Part shown: positions 1-64,000 of the stretch, one piece after another
Layout: every line of letters begins with the position of its first letter
Numbering within the stretch: position 1 is the stretch's first letter
Position numbers and translations under genes: made by a program
The notes under the pieces: model-generated
The model's database searches: none
Seen by the model: the letters and a program-made list of their open reading frames with translations, nothing else
What the model was told of the DNA's origin: nothing
NCBI GenBank assembly: GCA_013239625.1
Contig: MU053559.1
Location: forward strand, 3,536,607 to 3,600,606
Direction of reading: 5' to 3'
Source: Lama guanicoe
Lineage: Eukaryota
DNA: 64,000 bases

Positions 1-440
1 TATATTTATGTCTTCTTCAGCACGCAGTGTTGGTTCATTCCATTTGAAAGCTTAAGGCATTAATTCCAGTGTTATCTTGCAAGGATCATGCCTTCGTGTC
101 TTGAGGGTCTGTGAGTTCTATGCCGTATTTACATGGTCGCTTGCATTCTCATTTCAGAGTTTAATATAACAACTGAACAAAAAACATCCTGCTTTATGAG
201 TGTGTTGAAATGAAAAATCTATTTCTTATTAGTGCTGAAGCAATATTTCTTCTGTCATTCTTTTATACTTTATCTTTATTACTACTTCTGGGTTCAGCTT
301 ATTATCCCTAAAGAGACAATCAGATATTAAAGTTTCATTTTGTGTGACACTAACTACCTCTTTATCAGTATCAACTTCATAACATTTGCTTGCGAAAGTA
401 TTTTATTCACCTTTCAGGAAAAACCAGTTTTCAAATGTGC

Positions 441-475
441 TTGCAATTCAGAATTTTGCTACTAGGTGGCAGTAG
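441..475 (+). promoter_or_regulatory. Candidate CTCF site with upstream motif in NDP intron 1
   Basis: ctACTAGGTGGCAGT matches the CTCF core CCASYAGRKGGCRS with one mismatch and is preceded by TTGCAATTC. Confidence 0.5.
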
Positions 476-649
476 TGCACAAGAACAAAATGGTCCACCT
501 GGAGGACTATTTGACCAAGACACAAGCATATCTTCCCATATTTATGAGGGATAAAAGCATATACTATTAAAATGCTCAAACTGGTACAAACATTAAACAT
601 CTATTAACTGAATTACTATTTTTAAGCCAAGCTTTGAAGAGAGAAGGTA

Positions 650-1300
650 TTATTTTTTTAATGAAATTTTGAATTGGTCATACATTCACAAGTTCAAACA
701 TCTACGAATTTTTAAAAGGTATACAGTGAAAGGTCTTTCTCCCATATCTGTCCTCCAACTCCCACAGGTAACTAACTGTATAGTTTCTTGAGTATCCATC
801 CAGAGCTTTTCCACGTAAATACAAATTAACACAAATATGTATTCTTGTCCCTCCTTGTTTTAACACAAATCAATAGTTTCTGCATCCTTCCTCACAGAGT
901 TGCGTGGTATTCCATTGCATGAATGTTGTAGATTTAATCAGTCCCCGACCGATGGATATCTTGTGCTGTTTCCAAGTTGATGCTGTGACAACTAGTGCTG
1001 TAGTGAATAACCATATGCTTGTGTGATCTCCCATGGAGCCTAGTTCTCAGAAGTGAAATTACTGCATCTAAATCATACGCGTTTTCAATTTGAATAGCTG
1101 TTGCCAAATTGGCTTCTACGGAATTTGCACCACTTTTCACTGCACTCTCTCCAACATGAACCTGTTTTCCCACAGCCCTGCCAACAGGGTGCACGATCGG
1201 ACTTTGGAATTTGTGTCAGGTTGACTGGTTGCACAAAGTACCTCAAAGTACTTTAGTTTTCATTTCTCTCTGATAAGCGATGGTGCCCATCTTCATTTAT
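650..1300 (-). mobile_element. Old L1 (L1M-type) 3' fragment
   Basis: T-run start and degraded antisense L1 phrases (gtggtattccattgcatg, gatggatatcttgtgctgtttcca, ttgccaaattg, gaacctgttttcccacagccctgccaaca). Confidence 0.7.
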
Positions 1301-1999
1301 GTTTCTTTTTCTTGGGAGAAGATGCAAATGCCGACACGTACAACCATATAGACACATAGAAAGGGTTTTCCTGTTGATGACGTTGTTTGTTTTGACCATT
1401 GTGCTGTATGCATGCTTTCCTTTCATTTGCTTTGCTCATTTACCCATACCCCCCACCGACCGTGGCTCTGAAAAGAAGTTGCCGGCAGTGGGGAGGGAGG
1501 GTCAGGACTGGAATGTCTGCTGTTTCCCTTCATCCCTTTGCCATTGGCTCCTGGGGGAAATATCTGTCGACTGGAGTGGTGAAAGGAGAAATCTAATAAA
1601 TTCTTTTCCTGAGACTAATTAAGGCTTCAAAGAGACAGATAACCACTGGGGAAAATATAGTCATATTGAAACCAGGAAATGGTCAGTAAAACTGCAGCCT
1701 CTCAACATGGAACCCAAGAAAGCACTGGCTCTTTGGGCTGAAGTCTTGCTGGGTTTCAGGGTTGTGTGCATCGGAAAACCTAGGATACATAGCTGAACAG
1801 AAAACAAAAATGCTCTTCTACATCCTTTGCTGATTTGGGGCTTTAGGCTCAGATTTGATCGATTTTCGTGAGCTGTTGCCATGAGCAGACATGTGAGGGA
1901 AAGTAGTGCAAAGTTGTATGAAAATATAGTCTCCTCGACTTTGGGATTATCTCCTACCTATGGGGATGGTGGTACCTGGATCCATAAGGATCTAAAACA

Positions 2000-2150
2000 T
2001 TGGCATTTTAGAGCACGAGGGGGCTGCAGACACTGTTTCTTTCCAACCCCCCTACTCATCAGATGAGGAGACTGGGGCTGGAACAGTTTAAATGACCTGT
2101 ACAAGGTCCCCCAGCTAATTAATGGCAGTGCTAGAGTCCAAGTGGGTCCC
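2000..2150 (-). mobile_element. MIR SINE
   Basis: cagatgaggagactggggct...aatgacctgtacaaggtcccccagctaattaatggcag is the antisense MIR core. Confidence 0.65.
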
Positions 2151-3487
2151 CTCCCCTCGTTATACTGTTCCCTGCCCTCCCTGCAATTTATAAGACTTCC
2201 CTGCAACACACATGCTTAGGTTTTGCCATTGCCAGGGATGCTCTGCTCTGAAACAGCCCTACGTCACACACCCTCTTCCACTTGGGATCCCTTGCCCGAC
2301 ACTCGCGAGACAGCTAACTGATGTTAAGGGGGGCTGGGGTCACTCTATTAGAGCAACTCATTGACTTATATGGACTTGAATGTCTAATCTTCATCTTATC
2401 AACGCTTTGTCCTCTGTATTCAGACTGTCCCTGAGTAGGAAGTTTTGTTTTTTTTTTTTAAAGTTGTACTAGGAAGCAAAATAATCACACTGTAATCTGA
2501 AATATCTTTGAAAGTTTTTCTGTACCTTTAAGTATCATGTTCCTTTTGTTTTAGATGTAATGGAGTCCCCCAATTTTCCTACACGGTTGAAAATATTTTT
2601 GATGCTCTCTGTCTTCCTGTGCGATCATGGTGGTCATGCCTGGTGGGGAAGGTGGTTAGGGAGGTGATTTGACGAGATCTCTGGACTCAAGTCCTTTCTC
2701 CAAGAGGTATATGTTTAAAAGAACAAAGCAAATTTCAGGTATGGCGTGGTCCCACTTTAATGATAAGTCTCTGTTCCAACAACCACTTACTTTTTCAAAT
2801 TATACCATGTGCTGGGGCTTTACAAAGGCTCTTCAGAAATGCGTGGGTCTGTTAGCAAATACACATGTGTTGCCTTAACCATACTGGAAGCCAGTTAACA
2901 GAATGTGTATTTCAGATGCAGTTTGTCATGGATTCTGGGAGGCATGGGGCTTCAAACAGGATGAGCCTGGAGTGCAGAAGGGGAAAACTAGGTGGACGGG
3001 TGGGTTGGACTTGGACTTGGGAAATGTACTTCCTTCCTGTGGGACGTGGCTTGTGTTCGTTTAGTGTTGACTTGCCTCCTCTGTAGCCCTGTAAGCTTAC
3101 TGAGAAGCCAAATAGACCCTCCCGCCCCCAACAGCCAGGGATAAGGATGAGACCACCCAAATCAGTTACACTGTGGCCAGAACCACATGTTTAATCTTTA
3201 CTATGGGTTCAAACTATCCTTGCTCCTAGGAACACAGACTCCAGCAATTAAAGTCAACATGTGCTTCCATGAAACCATTGTGTCCACCTCTAAATGATTA
3301 TAAATATGCACCATAAGCTATGGCTGGGGGGGTGGAGCATGAACTGGATGACAACTTATGCTAATGACACTGCAGAAACCAATATTCGCCACTCAAAATG
3401 ACATGGAAAGATTCTACTCGATACCTCCTGGGTTCCATTCTTTTTTCCGGGTGTCTCTGGGGAAAATGATTTCTGTTTTCATTCCAG

Positions 3488-3694
3488 CTGTGCAGCAGAT
3501 ACTGGGATGATGGATGGCAAGTGCGAAGAGTAAGACCAAACTCCGTCATACAAAGGACAATGACAACCAGAAAGCTCCAACCGGATCCTGCCCTTTCCTT
3601 GAAAGGAACTGGATCCTAGGAGGCGAAGGCATTTCCAATTTTTAGTCCTCTGCCTCCCTCTGCTGTTTCTCTTGAGAAGTTTTCCCTTACAACA
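3488..3694 (+). other. NDP: NDP exon 2, 5'UTR portion
   Basis: Acceptor ttctgttttcattccag|CTG at 3487/3488, 207 nt upstream of the ATG, consistent with the recalled human NDP exon 2 structure. Non-coding exon 1 was not identified and presumably lies upstream of the window. Confidence 0.85.
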
Positions 3695-3868
3695 ATGAGA
3701 AATCATGTACTAGCGGCATCCTTTTCTATGCTATCCCTGCTGGCGCTGATGGGAGATACGGACAGCAAAGCAGACAGCTCATTCATGATGGACTCCGACC
3801 CTCGACGCTGCATGAGGCACCACTACGTCGATTCTATCAGCCATCCGTTGTACAAGTGTAGCTCAAAG
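3695..3868 (+). CDS. NDP: Norrin, first coding exon (aa 1-58: signal peptide and start of cystine knot)
   Basis: Translation [58 protein letters not shown] is recognisably Norrin. Ends at donor AAG|gtaaga (3868/3869); 174 nt, phase 0. Confidence 0.98.
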
Positions 3869-5944
3869 GTAAGATCAAGATCTCTGCCAGAGTAGCATTA
3901 CTTCCAGAAACAGGAGAGAGGCCATATTCCTTTGTCAGGGGGATGGAGAACTCTGATCGCAGCCCAAACCTGAGGTATATGGCCAGCCCTGCAGAGAATC
4001 ATGCCTTTAGGGTTTCCCACCAGGCTTTGAACTTTTGTCAGTAAAACCGCCTAATTGACTGTGGGGCACACCAGCCAGCTTCTCTCTTTTCTGGCTGCTC
4101 GAAATCAATAGGAAAGGCTGGAAGGTTCTCACGATCAAACTGGTGCTAGACACAAGGTGAGAGGGATGTGTTTCATTGCGGGCTGTGAGATTTATAAGCG
4201 GTAGTGGCCTTTTTCAAGAAAGAAAAGTGGAGTCTGCAAGTGGAAGGGAATCCAAGAAATATGACTGAGCAATGAAACGTACTCTTCTAAGAGTTTCCTG
4301 GCAAAATAGTTGGTCACCAGCCTTGTGGTCCATGCCTTTCTCTACCTGCCATGTTTATGTCAAAATGACTTCAAAAGATAAATGACAACTTGATAATTGA
4401 TCAGTTTTACCTTGATTATCCAAGTCATTCTGATTTGGAATAGGTTGTACATTCCTGGCATAGGAAAATGATGTCTCAGGGTTGAGACAGGGTGTATGAA
4501 GGAATGCCATGGTTCAAAGGCCGCCGAGAGTGGCCAGCCACATGGACCACCCAGAAGGGAGGCACATAGTAGGGAGACTGTCACTGCTCCCAGTCACATA
4601 AATGAAATTTGCCCACATTTGGCAAATAAGAATTTGTTTAACCCGACCTCAGAGATTTTTTCACTCTCAGTCTTGAGACTAAAACCACTTAAACATTCTC
4701 ATATGGCAAGTATTTTTTAAATTACCAGTATAATTAAGAAGTTCTGGTAATATCAACCACTAGAATTGAGACCATAGAAATTAATGTTTCTCCCTTCCAT
4801 TTAAAAACATGACTTCCGTCCGCCTTTAAAATTTCCGTAATTCCTCTGATTATAGCTCAATGATTATGGCTTCTTTTAGTTTAGGGGGATCAGAATTTGG
4901 GGTCAATCACTTTAACCGAAACTTCCTGGCTCTTTGTTTGTACTTGCAGAACTGAAAAAAAAAAAGATACATTTTTGCAAGACTGCAATCCCTTCTTAGA
5001 AAAAAAATAACTAAAACAAATTGAGAAGAAAGATAGGACATGCTTTTACAACTGTGATTGCTCAGAAAATGTAGGTCTGAGCAAGGCTGACTGGAGCAAT
5101 TATTAGCTTCTCTTCTGCTCCCCCTACAGAGAGCAATGTGTCAATGTGATGAACAGAAAAATTGGAGCATCTGTAAAAACGAAAAAAAAAAATCTGAAAA
5201 GATTCGGCAAAAGGATGGAGCAGCGCCTTAGCAATGATCACATTAATTAAGGAAAGGTCAAATAAGAGATATCATTAACTCGAACCCAACAAACTCACAG
5301 TGCTTGACAACGAATCCTAGAAACAGACTTTAGTCTACCTTTGTTCACCTCTGTTTCTTCCAGAATACCGTGATAAATAGCACAAAATTGTGATTGCAAA
5401 GAGATGTTTGTAATTTCATGGGAACAATCTGTTTTCAAACATCCCAAACTATCCCGAATATAGCAATAGTTTTGCGTACATGGTGCTTGTAATTATAAAC
5501 TTTTCTTCCCTGGCCATAAAATATGCCTGGCAGAATCTCAACTACCCAGATCTTTTCTGGATTAGATTTTCTCTATGCATCCAGGAACGAGAACTGTTTC
5601 TCATTTTGAGATATTCTATAATTCTTCATTCTCACAGACTCAGGCCGGTCTTCTCTCTAACGGGTCTCATTTAACGAAATTGTACATCTTTACAGAGTTG
5701 GGATAAAACAATTAGCCTGTGTCTCAACAATAACCCATGGAGGTTTTTCAAAAGAGGAGACTAGGGTAGATTTTTCCTCTAGGCAAAAAATTTCCCCTTA
5801 ACATGATGTTCAAAGGCCATTATTTTCTAGACGATGCCTACTGTTTGCCTGTCGATTGTTAATGCTACCCGACTCCCGTTTATCCAGTGTCTGGCTTCGG
5901 GGAACGTGTGATCCAGGCTCAGGGAAGGAAGAGCATGTGCTTAG

Positions 5945-6110
5945 ACACCTAATATGTGTCAGGCACCTCATACTATATGATCTAATCATTGCTGCCAATC
6001 CTGTGATGGAGGGCATTATAATTCCCATCTTACCGATAAGGAAAACTGAAACCTGAAGGAAGTATTAAGTAGATTCCTCAACATTGTTTAGCCCGGAAGT
6101 GGCAGTGTCT
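5945..6110 (-). mobile_element. MIR SINE
   Basis: attataattcccatcttaccgataaggaaaactgaaacc, antisense MIR core. Confidence 0.65.
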
Positions 6111-6632
6111 GCCTTGGAGCATTCATCTTTCAATTCATTCATCTTCCACTTGGCTCTTCCTATTGGAGGAATGCAAATAGAATGTAGGAACCACTATTTC
6201 GAAGTCCAGGCTCAACTTCTGGCCTGCTGAAAATAATGATTTCTACTCAGCAACCTTTGCAGAAAATAGAAATAATAGTGAAAGTTTTCCTGGGAGCCTT
6301 CCATGAGATTGTCTGTTTCCCCTAGCTCTGAACTTGCAGCTGGCCAGCCCTGGGGTCCTGTCACCCATCATCCAGCAATTCAGGAAAGGGTTGAGATGGA
6401 GTCAGGCAGAAAAGACTGGTCGCAGTGGTCTTTAGTACTAAGGAGGTCAGTGTGGCCACACATTAAGATGTGCCCAGTTTTCAGTGGCAACACTTCATAG
6501 GATTGGGTACATAAGATGCTAGGAGTGGCAGCTTCGTTGATAATCTCCCCTGAAATTTTTAGTAAAGGTAGAAGAGCAAACAAAAGAGCTCTCTGGCATA
6601 TAATAGGCATTAATAAATGATAGGATGATCTT

Positions 6633-7020
6633 TTTATGTTTTTAATTTTTATTGATGTATAGCTGATTTGCAATGTTGTCTTAGTTTCAGGTGTACAGCA
6701 CAGTGATTCAGTTATACATATAGATTTTTTTTTCAGATTCTTTTTCATTATAGGTTATTACAAGATATTGAATATACTTCCCTGTGCTCTACAGTGGGTC
6801 CTCGTTGTTCATCTATTTTATATATAGTAGTGTGTATATCTGTTAATCCCAAATTCCTAATTTATCCCTCCCCCAAACCCTTTCCCCTTTGGTAACCATA
6901 GCTTTTTTTTCTATGTCTGTGAGACTATTTCTGGTTTGTAAATAAGTTCATTTGTATCTTTTTTTTTTTTTTAGATTCCGCATATAACTGATGTCATATG
7001 TATTTGTCTTTGTCTGACTT
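6633..7020 (-). mobile_element. Young 5'-truncated L1 (3'UTR) in NDP intron 2
   Basis: Homologous to the 3' end of the L1 at 29845-31078. TSD aaatgataggatgatctt (6615-6632) / aaatgatagtgtgatctt (7021-7038). Confidence 0.9.
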
Positions 7021-8709
7021 AAATGATAGTGTGATCTTGACGATGAAGTTATAAACTGGACAGGTGTTTAGACTTACTTTTCTATTTCAGTCACCACTGA
7101 AACCTCAATAACTATTGGGATCTCCTATAGCCTTAAAGGATTAGGAAAATGAACCTCACTGCGGTTCTTGTTAAACACAGAAACCTGACAGGGGTTGGGA
7201 GCATGCAGAAGGGCAAAGTAAGTGTAAGCCACTGTGCTGGATGCTCGGGGCGGGGTGGAGAGGTCAAAGCAAAGAGAAACAGACCCTGCTGTCTGACCTC
7301 CCTTCCCAGGTGAGTGGAAGAAGGGACCAGAAGTGGTGTGTTCTGGATTTGGGCCAGGGACGGGCTTTCAAAGGACCGAGGCTGGGACACTGAACCGGCA
7401 GGGCGGGCTTGTGAAGTCTGAGTTGGGTGAGGAGTCGGAGATGGTGGCCCCCCGAGCCAGGAGAGGGGAACCAGGGTATGTGGTTGCCTGAACTCTGCAG
7501 GGCCACAGGAACAGGTGGGGATCCCAAAGGGGGACCACAAAGGAGGAGGAGGAGGAGGGTCCTGGGGGACAAAATGTGGGGAAATTCCTCGAGGAAAGGG
7601 GATCTGTCATGCCATGGGCCAAGCCTTGGAGTTGGGAGAGGGTGTTTAGGACCCCCCCAAGCCATCTCCTGGTGCTGCCCCTGAAGCTCATAGCTTCATA
7701 GGAGAAATGACGGGGGTGGAGGTCGGTAATATTGAGTTTATAACCCAATTGGCTACCTGGCAGATATGACTTGATTTTTTAGAAAGGAACACATTTATAC
7801 TGAATGCCTACTAATGCAGGCACTGAGCTAGGACTTGAGGCACAAAAGTCAAAGAAAACACAGACTACGTTTTGGCCCTCATGGGGCTTACAAAGTAAGT
7901 GGAGGAGAGAGGGAAGAGAAGCATTCTGTGTGCAAAAGCCTCTTCATGTCAGTTTGAGTTGTGACCAGAGTGAAGGGACCAGATTCCAGTTGGGGTTTGC
8001 AGAGTTCCCATCCACCTTATTGGAGCTCTCACCTCCTCCCCCGACTGCTTCATTCCCCTGGTTGCCATTTTGCAGATGCCCTCAGCCTGGCACAGACCCT
8101 TCAGGGGTTGATCTGGGTCTCTGGAGATGAACTGAACTGTCATTTATTGAGGATACTGGTGAGGTGAGGCATGGGAGAAGCAGAGGCGAATCCTGTTCCT
8201 GAGGAGAAAGAGAGGTGATTTAAGGGATGTCACGGAATAAGGGATACACAATGTTCAATGCTGAGAAAAAGGCAGAGTATATTTCTCACTCAGCTGAGAT
8301 AAAATAGCCAAAACTCTATTCTAGGATGGGACAGGTGGGTCTTTATTCCGATTTTGATGGAGACCATGGCCTGAGCCAGGACTTCACAGGGCTCCACATC
8401 ACAGGAGAGGAAAGCGGCTTTGGAGATGGTGAGTCTTTCAACAAGGGATGATGAGAACCAGCTGTGTTTGGGTTTTCTCTCACTTGGAAGACGGTTGTGT
8501 ATTGCAGCAAAGACAAAACTGTCTAAGAACTGTGGTAGGTCACCAAAGAGAGCGGGAGGCTGAGGTCTCTGGGTGTAATCCTTGGTCTGGACCCAGGAAT
8601 CACAACTGGCTACAACCCTCCCAGTGTAGCCTGAACTTGCCCATGACCGACATTAGCATCTTAGGGAAATCAAGGGCTCGAAAGGCTGACTTTCATGGCT
8701 TAACAATGT

Positions 8710-8945
8710 AGCACCGCGGTTAGGAGAGAGTGCTCAGAAACCAGACTGTCTTGGTTCAGAATTCTGGCCCTTTATGGTATAGCTATGTGATTCCAGGCTG
8801 GTAACTTATCTTCCGCCTTTTAATTTCTTAATTTGGAAAGTGGGGAGAGTTTACCTTTTGAAACCGTTGTCAAGTATTAAGTTGCCTATGAAGGGCTTGG
8901 CTCAGTGCCTGGAGCCTAGTAAATGTTCAATACGTGTTATATATC
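8710..8945 (+). mobile_element. MIR SINE
   Basis: ccagactgtcttggttcagaattctggcc...agctatgtga...ggcttggctcagtgcctgg...taaatgttcaatacgtgtta. Confidence 0.65.
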
Positions 8946-9889
8946 ATCATCCTTACTATTCTTTTATTATTGCCCAAGGTCCTCTCACTTCTTTTAGCCT
9001 CAGCACATGGAAATCGGATTAGAACACGAAGGAGCCTATCCTTGAGCAAATATTCTGGACCCGGCAGCTCTGTTCATGTTAGAAGGAACTTGATTTCACA
9101 TCCGACCGGAGCCAAGTGACTCCAAGGTTGGGGGGATCCAAAGGGGGTTCCTGGAGAAGTTGCTTAGCTTTCTAGCATCAAGCCGCTTGTTTGGGGAAAC
9201 ATGAGACAGCAAAAATTAAACTGGACCCAAAGCAGATAACGTGTCTGTCACCCACCTGAACCGTGAGAAGTCATGGAAGGTCATGTGAACAATAATCACC
9301 TATTGAACCCACTCTTCTAATGGTGTGGCTCCACGTGGGTTCTTTGTCCAAAAAAGTTCATTTCTTGATCTGATAACAGAGCAGTGTGGATGCTCTCCAT
9401 TAAGAGCAGTTAAGTGCAGTGCAGTGTTAATAAAATACAGCCAAGTCACCCACGTGTGAGGAATGTACATTGACCGTAAACTGGGGGCCAGTGTGTTTTG
9501 GCAGGTGAGCTGATATTTGAAAGTTTCAAAGGTTTATTAAACTGAAGGGTGAACTGGCTAAGGAGTTAGAAAGTGTGTGGTACCGTCCAGTGAATTGCCG
9601 GGAGTCCCTAGGAGTCCTGAAATCACTGGAGGATGGAGCTGGGCGAGGGTCTCGACAGTGGAAGAGATATTTAGGACTGCCATGACTCTTACAAGATTCA
9701 GCTCTGCTTAAGTTTGATGATGTGTCCCAAGAAGCCCATAAGAGATAGGTCAAACTTGTGTGGTTATGATATGGCTAGGACTCCCAAAGGCAGGTCAAAA
9801 TAAATTAGAGTAGGGTGTGAATTGACCCATGCCTCGGGAAAACATCTAAATATCAGGAGGCAAGATAATAAAACGGTTTAGACCAGGGG

Positions 9890-10100
9890 ATCGTTTGAGA
9901 CAAACTTGGGTTTGATTTCATCTCTGCATTTTACCAGAGATGTGAGTTTGAGCAATTTACTTAAACTCTCTAAAGCCTCAGTTTCCTCATCTGTAATAAC
10001 AGTACAGATAACAGTAGCCCCTTTCGCAAGGATTGTCATGAGAATTAAATGAGATTAAATATTGTAAGCACTCAATAAATGTTAGCTGCCACCATTATTA
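9890..10100 (+). mobile_element. MIR SINE
   Basis: gagcaatttacttaaactctctaaagcctcagtttcctcatctgtaa MIR core, ending gcactcaataaatgttagct. Confidence 0.8.
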
Positions 10101-10167
10101 TGAGCTGAACGGTCGCTATCTAGTGATCCACCTAGAGTGGAGCCCCTCAAAATTTAAAAGGTCCGGA

Positions 10168-10337
10168 GCTTCGCTACTCAAAGTGTGGATGTTAGCCAGC
10201 AGTACTGGCATCAACCAGAATCTTAGGAGAAATGCAAAATCTCTGGCTTCGCCAAGAACTACTTGAGCACTATCTGCATTTTAACAAGAGCTTCTGCTGA
10301 TTTATACACACATTACAGTTTGAGAAGTTCTGGTCTG
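10168..10337. mobile_element. MER5A-like hAT-Charlie element
   Basis: gctactcaaagtgtgg...ggcatca...agaaatgcaaaatctc...tctgcattttaacaag...agtttgagaagttctg. Confidence 0.7.
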
Positions 10338-10551
10338 GAACAGGTCAGAAGCTGTTCATTAAATCTGTAACACAGGTGAGGCATGGCAGAGACTAAAATG
10401 TGAATATCAAGAGTAGAACCCCTTCTATTCCTTAATGTCACTCATTTACAGATCTTATCTTCCAAACTCCCTGCTTTACCCCTTCAACACACATACACCA
10501 AACAGGGCCACAGTTTGATATAGTTTCTAGCTTTGAGATGGGCTCTATATA

Positions 10552-10741
10552 TAATTGACCTTTGAACACATGGCTTTGAACTGCGTGAGTCCACTTATAT
10601 GTGGATTTTTTTCAATTGTAAATATTACAGTACTGCACGACCTGTGGTTGGTTGGGACAGCCGAGTATAAATTACATGCAGATTTCAGAATATGTAGAAG
10701 GATGGAGCCCTTGACCCTCAGCGTTGTTCAAGGGTCAACTG
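10552..10741. mobile_element. Tigger2-like non-autonomous DNA transposon
   Basis: TIRs ttgacctttgaaca / tgttcaagggtcaactg, with internal tttgaactgcgtgagtccacttatatgtggattttttt as in Tigger2 ends. Confidence 0.75.
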
Positions 10742-10799
10742 TGCTAGGACTCTCCCAGAGAGGGGATTTGCATATATGTTGAGAATGTCAAGGGCCAGA

Positions 10800-11130
10800 T
10801 AAATTGCTTCATAGTCTCTTCTTTGAGGAAAGGGCATTTGAATTCGGCAATGGAGGATAGTTGGGAATTTCATTAAGTCCAGCCAGGAGAAAAGGGCATT
10901 CGTGAGAGAGGAAAGACGTGAGCAAAGACAAGAGGCAGGGAAATTCAGGGCAGTTCCATCGACTCCTAAGTAATTAAGCTTGATCCAAATAAAGAGAGGG
11001 TGATGAGAACAGTTACTTCCCAACAGTAAGATTGGAAAAGACCTGGTGAAAACCAGGTCATGGAGAGGCTTAATGTCTGCTCAGGATTTTGGATTTTATT
11101 CTGAAGGCTGCGGGCAGCCACTGAAGGTGT
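10800..11130 (-). mobile_element. L2 fragment
   Basis: ccaggtcatggagaggcttaatgtc...ttttggattttattctgaaggctgcgggcagccactgaaggtgttt, typical antisense L2. Confidence 0.55.
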
Positions 11131-11228
11131 TTATTGTACATGTCTGTGCATTTTCCTTGCCCAGAAAGTCTAGCTCCTGAGGAAGGGGGACCCATTGGAG
11201 ATGGCCCCAGAGTCTTCAGTGCTAGAGC

Positions 11229-11387
11229 TTTTTTTTTTTTAAGTTAATTCTTTTTTTTTAGGCTAACGTATTTATTCGTTTATTTTCTTATTTATTATTT
11301 TTAAAAATGGAGGTACTAGGGATTGAACCCAGGACCTTGTGAATGCTAAGCATGTGCTTTACCACTGAGCTATACCCACCCCCACCC
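11229..11387 (-). mobile_element. tRNA-Ala-derived SINE (Vic-1-like)
   Basis: Antisense tRNA-like head (ggaggtactagggattgaacccagg...accactgagctatacc), T-rich tail, TSD-like agtgctagag/agtgctggag. Confidence 0.9.
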
Positions 11388-13224
11388 TGAGTGCTGGAGT
11401 TCTTATCCTTCAGAATGAGCTAAAGATGGAGCTTGAGACCTTGAAGACTTTTAGTGAAATCACAAGTGGGTTAGTTCTTCTACAAATGGCCCTAGATTGC
11501 TGACTTGGTCACATTATAGACAGTGCTAGTTGCCTGGTCATTCGAGGTCTGCATTCGGTTCACCTGTGTGTGTAACATTTGGGTACGATGCACCACCATG
11601 TCTTTGCCCTTCTGAATTAAGTATGTTGGCACAGGTTACTATATCCATTCAGACTCAAACTGGATCTCTAAGGACTCCATTTTGGGAGGTGATTCTTTGA
11701 CTAACTGCTTAATCCGCCTAATAGGTGATTAGAGGTGAGCAAATTGAAAAGTATTCTGAAGAGAGATGTCAAGGAGCTATTTCCATGTACTAGCAGGGAT
11801 GGAGAGAAGGGACTGGGAAGACCTAGAACTGTCTCTCTCATTAGAGGGATGGGATGGTCACCAAGGACTGGCCCATGTGATATAGACCTGTAGCATAATC
11901 TCTGAAAACCTATTTCGGATCATGTTTGTTTCCCTATCAGTGTGGAGAGCAGGCAGGATAGAATCAGACTTTAAGAACTTCAAAATGGCTTCCAGCTGCC
12001 ATTTTCTCCCTGTCTCTGTGATCTTTCAGAAAATAAATCAGTAGGTCTAGTCCAACTTACTTTTCCCTAAGCCCTGCTAATTGTGTCCTAGTATCTTATA
12101 TTTTCTTGACGGTTGCTAAGAGATTGTTAGATTCATCTCAACATCTTCTCAGATAATGATGCTAATGATCTATAATTACTGGAAGTCATCTTCTCTTCCT
12201 TTTGGAAAATGGGCAGGCCATTTCTTTCTTTTAATTCTTAGGTATTCAATTCTGTCCTGCAGGATGATGTCCGAGATAATAGCTGGTGAGTTTCAATAGT
12301 AACTGCTAATTCCTAAAATGCCACGAGGTAAAGATTTCATGCCTATTTATGTATCTTTTAATTTTTATTTGAATGGTTGGACTTTGTCTGGTCTTACTGT
12401 GGGGTATGGAATTAGAGCACAACTTTTTCCTCCGTCACTTAATATGAAATTCACCAAGCAAGACCCTCCCATATAAACAGCCTAATAATCTGAGGTTTCC
12501 CCCACCTACTGTGCCCCAATATATAAGGTTATACAGTTTAATGAATCAACCTGCTCACCATATCCCGCCCATGACTGCCACTCCCAGGATACCAGGATTT
12601 ATGTGTGGGACATATAAATCGGCCTCTGCTCCATCCTTTTATTCTATGTGCAAAATATGGAGTGTGTGTTTATGTCCATTGCTTTGGGAATAACTTCAAG
12701 GAGTCTGTTTACTAAAGCCACATTAAGAGCCACTATAAAGAACACACAGCCTCTCCTACTGCAGCCCAAGCTTTATTTATCATCCTGACCTACCTTTGGA
12801 AATGGAGATGATCAGAATGAATGCATCCTAACGTTTGCCCTAAATGATGCTGAAAATGCCGTTGTGCAAATCTCAGGCTCCTTCAGTGTATAAGCCCAGA
12901 AGTGTGATTCCAGGGCCCAAAAGGTATCGTTTCTATTTCAGTCTCTTGTTTCAAGTTGTAGTGCCCAGAATATTTCTTCTTCAGTATCACATAAGTTAGC
13001 CTCTTTTCCTTCTTCAGTAACAATGTTCCTTTTCTTTAATAATTCCTGGCAGATAACAAATTCCTTTTTTTTTCCTGTAGTCATTTCTTATTTACCCCCT
13101 GATTGCAATTTGGAGTGACTTTCTACAGTTTGAGACCACTGGACTGCTGGTAGACTACCACCTGTCCGAAGAAATTTCTTTTATTCTTTGGTTTTTACTT
13201 GCATATTGTGGTGGTGGGTCTCGT

Positions 13225-13408
13225 CTAGTGGTCCTCAACCCTCAGTGCACTTCAGCATCACCTAAAGAGCTTCGAAAACCACAAAAGCCTGGGCTATACT
13301 CCAAAGAGTTTTAGTTCAATTGGTCTGAGATGGGGCCTGGATGTTGACATTTTAAAAGCAAGTTTGCCAGGTGGTTCCGACGTGCGACCAGGGTGGAGAG
13401 CCACTGGT
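13225..13408. mobile_element. MER5-like DNA element just upstream of NDP exon 3
   Basis: Termini ctagtggtcctcaacc...ggtggagagccactgg; internal ggtctgagatggggcctgg and ccaggtggttc. Confidence 0.65.
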
Positions 13409-13499
13409 CTCATCCAGGTGGAATTGGCAAGGAGTGTTTGAGCCTTTTAGAGGATGCTGTGAAGCCTGGCTAAGGTTTCGGCTTCCCCCGTGGGGGTAA

Positions 13500-13748
<249 letters not shown>

Positions 13749-14770
13749 GGCCAGCTGTTGAGTGGCTTCTGGATGGGACAGCCTCCCCCCTCGCTGAGGC
13801 AGTTCAACCGGCCATGAAAGGACTGGCAAGAGAAGAATTAAAGAAAAAAAAAAAAGATGTAGCAATTCCCACGGGATTCTGCATATTCTAGTAATAAAGA
13901 CTCTACATGCTTGTTGACAGAGATACTCTGGGAACTTGTTTTCCATTCCCATCTCCTTTCCCTGGTATAATTTCTTTTGGTTCTTTTTCGGATCCAGGCA
14001 TCTTCCCCCTCGGCAATGAGTGCTGTTTGGGTTCCAGCAATCCAGCGTTACTGGGAAAAGTGGTCCCCCATGCAAGAGTGGGTCAGGCTGTCACTGTTTG
14101 GTGCAGATTTAGGGAAGCATTTGCTTTGGGAAGCAGGAAAGCTCGATTTTTTCTGGGACATCATCTGGCTTTTTTTTTTTTTCATCTTGTCATTTGGTCT
14201 AAGGTTGCCATTGATGCTAAAGGTTACCGATTTCAAATTCCAGGCACCTAGCATGTGGATATGTTTAGCCAGATTTACTCACAGCCAGCTAACTGACATT
14301 AAAATAACTAACAAACAGATTCTCCTGTGTAATACCAGAACTCCTGATAGCCGTAATTAGTATCCAGAAATGACTCTGGGGAAGTAAAAGTGGCATAAAG
14401 AATTTGTCACCTTGAGACTCTCTCAGCTAAATTATGGTAGAATTTCGTAAGGGAGCAGACTTTTAAAGACCTCCGCAAATACAGATCCTGCACTGACTTT
14501 GAAAAAGGCATATACGTACTAGTGGCATGGAGAATGCACTATACTCATGCATGCAAATTAGACAACCGAGTATGAATCTATTTGTGGGTGTGCTATAGCT
14601 TTAGCCATGTCGTGAGCATCATTCTCTAACATCCACTCCTCCATGTGAAGCTTGCTGCCAAAATGGCGGCCTGGCTCATCTTCTGAACATTTGGTTCCAA
14701 TATATTTTGGTCCTTGAGGCTCAAATTTTGAGTTATTCCCATGTTTTGAAATAAAAAGAGAGTATCTTCA
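13749..14770 (+). other. NDP: NDP 3'UTR
   Basis: About 1 kb with no recognisable repeat between the TGA and an AATAAA at 14750-14755. The cleavage position is estimated. Confidence 0.7.
14750..14755 (+). terminator. NDP: Distal polyadenylation signal of NDP
   Basis: AATAAA followed within ~45 nt by GT/T-rich sequence (tgactgtgtaaggattgtttttt). Confidence 0.7.
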
Positions 14771-16207
14771 AAATTTTGACTGTGTAAGGATTGTTTTTTC
14801 CCACTCAACATCCTACTATGATGCATCCCCTATGGTGTGTGGGGGGATGCAGAAATAGACGGAGATTGGGTTTCAGAATGCATGATGGGAACATTTTTTT
14901 TTGAAATCAACATACTAGGGTGGTGGGGGCTTCTGAAATTTGGCTTTTAGTCTCAGAATTTAGCTTGCTGAATGAGCACAAAATCTGATGCATTCTGGCT
15001 TCCTTAAGCACTAGTCTCAGACAAGAATAAGTAGCCATCAGTGAAGCTGAAAGAATCCGAAGGAGAATAGTTCATGAACAATGGTTTCTGCACCATTGAC
15101 TGTCCAGTGATCCAAGGCCAATGGTACTCCTGAGCATTATGGTGCTAGCATAGTGCTATGTCCACTTCCGGGACCTCACCACTAACCCATTTCCAAGGCA
15201 ACCTCAACACCATGCTGTCTTGGTTCACCAGAGATGATGGTGTGCCCTGCTGCTGGTACAGTCAACCTGTGAATTACTTTTCCTGTAGAAATGATGGTTT
15301 TCTCCATTCTTTGGCATAGATTTCACACATTTTTTAAAAGAAAGCCAGCAGGGTTAAATTTGTATTTGTGGCTTTGGAATAGAATAAAACTAATACTATT
15401 GAACCTTGATCTTGATCTTAACTTTCATGGTGACAGAGCCAGCCACTCCATTAAATTAGAGGTTCTCCACATTCCCAAGGCAAACGTGAAAGGGGCATTT
15501 GGACCATCACGTGAAGGGAAATTTTGTCATAAAAAAGAATTAAATTTAATGCCTAAAGTTAAATAGTTATAATTCTTAACTGATAATGAAAGTATTAACT
15601 GCTGGTCACACTTACAGTTATTCTTTCATGTCATTAATCAAAAAGTGGTAATAATACTTCTAATCTTAAAATATCTCTTCCTGGCTTGGAAAACACAATT
15701 GGCTTTGAGAGTTGTATGCTCCAAACTTCCATCTTTATTTCCTTACTACCAATTTAGTCCTGGAGGGGGCAGTTCTATGACTCATATTTTCCAAATTCTC
15801 TGGAAGCCATAGAAAATATTCCCTTCAAATCCTATTTCATGGTCTATTGTCAAAACTTCCCCCATGGAAAAAAGCAGAATGTGCTTGGAACATTAGAGAG
15901 TCATAGAATAGTGGCACTGGGAGGGTCATTCAAAAGCTTCCATCCTCCTCTCTCCCTAAATAGGTGAGCAAATGGAGGCCTGTGGAAACCCAGGAACTTG
16001 CCCAAAGTCACACACTTAGTCTTGGATTTGGAACTAGAACCCAGACTTCCTACTCTCCACAGTCAGGGGGGGTCATCCCTTCCCCTTGTCAGGGGAAAGG
16101 AACCTCACTCTTCTCAGGATCTTGGATGCTGAATCTGGTGAATGGACTGGAAAAGAGTGCAGTGAGCCAGAGCAACGTTTAATGGGGCATATCAAAGCTG
16201 GGAAAGT

Positions 16208-16343
16208 AGGAGAGGATATAGCTCAGTGGTAGAGCACATGCTTAGCATGCACAAGGTCCTGGGTTCAATCCCCAGTACCTCTATTAAAAATAAATAAATA
16301 AATAAACCCAAGTACCTCCCCTCCAAAAAAAAAAATTTTTTTT
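16208..16343 (+). mobile_element. tRNA-Ala-derived SINE (Vic-1-like)
   Basis: Box A tagctcagtgg, box B ggttcaatccc, (TAAA)n tail, TSD aaagctgggaaag/aaggctgagaaag. Confidence 0.92.
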
Positions 16344-19300
16344 AAGGCTGAGAAAGAGGAAAGTTACAGTTTTCCTGAAGACCTAAAAATAGCCTTGGGA
16401 ACTGAAAGAATTTGGATATTATTGGATATTAAGTTACTATGGAATTTGTATTATACCTTTAAAAAATTAAACATACTTAGCCTGACGTTAATGTCTACCC
16501 CTAAGGATTGAGAGAAAACCAAATGAAAACATTGATCAGTTAAAAACACTATTCTTGGAATGTCAAGGGAATGTTGACCCGCCTTCCCCATTTGCTATGC
16601 ATGAATAAAGGGAAATTAAAATATGTTATAATCTTAATAGCTTACATCTTAAAAATCTGTGTGATAATTCATAATGGTGAGAGCAAGCCTCTTGTAAACT
16701 AATCTTATCCTCACAATTTATAAGCATTTAGTAATAATGAGTTAACACTCCAGTGGAAAATCAAGAGGTTAATGGACTGAATTTATTTTCTTGAGATCTC
16801 AGTTTCCCAGACCAGTCTCTTCAGTTTTATTCATGGAACCCCCTGAACTTCTCCCCAGAAACTTAGCATGAAGGACATATCAACTTTTTCTGGTCCTGGG
16901 GAAGTAACAGTTGGTTTTTTTCTAAACCCAAGTGTTTGCTAATCCACTCAACATGTTATTTTGTAATAGGTAGAACAGGCTGCCTACACATGACTGGGGA
17001 ACTGTTTGAGTAAGTTGATTTCTTCCTGGTGACCTTGGAGAAATTAAGGTACAGATTTGCCTTTGATCACTTCTTCAGGCCCCATTGAAACATACATATT
17101 CGAGCGAGAGAGCTGCCCAAGATGGAACACCAAATGTGTGGGGGACAGGGGGTTGGGAAGGCTTAGATCAGAAAGGGAAGCCATATCCTACTGATGCTGC
17201 CCTCCTCATCACCCCAGGGCACAGCCACATCTTGCTGGACAGACATGCCATTCCCTTCAGGAGCTAGAATAACGGAGAGCCTTGGATCTGGGAAGAGAGG
17301 TTCCGCCCATAGCTGTATCATTACACCCTGGGAGGAGCACTTTGCTTAGTCATGCCTGTTTCAGTGTGCAAACGGGTACCCAGCAACTACTTGCTGAAGG
17401 ACAATATTTCACGAGAAAATGATATCAGATGCCAACAAATCAATGTTTTTCCATAAATCTTCACTGTATTAATGAAATATTTTGGTTTTACCATAAATCT
17501 ATGAAAATTTGCATAATTTCTTTAGTTCATTTATAAATGAAATTCCAAATTTCTCATTGATTAAAGACATTCTGGGCCCTCAAATATTAATGTCGTCTTC
17601 TCACGGGGTTGACAGAACATGTAAAATTTGGTGACCTTGGTGAACGTGGACATGCAAGCACCAAGGGAGGATTTGTTGCCCCAGCTGTCAATCCTTTTGG
17701 GGACTGCCTCAGCTGCAGAGTCACCTTGCCCAAGGGCGTGCTCTCCCAGGGGTGGCCCACATCCAATGACTGATGTAGTTGGGATAAAAAGAGCCTGGCT
17801 ATGTTGGCCTAATGAAAGACAACTCGAGCAGGCAATCCTCTCTCTGAAGCTGTCCAACTGAGTTGGCTGAGGCATGTCAGCTCTACCTCTCTTTCTGTCC
17901 AAGCTTGCTTCCCTCTTTGTCTTCCACAGGCGCTAATTTCTAATAAATACCTTGCATCACAAGCTCCATCTCAGCATCTGATTCTTGGGAACCAAACCTG
18001 CAGCAATAGCTTTTATATATTTAATTGGCTTGTAATAGGAAACAAGCGCATTTATGCTGTCTTGTCTTATTACGTGGCCCATAATATCTAGGGTTGAAAT
18101 CAATGTTTCTTTCTGCTTCCTATAAATGCATAGCTTAAACTTATGCGCCAGCACCAACTGTGTGTCAACTAGAATGCTAAATGGTGGAGATATTAAGGGG
18201 GAAAAAGCGTTAGCCTTGCTTTTAATATGTGCGCAATCTAGAGAGAGTGAGACATGACTGTAATAAGTACACTGATGACATATAAAGATAATCCACAAAG
18301 CAGATGATCTTGTGTGCTTGGTTTTAAGGTGGCGGTTTTAAAAGTAAGGGGATATGACTTTCAATAATAACATTATGTTTGCACAGCACTTGCACAGATG
18401 GTATCTCATCCTTGTAAGTTAATTATTATAAAAATCTCACGGATAAGAAGCCAGAGGTTATCTTCTGATCTTACAGTCTATGCTTTCTTTGCTGTTCCCC
18501 CAAACCTTCTTTTTTCTATTTTCTAAAGCTTGATTGAGCACAGAAGGAAAAGACCACCAAACCATCTTGCACTGGTATCTGTCAGTTCTCGTTAGCAAAT
18601 GAGGATCCCAGAATGTGAGGATCTTGTTGACACAAAGCATACAGGGCCTTGACCCAACAGAACTTTACAGAATGTACAATTTGATTACAGCTTCTGGAGA
18701 AAACAAATACATTTCAAATTATATATGACGCCAAAGCTGTGCTCCTGAATTTAAAACCCTATTGTATTTGGCTACAATGTTTTGAACAGCTTAAATGTCC
18801 TAGTGTGATACATGCATGTTAAATTGAATGCTTTATTTTTAAATTGTTGCCAGTTAGACATGGCTTCCTTGGAGCAGTTTGATTTGTGTGGCATGTCGCT
18901 GTCATCATCATCACCATCATAATTTTTCACCTTGATTAACAGAGTATAATGAAGCAGACATTGTGCTTAGCAACTTCTGTGCTTTATCTCATTTAATCCT
19001 CCCAATAGACTTTGAGGTTAATATTATCCCCACTTTACAGGTAGTATGAATAAGTGTTTATGGTTTCTAATCACTCAGACTATTTATTTTTGGTATCCCA
19101 CAACTCTTTATTATCTTCAGAATGATCACCAAAACTAATATTGCCACCACAAAGTGTATATAAAGTAACTATCCATGTATATGTGCTACGGAAATAAATT
19201 TAAAGAGGTAAAGCTCTTTCCTTGTAAGAGCTGACATTCTAAACCCTGCATATGGTTTTAAATAGCTAAATTTTTAACAATGCGTCCTCTTCAATTCTGG

Positions 19301-19744
19301 TCTACACCAGCAGTGTTTCTTTTTTTTTTCCCCGTAATCTTAACATCCAATTATTTTCTCTTCCCATTGGAACAGTCTCCTTCACCTTCTCTTATTCAAT
19401 TCCACAACTTCATTTGCGATTCATGACTTTCTACGTAGCTGTTGTTGGAAGGAGCCAGGAGAAACCATAGTACTGACAGAATCATTGCTCTGAAAAAGGA
19501 ACGTGGAAGGCATGTCATCCAACTCTCATTCTGTAGAGGTTTTTGATCTTGTATCCCCTGACTTCTCAACCAACGCTCATGCCATTGGCCAATGCTATAT
19601 TCTTGATTCTTCTTGCATGATGGTTTGCCAAGAACCATGCAAGTGAATTCTCCATTATTGTTGTTGAAACCAACATTCTAAGGCTTTCTTCAACTATTTG
19701 CCCACTTTTAGCCATTAACTCATAATGCTAAGCATACGTATCAT

Positions 19745-20005
19745 TGTATGTTAAGAGCGTGAACTCTGAGGCCAGACTGCCTGAGATCTCCCCCTCCCCC
19801 TGCTTGGTTGTTTATTAGCTGTGTGACTTTTGAACAAGCTATTGGGCCTTTCTGTGCCTAATCTGGATTTTGCATCTATAAGATAGGATGAATCTATGTA
19901 TAGGCTCCATGGTTCTATTATGAGGATTCAATGAGTTAATAAACGATGTGTGGAAACCCAGAACCATGCCTGGCACTGAATAGCAGGTATGAACATTAGC
20001 TACCA
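19745..20005 (+). mobile_element. MIR SINE
   Basis: gttaagagcgtgaactctgaggccagactgcctg...ttagctgtgtgac...atgaggattcaatgagttaat...agaaccatgcctggcac. Confidence 0.75.
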
Positions 20006-20559
20006 TTTGCATTATGCATTCAGAGTTTGAACAAGTCATAACTTCTCAAATACAGCTTTGGTTAAGCTGAATGTTATTCTTGGCCATATTTTTTCCCAGC
20101 AAAAATTATGCATTCTTAAGATTTCTTGTTATATTACTATACAATAAAAAACGTTTTCATTTTTAAGGTTATAGCACTAAATTGGTAGCAATAAATCAGA
20201 GCTGGTTGTTATTTTATAGCTTAATTTTTAGTTTGTGTATTCTGCCTTAAAAATTACATTCGTCTACTGGCAGAAGACACTTACTAAGTCATCTGCTTTG
20301 CCTTTCTCCAAGCATGAATCAGGCTTAGATGAAAACACGGAAAGCAATGAAATGTGTAAGTTTTTCAATATTTTTCCTGGGCAATTAATTTACTCTGAAA
20401 TAATGTACGACCTTCTATTTTTCCCATCATTCAATTATTCTCAAACACACTGTCTTTTCTCCCCCTGACCCACACCCTCCTTCAACAATAACTCATAGCT
20501 GTGAGCTAATGAGCATATTGTCAAGTATGTTCTGAGTAGTGATCTACTGGAAGAATCTC

Positions 20560-20714
20560 TTTTTTAAAAATTTTATTTTATTGCGCTATAGTCAGTTTAC
20601 AATGTTGTGTCAATTTCCAGCATACGGCACAATTTTTCAGTTACACATGAACATACATATATTCATTGTCACATTCTTTTCCACCGTGTGCTAACACAAG
20701 ATCTTGTATATATT
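20560..20714 (-). mobile_element. Very short L1 3' end
   Basis: Homologous to 32221-32380. TSD tactggaagaa at 20545-20555 and 20715-20725. Confidence 0.85.
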
Positions 20715-20744
20715 TACTGGAAGAACCACTTGAAGGCGCATTTT

Positions 20745-20884
20745 GGATGGGGGAGGTAGCTAGGTTTATTTATTTATTCGTTTGTTTGTTTGTTTGTTTG
20801 TTTGTTTAATGGAGGTACTGGGGATTGAACCCAGGACCTTGTGTACGCTACACACCCACTCTACCACTGAGCTCTACCCTCCCC
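20745..20884 (-). mobile_element. tRNA-Ala-derived SINE (Vic-1-like)
   Basis: Antisense head and (TTTG)n tail; TSD tgaaggcgcatttt/tgaaggcacatttt. Confidence 0.92.
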
Positions 20885-21254
20885 ATGAAGGCACATTTTT
20901 AGTTCAGTTTAAATTTAAGAACACCAGAGAGTCAAGGACTCTGTGTCCCAACACACAGAAGGGAGGATTATAGTAAATAGTAAAAATTAATGCATCTAAA
21001 TCATTTATTCTTTATGTTAACTTCTACTTTTCCAGAATAGTACAAATATTGATTATCATAACATACATCTTTTCAAAACAGAAAAATTATTGATTAGCAG
21101 AGTTTAATACATCTAAATCATTTATCTCTTGCATTAATTTCAATTTTTCCAAAACAGCAGTCATTTACCTGGAGCCAAAAACCTTAGTTGCAGGTCTTAG
21201 ATTTGAACAGAGTAGAATACCAAATTAAAATTGGAAAATTACAATTCCGTATGA

Positions 21255-21510
21255 CCTAACATGTAATGTGAGCCACAAAAGTCATTTTTAATTCCAAAGT
21301 AACCACACTAAAAAAATAAAAATTAACAGGTAAAATTAATTTTAGCAACATATTTGACTTAATCCAATCTATCCAAACTATTATCTTTTCAACATGTAAT
21401 TTATACGAAAAACTATTCATGAGATAGTTTATGTTTTTTTTTTTTGTGATACCAAGTCTTTGAAGTCTGGTGCTTACTTTTTCAGTCACAGTGCATATCA
21501 ATTCCAACTA
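21255..21510. mobile_element. MER3/MER33-like hAT element
   Basis: atgtaatgtgagccac...aacaggtaaaattaattttagcaacatatttgacttaatccaa...ccaagtctttgaagtctggtg...cagtgcatatcaattc. Confidence 0.6.
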
Positions 21511-21855
21511 TATATTATTTTTGAAATTTTATGGATGTACTGAAATGTACCTGTGTGAAAAGGGCAAATATGGCAGACAAGTGTAAGAACAAGAGCAAAG
21601 AGGTGGAGACAGCAAGTTATGGTTGAACTAGATTAGCTCTTGGCAAGCAATAGTTTCTTGCACATTTCAGAGACTTTATTCTCAATGTGGCTTTGCTCAA
21701 CAGTACCCTCAGAGTCAGGAAATCTGAATGCATTCCTGGCTCCATCACCAACCAGCTGCGTAGTCCAGAGCAAGTCACTTGTCACTTATGCTTTTACTAC
21801 TCAGTTTTTTCGACCAGATTACAAAGATCTCTTTCCATATCACGAATATTCTTTC

Positions 21856-21856
<1 letters not shown>

Positions 21857-21881
<25 letters not shown>
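21857..21881. repeat. (CA)n microsatellite
   Basis: About 12 uninterrupted AC units. Confidence 0.9.
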
Positions 21882-21887
<6 letters not shown>

Positions 21888-24800
21888 GCTCTAACTTTCA
21901 CCACTAAGAAACCTTATCTTTTCATTCATTAAGTGTCTCCGTTTTTCCTTTTCTTCTTTTCAAGAGTTGTGCATGGGTGATGTTTTTATATATGATTAAA
22001 ACTAGAAGTGAGCTCATTAAAACATTGCTTTGACCAATCTCGAAACAGAATGAATTTCTAATAATGCATCATTCACTTTGAGAATTTTTTTTAATTTTAA
22101 TTTTTTTATATGTCCCATTTCATGTGTGACATTTTCATGCTCTTTTCCTCCTAGCTCACTCTTCATCTCTTCCCTTCTAACAAAGGCAGCAAGCAGCAGA
22201 TGGAGAGAAGGGATGGGGGGGTCATTCAGTAGTGGGTGAGTGGGTCAGTCATCCCTTTGCTTTTGTGCATTGAAGCCCTGGATTCATGCCAGGGGTATTT
22301 GAGGGGAAAAGGGAGCAGCGTGAGCCAGGCTGTTAGGCAGTGTGCTCATTCATAATTAAGTTGCTTAGTTGCAGGGCCATCAAAGGAAAACTTCAAGTAC
22401 CCTGACAGCCAAGCCACCTGTGCTAAAAGCAGAAGCAAGATCATGGCCGGGAAAGGCAGAGCCCATGGCAGATACTCAGGAAGCACTGAGCCAAGAGGCC
22501 ATTTTGAAAGACAAAGCCAGAGCCTGGGCTGTGTGTCAGAGGAACCCGGCGAGCATCGTTAGATCTGAGACCAGAATCTATGACCTGTGTTGTTGCACAA
22601 GGACCTTAAGCCTTTCTTTGTTGGCTTTGTAAACCTTTCTTTGTTGTATTGTCTCAAACAGGAGAGTCTGATTTTAAAATCATGAGCCAATGACAGCCTT
22701 CACAGAATATTTACTCTGCATCGAATATTGTGCTAGACACGACGGGTACAGTACCTAATTTAATCCTCCCCACAAATTTGCTGTTAGGTGCATTGTACAG
22801 ATAGGGAAACCAAAGCTTAGAGAGGTCGGATGGTTTGCCCTGTGTCTCCCAACCAGCAAGGCCAGAAGCAAACTAACCAGAGATCTCTGCCTACTAAGCT
22901 TCAGATACTTTTTATTGTTGCTCTGGCCACTCTCTGTTCCCACATCCACCAAGGTTTGATCCTCAGAAGACACATTCCCGCTGGATAACTGGATTAGAGG
23001 GTCGGGAGCAAAGGTCAGTCTGTTCTAAAAACTTCCTACCACTCAAATCTTTTAAAGACCAGCTTCTATTTCTAAAAGGTTCTTGGTAAACTCTGGGGAA
23101 TCTGGGGACTCCAACTTACACCCCGGGGCCTTGTAACCTTTCCAAAGAAACATTAAGTCAGGCTTTCCTTGGCCTTGACTCCAAAGGATTTGGGTAAAAC
23201 TCAGCTGGGTTTAACAAAGCACAAACCTGCCTGCAGCATTTCACTTTGCTCCCGGCAATGACATACAATAGAGGTATGGGACCGGGTCATCTACATCACG
23301 TTCCCAGAACCCAGGGCCACACTGATGGTAGAACAGGAGAGGACCCTGATAATCTAGCTGAGCAGCCTTGTCTTATGTATGAGAGGATCAGAGAGGTTGA
23401 GGCCACTGACCTAATAAACCACAAAGCAGGACTGAAGCCCCGATGTCTCCCATCAAGGCTACTGGCTATTGAATAACTGCCCAATCCTCCCCGCCCTTCA
23501 ACCTCCTCCCTCACTGCACTCACGGCCAAGTTCATGCCCACTGGCAGTCTGAGCTAAGGAATAACAGGTACCTACAATACAGCAAGCCAGTAAGCTTCTG
23601 ATAAACATGACCTTCTCTTTCAAACTGGCAAGAACTATAGACGACACATACCTCTTGGGGATATAACCATCACATAGCGTGGGATGGGGGTCCACTGCTT
23701 CATTCTAGGCAGGCAACATTTTTCACAGAGTCAGTCCCCCAAAGAATTATATCTTAGCAAACAGCATTTTGAGCAACATTCACACTGGCAAGACATTTGG
23801 TACGTAGCCTTTAGATGGTGCTAATGTTCTACTGTTAACACCGAGTCTGCAAGAACTCTTTATGCTCAGAATCAAGGAGATGGAAGGGACCTCAAGAAAC
23901 TAGGTTTATTTCAAACCTCCTGTGCCAGGACCTGAGAACACACCCACAAACGTTGTTTGGAGGTGCTGTGCTTAAAGTCCATTTCTGGGGCTTTCATTGC
24001 TAGAGCAAGGTTTTGGTAATGTTATTAAATGTGCCGACTACTCTATGCAGTCTCACGCGACCCATGCCATCAGTCAATGCTTTAAACGTGAATACACATC
24101 CTCAGAATTCAGATTCGTCTTGTATCTTTGTGCACGGACTAGAGCTTGCGGCTATCTCGGTTCATAATGTCTGATTGTGTCGCCAGATTGTGTGATGGGA
24201 GCCATTCACTTTGTGAGACCGTTTTCTTCAGGAAAGCCTCATTCATTCACTGAAGAAAGAACTAGTGAAATCAACATCATTCATTTTTTTCTGCCTCTGA
24301 AAAGCAGAGTGGGGGCAAAACACATCACACCATAGCAACCTTTCTACAGCAGGCTTTTATGTCTTATTTCTTCTCTTTTCCTCACATTGTGAGCTCCAGA
24401 GGCTCCATTTGTCTCATTGTCCTGCCAAAAGAGACAATGCTTTGCGCGTTAGTTTTTTCTTTGCCAGTGCAGCGAGTGACAGGCTGTGTCACAGTTGCAT
24501 TGAGAAGCCTTTGACATTGTGGAGGTTTTTTATGCAGGGAAGAAAAATAACTCTTTGTCCACTCCCATGGACAGCTCTGCACATGTGGGAGCTGACAGAA
24601 GTTCCCAAAGTAGGATGTCACACTTAGTCTATATACATGGTGCTTGTGGGTACGTGTATGTCTATATCCGCCCTGAGTGGAGGACAAAAAAGGACTGGGG
24701 AGCAGGGAGGGGTAAAGGTCAGGAAGGAGGTAAAGTTTCCATTTAGATTATCTGGTGAGAAAAAGTTTGGGAGAGTCATGATACCGTCATTCTGATATCT

Positions 24801-24924
24801 GAAACGCTATTATAGTAGAAAAACCCCAGTTTGTCCAGAAAGAGCATGTAAATGACAGAAGTAGCTCCAAAGAGATGGAAATCTTTCGGAGACAGAATTC
24901 AAGGCAATTTCAGCAAGAGTTTTT

Positions 24925-25265
24925 TTGTTTGTTTGTTTTGGTTTTTAAAATTAAAAAAAAAACTTACAGAAGAGTTGCAAGAAAAGCACAAAGAACTCTC
25001 AAATGCTGTTTCTTGCTACATTTGCACCCTCTCTCTTTCTCTCTTTCATGTATTTTTTCTTCTCCCTGAATCATTTGAGAGTAAATGGCATATAATATCC
25101 CTCTATGCTTAAATATTTCACCATGCGTTTCCTAAGAATAAGGACATTGTCTTGTATAACCTGAGTCAAATTATATACTCCATACTCAAATTTCAGCAAT
25201 TACCCCAACGAGATAGCCTTTATAACAATATTTTTTTCCCTCTGATCCAAGATCCACTAGGATAC
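24925..25265 (-). mobile_element. Old L1 (L1MC-like) 3' end
   Basis: aaacttacagaagagttgcaaga...gaatcatttgagagta...cttaaatatttca...ttcctaagaataaggacatt. Confidence 0.65.
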
Positions 25266-25454
25266 ATCTCTGGTGATGTTAATAAGTATGAACTCTTTAA
25301 GATTTAAGATTTTCAGAAATGAAAGGGCTGCCTCAGATATCAAAGTTTAAATATCAGCTTGTCAAGTACACCACATAGAGCTTACCAGCTCGAGGTACGT
25401 GGCAGAATAAAAGACCCGCTTAGATAAATAACCAAACACCTTTGCGACTGAGAC

Positions 25455-25810
25455 TTTTTGTGTTCTGTGTATGAAATTCTCCTGCCCTGAAGTTGTGAAA
25501 AATATCCTCTTATGTCTTCTTCTGGAGGATTTATAGTTATAGGTTTTACATTTAAGGTTTTTTTTTAATTTTCTTTTTTATTGTAATGAAATTTTAAATT
25601 ATTTTTAACTGTGGTAAGATACCCATAAAATTTACCATGTTAACTATTTTTTAGTGTACAAGTACACTAATTATATTCATTTTGTTGTGCAACATCACCA
25701 CCATCCATCTCCAAAACTTTATGATACATCCTTGAATAAATATTTTTTTTTTGCAAATGGAGTGAAGTAGGAGTTGAGGTTTTTTTTTTTCTTTTATATA
25801 ATTGTACCAG
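25455..25810 (-). mobile_element. Old L1 fragments
   Basis: ttttatagttataggttttacatttaag and aaaatttaccatgttaact...gttgtgcaacatcaccaccatccatctccaaaactt. Confidence 0.6.
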
Positions 25811-26929
25811 TTCCATTTCTTTAGAGTATTATGGTCCTGTTAATCTTCAGGTATCTTTCATAGATGAAGAGATTTGGTCAAAAGGTTGGACCCAGACGAA
25901 GAGCTGAGCAGAGAGGGTATATCACTGGGAGGGTGTGGCCATAGGAGGGGCAAAGGGATTGCATCCTTTGCCTTGAACATCACTGGTTGGAGGTTAGTCC
26001 TGGGGGTCTGAAGTGTCACTTGTGATCTTCTCGCTGAATTTCAGAAGACAAGAGGCTTGCTCGTTGCTTCAGAAAACACCTACCAGTGACCTCGCTAAAT
26101 GGTTAAGTTACCACTCAGGGGAGGTTGTTCCTGACCAAGAACGGGGGTGAGAGAGTGGTGCCCAAGAACAGCCCCTGAGGGTCCAGTGGTGCTAACTTGC
26201 CTTTCCAGGAACTTTTCATAGTTCTAATGACTTTAGACTTGATTGTAGGTGCATTGTGAAGCCTTGGAAAACGTTTAAGCGTTAATCACTTCTCTACCCA
26301 AAGAGCTCTCATGCGTAGAAAAGTATTTTTAGAGCTACTTGTGTCTTACCATTTAATTTATCAAAGTAATAAATATAAAAACCTGTATTTTTAAGCTTTT
26401 AAGCTCAATTTATAAGTTATAGTTATAACCTTAGTGATTTTTGTATAAGGAAAAAAACCCATCATTTTAATTGGTTATTTGATTAATGTGCACTTATTTC
26501 ATAAATTTAACATATCCTCCTCTAAATTTAACACCAGTTCAACTTCAATGAGTCGAATTACCTTAGATACTTCAAACTACGTTTACGAAGTTAATGCACT
26601 TGATTCTCTGACATTTGCAAAGGCAGCTTCCCAAATTGGATGTGAAAAACGTTCCTAAAATTTAGTAGATCAAATTCTCTTAAGCCTTTCAAGGATCTTA
26701 AAAACAGAAAAGAGAAGCCTGCTTGTAGTAACACAAGACCTCACCACTTGTCAGTACCCTTGTCCAAACACAACGTACCCAAGGTGCTCTGGTTTTTAAT
26801 ACTTTTCCTCATGTTCCTTATTCAAGCATAGGAAAGACATTTTACCGGTTCAGCTGAGCTGAGATTTCTTAGTTAGAAATTCTGGCCTGTGAAAGTCTGA
26901 CCAGAAGCTTCCCAGACTATATTTTAAAA

Positions 26930-27458
26930 TGTCCCTGGGGTTTATTTTACTCAAGTAGAAGACAGGAAGACATGGAAATGACTATGGTGAATCCATCAGG
27001 TTTTACTGACGGGTCCCTAGAATCAGGAGGTACACCAGACCACGTAGGGCCACATGGGGAAGCACCAGACTCAGTCAGGATGCAAAAAGAGTGAGCGGGC
27101 TATGTGAGCAGGAGCCTCTATTGTGCTTTTTGTGGGAGGGAATGAGCGAGACGGGATAGCCAAATAGAGTAGGCTTAGGGAAGAATAGTTCGAATAATTT
27201 TACAGGCTCTAAGCTATAAGGAAAGTCCTTAGTCATCTGGTACCCGGCCCTGCAGCAGCTTAGGACAGAAGGATAGTGTCTTGGACTGTAGGATCCTGAT
27301 AAAAAGAGGTGGATGGTGGGTATGGACTCAGACTCAAGTTGTTTGCTACTTTAAGAAATTAGCTCTCCTGAGGAGGGGTAGTCCTTCCAAAATCTTCAAG
27401 ACCCCAAGATGTCAAAGCATCATAAAATATAGAAACTAAAAAAATATAATGAATACAT
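26930..27458. mobile_element. LTR-like element (ERVL/MER-type, family uncertain)
   Basis: gggccacatggggaagcaccag, ttcgaataattt...ggctct and terminal gatgtcaaagcatc...aatgaataca resemble old ERV LTRs. Confidence 0.45.
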
Positions 27459-27819
27459 TCTGGAAGTCCCACTCAAGATGAAGCAGGAAACCATTCAGAA
27501 GGCCTCCTTTTGGTGTTCAGTTTTTGTCTACCATGTCATGTGGGATGTAACCAACCACACAAATTCCAAGTTCTAATAATATGATATAATATAGTATTTC
27601 TGATCTGAAATCATTCATGTATTATATTAGCTGGGGCCCATTTAGGGCCCTCTGATTCTAATTCCCTTTTGCATAACCACTGGCAATACCCTACGTTAGG
27701 GCCTGTGACATTATACACAGGTGGAATTTTGGTCCTTGTACTCTGGCCTCATTTGCATCCTTTGTCTCTTGTCTCTTTCTGATTCTCATATGACTCATGA
27801 GTTGCTCTTCTATTATTGC

Positions 27820-28140
27820 TTTATTCACTTATTCATGCCAAAACTAATGATTGAAGGCCCACTACGTGCTGGGCACTAAGGGCAGGGGAGACACAAGAGA
27901 ACAGAACTAAAACCTTCCTGCCCTTATGGAGCCTGAATTCTAACAAGGAGACAGACAACAGACAATGCACAGAATACATAAGTTAATTGTATAGTACATC
28001 AGAAGGTGGTAAGTGTTCTGGAAAAAATTAAAAGTAGGGCAGGGTAAGGGGAGGTGGGAATGCTGGCCGTGAAGTGAGAGAGGTGTGAAATGGGGTGGAC
28101 AGGTTAGGACTCACAGAAGAGGGAGCACTGGGGCAAGGTC
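27820..28140 (-). mobile_element. L2 3' end
   Basis: attcacttattca...cactacgtgctgggcact...cctgcccttatggagcctgaattcta...ggtaagtgttctggaaaaa. Confidence 0.75.
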
Positions 28141-28434
28141 TTCACATTTACTAATGGAGTGATGCGATCATATCTGAAAATCAAGGCTGTGGTTCTGTTG
28201 GCTACACCTGTCATCCCCTGAGAATTAGATGGAGGCATAATGCGGGGAGGAGTAGAGAAAGAAGGGTCATGTGACTTGCAGATGAGATGTGGTGCTTAGA
28301 TGTCAGAGGCGGTGCTGGGGTGGGCTGTCTGTGAGTTGCCCTGTACATTCTTTCTGCAGGGGGTGGGGGGCTAGACACTTAGAAGTCCTTGCTGGGCTGG
28401 GCAAGATTGAGGCCAGAACCAGATGTGCACACAC

Positions 28435-28485
28435 AAGAAAGAAGAAAAAAAGGAAAGAAAGAAAGAGAGAAAGAGAAAGAAAAGA
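28435..28485. repeat. (GAAA)n-type purine tract
   Basis: About 50 nt of only A and G directly abutting the left inverted-repeat arm. Confidence 0.85.
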
Positions 28486-28775
28486 TCTAAATAAAATAAA
28501 TTGGTTGAATAAAAAGAGTTCATAGGAAAAGGGAAATTCATATTACTGTTGTTGGACTTTCTCAGAAATATTCCCAGACTGAAAACTACAGCTGTAAACC
28601 CCTATAGTTATGGAGAATAATTTTATTTTCAAATGATAGAAAAATGAGTCTTAATGGAAATAGCTAAAAGGAGAAGGGTAGAAGTGAATTAGATCAATAA
28701 AAAAATGGAAACTCATTTTAAACTTGCCAGAGGCAAGATTTGGGTACCAGCAAGGAATCGTGGTAGCGTGCAAAC
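28486..28775 (+). repeat. Inverted repeat, left arm (~290 bp)
   Basis: Reverse complement of 29417-29705, about 86% identical by hand alignment, with perfect blocks tgccagaggcaagatttgggtaccag and ggtagaagtgaattagatcaataaaaa. Confidence 0.95.
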
Positions 28776-29416
28776 ACAGGTATCATGGTCTTCAGCCCAG
28801 AAATGGTAGTGGAAACCATGAGAACAAACAAACTTCAAAGGGGACCCTGTGAACGCCCACATTTAAGGGGCAGGTAGGAAAGAGGAAAATGATAGAGACA
28901 TCTGACTGGTTTCAGTCAGAGATGCCGAGGCAAAACTGGGAAAGAAGTTGAGGAAGTGGAGGTCAAAGAGGATCCAGGTGGTGGTCAGCAGCGCATCACC
29001 CACCCAAGGATTGTGTGAGGACCAGGCGATTGGGTGGCATTATGGGGAGACTTTGGTGACTTTGGGCCAGAAACTTTCCATCACAGTTCACAGGAAAGGG
29101 GCTTAATTGCCAGGGGAGGTGGGCTGTGGTGATTGAAGGCTGCAGAGATGACACCAGTAAGGCAAGTCTACTGGGCTTTTTTTCAGATTTCCTGGGCAGG
29201 GAAGGAGGAAAAGTCCTGAGTGGCGAGCTCCCCAGGCCTGCTTTGTGGGCCGGGACCTGCTGACTCATACTGATTCTCCTCCGCTGCCCTCAACTTCCCT
29301 CTAAACAGCATGCATAGTTTTATATTCATTTGCATTGTCAGGAAGACTCTCCTCTGACCTTGCAGGGTGAGTACCACCAAAGGTGGGAAACTGACAAGAG
29401 CTCTGTTATTCTTACA

Positions 29417-29705
29417 GTTCGCACGCTTCCACGATTCCTTTCTGGTACCCAAATCTTGCCTCTGGCATCTTTAAAATGGGATTCCATATTTTTATTGATC
29501 TAATTCACTTCTACCTTTCTCCTTTTAGTTATTTCCATTAAAACTCATTTTTATCATTTAAGAAGAAAATTACTTTCCATTACTATAGGGGTTTATGGCT
29601 GTAGCTTTTAATCTGGGAACATGTCTGAGAAAATCCCACCATGGCAGTTAAGAATTTCCCTTCTCCCATGAACTCCTTTTATCCAACCAATTCATTTTAT
29701 TTAGA
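29417..29705 (-). repeat. Inverted repeat, right arm (~289 bp)
   Basis: ctggtacccaaatcttgcctctggca and tttttattgatctaattcacttctacc are exact reverse complements of left-arm blocks. Confidence 0.95.
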
Positions 29706-29844
29706 CTTTTCTTCTTTTTTTCCCCTCAGGTTCTGCTTCTGAAATGTTGCATTGATGATTCAAATACTAAGATGGTAAACATTTGCCATCTGTTTCCAGT
29801 GTGTAGTTCAATAGTATACCAATAATCATCTGGAAATACAGGAA

Positions 29845-29913
29845 TTTTTTTTATTGAAGTGTAGTTGATTTACAACGCTGTGTTAGTTTCTGGTGTCCAG
29901 CATAGTGATTCAG

Positions 29914-29952
<39 letters not shown>

Positions 29953-31078
29953 TTGTGATTTTTTTTCATTTTAGATTATTATACAATATTTTTTATAAAC
30001 TTTTTGAGATTCTTTTCCATTATAGGTTATTACAAGATATTGATTATAGTTCCCTGTGCTCTACAGTAGGTCCTTGTTGTTTATCTATTTTATATATAGT
30101 AGTGTGTATCTCCTAATCCCAAACTCCTAATTTATCTCTCCCCCTTCTTTCCCCTTTGAAAACCATAAGTTTGTTTTCTATGTCTGTGAGTCTGTTTCTG
30201 TTTTGTAAGTTTGTATCATATTTTATTCTACATATAAGTAATGTCATATGATATTTGTCCTTCTCTGTCTGACAGATTTCACTTAGAATGACGATCTCTA
30301 GATCCATCCATGTTGTTGCAAATGGCATGATTTTATTCTTTTTTATGGATGAATAGTATTCCATTGTATAAATATACCACAGCTTCTTTATCCAGTCATC
30401 TGTCGATGGACATTTGGGTTGCTTCCATGTCTTGGCTATTATATCTAGTGCTCCTATGAGCATTGGTGTATATGCATCTCTTTGAATTAGAATTTTCTCT
30501 GGATATATGCCCAGGAGCAGGATTGCTGGATCATATGATAACTTAATTTTTAGTTTTTTTAGGAACCTCCATACTGTTTTCCATAGTGACTGTACCAATT
30601 TGCATTCCCACCAACAGTGTAGGAGGGTTCCCTTTTCTTTACGCCCTTTCCAGCATTTATCATTTGTAGACTTTTTAGTGATGGCCATTCTGACCCATGT
30701 GAAGTAGTAATACCTCACTGTAGCTTTGATTTGAATTTCTCTAATAATTAGCGATACTGAACATCTTTTCATGTGGCTATTGGCCATCTGTAAGTCTTCT
30801 TTGGAGAAATGTCTGCTTAGATCTTCCAGCTATTTTTGGATTGTTTTTTGTTGTTGTTGTTATTGGGTTGTATGAGCTGTTTATATATTTTGGAAATTAA
30901 GCTCTTGTCAGTTTCATCATTTGCAAATTTTTTTCCCAGTCTGTAGGTTGTCTTTTCATTTTGTTTATGGTTTCTTTTGCTATGCAAGAGCATATGTTTG
31001 ATTAGGTCCCATTTTTTTTGTTTGTTTGTTTTTATTTCGATTGCTTTGGGAGACTGACCTAAGAAAACATTGCTACGC
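29845..31078 (-). mobile_element. 5'-truncated L1 (ORF2 C-terminus plus 3'UTR)
   Basis: ORF 30113-30787(-) has L1 ORF2 C-terminal motifs ([58 protein letters not shown]). TSD ggaaatacaggaattt/ggaaatgcaggagttt; internal (TA)n at ~29914-29948. Confidence 0.96.
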
Positions 31079-32220
31079 GGAAATGCAGGAGTTTTGATTT
31101 CAGTGTGTGGTATCTGATTGAACCCTACCTCCGTGTGACACTGAGCAATTAATGATCATGAAAGTGAGCTTGTTAATGTCTAGTATACGGATGCTGCTTT
31201 GAATGTGGTCTAAGCAATGAAAGGACTGTAGCCCCACTTTCCCACGAGCAATCCAAAGTAACATGTGTAGATTGTTCTGTGCTTCAAGCCATTACCTTGC
31301 TTGATTTCTGCGATAACCTTATCACACAACAAGGTGGGTTTTATTATGATCATTTATCAATCTCATTTGACTGAAAGGAATTCTGAGAAGATAGTGATGC
31401 TGGCAGCAGCATAGCTTTTGAATCTTCTCATGAAAAAAACTCAGAGTAACTAAGATAGTAACCCTAAAACCAAGTGGCAAGGTGCTCTCATCAACCCAAA
31501 ATAGACAGGTTTGGGGCCAAACACCAACAGCAACAAGATTAACAAGATTAGTAGAGAAGCAGCCACCATGCAGGGGGAAGTAGAGGAAAAGAATGAGAAC
31601 TTTTCAGTGACTCCCAAGAAACAGATAATCCAAAAACTGACCATCGAGTTCTCCAAAGGAATGAGAAGAGCCCAAATTAGAAGGAGTATTTCCAGGTTCC
31701 AATCTAGGAACCATGTTAAAGTAGGACTATGCTGGAGTGATGTAGGCCCTAAGCACTCTCAAAGCTAACCAACTCAAGGGCCCTTCCAAGGCAGGGCCCA
31801 CATGAAAAAAACACATACACACATACACAATTGCCCTAGAGACAAGGAAAGAGAAGAGTAAAGGAGGCAGCAAAGCTCAGGACAGAATTCAAGAAAATCT
31901 TCCTGAAGGAAAATGAAGAAAACTTGAAAAGTCATCTAGGGCAATCTACCAGAAGAGCCAACATCAAGACATGTTCTAATAAAACTATTGGTGTCTTCAA
32001 GTTGAAACACCATGTCATTGATAAGGGAGATAAATCAGATTGATGTTAGACTATTTATGTCCATAGATGATGGAATCAGTATATTTATGACAAAAAAGAA
32101 AATGTAAGCCAAGGTTTTTTATAAACGACCAAGCTGACCTTTAAATAGAGAGGCTACGGGTAAACTTTTGTTGTGAATCTACAAAAACTTGGAGAATATT
32201 AATTCCCATGAGACATTTCT

Positions 32221-33080
32221 TTTTTTTTTAACATTTTTTATTGAGTTATAGTCATTTTACAATGTTGTGTCAAACTCCAGTGTAGAGCACAATTTTTCAG
32301 TTATACTTGAGCATACATATATTCATTGTCACTTTTTTTTCACTGTGAGCTAGCACAAGTTCTTGTATCTATTTCCCTGTGCTATACAGTATAACCTTGT
32401 TTATCTGTTCTACATATGCCTGTCAGTATCTACAAATTTTGAACTCCCAGTCTGTACCTCCCCCGCCAGCAACCACAAGTTTGTATTCTGTGTCTGTGAG
32501 TCTGTTTCTGTTTTGTATTTATGTTTTTTTGTGTTTTTTTTAGATTCCACATATGAGTGATCTCATATGTTATTTTTCTTTCTCTTTCTGGCTTACTTCA
32601 CTTAGAATGACATTCTCCAGGGACATACATGTTGCTGCAAATGGCATTATGTTGTCATTTTTATGACTGAATAGTATTCCATTGTATAAATATATCACAT
32701 CTTCTTTATCCAGTCATCTATTGATGGACATTTAGGCTGTTCCCATGTCTTGGCTATTGTAAATAGTGCTGCTATGAACATTGGGGTGCAGGTGTTTTTT
32801 TGAAGTAGGGTTTCTCTGAGTATATGCTCAGGAGCAGGATCCTTGGGTCATATGGTAAGTCTATTCCTAGTCTTTTGAGGAATCTCTATACTGTTTTCCA
32901 CAGTGGCTGCACCAACCTGCATTCCCACCAGCAGTGTAGGAGGGCTCCCCTTTCTCCACACCCTCTCCAGCATTTGTCATTTGTGGACTTTTGAATGATG
33001 GCCATTCTGACTGGTGTGAGGTGATACCTCATTGTAGTTTTGATTTGCATTTCGCTGATAATTAGTGATATTGAGCGTTT
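32221..33080 (-). mobile_element. 5'-truncated L1 (second 3'UTR subtype)
   Basis: ORF2-end homology to 30250-30770, poly-T start, 18-bp TSD ttcccatgagacatttct/ttcccatgagccatttct. Confidence 0.95.
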
Positions 33081-33424
33081 TTCCCATGAGCCATTTCTGA
33101 AAAGTCTACTAGAAAATAAGCTTCAGAAAACCAATAAATGATCTAAGACTAAAATTGTGATAAGAAAGAAGAAAGTAGTTTATAATGACTGTCTCTGACA
33201 ATGTGAAGGAGAAAGAAGAGAGTACATAGTAGGATAAATTTGCTGACTGCCTTACACATACATAATCAAAAGACATCAAAAGAATATTACTTTAAAATTG
33301 TATACTGGGGGAGCAAAGAGGGGGTAAAAAGTGTTTATGAGCTAATTTCAATATCACTCATTGTAGACACTGTAAACAAAGGTGGGACTAAGGGTATTTA
33401 TAAAGGCATTAGTATATAGATAAC

Positions 33425-33937
33425 TGTATTAGTTTTCGATTGCTGCTGTAACAAATTATCACAAACTTAGCGGCTTAAATAATATAAATTTATTGTCTTA
33501 CAGTTCAGGAGGTCAGAAATCCAAAATGGATCTCACTAGGCTAAAATCTAGGTGTTGGTAGGGCTACAATTCTCTTGGAGGTGCCAGAGGAAAACGCATT
33601 TCCTTGCCTTTCTAGCTTCTAGAGATACCACATTCCTTGGCTGGTGGCCCCCTTTCTCCTTATTACATTGCATCACTCTGACCTTGCTTCCATCATCATA
33701 TGTCCCCTCTCAGTCTGACTCTCCTGTACCCGCTTCCATTTTTAAGGACTGTTGTGATTACATCAGACCACTCAGATAATCCAGCATGATCACCTTATCT
33801 TAAAGTCAGCTGATTAGTAACCCTAATTCCATCCCCAAACTTAATTCTCCTTAGCCATGTAACATAACAAACTCAACAGGTTCTAGGAATTAGGAAGTGG
33901 ACACTTTTGGGGGAGGGCATTATTCTGCCTATCATAG
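33425..33937 (-). mobile_element. MLT1 (MaLR) solo LTR
   Basis: tgtattagttt...gctgctgtaacaaattatcacaaacttagcggctta...gggcattattctgcctatca. Confidence 0.85.
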
Positions 33938-34432
33938 TAACTACATACTATATACATACTAACTATATACTAAATGTCAAACTTTATCCTCCTTCCAAAA
34001 AGAAATAGAACAAACAAAATAGATTGAAGGAGAGAAATTGAGGCTCAAAGGTAACTATCTAATCATTGGTAGACCCAGGGCTCAAACCTAGAATATCTGA
34101 TTCCAAATTCCCTGCTCTTCTTATTGCTTCATATCATCAAGTCCAAAGGCTCATCTCTTAAGAGTGGAATTATGACTGTCAATCTGGTCCTTGTAAATAA
34201 GGAGTGCCTAAGGATAAATAGATATATGATTATGATCAGGATTATTGCTCCTAAAGGTTGCCAAAAGCTAAAGGAGGAAGGTAGCAGAGGTCAAGAGTTG
34301 CTGAAGGCATCATTACTATATCTTTAAATCTATAGTAGGATTTTCACAGGAATGAATTGAGTTATTTTTCTTGATTTTCTTAGCAGACAAAAATACAGTA
34401 ATAGATTTAAACTAAAACTTCAGAAACTTTAA

Positions 34433-34607
34433 GGGGGGAAGGGATAGCTCAGTGATAGAGTGTGTGCTTAGCATGCATGAGGTCCTGGGTTCAATCCCCA
34501 GTACCTCTGTTAAAATCAATAAGTAAATAAATAAATCTAATTACCTCCCCAATAAAAAACGCACACACACACACAGAAAAAACCCCAAAAAATAAATTTT
34601 AAAAAAA
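34433..34607 (+). mobile_element. tRNA-Ala-derived SINE (Vic-1-like)
   Basis: tagctcagtgatagag...gcttagcatgcatgaggtcctgggttcaatcccc; A/CA-rich tail; TSD-like cagaaacttta/cagaaatttta. Confidence 0.9.
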
Positions 34608-35049
34608 TGCAGAAATTTTACATCTTCATTAGAAAGAAATTCTTTTCTTTTAAGAGAAGAAAACACTGGAAGAGGTGTATTATGGAAAAGGTAGGGATTC
34701 TTGGCTGGGGAACCTTGAGAAAGGAACCAAATATCAACTTGAGAGAGCTTGAGCCCGTTTCCCAGTTTTGAAGTGAGGGCCAGGCAAGATGAATGACTTC
34801 GTAGGGTCTCCTTGAATTTTAATAAGAGATGACAAGATTCTGAGCACAGAGTAGAGAGTGTGTCATGGTCCAGACTCAAAGTGCTGTTGTTTCTGGCCAT
34901 CACTGGGTAGTTGGTTTGGAAAACTCAGTGGACCAAAGCCTAAAGGAAAACTTAGGTGTCAAACAGGTAGAAAGCGAATGCTGCTTGCTACGAAGAAATG
35001 AGACAATATGATGGAAGAAACACTTACATAACTTCTCCAGTCTTGGAGG

Positions 35050-35270
35050 AAGTGGTTGGAGTTGTCAGAGTGTGTTTTGGGTTTTGATCCTGATGCTGTC
35101 ATTTACTAGTGGAGTGAACTTATGCAATTTACTGAATTTCTCTGAGCCTCAGTTTTCTGATCTGTAAAATGGGCATAAGAATGCAAAGGGTTTTTAGGAA
35201 GACTAAAGGAACGTAAGCCAAGTTCTTACAAATGCGCTTACAACGTAACAGACACTCAGTTAATATTCTC
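35050..35270 (+). mobile_element. MIR SINE
   Basis: tttactgaatttctctgagcctcagttttctgatctgtaaaatggg. Confidence 0.75.
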
Positions 35271-35949
35271 CTTCCTCCATGCAAACTATGAAACTGGATG
35301 CATTTGAGTTGAGATGTTTTCATGTTGCCATTAACAGGCCTGAGCAACACCGTTCTGGGATCCAGCTTCCTAAGAATGTTCCCTCTCTGCCTACACTTTC
35401 TCTCCCCTCCACCATACTCACATCTGCACCCCAAATTTACATTTGAGTGGCCCTTCAACAGACGTCGGGTGGATAAGACCTGCTCCTATTCTAAATGACA
35501 AGGAGAAAACGGAACAGACACAAAGAGACAATTCTAGAACAATATGATTGCACCCTGAGTGGTGTGAGAGCAGCCAACAGACACTATGGTGCCCTTTGGG
35601 TCCTAAGATGCGTGGCAAGGTGGCAGGTAGTAAATCTGAGCTATAAGTTGGCCTTTCTGCTGGCCTCGCTGCACTTTGGCTGGGTGTTCCTGGAGACAGT
35701 TGGCTCCCTACTGTTAACTCCAGAGAAGTGGCTCTCATGGTGAAAGCTATGCTATTGGTGGTGATTGATGCTTTTTTCATTCTCCAGTTACGCTACTTGG
35801 TCACTTAAGACACACAGGATGCATAGAGTAGCAATATTTCCAAGGTCATCTGACCTCATCCTAGAAAGGAGAACCCTTCTAAGAGCGTTTGTGAATTCCA
35901 GCTCTGCCAGCAGAGGGGGCACTCAAGATCAACGCAGGAAGCTTGAAAA

Positions 35950-36872
35950 AGCACTTGCCATTTCAGCTGATGCCTTTCGAAACCAGCCAGCCCACAGCAG
36001 ACCAGCATCTGACCCGAGACCAGAAGCTGACCATTTCATTGGACAGCTGCCAACAAACTTGTAAATAAAATTTTATTGGATAACAGCCAAGTGCATTCAC
36101 TTACAACTATCTATGGTTCTTTAGTGGTATATTAGCAGGGTTGAGTAATTGCGACAGAGACGGCATGGTCCACAAAATCTAAAATATTTAGTATCTGGCC
36201 CTTTACAGAAAATGTTTGCTGAACATTGTCTTACACAAATGAGGAAAACCCAGTCAAGACCAACAGAAGAAACTCCCTGGCCTCTCCAGCCCAAATCGCC
36301 AATCCACAGCACTATAAATTAAACACTGTTTTTTTTTTTTAATGGCAGCATAGTCAGTTACAGTGTGTCAATTTCTGGTGTACAGCACAATGGCCCAGTC
36401 ATGCATATACATACATATATTCATTTTCATATTCATTTTCATTAAAGGTTATTACAAGATATTGAATATAGTTCCTTGTGCTGTCAGAAGAAACTTGATG
36501 TTTATCTATTTTTAAATATAGTGGCTAACATTTGCAAATCTCAAACTCCCAAATTTATCCCTTCCCACCCCCTTTCCCCTGGTGACCATAAGATTGTTTA
36601 CTATGTCTGTAAGTCTGTTTCTGTTCTGTAGATGAGTTCATTAGTGTCCTATTTTTTTTCTCTTTTTAGATTTCACATATAAGTCATATCATATGGTATT
36701 TTTCTTTGTCTTTCTGACTTACTTCACTTAGAAAGACGATCTCTAGGTCCATCCATGTTGCTGCAAATGGCATTATTTTATTTATTTTTTAATGACTGAG
36801 TAGTTAAACACTGGCTGTTTTAAGCTATTTAATTTGGGGGTAGTTTGTTGTAGAGCAAAAACTAACCGGTAC
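35950..36872 (+). mobile_element. Old MLT1-type LTR interrupted by a MER58-like element (~36040-36230) and an L1
   Basis: LTR 3' end gctgttttaagctatt...tagtttgttgtagagcaaaaactaaccggtaca; MER58-like gtaaataaaattttattgga...tatctggccctttacagaaaatgtttgctga. Confidence 0.6.
36329..36803 (-). mobile_element. 5'-truncated L1 3'UTR
   Basis: Poly-T start, homology to the other young L1 ends, TSD ttaaacactg at 36319-36328 and 36804-36813. Confidence 0.9.
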
Positions 36873-39414
36873 AGGCACATAACTGTTTCTTAGAGAAGTT
36901 TGAGAACCACATGCAGCTAAAGGAAGCTTCAAGAGTCAGATGAAGGTAAAAAGATAAGCAGCACGATATTTTTTGCCTCCAGCTTTTGACAGTGTTTTGG
37001 AAGAGGAAATTGATTTATTTTCATAATATCCTTGCACACACATATGAACCAAAACCAGAGCAATTTGTCACAAGAGTTACACATACGGATCCATGCCTAT
37101 CAATCTATTAACATTTATCAGTCCATCTCTGTCGTATGCTAGTAGCTTTTGTAGACAGATTAAATAACTGGATGGCAGAACTATAGGAGATAGCCGAGAA
37201 TTTGCACATAAAAACCCTCGGATATTAAATTTTGACAAAACTTGTGTTAAAGTCAGTGAGACTCTGCTTTTCTTGATAACATGAGTATCAACATCTTGTC
37301 ATTAACTCGTCTCACTCTCCCATCAGAATGCACTTAACCGAAAATTAAATAAGGGCTGTTTGGAGGGTTGTTTTTTTTTTTTTAAGACTATCAAGAAAAT
37401 ATCTTCTGTGTGGTGAGAAAAGGAAAGATTTTCTTTTTAACCCCCAGGGAGAAGATGTTTCAGCAATTAGTACTGTAATTCCTCCACCTCGTAATTCCAG
37501 GCTGCCAAACTGTGGAAAACAGAATGCCTTTTGGAAAGAAGACTGCATCATTGTGTTTGTCTGCAAATGGCTTGTTCTTAATCATTCTTTGTGTCTGTTT
37601 GGAACAAGTTCACGTAAACAAAGGAACAACATGTGCCTAGAAGGCCCAAAATAACAATATATTTTTGGTTGGTTGGTTGATTTCTTAAATCAACATTTGT
37701 CGAGATTTATGTGAGAAAATAAGAAATTGTGATTCCCTTCCTTGTGTGAAAGAACTGAAGCCGAAAGTTACATAAAGTCATCCAATGAATTATCATTGAA
37801 TCTAAATTTTGTGCACAGAATTTCCTGGCACCCAAACCTCACTCCAACTGCATCTTCACTCTCTCATGAACATTCCAAAAGTTAAAAGTGCAAAGATATT
37901 TTTACTATCACTTATAACTGCTTAGACTTCTATGGACACTTTTGTTATGAAAATCTATGATTCATATGATTATCACAAACTTTTACTCTTTGATTAAGCT
38001 ACAGATTAAATTTACTTTGCTTCCTCTGCTGGGTACCACCTTGTTCATGATCAATTCATTTCTGATAAATTATCAGCAAGCGTTTTGCTGTTCTAATGGA
38101 CTCAGGGTATTTGAGATCACTAGATATATTTCATATACCATTTCAGTCTCAATTTTAATTTAAATGATCTCCAAAAAAAAGTCAGAAATATAACATCTTA
38201 GCCATAAGAGACTTACCCCAGAAGCTTTTTCTCTGTCTGAAAAGAAAAAAAAAAAGACCCCCTTCAAGGCTTACATCATCTGTCACTGGAGAGTTACCGT
38301 GAGATACATGTTGCATCTAAGTTATAAAGAAATTATTTGATGACAAAGGAGGACTTATAATTTACATATAAAAATTCATCTGCAACACCTCACAAAAGCA
38401 ACTTGCTTCTTCAGGCCCCTGGTGTTTTTTTGCTAAAATACTGGTAAAATGGAGAATAATATGTCCAGACATTTTTACAGAGTCTGGGACATGTAAACAG
38501 GGAGGTTAAACCATAATAACTCTCTCTGTAAAAGATTTTCAAGCTAAAACAAGTATCTCTGAGTACACAACTAATCCTCCTTTTTGTCTCAGTTCATCAT
38601 TATCTTTGGGAAAGAGAGCAAACAATAAAGCAAGAAATTAGTTAAACTGTAATCGCCATCTTAAAAAACAAATATATCCTGATTCGAGTCAGAGGCGCAA
38701 ATCTTATCTCTGAGGTAAAAGTGGGCAGGTATCCAGTTAATTGGTGAAAAAGAAAGGTCCGAAAGTGACCTGCTTTCACAATCGGCACACACATATTTGC
38801 AGGTGGAAGCTGTTTGCGTTCGCACAGCTGACACAGGCTTCTCTGTTCTAGACGTGACATGTCATTGCAGATCAAAATAAATATCTAGCTATATTTCAGT
38901 TGATGTGATTTATTATATAAAAGTCTGATAAGGGTGTCTTGCAATTTCATATTCATTGAACCATGAAACTCCTATTCTTCCACTTGCAACATCAGCATAA
39001 ATTGTACATTTATTATGTAATAAAATACAATGATTGAGAAAGTGGGAGTGAAAGGAAAGCTTAAAGGGAGAGAAAAGCATTTAGATCAGCGTTAAAATCT
39101 CTGTGAACAAAGGGAAATTTACCTAAACCCAAAGACAAGTTGACTCCCGTCGGTGGCATTCTCCCGATTTTGTCTGTCAGTTTTAATCAACTTCATTACC
39201 GTCTTCTACTTTTTTTAGGATTTAGGATTAGGATTTTTTAGGATGAATCCCTTTGTTGATTCATCTTTCCACTTCTTTCCTTTTCTCCTATTCCTTCACT
39301 CATACAAACTTTCCCCACGAGAAGGACACGAATGGTCAGGGCCAGATCTAATCAGCAAGAAGAATCAGTGCAAATAACTAGTTAGTTGCTTTCGTAAAAG
39401 GAACAAAATTGCCA

Positions 39415-39812
39415 TGTATGTTAGTTTGTTCAGATCTCCAGAGCAAAATCCCACACAGGCTGGGTGACTTAAATAGCAGAAACTTACTGACTCACAGTTC
39501 TGGAAGCTGGATGACCAAGATCAAGGCGTTGACAGGTTTGGTTTCTTCTGAGACCTCTCTTTGGCTTACAGGTGCCATCTTCTTGCTGTGTCCCCACCTA
39601 ATTGTCCCTTTGTCTGTGTTGTCTGTGTTCTAACTTCCTCTTTTTATAAGGACACCAGTCGTCTTAGATTCTGGCTTACTCTAATGATCCCATTTTAACT
39701 GATTTACCTCTTTAAAGACCTTATCTCCAAATACTGTTCCATTCTCAGGTACTGCAGGTTAGGACTCCAAAAGACAAATTGTGGAGGGGGCCATGGTTCA
39801 GCCCGTGACGTC
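39415..39812 (-). mobile_element. MLT1A-like solo LTR
   Basis: ccacacaggctgggtgacttaaa...ctcacagttctggaagctgg...tataaggacaccagtc...aaagaccttatctccaaatac...gttcagcccgtgac. Confidence 0.85.
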
Positions 39813-40244
39813 ACACTACGGTAAGTCGCTGTCTCTCTGTAGAACAAGGTGAACAGAAGACTTGGTGCCTGAACTACTTCTTCTTTAGCAATGCCCCCAT
39901 CACCGTTGTAGCCATCTTCCTCCTTTCTCACCTCCTTATCTTGAAATACAGCATCAGGGAAGGTGAGACTGGGGACTAGAAGCTAGATCAGGCTTCACTG
40001 TACCTTGGGGAGACTCCTTCAGCTCATTGGGTCTTGGTTTACCTCTCTGTGAAGTATTGGTGGAAAAGAAGATATTCACGATTTTGCCTATGCCTGAAAT
40101 TTCACAATTTTATTATATTTACCAGCATACCCATAGGGAAAGTAAGGAAGATTGGAGGTTATTCCAGGATGATTCCTGTTGCTCCCAAGTCACTCCTTTG
40201 CTCACTCGTTAGGCTATTAAATTGTGCTCTTAGAAGCTCCTTCT

Positions 40245-40710
40245 TGCTGAGTGAAACAAGCCAGATGCAGAAAAATTCTGCACCATCTCACTTATATGTA
40301 GACTCTGAATTAGTCAAACATGTAGAAGCAGAGACCAGAATGGTGGTTGCCCAGGGCTTGGTGAAGGGAGAAATGGGGAAGTGTTGGGCAAATGGTACAA
40401 AGTTTCAGCTACAGAAAATAAATTCTGTAGATCTATTTCACAACACAGATACTATGATGAATGATACTGTATTGTATACTTAAAATGTTTCTAAGAAGGT
40501 AGACCTTCTATTAAAAGCTCTTATGACAAAAGGAAATAGAAAACAAAGGATGCAGGAGGAAACTTTCGGAGGTGATGCATAACTTTATAGCATTAACAGT
40601 GATGATGGTTTCCGAGGTGTGTACTTTTTTCCAAACAGATTAAACTGTAGACATTAAATATCTACAGCTTTTGTATATTAATCAGACCTCAGTAAAGTGA
40701 TTTTTTTTTA
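40245..40710 (+). mobile_element. Old L1 (L1MB/MC) 3' end
   Basis: gctgagtgaaacaagccaga...agaatggtggttgcccagggc...tactgtattgtatactt...gacctcagtaaagtg. Confidence 0.8.
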
Positions 40711-41469
40711 AAATGCCTTCTTTGTGTGAAGATCTTGCCCCTCTAAGCATCTGGTTAAACATATTACTTTTTGGAGGAGCAAGTATGTAAATAATAATGT
40801 GCAACAATGCATCTCGGGATTGGTTTGCTATTTTCCCAAGGGTGTAACTGATGGTGTGATTTCAGTATGTATCCTTTCCATCAGTCTACCAGAAACGTCT
40901 ATTTATCCCTTACTCTACAAAATATTACTACTAACTGTTATAATAATAGCTACAATTTATTGAATTCTTACTAAGTGATTGGTTTCTGTAGCTACTATTT
41001 TTTTTTAACACTTAGCAGTTCTAGGAAGTGGGCTTCTTTATCTTCATTTTGCAGGTAAAAAATCCTGAGACTCAGAAAGATTTACTAGCTTTTCCAGCTG
41101 GACACAGCTAGTAAATTTAAATTATGGTCTACTTGATAGCACTTCATCTCTCTCTAATGCCGCGTTATCGCAGAACTGATTTTGGCAAAGATCTGAAATC
41201 AAGTAGGACATGATGAAAACCAGGAGGCAAGAACTCTCCATCCTTGGAAGTAGATTACTGTCCAAACATTTTATCACTAATGAGGTTTTAGCATCAGCTC
41301 CAGAGGATGAAGGAAACATTGGCAACATTGACAATAACGATGATTTCTAGATCAGGAAATTTAAAGATCTTCAAACTTTATCTGTAAGGCTACCCAGAGG
41401 ACACCAAGCCTGTAATCATGTTAAAAGAGACCTGGTATGACATTTTTAACTCATCTTGAGGACTGGCAT

Positions 41470-42750
41470 TTTTTAGTGTTAATTTTTTGCTGATTATAAA
41501 ATAATGTATGTTCCTTGTTGAAAATTTGGAAAATACAGAGAAGTGCGAGGAAGAAAATATAGTAGTCTATATTTCTATTTTCAGTAATAATAATGTATTT
41601 GTGAATATCCTTCTAGTCATTAGTTCCATGAAATTTTCACCTGGTTGAGTACTTACTATATATTTGATTTTGTTTCTGTTTTTTAAATTTAATAACTATA
41701 TTTTGTCTCTAAATCCTTTGTGAACATTATTAATGATGCAATAGCATTTTATTATTTAGATGTATCGTTTATTGAATCAATATCAGATTGTTTCCATTTT
41801 TTAATAGTTTGAACTTTTTCAGGTACAAATAAATGTTTGCATTTAGAATTATTCTTGCTCAGGATAAGTTCCCAACAGTGGAATTACAGAATCAGAAGAG
41901 AGGGACACTTTTAAGACTGCTGATAAATATTGCCAAATTGCTTTCACAAAGAGAATGCTTATTTGTATTTCCAGTGGCAATATAGATAAACACTCATTTC
42001 ATTTCCCCTCCCTCGCCAACTTTGGGTTTCATCTTCTCTTAATCTCCTTAATTTGATAGGTAAAAAGAGATCCTAATTGTTACTTTTATTTTGCAGTTAT
42101 GTGATCGCTACCATTTTCAGTAGTTTATTAAAAGCTTACTTAGTAATTGAATTTAGACTTTTGAGGAATATATACGCATAACATGGACTCATGTATATTT
42201 TGAGATTATCTTTATATCTGTGTTAATTTGCATTTTACTTTAATTTACAAAAATGTATTAACATGTTGTGTGCAAATGTTTATTGAAAATAATTTTCTCA
42301 ACTTTTCTCATTTGTATAATAATTCTAGACATGCAGTTTTTTATTTCTATCAATCAGATCTGTGTTTCCTAACACAGTTTTAAATTTAAACCTAGAAATT
42401 CTATGCATGGAGAGATTAAATAAATAATCATGTCTATTTTTTGAATTCACTTTTTGTATTTTTTTGTATTTGTTTGGTTTTGATTTGCACTTATTCTCTG
42501 TTCCAGTTGAATTTTATTTCAAGTATTTTGTGTGAAGATACAATTTGATTTAGTTCCCAGATAGCTAAGTAATCGTCCAGCTCATTTGACTGATTAATTC
42601 CTCCTTTTGGCCACTGATTTATGGTGCCAATCTTATTGCACATTACATGACTACCTGTCAATGATATACAGCTTTATTGATCTGTTAAGGAATTCTTGCA
42701 TCAGCAAAAAAAGTTTTACTAATTAAACCTTTATGATGTGTATTAAAATT
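41470..42750 (-). mobile_element. Degraded L1ME-type fragments
   Basis: gaaaatttggaaaatacagagaag, ggaattacagaatcagaag, aaatattgccaaattgctttc; AT-rich. Confidence 0.55.
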
Positions 42751-43039
42751 ATTATTTTGGACTTCTGCTTTCCTTCAAAATGGAATAAAAAAAGATCTAA
42801 AACAATTTTTAATGGGAAACATTTATGAAAGAATGGTTTTCAAATATTGGACATCAGGCAGTGGAGGACAGTGATCCCTGAGAGAGGACAAACAAACGAG
42901 TTGAGCAAGTTGAGTTTGCTGCTCAAAGAGCATTTTCTGGCAGCAATACAAGGAGAGAGAACCTGATGAAGCTTAGCGATCTGCCTGAGTTGAGTTTTCA
43001 GGACCAAGTACTGAAGAAGAGAGTGTCCAATGAGAATTC

Positions 43040-43565
43040 TTTATCTCATCCCCTCTCTGTCCTTTGCATTCCAGGCTGGCTGAGTTTCTGCTGGTATAAA
43101 ACTATCTAGTCTGTCACCTAGAAAGAGGGTCCTCCACCGACCTTTCCTGGAGAACGACATCTTTAGCCCTGGTTTCTGCTGAGATGCTTGATTGGTTTCA
43201 CGAGTTCCACATCTCATCTCTTTAGCCAACATTGTCCGGCCACACTTTTGGCCTTGTTTTCAGAGCATGCTATCTGGATAGGCTGAGAAACTTCCAAACT
43301 ATCAAGTGCCGATTCTTTTTTACATAACGATTTCTTCCTCAGTTTATGTTTTCCCTCTCACATGTTACTATAAACAGCAAGGAGAAACCATGCTGCAGCT
43401 GCACACTTTGCTTGGAAGTTTTTCAGATGAATATCCAGGTTCATCACTTCCAAGTTTTACCTTCCACCCAACAGAAGAACACGTTTCCGCTGAATTGTCT
43501 GCCACTTTATAACAAGGATCACCTTTCCTCAGTGTCCAATAATATGCTTCTCATTTCCTTCTGAG
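43040..43565 (-). mobile_element. MaLR internal (MLT-int-like) fragment
   Basis: gagaaacttccaaactatcaag...ccactttataacaaggatcacctttcctcagtgtccaataa...ctcatttccttctgag. Confidence 0.5.
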
Positions 43566-45335
43566 GAAAGAGGTAGAACACTAGGAACAAATGGAATCAA
43601 AGAGGGGCTGGTTGATTACATTATGTTCATCAACGACAGACTATTATTCAATGATTAAAAAAGAAGGTACCACTTGATTTGGAGGGATTTTTATAAGAAC
43701 ATTAAAGTGAAAGAAGATACAAAAGTAAGTACGTAATAGGATTCATTTAATAAAAATGAACTATGAAAAACACCCAAATGTGTATATGTGTATGTATGAT
43801 AATGTAACTTTGGTGGGTAATAAGGAAGGATACTGACTAAGTAGTCAACATGGCGTGTGTGATTGCACTAGTGTGTGTGTGTGTGTCTGTAGGAGGAGGA
43901 GTGATTGTGGGTGAGAGTGGAGTAAGGAGGTGGATGGAGAAGCCAAGCAAAAATGGAAGAGAGAACCAAAAAAATTGCATTATTGGAAATATATGTATAT
44001 GAAAACATGTATGAATTCACATAAAAATTTTAAAATCTATTTTAAAAAGAATGTTATAAATAACAAAGTTCTGTGTGCTTCATATCCATACTTAAAACAC
44101 CGTTGGAATTTGAAGTTGACTCTTACAGATGTCTTTTGTTTTGAGAGCCTTGAGCTAAATAAAGAAAGCATTGTTTTCCTCTAGGAAGGATTTCAGGATC
44201 ATGTAGTTCATAACTTCTGATCTTACTGCCAAGAAAATATCACAACCTCAATCTCTGAAATCTATCCTTTGTTTTCTGTCTACATACACGCAACCACTCT
44301 CCATTGCTTTGTCTCAGACATAGCTGTCCGGCCAACTTATTTAAAAGATGTTTGTTGTTATGATCAGAATTCGATATTTTATGATTCTTACTGAAGCAAC
44401 AGGAGGATTATACAATAAAATTTGCCCCAGATAAAAATTTTCATTGCTTTGGATGCTTTGGGTCTGAGCAATTACATTGAAACATCAAATAAACAAGCTG
44501 TGTTTTTCCCCTAGAATTTAAATAACACCTGCTTTTTCTCAGAAGAGTTGGATCAGGCCCTGTCTTGTCCTATTTTACGATAAAGAGGTCATAGATGTGA
44601 AGCTCCTTGGGCACTGACGTAATTCACGATGACTTAAAGGGCACCAGCTAAATGAAAGGTGGTGTCTTGAATGAACAGACTGGTTGAATAGCATAGGAAA
44701 AATACAGGAAGCATTTCGGTCTGAAGCACACAAGACAGTGTTCAAGCTGCTCCTCTCTACCCCTCAAAATCAAGTGACCAAGCAAACAAAATCAGAAGGC
44801 CTCTTTAGGGGAAGTGAGATTCTCTGGGGGCGCTTAAAGGAATAGAGGGACTATTTGCTATTGTTTTTATATGGAAATGAGAGGAGAATGTAGCCAAGGA
44901 AGATACAAAGATAAGTCAGGGACACTTTTAAAAAATCTAACAACTCTGGAAACTTGTTGCTATCTGAAACTAATATATATTCGAATCTCAGCATCTAATA
45001 GTTTTACAGAAAGTTAACCTCAAACTTAACTCTTTATATCTCTCCATCCTGAATTCTGATCATACTGCCATGGATACCTACACTGCAAAATCTAAATATG
45101 TGGGGACTTCACTACTCAAAATATTCATTTTGTAAATTTATCTGTCTCTAAGATAAAACTTTAATGAGTCTGGATCGTGTGCGTAAATGAACTGTGGAAC
45201 TACATGTATGTGCTTCCTCGTGAGACATTTTGGCTTGTCTTTATGCTACCAAGTGCACTTAGGGTCAGAAAGAAGATGGATGCAATAGACTCCCAAAGAA
45301 TGCTTTTCATCGGAAATGTACAGTCAAAAGCTAAC

Positions 45336-45688
45336 AAATGATGGTTACTAAAAGGGAAAGGGATGGGGGAAGGATAAATTAAGAGTTTGGGATGAACATA
45401 TACACGCTACTATATATAAAACAGATAAACAACAAGGACCAACTGTATGTCACAGGGAACTATATTCAATATCTTGTAATAACCTATAATGGAGAAGAAT
45501 CTGAAAAAATAATATGCATATATGTAGATATATAACTGAATCACTTTGCTGTATACCTGAAACTAACACAACATTGTAAATCAACTATACTTCAATGAAA
45601 AAGATATGATTCAAATTCATTAAAATGCTAATTAAATTTAATCCTAAACAAATTAAACATTCTTTATCATCAACTGTAAAAAAAAAAA
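45336..45688 (+). mobile_element. L1 3' end with extra 3' segment and second poly(A)
   Basis: L1 3'UTR to ~45602, ~75 nt of non-L1 sequence, A11 at 45678-45688, TSD aaaagctaac at 45326-45335 and 45685-45694. Confidence 0.85.
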
Positions 45689-46167
45689 GCTAACTCTTGA
45701 GTGATTTGAACCATCACTCAAAATACCCCAAATTCTGGGCATTCCAAGAAACTTATATTCCTTTTGTTTTTAATTCTGTAGAATTTTTTTGTTTGTTTTT
45801 TCTAGATCATTCTAACTAGTAGGTATTAAGTAAATTTTAGTTGGACAAACAAAACAATATATAAAACTCCCCCTTTGAGGCAGCTAGTGGTGTAACTGTG
45901 TCGGCTTTGATTCAGACCCCTCCATTCCATTCCTGGATGATGGAAATCCAGTGTCTTGACAGTCTACAGTCCTCCAAATCCCATTAGGTTGCTGAAGTTA
46001 GCAAGATCAGTCTCAAATACAAATTCTTTTCCAGCTTAAAATGATTCAGTGGCTTATCTTAATTTTTAGGACACATTTCAAATTCTTTCTCCCCGATAAA
46101 ATATGATTCTATTCCTGCCTGTCTCTCCACCTTACCATCTATCACACCCTTCAGATTCCCTTACTTT

Positions 46168-46275
46168 TTAATTATTTAATATTTTTTTTCTGTAATAGAG
46201 GTACTGAGGATTGAACCTAGGACCTCACGCATGCTAAGCATGCTCTCTACCACATGAGCTATACCCTCCATCCCC
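46168..46275 (-). mobile_element. tRNA-Ala-derived SINE (Vic-1-like)
   Basis: Antisense head; TSD cagattcccttacttt/cagattctcttacttt. Confidence 0.92.
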
Positions 46276-46677
46276 CAGATTCTCTTACTTTTGGAAACAT
46301 TAGGACATCCTGGAGTTCGTACTGCCTCCATGGAGCTACTAAACCCTTCTCACACAATACTGAGTCTTCCAAAAACACTCTATTCATTTAGTAAACTCCT
46401 ACTTCTTCAAAATGAATTTTTGTCTGTAACATCTTCTAGACAGCCTTCCTAGTTAAGACTTAGTTTTCAAGTAACGGATACCATTTAGAGCTAGGTTAAG
46501 AGAGAGGGGATTTTTAATAAGGGTCCAGAAAGGGGTTGGAAACAGAAACTTAGGAGTCATTAAAACCTCTAGAAGTTCCAGCATCTTCTCACTTCTCACT
46601 GTGTATCTTTCCTACTTCCTCTTTGCCAGTTACATTTTCCGTCTTTTTATTCACCGTGGAGCTGGAAATATAATTTC

Positions 46678-46820
46678 GAAGTCTCAGTTTCTCACCTGTA
46701 AAGTTGGATAATAATAATAGTTAACTCAAAGTGATGTTGTAAAATTTAAAGGAAAGGATGCTTATAAAGGGCTTAGCTCATTCCTTGGCACACAATAAAT
46801 ATGAGTTATTCTATTATTTA
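46678..46820 (+). mobile_element. MIR SINE
   Basis: gtctcagtttctcacctgtaaagttggataataatag...cctt ggcacacaataaat. Confidence 0.7.
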
Positions 46821-47664
46821 GACAAATGGATCATTAGAACACTAAGGTTCTGGATACACTGTAGTCAATTCCAAAGACATTATAAGAATTCAGTACTAAA
46901 TTAAGCAACCCTCAAAAGCAAAGTGAGCAATGCACTTTACCAGAAGCAATGCATTTTGGGAACATAATACAAAACTAAATTAATTTATTTTAGAGTTGGA
47001 ATCATGTTCCCATTTTTCCAAAAAGAAGACAAGTAGGTTCTAGAAACCAGGGAAAAATGAGCTTGATGGAATTGCTCTGCAAAATTCTAAAACAGGTATC
47101 AGAGGGATGTTTTAGGGGACACACATAGAAGTTGCGGCCACTGTTGAAATGAGTTTACCAATAAACAAGCCAAATCTTGTTTCCTTTGATGGTTAGCGTT
47201 GATGAAACCAATAGGTAAGGAATTTCATATGCTTTAAGGGAATCTTAAATTCAGCTAGGTATTTGACAGATAATTTTATCACATCTTTTTGGACAAAATT
47301 GTTGGATTAGTAGCGATTTGAACAGTTTTACCCAAAGGATAATGAACTGATAGGAACCAGCTGTGCCCAGCAGTGAGCTCAAGGGCCCTGCGATTAGCCA
47401 AGCTTTGCTCAATGAATCCCTACACCAACACTCAAAGGTAGATAGTATTTTTACAATGAGAATGGAAGCACAGCAAAGGTAAGAATCTTGTGCAAAGCCT
47501 CACAGCTGTAACTCAGAAAACCTTCCCGGAGAAATCCAGCTCTATCAGACAACGTAATGCAACCTTGGGCAAATTAATCAACTGCTGCAAAATTCAATTT
47601 CCTCATTGGTGAATTGGGGATAATAATGCTTACCTACAAGGATGTTATAGTGATGAGGTTGCTT

Positions 47665-48000
47665 TTTTATTCATTCATTTAACAAATGCCAAGCATTGTG
47701 CAACATGCTGGAAATATTCTATGGGGGGGAGGGGTGAAGGGTTGGAGACAAGTGGAGGAGGAAGGGAGACATATAACAACAAATAAACAAACAAATAAAT
47801 AGCATTTGCAAGTTGTATTAGGACAATGAAGCAAAAGTACAGGTGCTGGGAGAAAGAGAAACAGGTGGAAAATAAATTATCAAAGTATGGGAACCGTGCT
47901 TTGGTCAGCAAATCATCACAGAGGAGAGATTTTAAGCAAAACCTTTAAGAAGAGGAGAGGGATTTGGGTAGGGGAAGAGAGGAAGGCATTCTTAGGCAAG
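47665..48000 (-). mobile_element. L2 3' end
   Basis: ttattcattcatttaacaaatg...tgccaagcattgtgc...gggagacatataacaacaaataaa. Confidence 0.6.
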
Positions 48001-49743
48001 AAGGAAAGTATTAGAAGTATTAGAAGAAAAGGTTCTTATGCCAGATTATGAGAATGATATTAATATTTATTCTGTTCCTAGTATTACAGTTTATGAGTAG
48101 ATATTCATGCTTGCCCTCTTTAAGTTAAAACATAGGCATCATGTACCTTTAAAGATTATTAAGCAAAATTATAAGGAAATGTCCTAAGAAGATAATCGTG
48201 TTATTATAGGGCAACTAGAGACTTTGTAGATTAAAAATAAGGACAATGCATCCTGAAGAGCGGACAGGGAGATTAAGTAAAATGGATATTGGAAATTCAG
48301 TGGGAATTGGCCAAGAAGGAACTCTAGACTGAAATTCCTTGAAATTGAATACACTTTGCCCTAGGTGAGATTTATGGCCTGCATGCTTGTGGTTTTGCTT
48401 TCTCAGTAAACTACATCTAAGGCAGAGCATAAGGACAGCAGAGAGAATGAGTGTAAGCTGAGTCTTTGGCAAAGGAAGCCATTTAAGGTGTAGGACACGT
48501 GAGGTATTAATGCCTGGTTTCAGGGCAGAGGTCCTGGGATCTCAGTGGGTGTACTGTGGACAGTAGTAAAATTAGGTCATGGTTGGAAGTGAATGACATT
48601 ATCACGAATCAGTAATTAAAAGCCATTTTCTCTACCTTTTTTTTTCTTTAAAAGAAATGTAATCCTAAAGTGTGTAGGGATGTAGGACAATGCAGATAGT
48701 AGTTTTCCCTTCAGTCTGAAAGCAGGCAGGACCATTCTACAATGTCATGTCCATTCTGTTCTCTCTAATGTAGGGCAGATCTGAAGACCTAATAGTTCAA
48801 AGGAGAGTCAATTTGCCCAGAAGGAAAAAACTCCATTAAAACACTGTTTTTAATTTTTGCCTGAGAATGAGATGACATAGGGGTCAACTTAATAGTGTTT
48901 TAATAGACAAAGCACAGGTTGACCCAAGTAAGGCTTATTTTTCCTTTTCATTGAAAGAAGAACCAAAGCAAGGACTTGAACAGAATGAAGAACTTAGATA
49001 AGATGGAAGGAAAGAAGGACTTTTTTGATAATAAGGATCTAATAAACACTCGAATGGATTACTCAGTGACCTTGGAAATCTTCCATCCAAGTCTTCGGTA
49101 GACAATTCCAAGAGTGCTGGGCTGGGGATCAAAAGACCTTTAACCCTTAGTCACAAATTCGTTCTATGACCTTGGACAAGTTACTTAGCCTCTGTGTGTT
49201 CTAACTTCTTTATCTGTAAAATGACAGCTTTGGACTCATAAAGGACACTTTTGATTCTTAGCTAGAGTCTCATCTTGCTAGAATGATTCCCATTTTAAGT
49301 CAAGGAAATGGACCAGATTTTCCTGCTAGGCTAGCTAATGGCTTATCTCTTAAATAATGCTTTTTCTCCTAAAGTACTAATTACTTCACATTTTCTTATC
49401 ATTTTTTGAGCCCTCTGAGATAGAAACATGCAAGATATCTTTTTTTTAATGTTTCATGTCAAACATGTATTTTCACTGAAAGGTCAAACTTCTATGTTCT
49501 TTGAACTTTGATGCTTTGCAGGGTGCTATATGATTTCTTGGGGCTCTTTGTAACTGCCCTTTACATTCCCCCAGTACCAGGGATAATATCACAAAAATGT
49601 ACTATATTCTGCGCTGGAGGCAAAGATGTGAGCCCAGAGGTGCCCAGAAGATATTCAAGCCAACCCCAGGGTTCAGGGAAGGCTTCCTGGAAGACAGGAC
49701 ATTTGAGATGCATTCCAAAGAATGAGTAAGAAAGCATTCTAAT

Positions 49744-50089
49744 TAGGGGGGCCAGATACGACAAAGACACACAGTTAAATTTAAATTTCACCCAGACCCC
49801 TTTTTAGAATAATGTTTAGTGTAAATATGTTCCCAATATTGTCTGGGACACATTTACACTAAAAAAAGTATTTATTGTTCATTTAAAATTTAGATTTAAG
49901 GGGAGGGTATAGCTCAAGTGGTAGAGCACATGCTTAGCATGCATGAGGTCCTGGGTTCAATCCCCAGTGCCTCCTCTAACAACAGATAAATAAGTAAACC
50001 TAATTACTTCCCCCCACCAAAAAAAAAAAATTAAAATTTAGATTTAACTGGGAGTCCTATGTTTTTATTTGCTGATTCTGGCAATCTTA
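49744..50089 (+). mobile_element. MER53-like palindromic element split by a SINE
   Basis: Ends taggggggccagat / ctggcaatctta, homologous to 56428-56615, with a central palindrome at 49815-49863. Confidence 0.75.
49900..50030 (+). mobile_element. tRNA-Ala-derived SINE (Vic-1-like)
   Basis: Full head, A12 tail and perfect 17-bp TSD ttaaaatttagatttaa (49883-49899 / 50031-50047). Confidence 0.95.
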
Positions 50090-50289
50090 ATTCCAGCCTC
50101 AGCTCTAATGCTCTTCTAAGCCCCTGACATACTACGTTACTCATCTCTCCCCAGGACAGACACTGCAACAGTACCTCCCTCCTCTAACATCTTTTCCAAA
50201 TGGCCATCCACGACTAGTGTGCCTCCCACCACTGAAGTTAATTACACTCTACTTAGTGCCAATACCACCGCTTGACGTTAATCTCTGTA

Positions 50290-50450
50290 TAAAGACTTAC
50301 CACACTGTGTTGCAATTTCTTACCTAGTGTCTATCTTACTGTTAGAACATAAGCATCTGAAGGACCCTGTCTTATTCATCTTGGTATGTTCAGAGTGCCT
50401 GGAAGCAGATGAGATCTCTCCGAACATTTGTTGCCTAAATGAATATACGG
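50290..50450 (+). mobile_element. L2 3' end
   Basis: tagaacataagcatctgaagga...tgtcttattcatctt...agagtgcctgg...acatttgttgcctaaatgaat. Confidence 0.65.
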
Positions 50451-50559
50451 ATGTAGAGACGAGCAAATAGTCCATGGAGCACTGATTTCCAAACTAAGCA
50501 GAGAACAAATAGGACTGACACTTTGAACAAGACTGTTTATATATGTTTTTCTGTTTTCT

Positions 50560-51400
50560 TCTGCAAGTTGCATATATTGGACATTTATCACATAGTGGAC
50601 ATTTTTCTCCCTTTTGACTGCCCAGCACCTAAACTCCTTTCTTGCATTTGGGGAACGCGCTATGGAATTCACATAATGACCTGGTGGGAGACAGGTACTG
50701 ACAACTGGGGCACAGTCATGTGACCCAAGCCCAGTCAATTAATATGGACTTTGGATTCAGAATGCATTCAGGGCTTGCAAATCAGAATGAATGATAAAGG
50801 TAGTTTAGGCTTTATTCTGCCATGACTACTGGTGGCCAACAGTGCCCAGCCGTGGCACCCTAACCAGGGAATTTTCCTCTGCATGGCTATGATCGTCCTG
50901 ACTGCTGTTTGTCATCTATTTCCAGTTCTTTTCTTCTTCTGGGAACATGATACAGTTTCATTTTCTGGCCGCCTTCTGGTTGAGTGGACCAGTTATAGCC
51001 AATGAGTTGGACTGGAAGTGATGAGTGTTCCTTCAGGACTGAGAATGTAATTGGTCGAGTGAGATCATCCAGAGTTATCTTTTTCTTCTAGTATGGACAC
51101 TGGCAAGGTTTGAGATGGTGGCTGCCTTAGCAGCTTGGGACCTTGAGGGACTATATTGAGCAGAGGCTCTCTGTCAACCCAAGACGGATTGAGTAAGAAA
51201 TAAGCCTTTATTGATTTAAGCTGCTTAAACATAACCTAGTCGACCCTGTAAGTTTGGTTCCTGTTCATTTATTAGCCTTGTTCTTTACTCTTCCCACTGA
51301 TTCTGTGAGCCAACCTATATCTTTCCAACAAGCCCATTCTTTCATAAGATAGATAGAATCGATTTCAGTCATTTACTACCAAGAATATCAAGTGGCCCAC
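50560..51400 (+). mobile_element. Nested old LTR fragments (MLT1/ERVL-like)
   Basis: gtcatgtgacccaagcccagtcaat, gccaatgagttggactggaagtgatg, gagtaagaaataagccttt...tttaagct. Confidence 0.5.
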
Positions 51401-52620
51401 TGGGGATACACTGACAGCTGTGACAGAAGATGGTCATGGCAATGTGCAACCTTTCATTTGTAAGAAAGAAAGTTATTTTGGCCTAAGGGTTGTTTGCAAA
51501 TTGTTACGAACAAGAAGTAGACTATTCAGGAGGAAGGAACATTGTCAGAAATCCTAACGCTCTATATCTCGGTAGCTCTGCTACCTCTAGAATGTCACTG
51601 CCACCTTTACCATTTGAAATCTATTCCTCCAGCGTTGATGTGAAGGCCACATAAGAAATATCATGTGAAAATGTTCTGTAACCTTAGCAGGGCTGTACAA
51701 ATGTGACAGCTTATCCCTGACCCAGGCTGGGACTTTGCCAGTCTAGGCCATGGAGAATTTAAGGAGTCCCACGGTAGTAAAACTTGAGACTGAATTATTA
51801 AGTAACTATGCAAAGAGCAGATCACTGCAACCACTGTGTAAATATGGCAGGCAATTAGGGACCTTAGGAAGGACATCAGCTAGAGTTTCAGCTGGGCTTG
51901 TGTACATAGGGTGTTAGAAGAGCACCTATAGACTAATGAAAAGAGCTTTACATCCAACTGAAGTTTCACTTGAAAGTCTCTTTCTTATGATGAGGCAACT
52001 GCTTCTAGATTCTTCTTCTCCTTGACAAAAGCATTGTATCAGACCCTTCAGGTGCTTTGCCTCATGTTTCCCTAGCACGTCTCTGGTCCCAGCTATTGAA
52101 CTAGCAACCAGCTCGGCACAGGTAGAAGAAGCTCATAGGTCTGTCATTTATCAGCTGTGTGATGTTGCAAAAGCCTCCATCCCTGGTAGTCATAGTGTCC
52201 TTATGGGTGTGTTTTTACTGAGGAGGTGACCTGGGTTTCAAGTCAACTTGGAAATAGCCAAGGATAGGGCTGTGACCTCTGGAATTTGGACTCTGCCACC
52301 TTTGGCCCTCTGACACTGAAGGCCTCTGTCCAGGCCCCACGTTGGGGGTATGGCCAACTCCCAGTTAGGAATTGTCACTAATTCTGTTATTGCTTTTATG
52401 GCTGTTATTTTGCCTCACAGTGACTGGCTATACGTTTACTTAATTTTAAAATTATTTGTAGCTTACCATTTCTGGTTGTGTCCACTTTTACTCTGTTTAG
52501 CCTGTTTTAAATTATTTTTCTATGAATTAGGATCCCATTTTCTTTTCTATTCTTTGACTCTCTACGATTTATGCTTTTAAAAACTCTTGCCTTTGATTTC
52601 CTCATTATTTTATATGACCT

Positions 52621-52736
52621 TTTTGGGGGGAAGAAATTAGGTTTATTTGTTTTGATTTTATTTTTTTAATGGAGGCTCTGGGGATTGAACCCAGGACCTT
52701 GTGCACATGCTCTACCACTGAGCTATACCCTCCCCC
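52621..52736 (-). mobile_element. tRNA-Ala-derived SINE (Vic-1-like) with internal deletion
   Basis: ggggattgaacccaggaccttgtgcacatgctctaccactgagctataccctcccc lacks the gctaagc anticodon-loop segment. Confidence 0.9.
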
Positions 52737-53354
52737 GCCAAACTTTTATTTTTAAAATCACCTTTTAATATTTTTACTCTTTTCTTTTTTACTTTCAGTA
52801 CACTAACAAATTCTTTTGATTTCAACTCCTTACATTTTTACCATTTTGTTTCATTTTATTCAATTGTTTAATATGATAAACATCCTTCTAAATGATAAGT
52901 CTTTACCGGTTACCTTCCCCTGTCATTTCTACCATTCATTGTAACTGTTACCCACTGTTACAGTTGTCCAAGAAGAAACTTTCGTTTCGTTTTGTTTTCT
53001 TGTTTCACATCCAGATCCCAAGCTGGGATCTATTCTTTTTCTTCTACCTTTCAAGCAGGTGGCTTGTTTCCAGCGAGCCCTTTCATTGACCCATTCCTTT
53101 TAGTCTTTGGGCTTCATCCAATGTCTCAGTTCCAACAACTCATGCAGCATGAGTCCAAAACACTGCCTCCTGTCCAATGCTGCCCTTAAAAGCCAGTTCC
53201 CTTGGTTAAGAAAATCATCAGAGCCCCAGTATAGCTGTAGTGTCATATGATCACTTGCTTTTCCATCTGCCTCTTAAGTTTTGGCCCCTCGTGTTTTCTA
53301 TCACTTTCTTACTAACCTCCTATACATTTAAAAAGATGTCTGTTATGTCTCTCT

Positions 53355-53662
53355 GTTTTCTATTGAGATGATATTCACATACTATGAAATTAACCATTTG
53401 AAGTACACAATTCAGTGACATTTAGTACATTCACAGTGCTGTGCAACCACCACCTCTATCTACTTCCAAAAAATATTGTCTTCACCTCAAAGGGAAACCC
53501 TGCACCCATTCAGAAGTTAATCCCCCATTTCCCATCCCCCAGCCCCTGACAACCACAACTCTGCTTTCTGTCTTTATGGATTTACATATTCCGGATATTT
53601 CATATAAATGCTATCATACAATATGTGACCTTTTGTATCTGGCTTCTTTTATTTAGCATCAT
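53355..53662 (-). mobile_element. Old L1 (L1MB-like) 3' end
   Basis: ttgagatgatattcacatac...aagtacacaattcagtgacatttagtacattcacagtgctgtgcaaccaccacc...ctggcttcttttatttagcat. Confidence 0.85.
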
Positions 53663-54737
53663 GTGATGTTCGTTATATTTTATCTAGAGTTCTTAGCTGT
53701 TTTGTATTGGGAGAATTTTCAGGCCATCCAGTATATAGATGATGTTGCTGGAAATGGAAGTCCTAGATCTGATTATTACCATGAGTAGGAAATTAAGGGG
53801 CTTTATTGAAAATCCGTTTGACTGATATTTATCTCTCAGAGGTCCAAAACTTTCACTCAATGTTTTACTTCTTTTTAAGCAAGCATAAGAGAGTTTCCTC
53901 CACTATTTGGTCAATCCTTCTGTAAAACAGTGGGCATTCAAAGTATAAATTCACTTTATCCATATTTTGAATCCAGTAAATTTTGTTTAATAAATTATTA
54001 GAAAAGTGATTTTTTTCCTAGCTTCACCACAGGAAAAAAACTTCTTGATTCAGGAAAAATGCATTGTGAATATATATCCTTGCTTATTTCTTCCATAGAG
54101 ATCAATTTTTAATAAACTTCCAAATAGTAGTTAGAAGTAACCATTGTTTCTCAAAGTGATGAAATAAAGACTCCAGGACAGGATAGCCAGAGGCAAACAA
54201 TATGGCACCTGTTTTGGCAGAATAATTTTGAACATGAAAATTTTTCAAGGGTTTTTGAACTGATGTCACAGTGTTTATCAGTTGAAGAGAGCTGCCTCTT
54301 GGGAGGGACCCCAGATTTTCAAAGGTGTCTCTCCTTTACCTTTATGATGGCCAATTTTTCTTCTCTCCCAAATTATAGACGCAGAAGCATTTATTAAAGG
54401 TAATCATCTCATAATTAGCCAGTAATGATTTGCCTTTCATTGTCAGGTGCACTTATTTCAATGAGTCAATCTGATGAGATCAACCCAGGACCACTGAAGT
54501 CAGGACCTTTGAAGTGAATGTGTGTGATCTTAATGGATATAGTTCATCATTTGCTTTTTCATCATCCAGGATCCATGTCTAGCAGCATCTTTATTCATCT
54601 TAGAGACGAGCTTATCAGATGCATAGGCTTTATTTGCTCAAGTTGTCTCTTATTTGTCTCAGTCGGATAGGAAAAGAATTACATTAGAGACTTCTTGGAC
54701 ATCTAATTCAACTGGTACAGGGTGCTTTCATCTAGAT

Positions 54738-55555
54738 CAAGGGCTCTCAACGGTGGTGGTGGGGGGGGTGGTTTCCTCTGGGAGACATGTGGCAATGTCT
54801 GGAGACATCTTTGTTTGTCACAAACAAATGGCAGGAGAAGGGGGAGCAGTGGTGGTGTGCTAGTATCCAGTGGGTAGAAGCCTGGTGTATCATTTATGGC
54901 TCTCTGGAGAAACAATCAGTAAGATGAAGATATATATACACATATGACATGTATATATACATTTATATAATATATATAAATATATAATTAATATATTATA
55001 TATATAATATGTTATATATATAACATATATATAATGAAGAATAGGCTCATACAATGTGAAGGCAACAAAGTCCCACGATCTGCCATTTGCATGCTGGCGA
55101 CCCAGGAAAACCTGTGCTGTAATTCCATCCAAATCTGAACGCTTGAGAACCAAGAGAGCCAGTGGTTTAAATTCCAGCCAGAGGGCCAGAGACAGTCAGA
55201 TGAGATGTTCCAAGTCAAGCAGGCAGGCAGAAAGCAAGAGGGTCAAATTCCTCCTTCTCTCGTGTTTTGTTCTGTTGAGGCCCTCAATTGATTGGATGAT
55301 GCCCACCTCAATTGGAGAGGGCGATCTGCTTTAGTAAGTCCACAGATTCACGTGCTAATGTCATCTGGAAACATTCTCACAGACACACCCAGAAATACTG
55401 TTTAATCTGGGCACTCTGTGGCCAGTCAAGTTGACGCATCAAACTGACCATCACATGAGGAGTGTGGCTAAGCATGCTACAATGCTCGGGACAGCCCTCA
55501 TAACAAAAAATTATCCTGTTCAAAGTGTCATCTGCGCAGAGGCTGAGAAACCCTT
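54738..55555 (+). mobile_element. MER20 interrupted by an MLT2 LTR
   Basis: 5' half ggcaatgtctggagacat...atccagtgggtagaagcc (to ~54882); 3' half gctaagcatgctacaatgctcgggacagccc...gaggctgagaaaccct (from ~55456). Confidence 0.8.
54886..55455 (-). mobile_element. MLT2 (ERVL) solo LTR with internal TA-rich tract (~54930-55033)
   Basis: aagtcccacgatctgcc...gattggatgatgcccacc...acagacacacccagaaat...ccagtcaagttgac...accatcaca. Confidence 0.85.
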
Positions 55556-56427
55556 ATCTAACCTGAAGCAATTTCAGATTTTAAATCTTGTTTCTTCTTG
55601 GTTTCAGATGGATTTTAAATGACTTTGAAAAATACACTGAAAGTCTGCCAGGCCAGAGAATATGCTGTCGCTATTAACACCTTTATATCAAAATGTGAAA
55701 AATCTAAGATTTAATCTCTTACATTTCAATTTTCCATCTCAAGAAACTTAACACCTGTATTCTAGTTGGATATATCCCCAAATATAATCCTTAAACCACT
55801 AATGGGTGACAAAGGTTCCCCCTGAGAAGCTATAAACAGACGTAAACATGTCGATTTTTACATCACGTCAGCATTTCGAAGAGTATCACATGCAATTCTA
55901 TAGATTTTTATTGAATTTTGCTTCACTGGTGCTATTTCTACCGGAAAGCGCAATGAGCAGGACCAGCAGCTGTGGGATCTTTTTCTGTAAGTAATCCTCA
56001 GTCCAAAAAAGCTGGAGACCCATTGCTGCCCAGACTTTTCTTTGCAACAGTTCCTCCTGCCCAGCCCCCTGCTGAGATAAATGTGCCCGTTCCTTCTCTC
56101 CACTACTCTTTACCTTTAGATCTTGGTCCTCCGTCGAGACCCACCTCAAGCTGCCTCCCGCTGGCGGATGTATGCATTTATTTGTTCATTCATTACGCAC
56201 ATTGAGAATCTCCTGAACACCACTACCAGTAGGCTAGGGGCTGGAGACACAGGAAAGGCCCTCAAAAACAGAATTCCTTGAGTGCCCTCATTGTTGGAAA
56301 AATTCTGATCTCTGTTAACATTCCCTTTCCCTGCACCCCACAATTTGAGACTTGATCACATTCTGCTCAAATTGATTTCGTTGTGTCAATTTCTCCTCCT
56401 GAACCAGAACGAAATATCTTTTCCAGC

Positions 56428-56615
56428 TAGGGTTGCCAGATAAAGTACCGGCCCTCCAGTTAATTTTGACTTTCAGATAAACAACAGAGAATTTTTTAAT
56501 ACGACGGTGTTGCAAATGTTTCATGAGACACATTTATATTAAAAAGAGATGATTTGTCGAAATTCAAGTGTAACTGAGCATCTTGTATTTTTATTTGCTA
56601 AAGCTGGCAACCCTC
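56428..56615 (+). mobile_element. MER53-like element, uninterrupted
   Basis: Perfect 11-bp TIR agggttgccag (56429-56439) / ctggcaaccct (56604-56614); ~190 bp long. Confidence 0.8.
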
Positions 56616-57715
56616 TTTAGGGTAAGTGTTGTCTAATATTTTCCTTACATCTCCCAAGGATGTATGAGAGAGGTCTGGGTGTGCTGTCAGTACTCAAATA
56701 AGCAATTGTCTTATTCCTCCGAGGGACACAGAAAGTTAAAATGTTTTTCCTCCAAAGGCAGGGACAGTGAGTAATTTGTTCTGGTTCCTACTTACATCAT
56801 AGTTAAATCAGTTGTGATCTGAAGTAGGAGCAGGCTTCCAGGAAATGGTGGACTTTAGGGCATAACTTCTAAAATATCAAATTATGAGAGAGAAGAGAAT
56901 TCAAGCCCGAGGGATTCCCCCCACCCTGAGGAGGAGAGGGTGGGTGGAAGTCTGTCTTTTAGTCCCATCCATTCCGAAGTGAGTTTCACATCGAGCATTG
57001 GTATATGGATAGTGCAGGAAAACAACTTGTTTCAGTCACAATTATTTGGATAATTAATCATGAAAATTTAACTGCAAATAATATTTTTTTACATCTGGCA
57101 CTTGGCTATCAAGGAATATTATACTGTTACTTCAGTCACCATTATAACTGAAAATACATGAAGCTGCTCCTGAAATTGATGAAATGACTTAACTGCCCAG
57201 AAAGCATAAACAGTCATTGCCAAATAGCATCCATTCTGAGACCAGCAGGTCAGAGTTTCTATTTGCAATAGCAACTACAAGTATTGCTTTTTGGAACCAG
57301 AAAATGCTCTGTCATGTGGAATTTGTCAGGAAATGTCATACGGATTGCAGAGTATTACAGAAACAGGAAAGACTGTCACACAAAATGCCACGACAACCTC
57401 AGGACATGTGAGATTTTTCATACTTGTTTTTCCTAGGCAGGAGTCCTGCATTCTCATCTTGGCTGTATTAATGGATGTTGTTGTTTGCAGGAGGAAGGGG
57501 CGTCAGAGATGAGATTACTTCCTGTGCTTAGAGTCTTCTGTCCGTTCAATTGTCTCGCTATTAGGACCACCTGAAGCTGACCTTGTTCTTTGTTCCCAAG
57601 GCTTTAGGTGAGCGGCTATAGGCACGTGACAGTGGAGATGTAGACCAGATGGCTCCAAAGTTCTTTTCCAGGTCTGTGACCCCCATCACCAGTCCTCTTA
57701 ATATTGAAAGGTGTT

Positions 57716-57862
57716 GGGGAGGGTATAGCTCAGTAGTGGAGTGTATGCCTAGCATGCATGAGGTCCTGGGTTCAATCTCCAGTACCTCCATTAAAAATAA
57801 GTAAATAAACCAAATTACCTCGACTGCCACCCCTCAAAAAAATAGAGAACAAAAAAAATATG
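57716..57862 (+). mobile_element. tRNA-Ala-derived SINE (Vic-1-like)
   Basis: ggggagggtatagctcag...gggttcaatctcc; TSD attgaaaggtgtt/attgaaaggtatt. Confidence 0.92.
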
Positions 57863-58149
57863 ATTGAAAGGTATTAATGTCTCACCAGTCTTGAGGAGAC
57901 AGAAAGTTTATTTGAATTTGTTCTAGGTTATTCCAGGTGGAGAACAAAGAAACTATCTGATTTACTAAAGTAGGAAGGAAGAAAGATGGGGAAATTTTCT
58001 TTTCTTTGGAATACATCTTCAGTTACTCAGCATAGTTGGACAATATTTTTCAGATTAACACAAACTTATTAGCCAATGACCACTTTTCACAGCTTTTGAA
58101 TGTAATAAAATAGGCTTAATAAAATGATAGTCAACAGATTTTTAAGAAT

Positions 58150-58560
58150 ATCTTATTCTAAGAATTTTCATAAATGTACACAGAAAAGAAGAAGAATATG
58201 TCATTTCTCAAGCATCTAGCTCCCAGTTTCAATATCTAGCACTATTTTGCCAGTCTTGTTTTATTTACAACCACCACTATTTTTTTCCTACTGTATTTTG
58301 AAGCAAATCTCATTATATTCTTTTATACTCAAATATTTAGTATGCATCTCTAATGGATAAAAATATTTTTATGTAACCACCATGGCTTTATCACATATAT
58401 CAAAATGAGCAATAATTGCTTAATAACATCTCATAGCCCATCCATAGTCAAATTTCTCCATTTGTCACCCAAATGCAATTGATTTATTCTAATCAGGAGC
58501 CAAACAAATCTACACATTGCGTTTGTTTGAGTCTCTGAAGAGGCTTTTATAGTGAGCACA
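58150..58560 (-). mobile_element. Old L1 (L1ME/MC-like) 3' end
   Basis: tattttgaagcaaatctc...aaatatttagtatgcatctcta...taaccaccatggc...aatcaggagccaaacaa...cacattgc. Confidence 0.6.
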
Positions 58561-59032
58561 ATTTAATCTTTTTTTATTAGACAATTTAGAAAATATATCA
58601 AGATTTCGGAGACTCTTGGGATCCTTAATATAATAATAATTACACTGTACATGGCCAGATATCTGTGAGGAAGTGGTTATGGTATACAGAATGGCAGGCT
58701 GTGGTTTAGAGCTTTGGAATAGAACCAAAGTGAGACCATGGCCTTTGTCACATAGCCTCTTTCAGAAAATGTGTAAAGGGCTTAGTTGAGCTTTGTTGGC
58801 TTTGCTGTATAAATGCTTTAGCTAACATTTTCCAGTTGCAAACAAATACCTCCAACATACTATCTAAAGTCAAGGCTATCTATTAGAGAAATCACAGTAA
58901 GATTTGAAGACATTTCTACTGCAGGATCTTTATGGGTGAGAAGTATTTCAGGGAAGAACTAGTGGGTCATTTGATTTACTGAGGGAGAAAACACCATTTC
59001 CAGTAGGACGAGAAGCTTCCCCAAAAAGGCTA

Positions 59033-59190
59033 GTGTTGCCGAAAAACCAGCCTCTGTATCCTGATAGCTGAATTGAGAGTCAGAAGCAGAGTTTTGGGAG
59101 AATTAGAAAAGAACAGATTTATTGCTTTGCTGGGCAAAGGGAGTCACTGCAAGCTAATGCCTTAGGGACTGTGAGCCCATCTTGGGGTCT
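59033..59190 (-). mobile_element. ERV LTR fragment
   Basis: tgttgccgaaa...agagttttgggagaattagaaaagaacagatttattgctttgc (antisense AATAAA) ...gctaatgcc. Confidence 0.5.
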
Positions 59191-59592
59191 GCAGATTAGA
59201 GGTTAGATCATGGTTATGAGACAATATTACCTTTCTCATTTTGAGGGCTGTATCACAGTTTTGGAGGAGAATAACTTTGTTCCTAGGAAATACACACTAA
59301 AGTATTTGGAGGTCGTGGTGATGGGACATCATGTCAACAAGTTATTCTCAAATACTTCGAAGAATAAAAGATTCTTTTGTCCTGTACTTGCAACTTTTCT
59401 TAAAGTTTGAAACTGTGTAAAACAACATAATTGCAGAGAGAAAACAGCTTCTATCTTTTCCTGATTTGGGACGCAGCTTTTATCACATGGTAAGTTTCCA
59501 TATGCAATGGAACCAGTTTACGCAATTCCATTCCATTGGGTTGTCTACTCATGAATTAATGCCACTCTGTTTTAGTCCAAGAAGCTATTATA

Positions 59593-60002
59593 CTGTTTAA
59601 AAAAACTTAATTCAACTAAGTACATTTAGAGCTCTAATTGGCTTTACTCAAAGATTCATGATTTGGGCAGCGCTCCATCTAGCAAGGAGCAAGGAGCTCC
59701 GAGGGGCTGTACAAAATGCAAGGTTTTTAACGGCAGAGAGGGGGTGGGCCAAGTAAGTCCCTAAACAAAAGAGCAAGTTATTTCAGGCAAGGACACTTTC
59801 CTTTGGAAGAAGACAAGATCTACTAGGCATACTACCTCACTGGTGCTTACCAGGAAATTCCAGGCTGACTAGTTAAGGTTACATTTCTGGGGAAGATTAA
59901 AACTGCAATTATGTTAGATATTAAGTCTTGATTCAGTGATGAGGATCAGCACAAGTGACTCCATTTTGGGCCTATTGTTTCTTTTCTTTTTTTTTTAAAC
60001 AA
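59593..60002 (-). mobile_element. ERV1-like solo LTR
   Basis: TG..CA-bounded (tgtttaaaa...ttaaaca), with ctaattggcttta...gattcatga...gggcagc and caagtgactccattttggg. Confidence 0.55.
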
Positions 60003-60074
60003 TACCTAGTAAGTTCAGCCCTCTGTTTCCCTTTATTTTTCTTCTTTTCTTCAGGATTTTCCCAGCTATTCTAC

Positions 60075-60472
60075 GGTAAAACTGTCTCTATTTGCATAAC
60101 CTTTGTGTAAAACTCAAATCAATAGAAAATACTGCAAATGACAAGAGATTTTAATAAAGTAATAGGTTATAAAATAAATATACAAACATGAAAGTCCTCC
60201 ATTTAAAATAAATAATATTATATTCAAAGATATAATGAAACAAAAGTCCTCCATTCACCAGAGAAAAAAACTTTTAATTTACCTAGGCACAGAATTAACA
60301 AGATGCATCCAAACTCTATATGAGGAAAATTACAAGACAATTTGGAAATACACGGGATTATACTAGATCAAGTGGAAAAATATTCCATGCTCTTGGATAA
60401 AAGGAGTCAACATCATAAAAATATTGGTTCAACCCAAGTTAATTTTATAAATTTAACAGATCCAAGTAAAAT
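60075..60472 (+). mobile_element. Old L1 ORF2 fragment
   Basis: tatatgaggaaaattacaagaca...aagtggaaaaatattccatgctcttggata (KWKNIPCSWI of L1 ORF2). Confidence 0.75.
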
Positions 60473-60474
60473 CT

Positions 60475-61110
60475 GTCAGCCCCCTTGAGGGATTGTCTCA
60501 ACTGTTGAAAGCCAGGTCACCGTCCCCAAGTAACCCACAACCAATGAGAGATTGAGGCAGGAATACAGAGGCCTGGCCCCTGCTCCAAGGGAGAACAAGC
60601 TTGCAGGGTCTTTCCAGTCCCAGAAATCCCCGTGGGTTGGCTGAGCCTTCCACTGGGGCTGAATCACAAGTCAATTTCTTCAACTTCGTGCTTTCTTCTT
60701 TTCCCTTTGGCAGCTCTGGATCCTGAGAGCACTCCCTAATAAATCTCCTGTTCACTTGCCTCTGTGAAACTGAGTAAGCACACTAATGCCTTGCTAACCT
60801 GTGTGAGCAAACCTATACCTCAGTCCACACACTCACATCTGAGAAACGGAAATTTAGAAACAACCAATCACAAATAGCCGCTTGAGCTCTAGCCAATCAA
60901 ATAATTCCCTTGCTTTACTTCCTTCTCTGCTCTATGAAAGTCTTGCCCCTAGCTCTTGTCACCAGAGTGCCCCCAACCACCTTCAGTTTGGCACTCCTCA
61001 GTTCAAATGGATTCTTGCTCAAATAAACTCCTGAAAATTTTAATGTGCCTCAGTTTATCTTTGGACTCGTGTTTCCGATTCTGCTTCCTGAATAATCTAG
61101 ATTACTACGA
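60475..61110 (+). mobile_element. LTR16-like element interrupted by a younger LTR
   Basis: gatcctgagagcactccctaataaatctcctg before the insert and ttctgcttcctg...actacga after it. Confidence 0.55.
60763..61066 (+). mobile_element. ERV1-like solo LTR
   Basis: Starts tgtgaaac; two CCAATCA boxes (60864, 60893); gctcaaataaactc with AATAAA at 61022-61027. Confidence 0.65.
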
Positions 61111-61479
61111 CCCAGGCTCTTGGATTTTGGTTGATCTGTGAGCACAGACCCCTCAGTCCTGTGGGATTAGACGCAGTACCATCAGCCTCATGTTTTTGGC
61201 ACAAGGCTGTTCTCTGCTGCTGAAGAAAATTACCTCAACCCAATTATGATACTGCTACCCGAGGAACGGTAGCTTGCTGCAGTTTCTCTAGTTTTCCCCC
61301 TCTGGTAGAACATTTTTATTCCCTTGGAGATGTGGGTGCTTGACTTAAAAAACATGGCGATGCTATACATCTTCTAAAGAGGCCCCTCGCCACACTCAGT
61401 TGCTGGGCCACATCTTGGCTGTACCATCACAGACCAATGGGTCTCAGTGTGAGCTGCCAAACACCCTAATTATGCAATC

Positions 61480-61620
61480 CCTTATATATACTTAATATAT
61501 TATTATATATTAATAATTATATTATACTTATAATGCGTAATTAATTAATATAGGATATATTCATATATGTATATGTAATATGTAGGTCTATGATTATATC
61601 CAATATTACTATATATTTCA
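61480..61620. repeat. AT-rich low-complexity tract
   Basis: tatatatacttaatatattattatatattaataattatattat... Confidence 0.75.
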
Positions 61621-64000
61621 GAAGTATGCTCAGATTGTCTACCTTTGGTAATACACTTCAGGTTTTTGCAGTATATGGCTCAATTTCTACTTCACTTATT
61701 TTTACAGTTGTTTATAGTTTAAACTCCTAATAGCCACAGCATCCATAGTGAAGAATCATTTTTCTTCTTTAACACCTTAATATCAATTATTTCATATGGG
61801 CTGAATTTCTATTCCTTAGAAGAGTTCAAGTCAACTCAAGCCCCAGCTATTAGCATCCTTTTGTAGTGTGTGACCCTCCCCACCAGGAACACGCCTTGCT
61901 GTGGTCGCCATCTCTAAGGGGAACTCCTCTCCTCACCTGATTAGCATAGTCAGCAGACTCAATGACAGTCGTCATCTGGAGTCGACATGACATAAATGTC
62001 TATAAGAAAACATGGAAAGATTAAACTCAGGACTGCATAAAGATAATCAGAAGATTGATTCTGCATCTGTGACCTCACACTATGAAATTAGAATCATAGA
62101 AATAAGAATAATTAATTGCAATAACTTTATTCAACGGCCAATAGGTAGTATACGGTGGGGCTCTAATACTAATTTGTAATTTCTTCTTCCTAAAAGAATT
62201 GATGAAAAGCCTTAACACAGTGTTCTTGGGAAATATTCTCATCTTCTTCCTGAGCTGAATATTTTGCAGTTGGCTCTTCCTCTGTGTGTCCCCTACAGTC
62301 CTCGTCATGCCATCTGTTCTGATATATCACCCTTTGTTTAGAAGCCCCGATTATGATTTGTAGAAACAGTATTCATCTCAGCATCAGTCATTGTAAAAAA
62401 AAAATCACTTTCGGTCCAGTTTGTTTAGCACTTACGTTGCAAATAAGATTTGTTTTTCTTCTGCATGCTCTGCAACATGTCTAGGCATGACCTCTATTTT
62501 TCTGAAGCCTTGTAGCTTGTGTGTTTTTGCTTGAGGGCCCACCCCTCTGTGTGGCGCCCCTTCGTCTCTCTCCTGCCCATGCTGTGGCAATTAGGTCACA
62601 GAGGAAAGAGTCGTCCTCTGGTTTTTTTGAGCAGAAAAAGTCATTTCTCTTCCATCTCAGCCTTGTGTCTATAAGCCAGCTCAGTGCATCCATCTAGCTG
62701 TCAGCCTGTTAAAGAGAGTCATGAAGACTCTAGTTTGTTTCCTGCCAACTCTACTCTGAGCCAGTTCCTGACCAGTCCCCTGGTCCTGGGGCAGGTCTTT
62801 CCTTTGGCCTCTTAAACCAGCCTATGGACTTTTGAGTTGGATCTCAAGCTCTAGCCCAATGTCTCATGAAGGGCTTTGACTTGGACTGAAGCTGAGCACC
62901 CCCAACTCTGGGGCTGCTTGAGGATGTGATTCCCCTCCAAGCAAGTCCTTGAGACCAAAAGTAAAGTCTTGGTCCACTGAAAGGTCCCCAACTGTTTCTT
63001 GTTGTCCCCAAGGAGGGGATTCGGCCACTCTCAGGTTAGGATCCAGGCTGATAACGGATATTTCACTGGGCAGAACCAAAGCCCCTATAACGTGGAACAG
63101 TTGTTAAGTTGTTAAAATTTTGATTTAACATTGTTAAAGAGCTGCGATGGCTGAGACCCTTTCATCATTTCATCCCTCAATGTATGCTTCAAAAGAGATT
63201 AACAGAGAAGTTGGGGAAAAGAAACTGGTACACTCTAAAGAATATAATTTTAAAACACATTTTCTATCCCCTGTGAAGCTTCCAGCATGCAAAAAAAAAA
63301 GTGAAATGTACAACTTAGATAATATCTGATGAACTCAGTTCTGCACAGTCTGCCTTTTATTGAAACCTCCTGTGGCATCATAAGAGACTCACTGAGATAT
63401 CTGTTAATGAAAAGCTGGACAGCAAGAAAACGGTAATAAGGACTTTTTATCTCTGGCAGTCTTCTAATAAAAAAATGAAAGTAAGTTCATTTTAATTGAT
63501 GAAAGAAATACAGATTTCATCAAGTTGGAAAGGCAAATAAACACTGCCTAGCGCCGGAGGCGAGGATGGAAAACAGCATTCCTCTGTGCTTCTTGGTTAG
63601 AGATGCTGAGCATCACCTATTGGGGCATGAATTAGGTTCATGGTAATTGTTTTCGTATTTGGTTTTCCTAGGATTAGCATCATTTCTTGTTTATAAAGGC
63701 ATATTTCCAATGATGAACACAGTGCCTGACACAGAGTCGGCGCTCGATAAATCATTCTGAAACGGATGAATAAAAGATAATGTGGGATCTCTTCCTGCAG
63801 GGATTTATTACTTGGGAAGAGAAGACACAGGCACACACATACAGACATGCATACACACACAAATGATGCTTTCTATCATTTTATTCGCTGTTAATATTTC
63901 ACTGGTATTATCTGATTATTACACTATTGGTTTTGCAGTGTTTGTTAATAAGTCTTAAAGGTGGTCAAAAATGTTCTTTGTACCCTGGACTGTGTCCAGT

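What the first reader, a model, noticed from the sequence alone, without database searches (positions are those of the whole stretch)
28486..29705. Large inverted repeat of apparently non-TE sequence (290-bp arms, 641-bp spacer)
Seen: 28486-28775 is the reverse complement of 29417-29705, with ~39 differences in ~290 nt by hand (~86%) and perfect 26- and 27-nt blocks. The symmetry continues into an outer purine tract on the left and a pyrimidine tract on the right. I do not recognise the arms as L1, SINE, LTR or MER, saw no third copy in the window, and found no clear TSD or transposase. Part of the spacer looks like old L2. Inference: a local inverted duplication or unrecognised foldback element that could form ~290 bp of dsRNA (ADAR/endo-siRNA substrate) or flip its spacer by arm-to-arm recombination.
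Basis: partly seen in the sequence, partly recalled or inferred. Interest (0 to 1): 0.75.

Follow-up and report, generated by a model that had tools for sequence, protein, structure and literature searches.

The report
Old local inverted copy behind NDP
A 300-base stretch of non-coding camelid DNA appears to have been copied backwards into an ancient repeat 640 bases away, tens of millions of years ago; it is real, but it looks like an ordinary DNA-repair scar rather than a jumping element or a working RNA hairpin.

Summary
The inverted repeat is real: 28486-28775 versus 29417-29705, 253 of 293 columns identical (86.3%), no third copy in the window. It lies about 14 kb behind the Norrin gene (NDP) of a camelid. 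The arms show no mobile-element hallmark: no target-site duplication, tRNA head, L1 ORF2 or Pfam match. The DNA on both sides of the left arm shares one unusual G-rich, strand-biased composition that the arm interrupts; by recall it is one L2 element. So the left arm is probably the copy, pasted in from the right arm by a replication or repair template switch, and the spacer is probably unflipped. The arms have diverged like neutral DNA (K2P 0.127): the 26- and 27-base perfect blocks are expected by chance and G-U wobbles show no strand bias. Genome copy number, orthologues, expression, editing and inversion polymorphism stay untested, so two copies of an unrecognised camelid repeat are not excluded (about 15%). 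Inverted duplicates of this class are already catalogued in mammals. Ordinary; interest 0.15.

The parts
28486..28775 (.). Left arm; inferred derived copy (symmetry traceable out to 28467)
   Evidence: Composition (A 0.41, G 0.20) differs from both neighbours, p about 1e-4 each (boundaries chosen by eye).
29417..29705 (.). Right arm; inferred source copy (symmetry traceable out to 29722)
   Evidence: Composition not different from its outer flank 29723-29843 (p=0.24) but different from the spacer part 29201-29416 (p=0.001).
28776..29416 (.). Spacer, 641 bases, made largely of decayed old repeats
28776..29190 (-). G-rich left part of the spacer; by recall a decayed L2 reverse-transcriptase region, continuing the element outside the left arm
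   Evidence: G fraction 0.32, reached (>=0.30) by 2 of 146 other 415-base tiles. L2 label recalled; Pfam found nothing in 3 frames.
27810..28405 (-). G-rich left flank; by recall the 3' part of the same L2; ends approximate
   Evidence: Same composition as the left spacer. Collinear but weak match to 47659-47947 (49% identity, 25 of 300 shuffles reach it: inconclusive).
29265..29357 (.). Piece of an old interspersed repeat inside the spacer
   Evidence: 59% identical over 100 columns to 2160-2251, 0 of 300 shuffles (target picked from the scan, where it beat 6 of 6 whole-window shuffles).
28435..28482 (+). (AAGA)n purine microsatellite; inferred expansion of the shorter tract that mirrors it on the right
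   Evidence: Tandem Repeats Finder, period 4, 12.5 copies; alignment.
29706..29729 (+). Pyrimidine tract at the outer end of the right arm
29844..30829 (-). Neighbouring L1 3' fragment (not part of the repeat; it continues to about 31060)
   Evidence: ORF 30113-30829 matches L1 ORF2p residues 1074-1271, E 2e-74; left end.
3695..3868 (+). Context: NDP (Norrin) first coding exon
   Evidence: Translation agrees with Norrin proteins.
13521..13748 (+). Context: NDP last coding exon; candidate poly(A) signal at 14751
   Evidence: Norrin structures, E 3e-46; signal positions.

Best explanation
A single old local inverted duplication by templated insertion. A replication fork or resected break inside an already ancient G-rich repeat (L2, by recall) switched template to single-copy DNA about 640 bases ahead, copied 310-350 bases in reverse, and rejoined the repeat. 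The right arm is the source and the left arm the copy. The short purine tract that came along later grew into an (AAGA)n microsatellite. The arms then drifted apart neutrally to 86%, roughly 25-60 million years at assumed mammalian rates, and the spacer kept its original orientation. Most likely no function. Shown: the repeat, its divergence pattern, the lack of element hallmarks, the composition pattern. Inferred: direction of copying, mechanism, age, lack of function. Recalled: the L2 label.
For: Exactly two co-terminal copies, 641 bases apart, none elsewhere in the window. Left flank and left spacer have the same strand-specific composition (p=0.68; reverse complement p=7e-11; trinucleotide distance beaten by 8 of 292 tile-strands) and the left arm interrupts it. 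The right arm matches its outer flank (p=0.24). No target-site duplication: longest shared word 5-6 bases in 4 flank comparisons, within the shuffled range for the 3 that had a null. No tRNA head, no Pfam domain in 12 frames, 6 of them arm frames, no L1 ORF2 match in the 3 A-rich frames while the neighbouring L1 is found at E 2e-74. Neutral-looking divergence: 21 transitions, 12 transversions, wobble-compatible changes 8 versus 13 by strand (p=0.38), inner versus outer half p=0.096. Germline inverted templated insertions are documented in humans (PMC8421209, passages).
Against: Genome-wide copy number and outgroup alleles were not seen, so direction and single-copy status are indirect. The SINE heads in this window are 79-94% identical pairwise (mean 85%, 21 pairs among 7 of the 8 copies), the same range as the arms, so divergence does not exclude two copies of a lineage repeat. 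The right arm also differs in composition from the spacer next to it (p=0.001), as an element end would. No call confirmed L2. No microhomology is visible at the inner junction, though it would be hidden without the ancestral allele. Composition boundaries were chosen by eye. The events defined in PMC8421209 have templates within 100 bases and are shorter.
Confidence: 0.7

Rival explanations
1. Two independent, opposite-orientation insertions of an unrecognised camelid-lineage repeat of about 310 bases (or a fragment of an LTR or L1 untranslated region).
For: Arm identity (86%) equals that of the window's SINE heads (mean 85%) and falls within the 76-88% of its L1 3' copies. The left arm interrupts an older repeat, as an insertion would. 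The right arm's inner end is near a composition change. The arms are co-terminal, as full-length copies would be.
Against: No third copy in 64 kb while the SINE has 8. No tRNA head, target-site duplication, terminal inverted repeats, TG...CA ends or L1 ORF2 signal. Two copies of a rare family 641 bases apart is itself best explained by local copying. L1 untranslated regions and LTR families could not be tested.
Confidence: 0.15
2. An older structure kept alike by arm-to-arm gene conversion or by selection for a duplex (ADAR or Dicer substrate made by NDP read-through or an unannotated RNA).
For: A transcript of either strand would pair 261 or 266 of 293 columns, with an unbroken helix of 53-54 pairs. 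The inner half is somewhat more alike than the outer (12 of 145 against 21 of 141 substitutions). A minority of mammalian intergenic inverted duplicates are expressed (7.8% human, 5.7% mouse; PMC5398296).
Against: The gradient is not significant (p=0.096), the perfect blocks are at chance level and there is no wobble bias. No Rfam family beyond chance (best E 2.4). The locus is about 14 kb beyond the likely NDP poly(A) signal. Conversion-maintained X palindromes have arms over 8 kb and over 99% identity (PMC8327919).
Confidence: 0.09
3. A foldback-type DNA transposon or invertible cassette with 290-base terminal inverted repeats around a 641-base core.
For: The geometry fits.
Against: No target-site duplication around the whole unit, no transposase domain, and the core's left part continues the sequence type outside the left arm on the same strand. 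In yeast, lowering Alu inverted-repeat identity to 86% cut rearrangements about 58-fold, and widening the spacer from 12 to 20 bases cut recombination about 40-fold (PMC10164571), so the structure should be close to inert in duplex DNA; the same paper shows such repeats do interact in long single-stranded DNA.
Confidence: 0.04
4. An assembly or library fold-back artefact.
For: The arms share no 31-base word and one arm accounts for about 13-15% of the searched words, so the 0.85-0.88 word shares of public runs do not by themselves prove that both arms are in them.
Against: The arms differ by 33 substitutions with a transition excess and only 3 indels, none a homopolymer slip: evolutionary, not sequencing, differences. 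18 of 24 listed runs, in 7 studies and 4 organism codes, hold 85-88% of 241 sampled words of the region (16 runs, 6 studies, 3 codes if the study of the best holder is left out); a missing left arm with its tract would cap the share near 0.85 before any other loss.
Confidence: 0.02

Closest known systems
Inverted duplicates catalogued in vertebrate genomes with Inverted Repeats Finder (Chen et al. 2017, PMC5398296; read: parts 1-2 of 6 and passages)
   Same: Two reverse-complementary arms of 10-10,000 bases with a spacer up to 1,000 bases, intergenic; 4.3 million in human, 3.2 million in mouse, also in non-repetitive regions.
   Different: At 290 bases the arms lie in the top length class (80th percentile 36 bases), so non-repeat arms of this size are uncommon; no camelid was among the 21 genomes.
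MMBIR/FoSTeS-type templated insertions, MMB-TI (PMC8421209; read: passages)
   Same: Inverted copy of a nearby template; found as germline variants, about 100 per person in two donors, and proposed to accumulate over evolution when no gene is hit.
   Different: There the template lies within 100 bases and the insert is at most a read long; here 641 bases and about 310 bases, old, with junction microhomology no longer testable.
Large mammalian X-chromosome palindromes (PMC8327919; read: passages)
   Same: Inverted arms around a spacer, on the X (X-linkage of NDP is recalled).
   Different: Those have arms over 8 kb, over 99% identity, mostly carry genes, and undergo conversion and spacer inversion; this one has 0.3-kb, 86%, gene-free arms.
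Inverted Alu pairs as dsRNA and instability substrates (PMC10164571; read: passages. ADAR editing of such pairs is recalled)
   Same: About 300-base arms at about 85% identity within 1 kb: the same geometry and predicted duplex.
   Different: Arms are not a known SINE; the site is intergenic; transcription untested.
LIRBase long inverted repeats, hairpin-RNA and siRNA sources (PMC8728187; read: passages)
   Same: Imperfect arms over 80% identity that fold into a long hairpin.
   Different: LIRBase requires arms over 400 bases; no small-RNA evidence here.

Membership tests
Inverted duplicate (PMC5398296 definition) | Reverse-complementary arms of 10-10,000 bases, spacer 0-1,000 bases | tested here: met
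   290/289-base arms, 641-base spacer, 86.3%.
Inverted duplicate (PMC5398296 definition) | Stable predicted hairpin (below -15 kcal/mol, stem of 21 pairs or more) | tested here: met
   -601 and -586 kcal/mol; longest helix 53-54 pairs.
Templated insertion (MMBIR/FoSTeS-like) | Insert is an inverted copy of nearby DNA | tested here: met
Templated insertion (MMBIR/FoSTeS-like) | One arm interrupts previously continuous sequence | tested here: inconclusive
   Composition supports it; L2 collinearity is recalled and the in-window alignment test gave 25 of 300; no outgroup allele.
Templated insertion (MMBIR/FoSTeS-like) | Junction microhomology | tested here: inconclusive
   None visible at the inner junction; the outer one is blurred by the microsatellite.
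MMB-TI as defined by MMBSearch (PMC8421209) | Template within 100 bases of the insertion | tested here: not met
   641 bases.
Foldback or MITE DNA transposon | Target-site duplication around the unit | tested here: not met
   Longest shared word 6 bases, the commonest value in 500 shuffles; old duplications can decay.
Foldback or MITE DNA transposon | Core unrelated to the flanking DNA | tested here: not met
   Left spacer matches the left flank in strand-specific composition.
Foldback or MITE DNA transposon | Dispersed copies in the genome | not testable with these tools
   No genome held; none in the window.
Pair of SINE copies | tRNA-derived head | tested here: not met
   Rfam finds 8 tRNA-like heads elsewhere in the window, none in the arms; ARAGORN 0 in 28300-29850.
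Pair of L1 fragments | ORF2 similarity on the A-rich strand | tested here: not met
   3 frames, best E 0.26 to an unrelated enzyme; control L1 E 2e-74. Untranslated regions untested.
Pair of solo LTRs | TG...CA ends with a short target duplication | tested here: not met
   Ends inspected, flanks; a truncated LTR piece cannot be excluded.
Large X palindrome (PMC8327919) | Arms over 8 kb and over 99% identity | tested here: not met
LIRBase long inverted repeat | Both arms over 400 bases | tested here: not met
Hairpin-RNA, endo-siRNA or ADAR substrate | One transcript spans both arms, with editing or small RNAs | not tested
   No reads were laid on the locus.
Hairpin-RNA, endo-siRNA or ADAR substrate | Substitutions biased to keep pairing on one strand | tested here: not met
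   8 versus 13 wobble-compatible changes, p=0.38; low power.

The most novel reading that the evidence does not exclude
A repair-born inverted copy that camelids have since co-opted: read-through from NDP or an unannotated RNA folds into a 290-pair duplex that is edited or diced, or the spacer flips as a polymorphism in a regulatory interval between NDP and its neighbour. A second novel reading is that the arm is an undescribed camelid mobile element without SINE, L1 or LTR hallmarks.
Probability: 0.07. Interest if true: 0.55.

Novelty: new member of a known kind. Interest (0 to 1): 0.15.

Why it matters
If the best reading holds it matters little: one more fixed templated insertion. It could serve as a presence/absence marker for the camelid lineage, and as a datable test of whether 300-base, 86% arms exchange sequence at all, since the two arms give an internal clock. 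It would matter more if the duplex were transcribed and edited, because that would be a long double-stranded RNA made of non-repeat sequence next to a retinal-vessel gene (role of Norrin recalled), or if the arm proved to be a new mobile family.

Tried and rejected
Own-genome search: no genome held. No reads were laid on the locus, which leaves copy number, spacer orientation, editing and expression open. A 25-base arm block gave 0 matches in the metagenome and viral collections, but the control, a SINE 26-mer with 8 window hits (3 exact), also gave 0 in the metagenome collection, so these blanks say nothing. A 53-residue open frame across the right inner junction found no candidate among 5.8 billion proteins; uninformative for non-coding DNA. 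L2 could not be confirmed: Pfam 0 in 6 flank and spacer frames, Rfam only chance matches, of 5 targeted in-window alignments three aimed at L2 collinearity gave 25, 94 and 195 of 300 shuffles and one gave 3 of 300 on a target pre-picked as the best of a scan. Rejected: perfect blocks or an identity gradient as signs of conversion; homology beyond the tracts (81 of 1000) and between the spacer halves (17 of 500, short and patchy); splice-like motifs at the right arm's ends as evidence of a retrocopy, since such motifs are common in the window and no poly(A) tail follows the left copy. Literature: NDP + MAOB + 'inverted repeat' gave 0 papers; NDP/MAOB/Norrie/intergenic/enhancer gave 11 listings, none on this locus by title and abstract start; PMC5615350 has no mention of NDP or MAOB. 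No supplements were read; catalogues there could list the locus. Earlier scan notes: nothing similar by sequence or place.

Full report
Observation. 28486-28775 aligns to the reverse complement of 29417-29705 with 253 matches, 33 substitutions and 7 gap columns in 293 (86.3%), around a 641-base spacer. Local alignment carries the symmetry into the flanking purine and pyrimidine tracts, to 28467 and 29722, and no further (81 of 1000 shuffles). The arm-to-arm E-value is 2e-96 and neither arm has another hit better than E 0.05 in the window; a more sensitive scan agreed. The 27- and 26-base perfect blocks are what this divergence gives by chance (66% and 24% of 20,000 simulations).

Context. The window encodes Norrin: coding exons at 3695-3868 and 13521-13748 on the + strand. 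The first exon's translation carries a residue variant shared only with the Camelus ferus protein among the 6 of 10 cluster members fetched, so the genome is camelid. That NDP is X-linked and followed by MAOB is recalled; I did not look for MAOB exons. The repeat starts about 13.7 kb after the candidate poly(A) signal at 14751. An L1 3' fragment lies just right of it. In public data, 18 of 24 listed runs, from 7 studies and 4 organism codes, hold 85-88% of 241 sampled words of a 2.4-kb stretch around the repeat; the best holder may be the source. This shows the region is real in several samples but does not strictly prove both arms, because one arm is only 13-15% of the words. The pattern of differences (transition excess, 3 indels, no homopolymer slips) argues against an artefact.

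What the arms are not. They carry no tRNA-derived head, no Pfam domain in 6 frames, no L1 ORF2 similarity in the 3 A-rich frames although the neighbouring L1 is found at E 2e-74, no terminal repeats or TG...CA ends and no target-site duplication above chance around either arm or the whole unit. These tests do not cover L1 untranslated regions, LTR families or unknown families. Divergence does not help: SINE heads in this window are 79-94% alike (21 pairs among 7 of 8 copies), the same as the arms. A pair of lineage-specific repeats therefore remains possible, about 15%.

Which arm is the copy. The left flank (27800-28400) and the left part of the spacer (28776-29190) have the same base composition on the same strand (p=0.68) and not on opposite strands (p=7e-11). 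Both are G-rich to a degree reached by 2 of 146 other tiles, and 8 of 292 tile-strands are as close in trinucleotide profile. The left arm differs from both (p about 1e-4). The right arm does not differ from its outer flank (p=0.24) but does differ from the spacer beside it (p=0.001). The boundaries were set by eye, so these p-values are descriptive. By recall, the flank and left spacer read as consecutive parts of one minus-strand L2: a decayed reverse-transcriptase catalytic motif at the spacer's left end and later ORF2 and 3' sequence in the flank (translations), with perhaps 150-250 bases of L2 missing where the arm sits. No call confirmed this. Taken together, the left arm is most simply an insertion into a continuous old repeat, and the spacer is in its original orientation. 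That also speaks against a foldback element, whose core should not continue into the flank.

How it most likely arose. A template switch during replication or break repair: synthesis stalled in the old repeat, jumped about 640 bases ahead to the opposite strand, copied 310-350 bases and returned (inference). Inverted templated insertions of this kind occur in the human germline and are proposed to accumulate when harmless (PMC8421209, passages), though those called there are shorter and nearer. Junction microhomology cannot be judged without the ancestral allele. The K2P distance is 0.127 with standard error 0.023, 25-58 million years at assumed rates of 1.1-2.5e-9 per site per year (rates recalled), older than the 16.3 million-year split of Old and New World camels (PMC12337305, passages). 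Conversion would make this an underestimate.

Could it do anything. If transcribed, either strand folds into a long duplex: 261 or 266 of 293 columns paired, -601 and -586 kcal/mol. That follows from the identity alone. There is no sign of selection for it: wobble-compatible changes are 8 and 13 by strand (p=0.38) and the inner-outer gradient is not significant (p=0.096); both tests have low power. Expression, editing and small RNAs were not tested. For flipping, yeast data show that 86% identity lowers inverted-Alu rearrangement about 58-fold and that a few more spacer bases lower recombination about 40-fold, except in long single-stranded DNA (PMC10164571, passages). Polymorphism was not tested.

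Comparison. It meets the definition of an intergenic inverted duplicate, a class counted in millions in mammals, though most have much shorter arms (PMC5398296, parts 1-2 of 6 and passages). It fails the definitions of large X palindromes (PMC8327919) and of LIRBase repeats (PMC8728187). It works like an MMBIR-type templated insertion but is outside the 100-base window of that study's definition. Two searches found no paper on this locus; supplements were not read. Earlier notes of this scan reached similar verdicts for similar repeats in primates; these are unchecked and not evidence.

Verdict. Real, correctly described, most likely a neutral repair scar tens of millions of years old (70%). 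New member of a known kind. Interest 0.15; the co-opted hairpin, flipping or new-element readings have about 7% and would deserve about 0.55.

Noticed in passing
window 3695-3868 and 13521-13748 (+): Intact NDP (Norrin) coding exons. The last exon alone (75 residues) is on record as a protein in NCBI, probably a partial gene model.
   Followed up: partly
window 29330-29420 and 29706-29730 (+): Cluster of splice-like motifs: a strong donor at 29366-29372, an acceptor-like site ending at the right arm's inner boundary (29417) and a long pyrimidine tract plus AG at its outer end. The donor motif occurs 6 times and tract-plus-AG 71 times in the window on both strands, so chance is likely.
   Followed up: partly
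window 29844-31060 (-): L1 3' fragment with a 238-codon open stretch of ORF2, a (TA)17 run at 29915-29949 and a 51-base tandem duplication at 29943-30048.
   Followed up: partly
window 11308, 16212, 20810, 34438, 46196, 49903, 52670, 57719: Eight tRNA-derived SINE heads that pass the Rfam tRNA threshold; two form an inverted pair 2.6 kb apart at 49940-50016 and 52624-52705.
   Followed up: partly
window 2160-2251 and 29265-29357: Two copies of an old repeat piece, 59% identical; family not determined.
   Followed up: partly
window 47270-47420 and 47660-47950: By eye and recall, a decayed CR1/L3-like reverse-transcriptase piece and another L2-like 3' end.
   Followed up: no
(public runs): All 18 strong holders stop at 0.85-0.88 of the words whatever the organism code; unexplained (microsatellite, filtered parts, or a window species equally distant from all).
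   Followed up: partly
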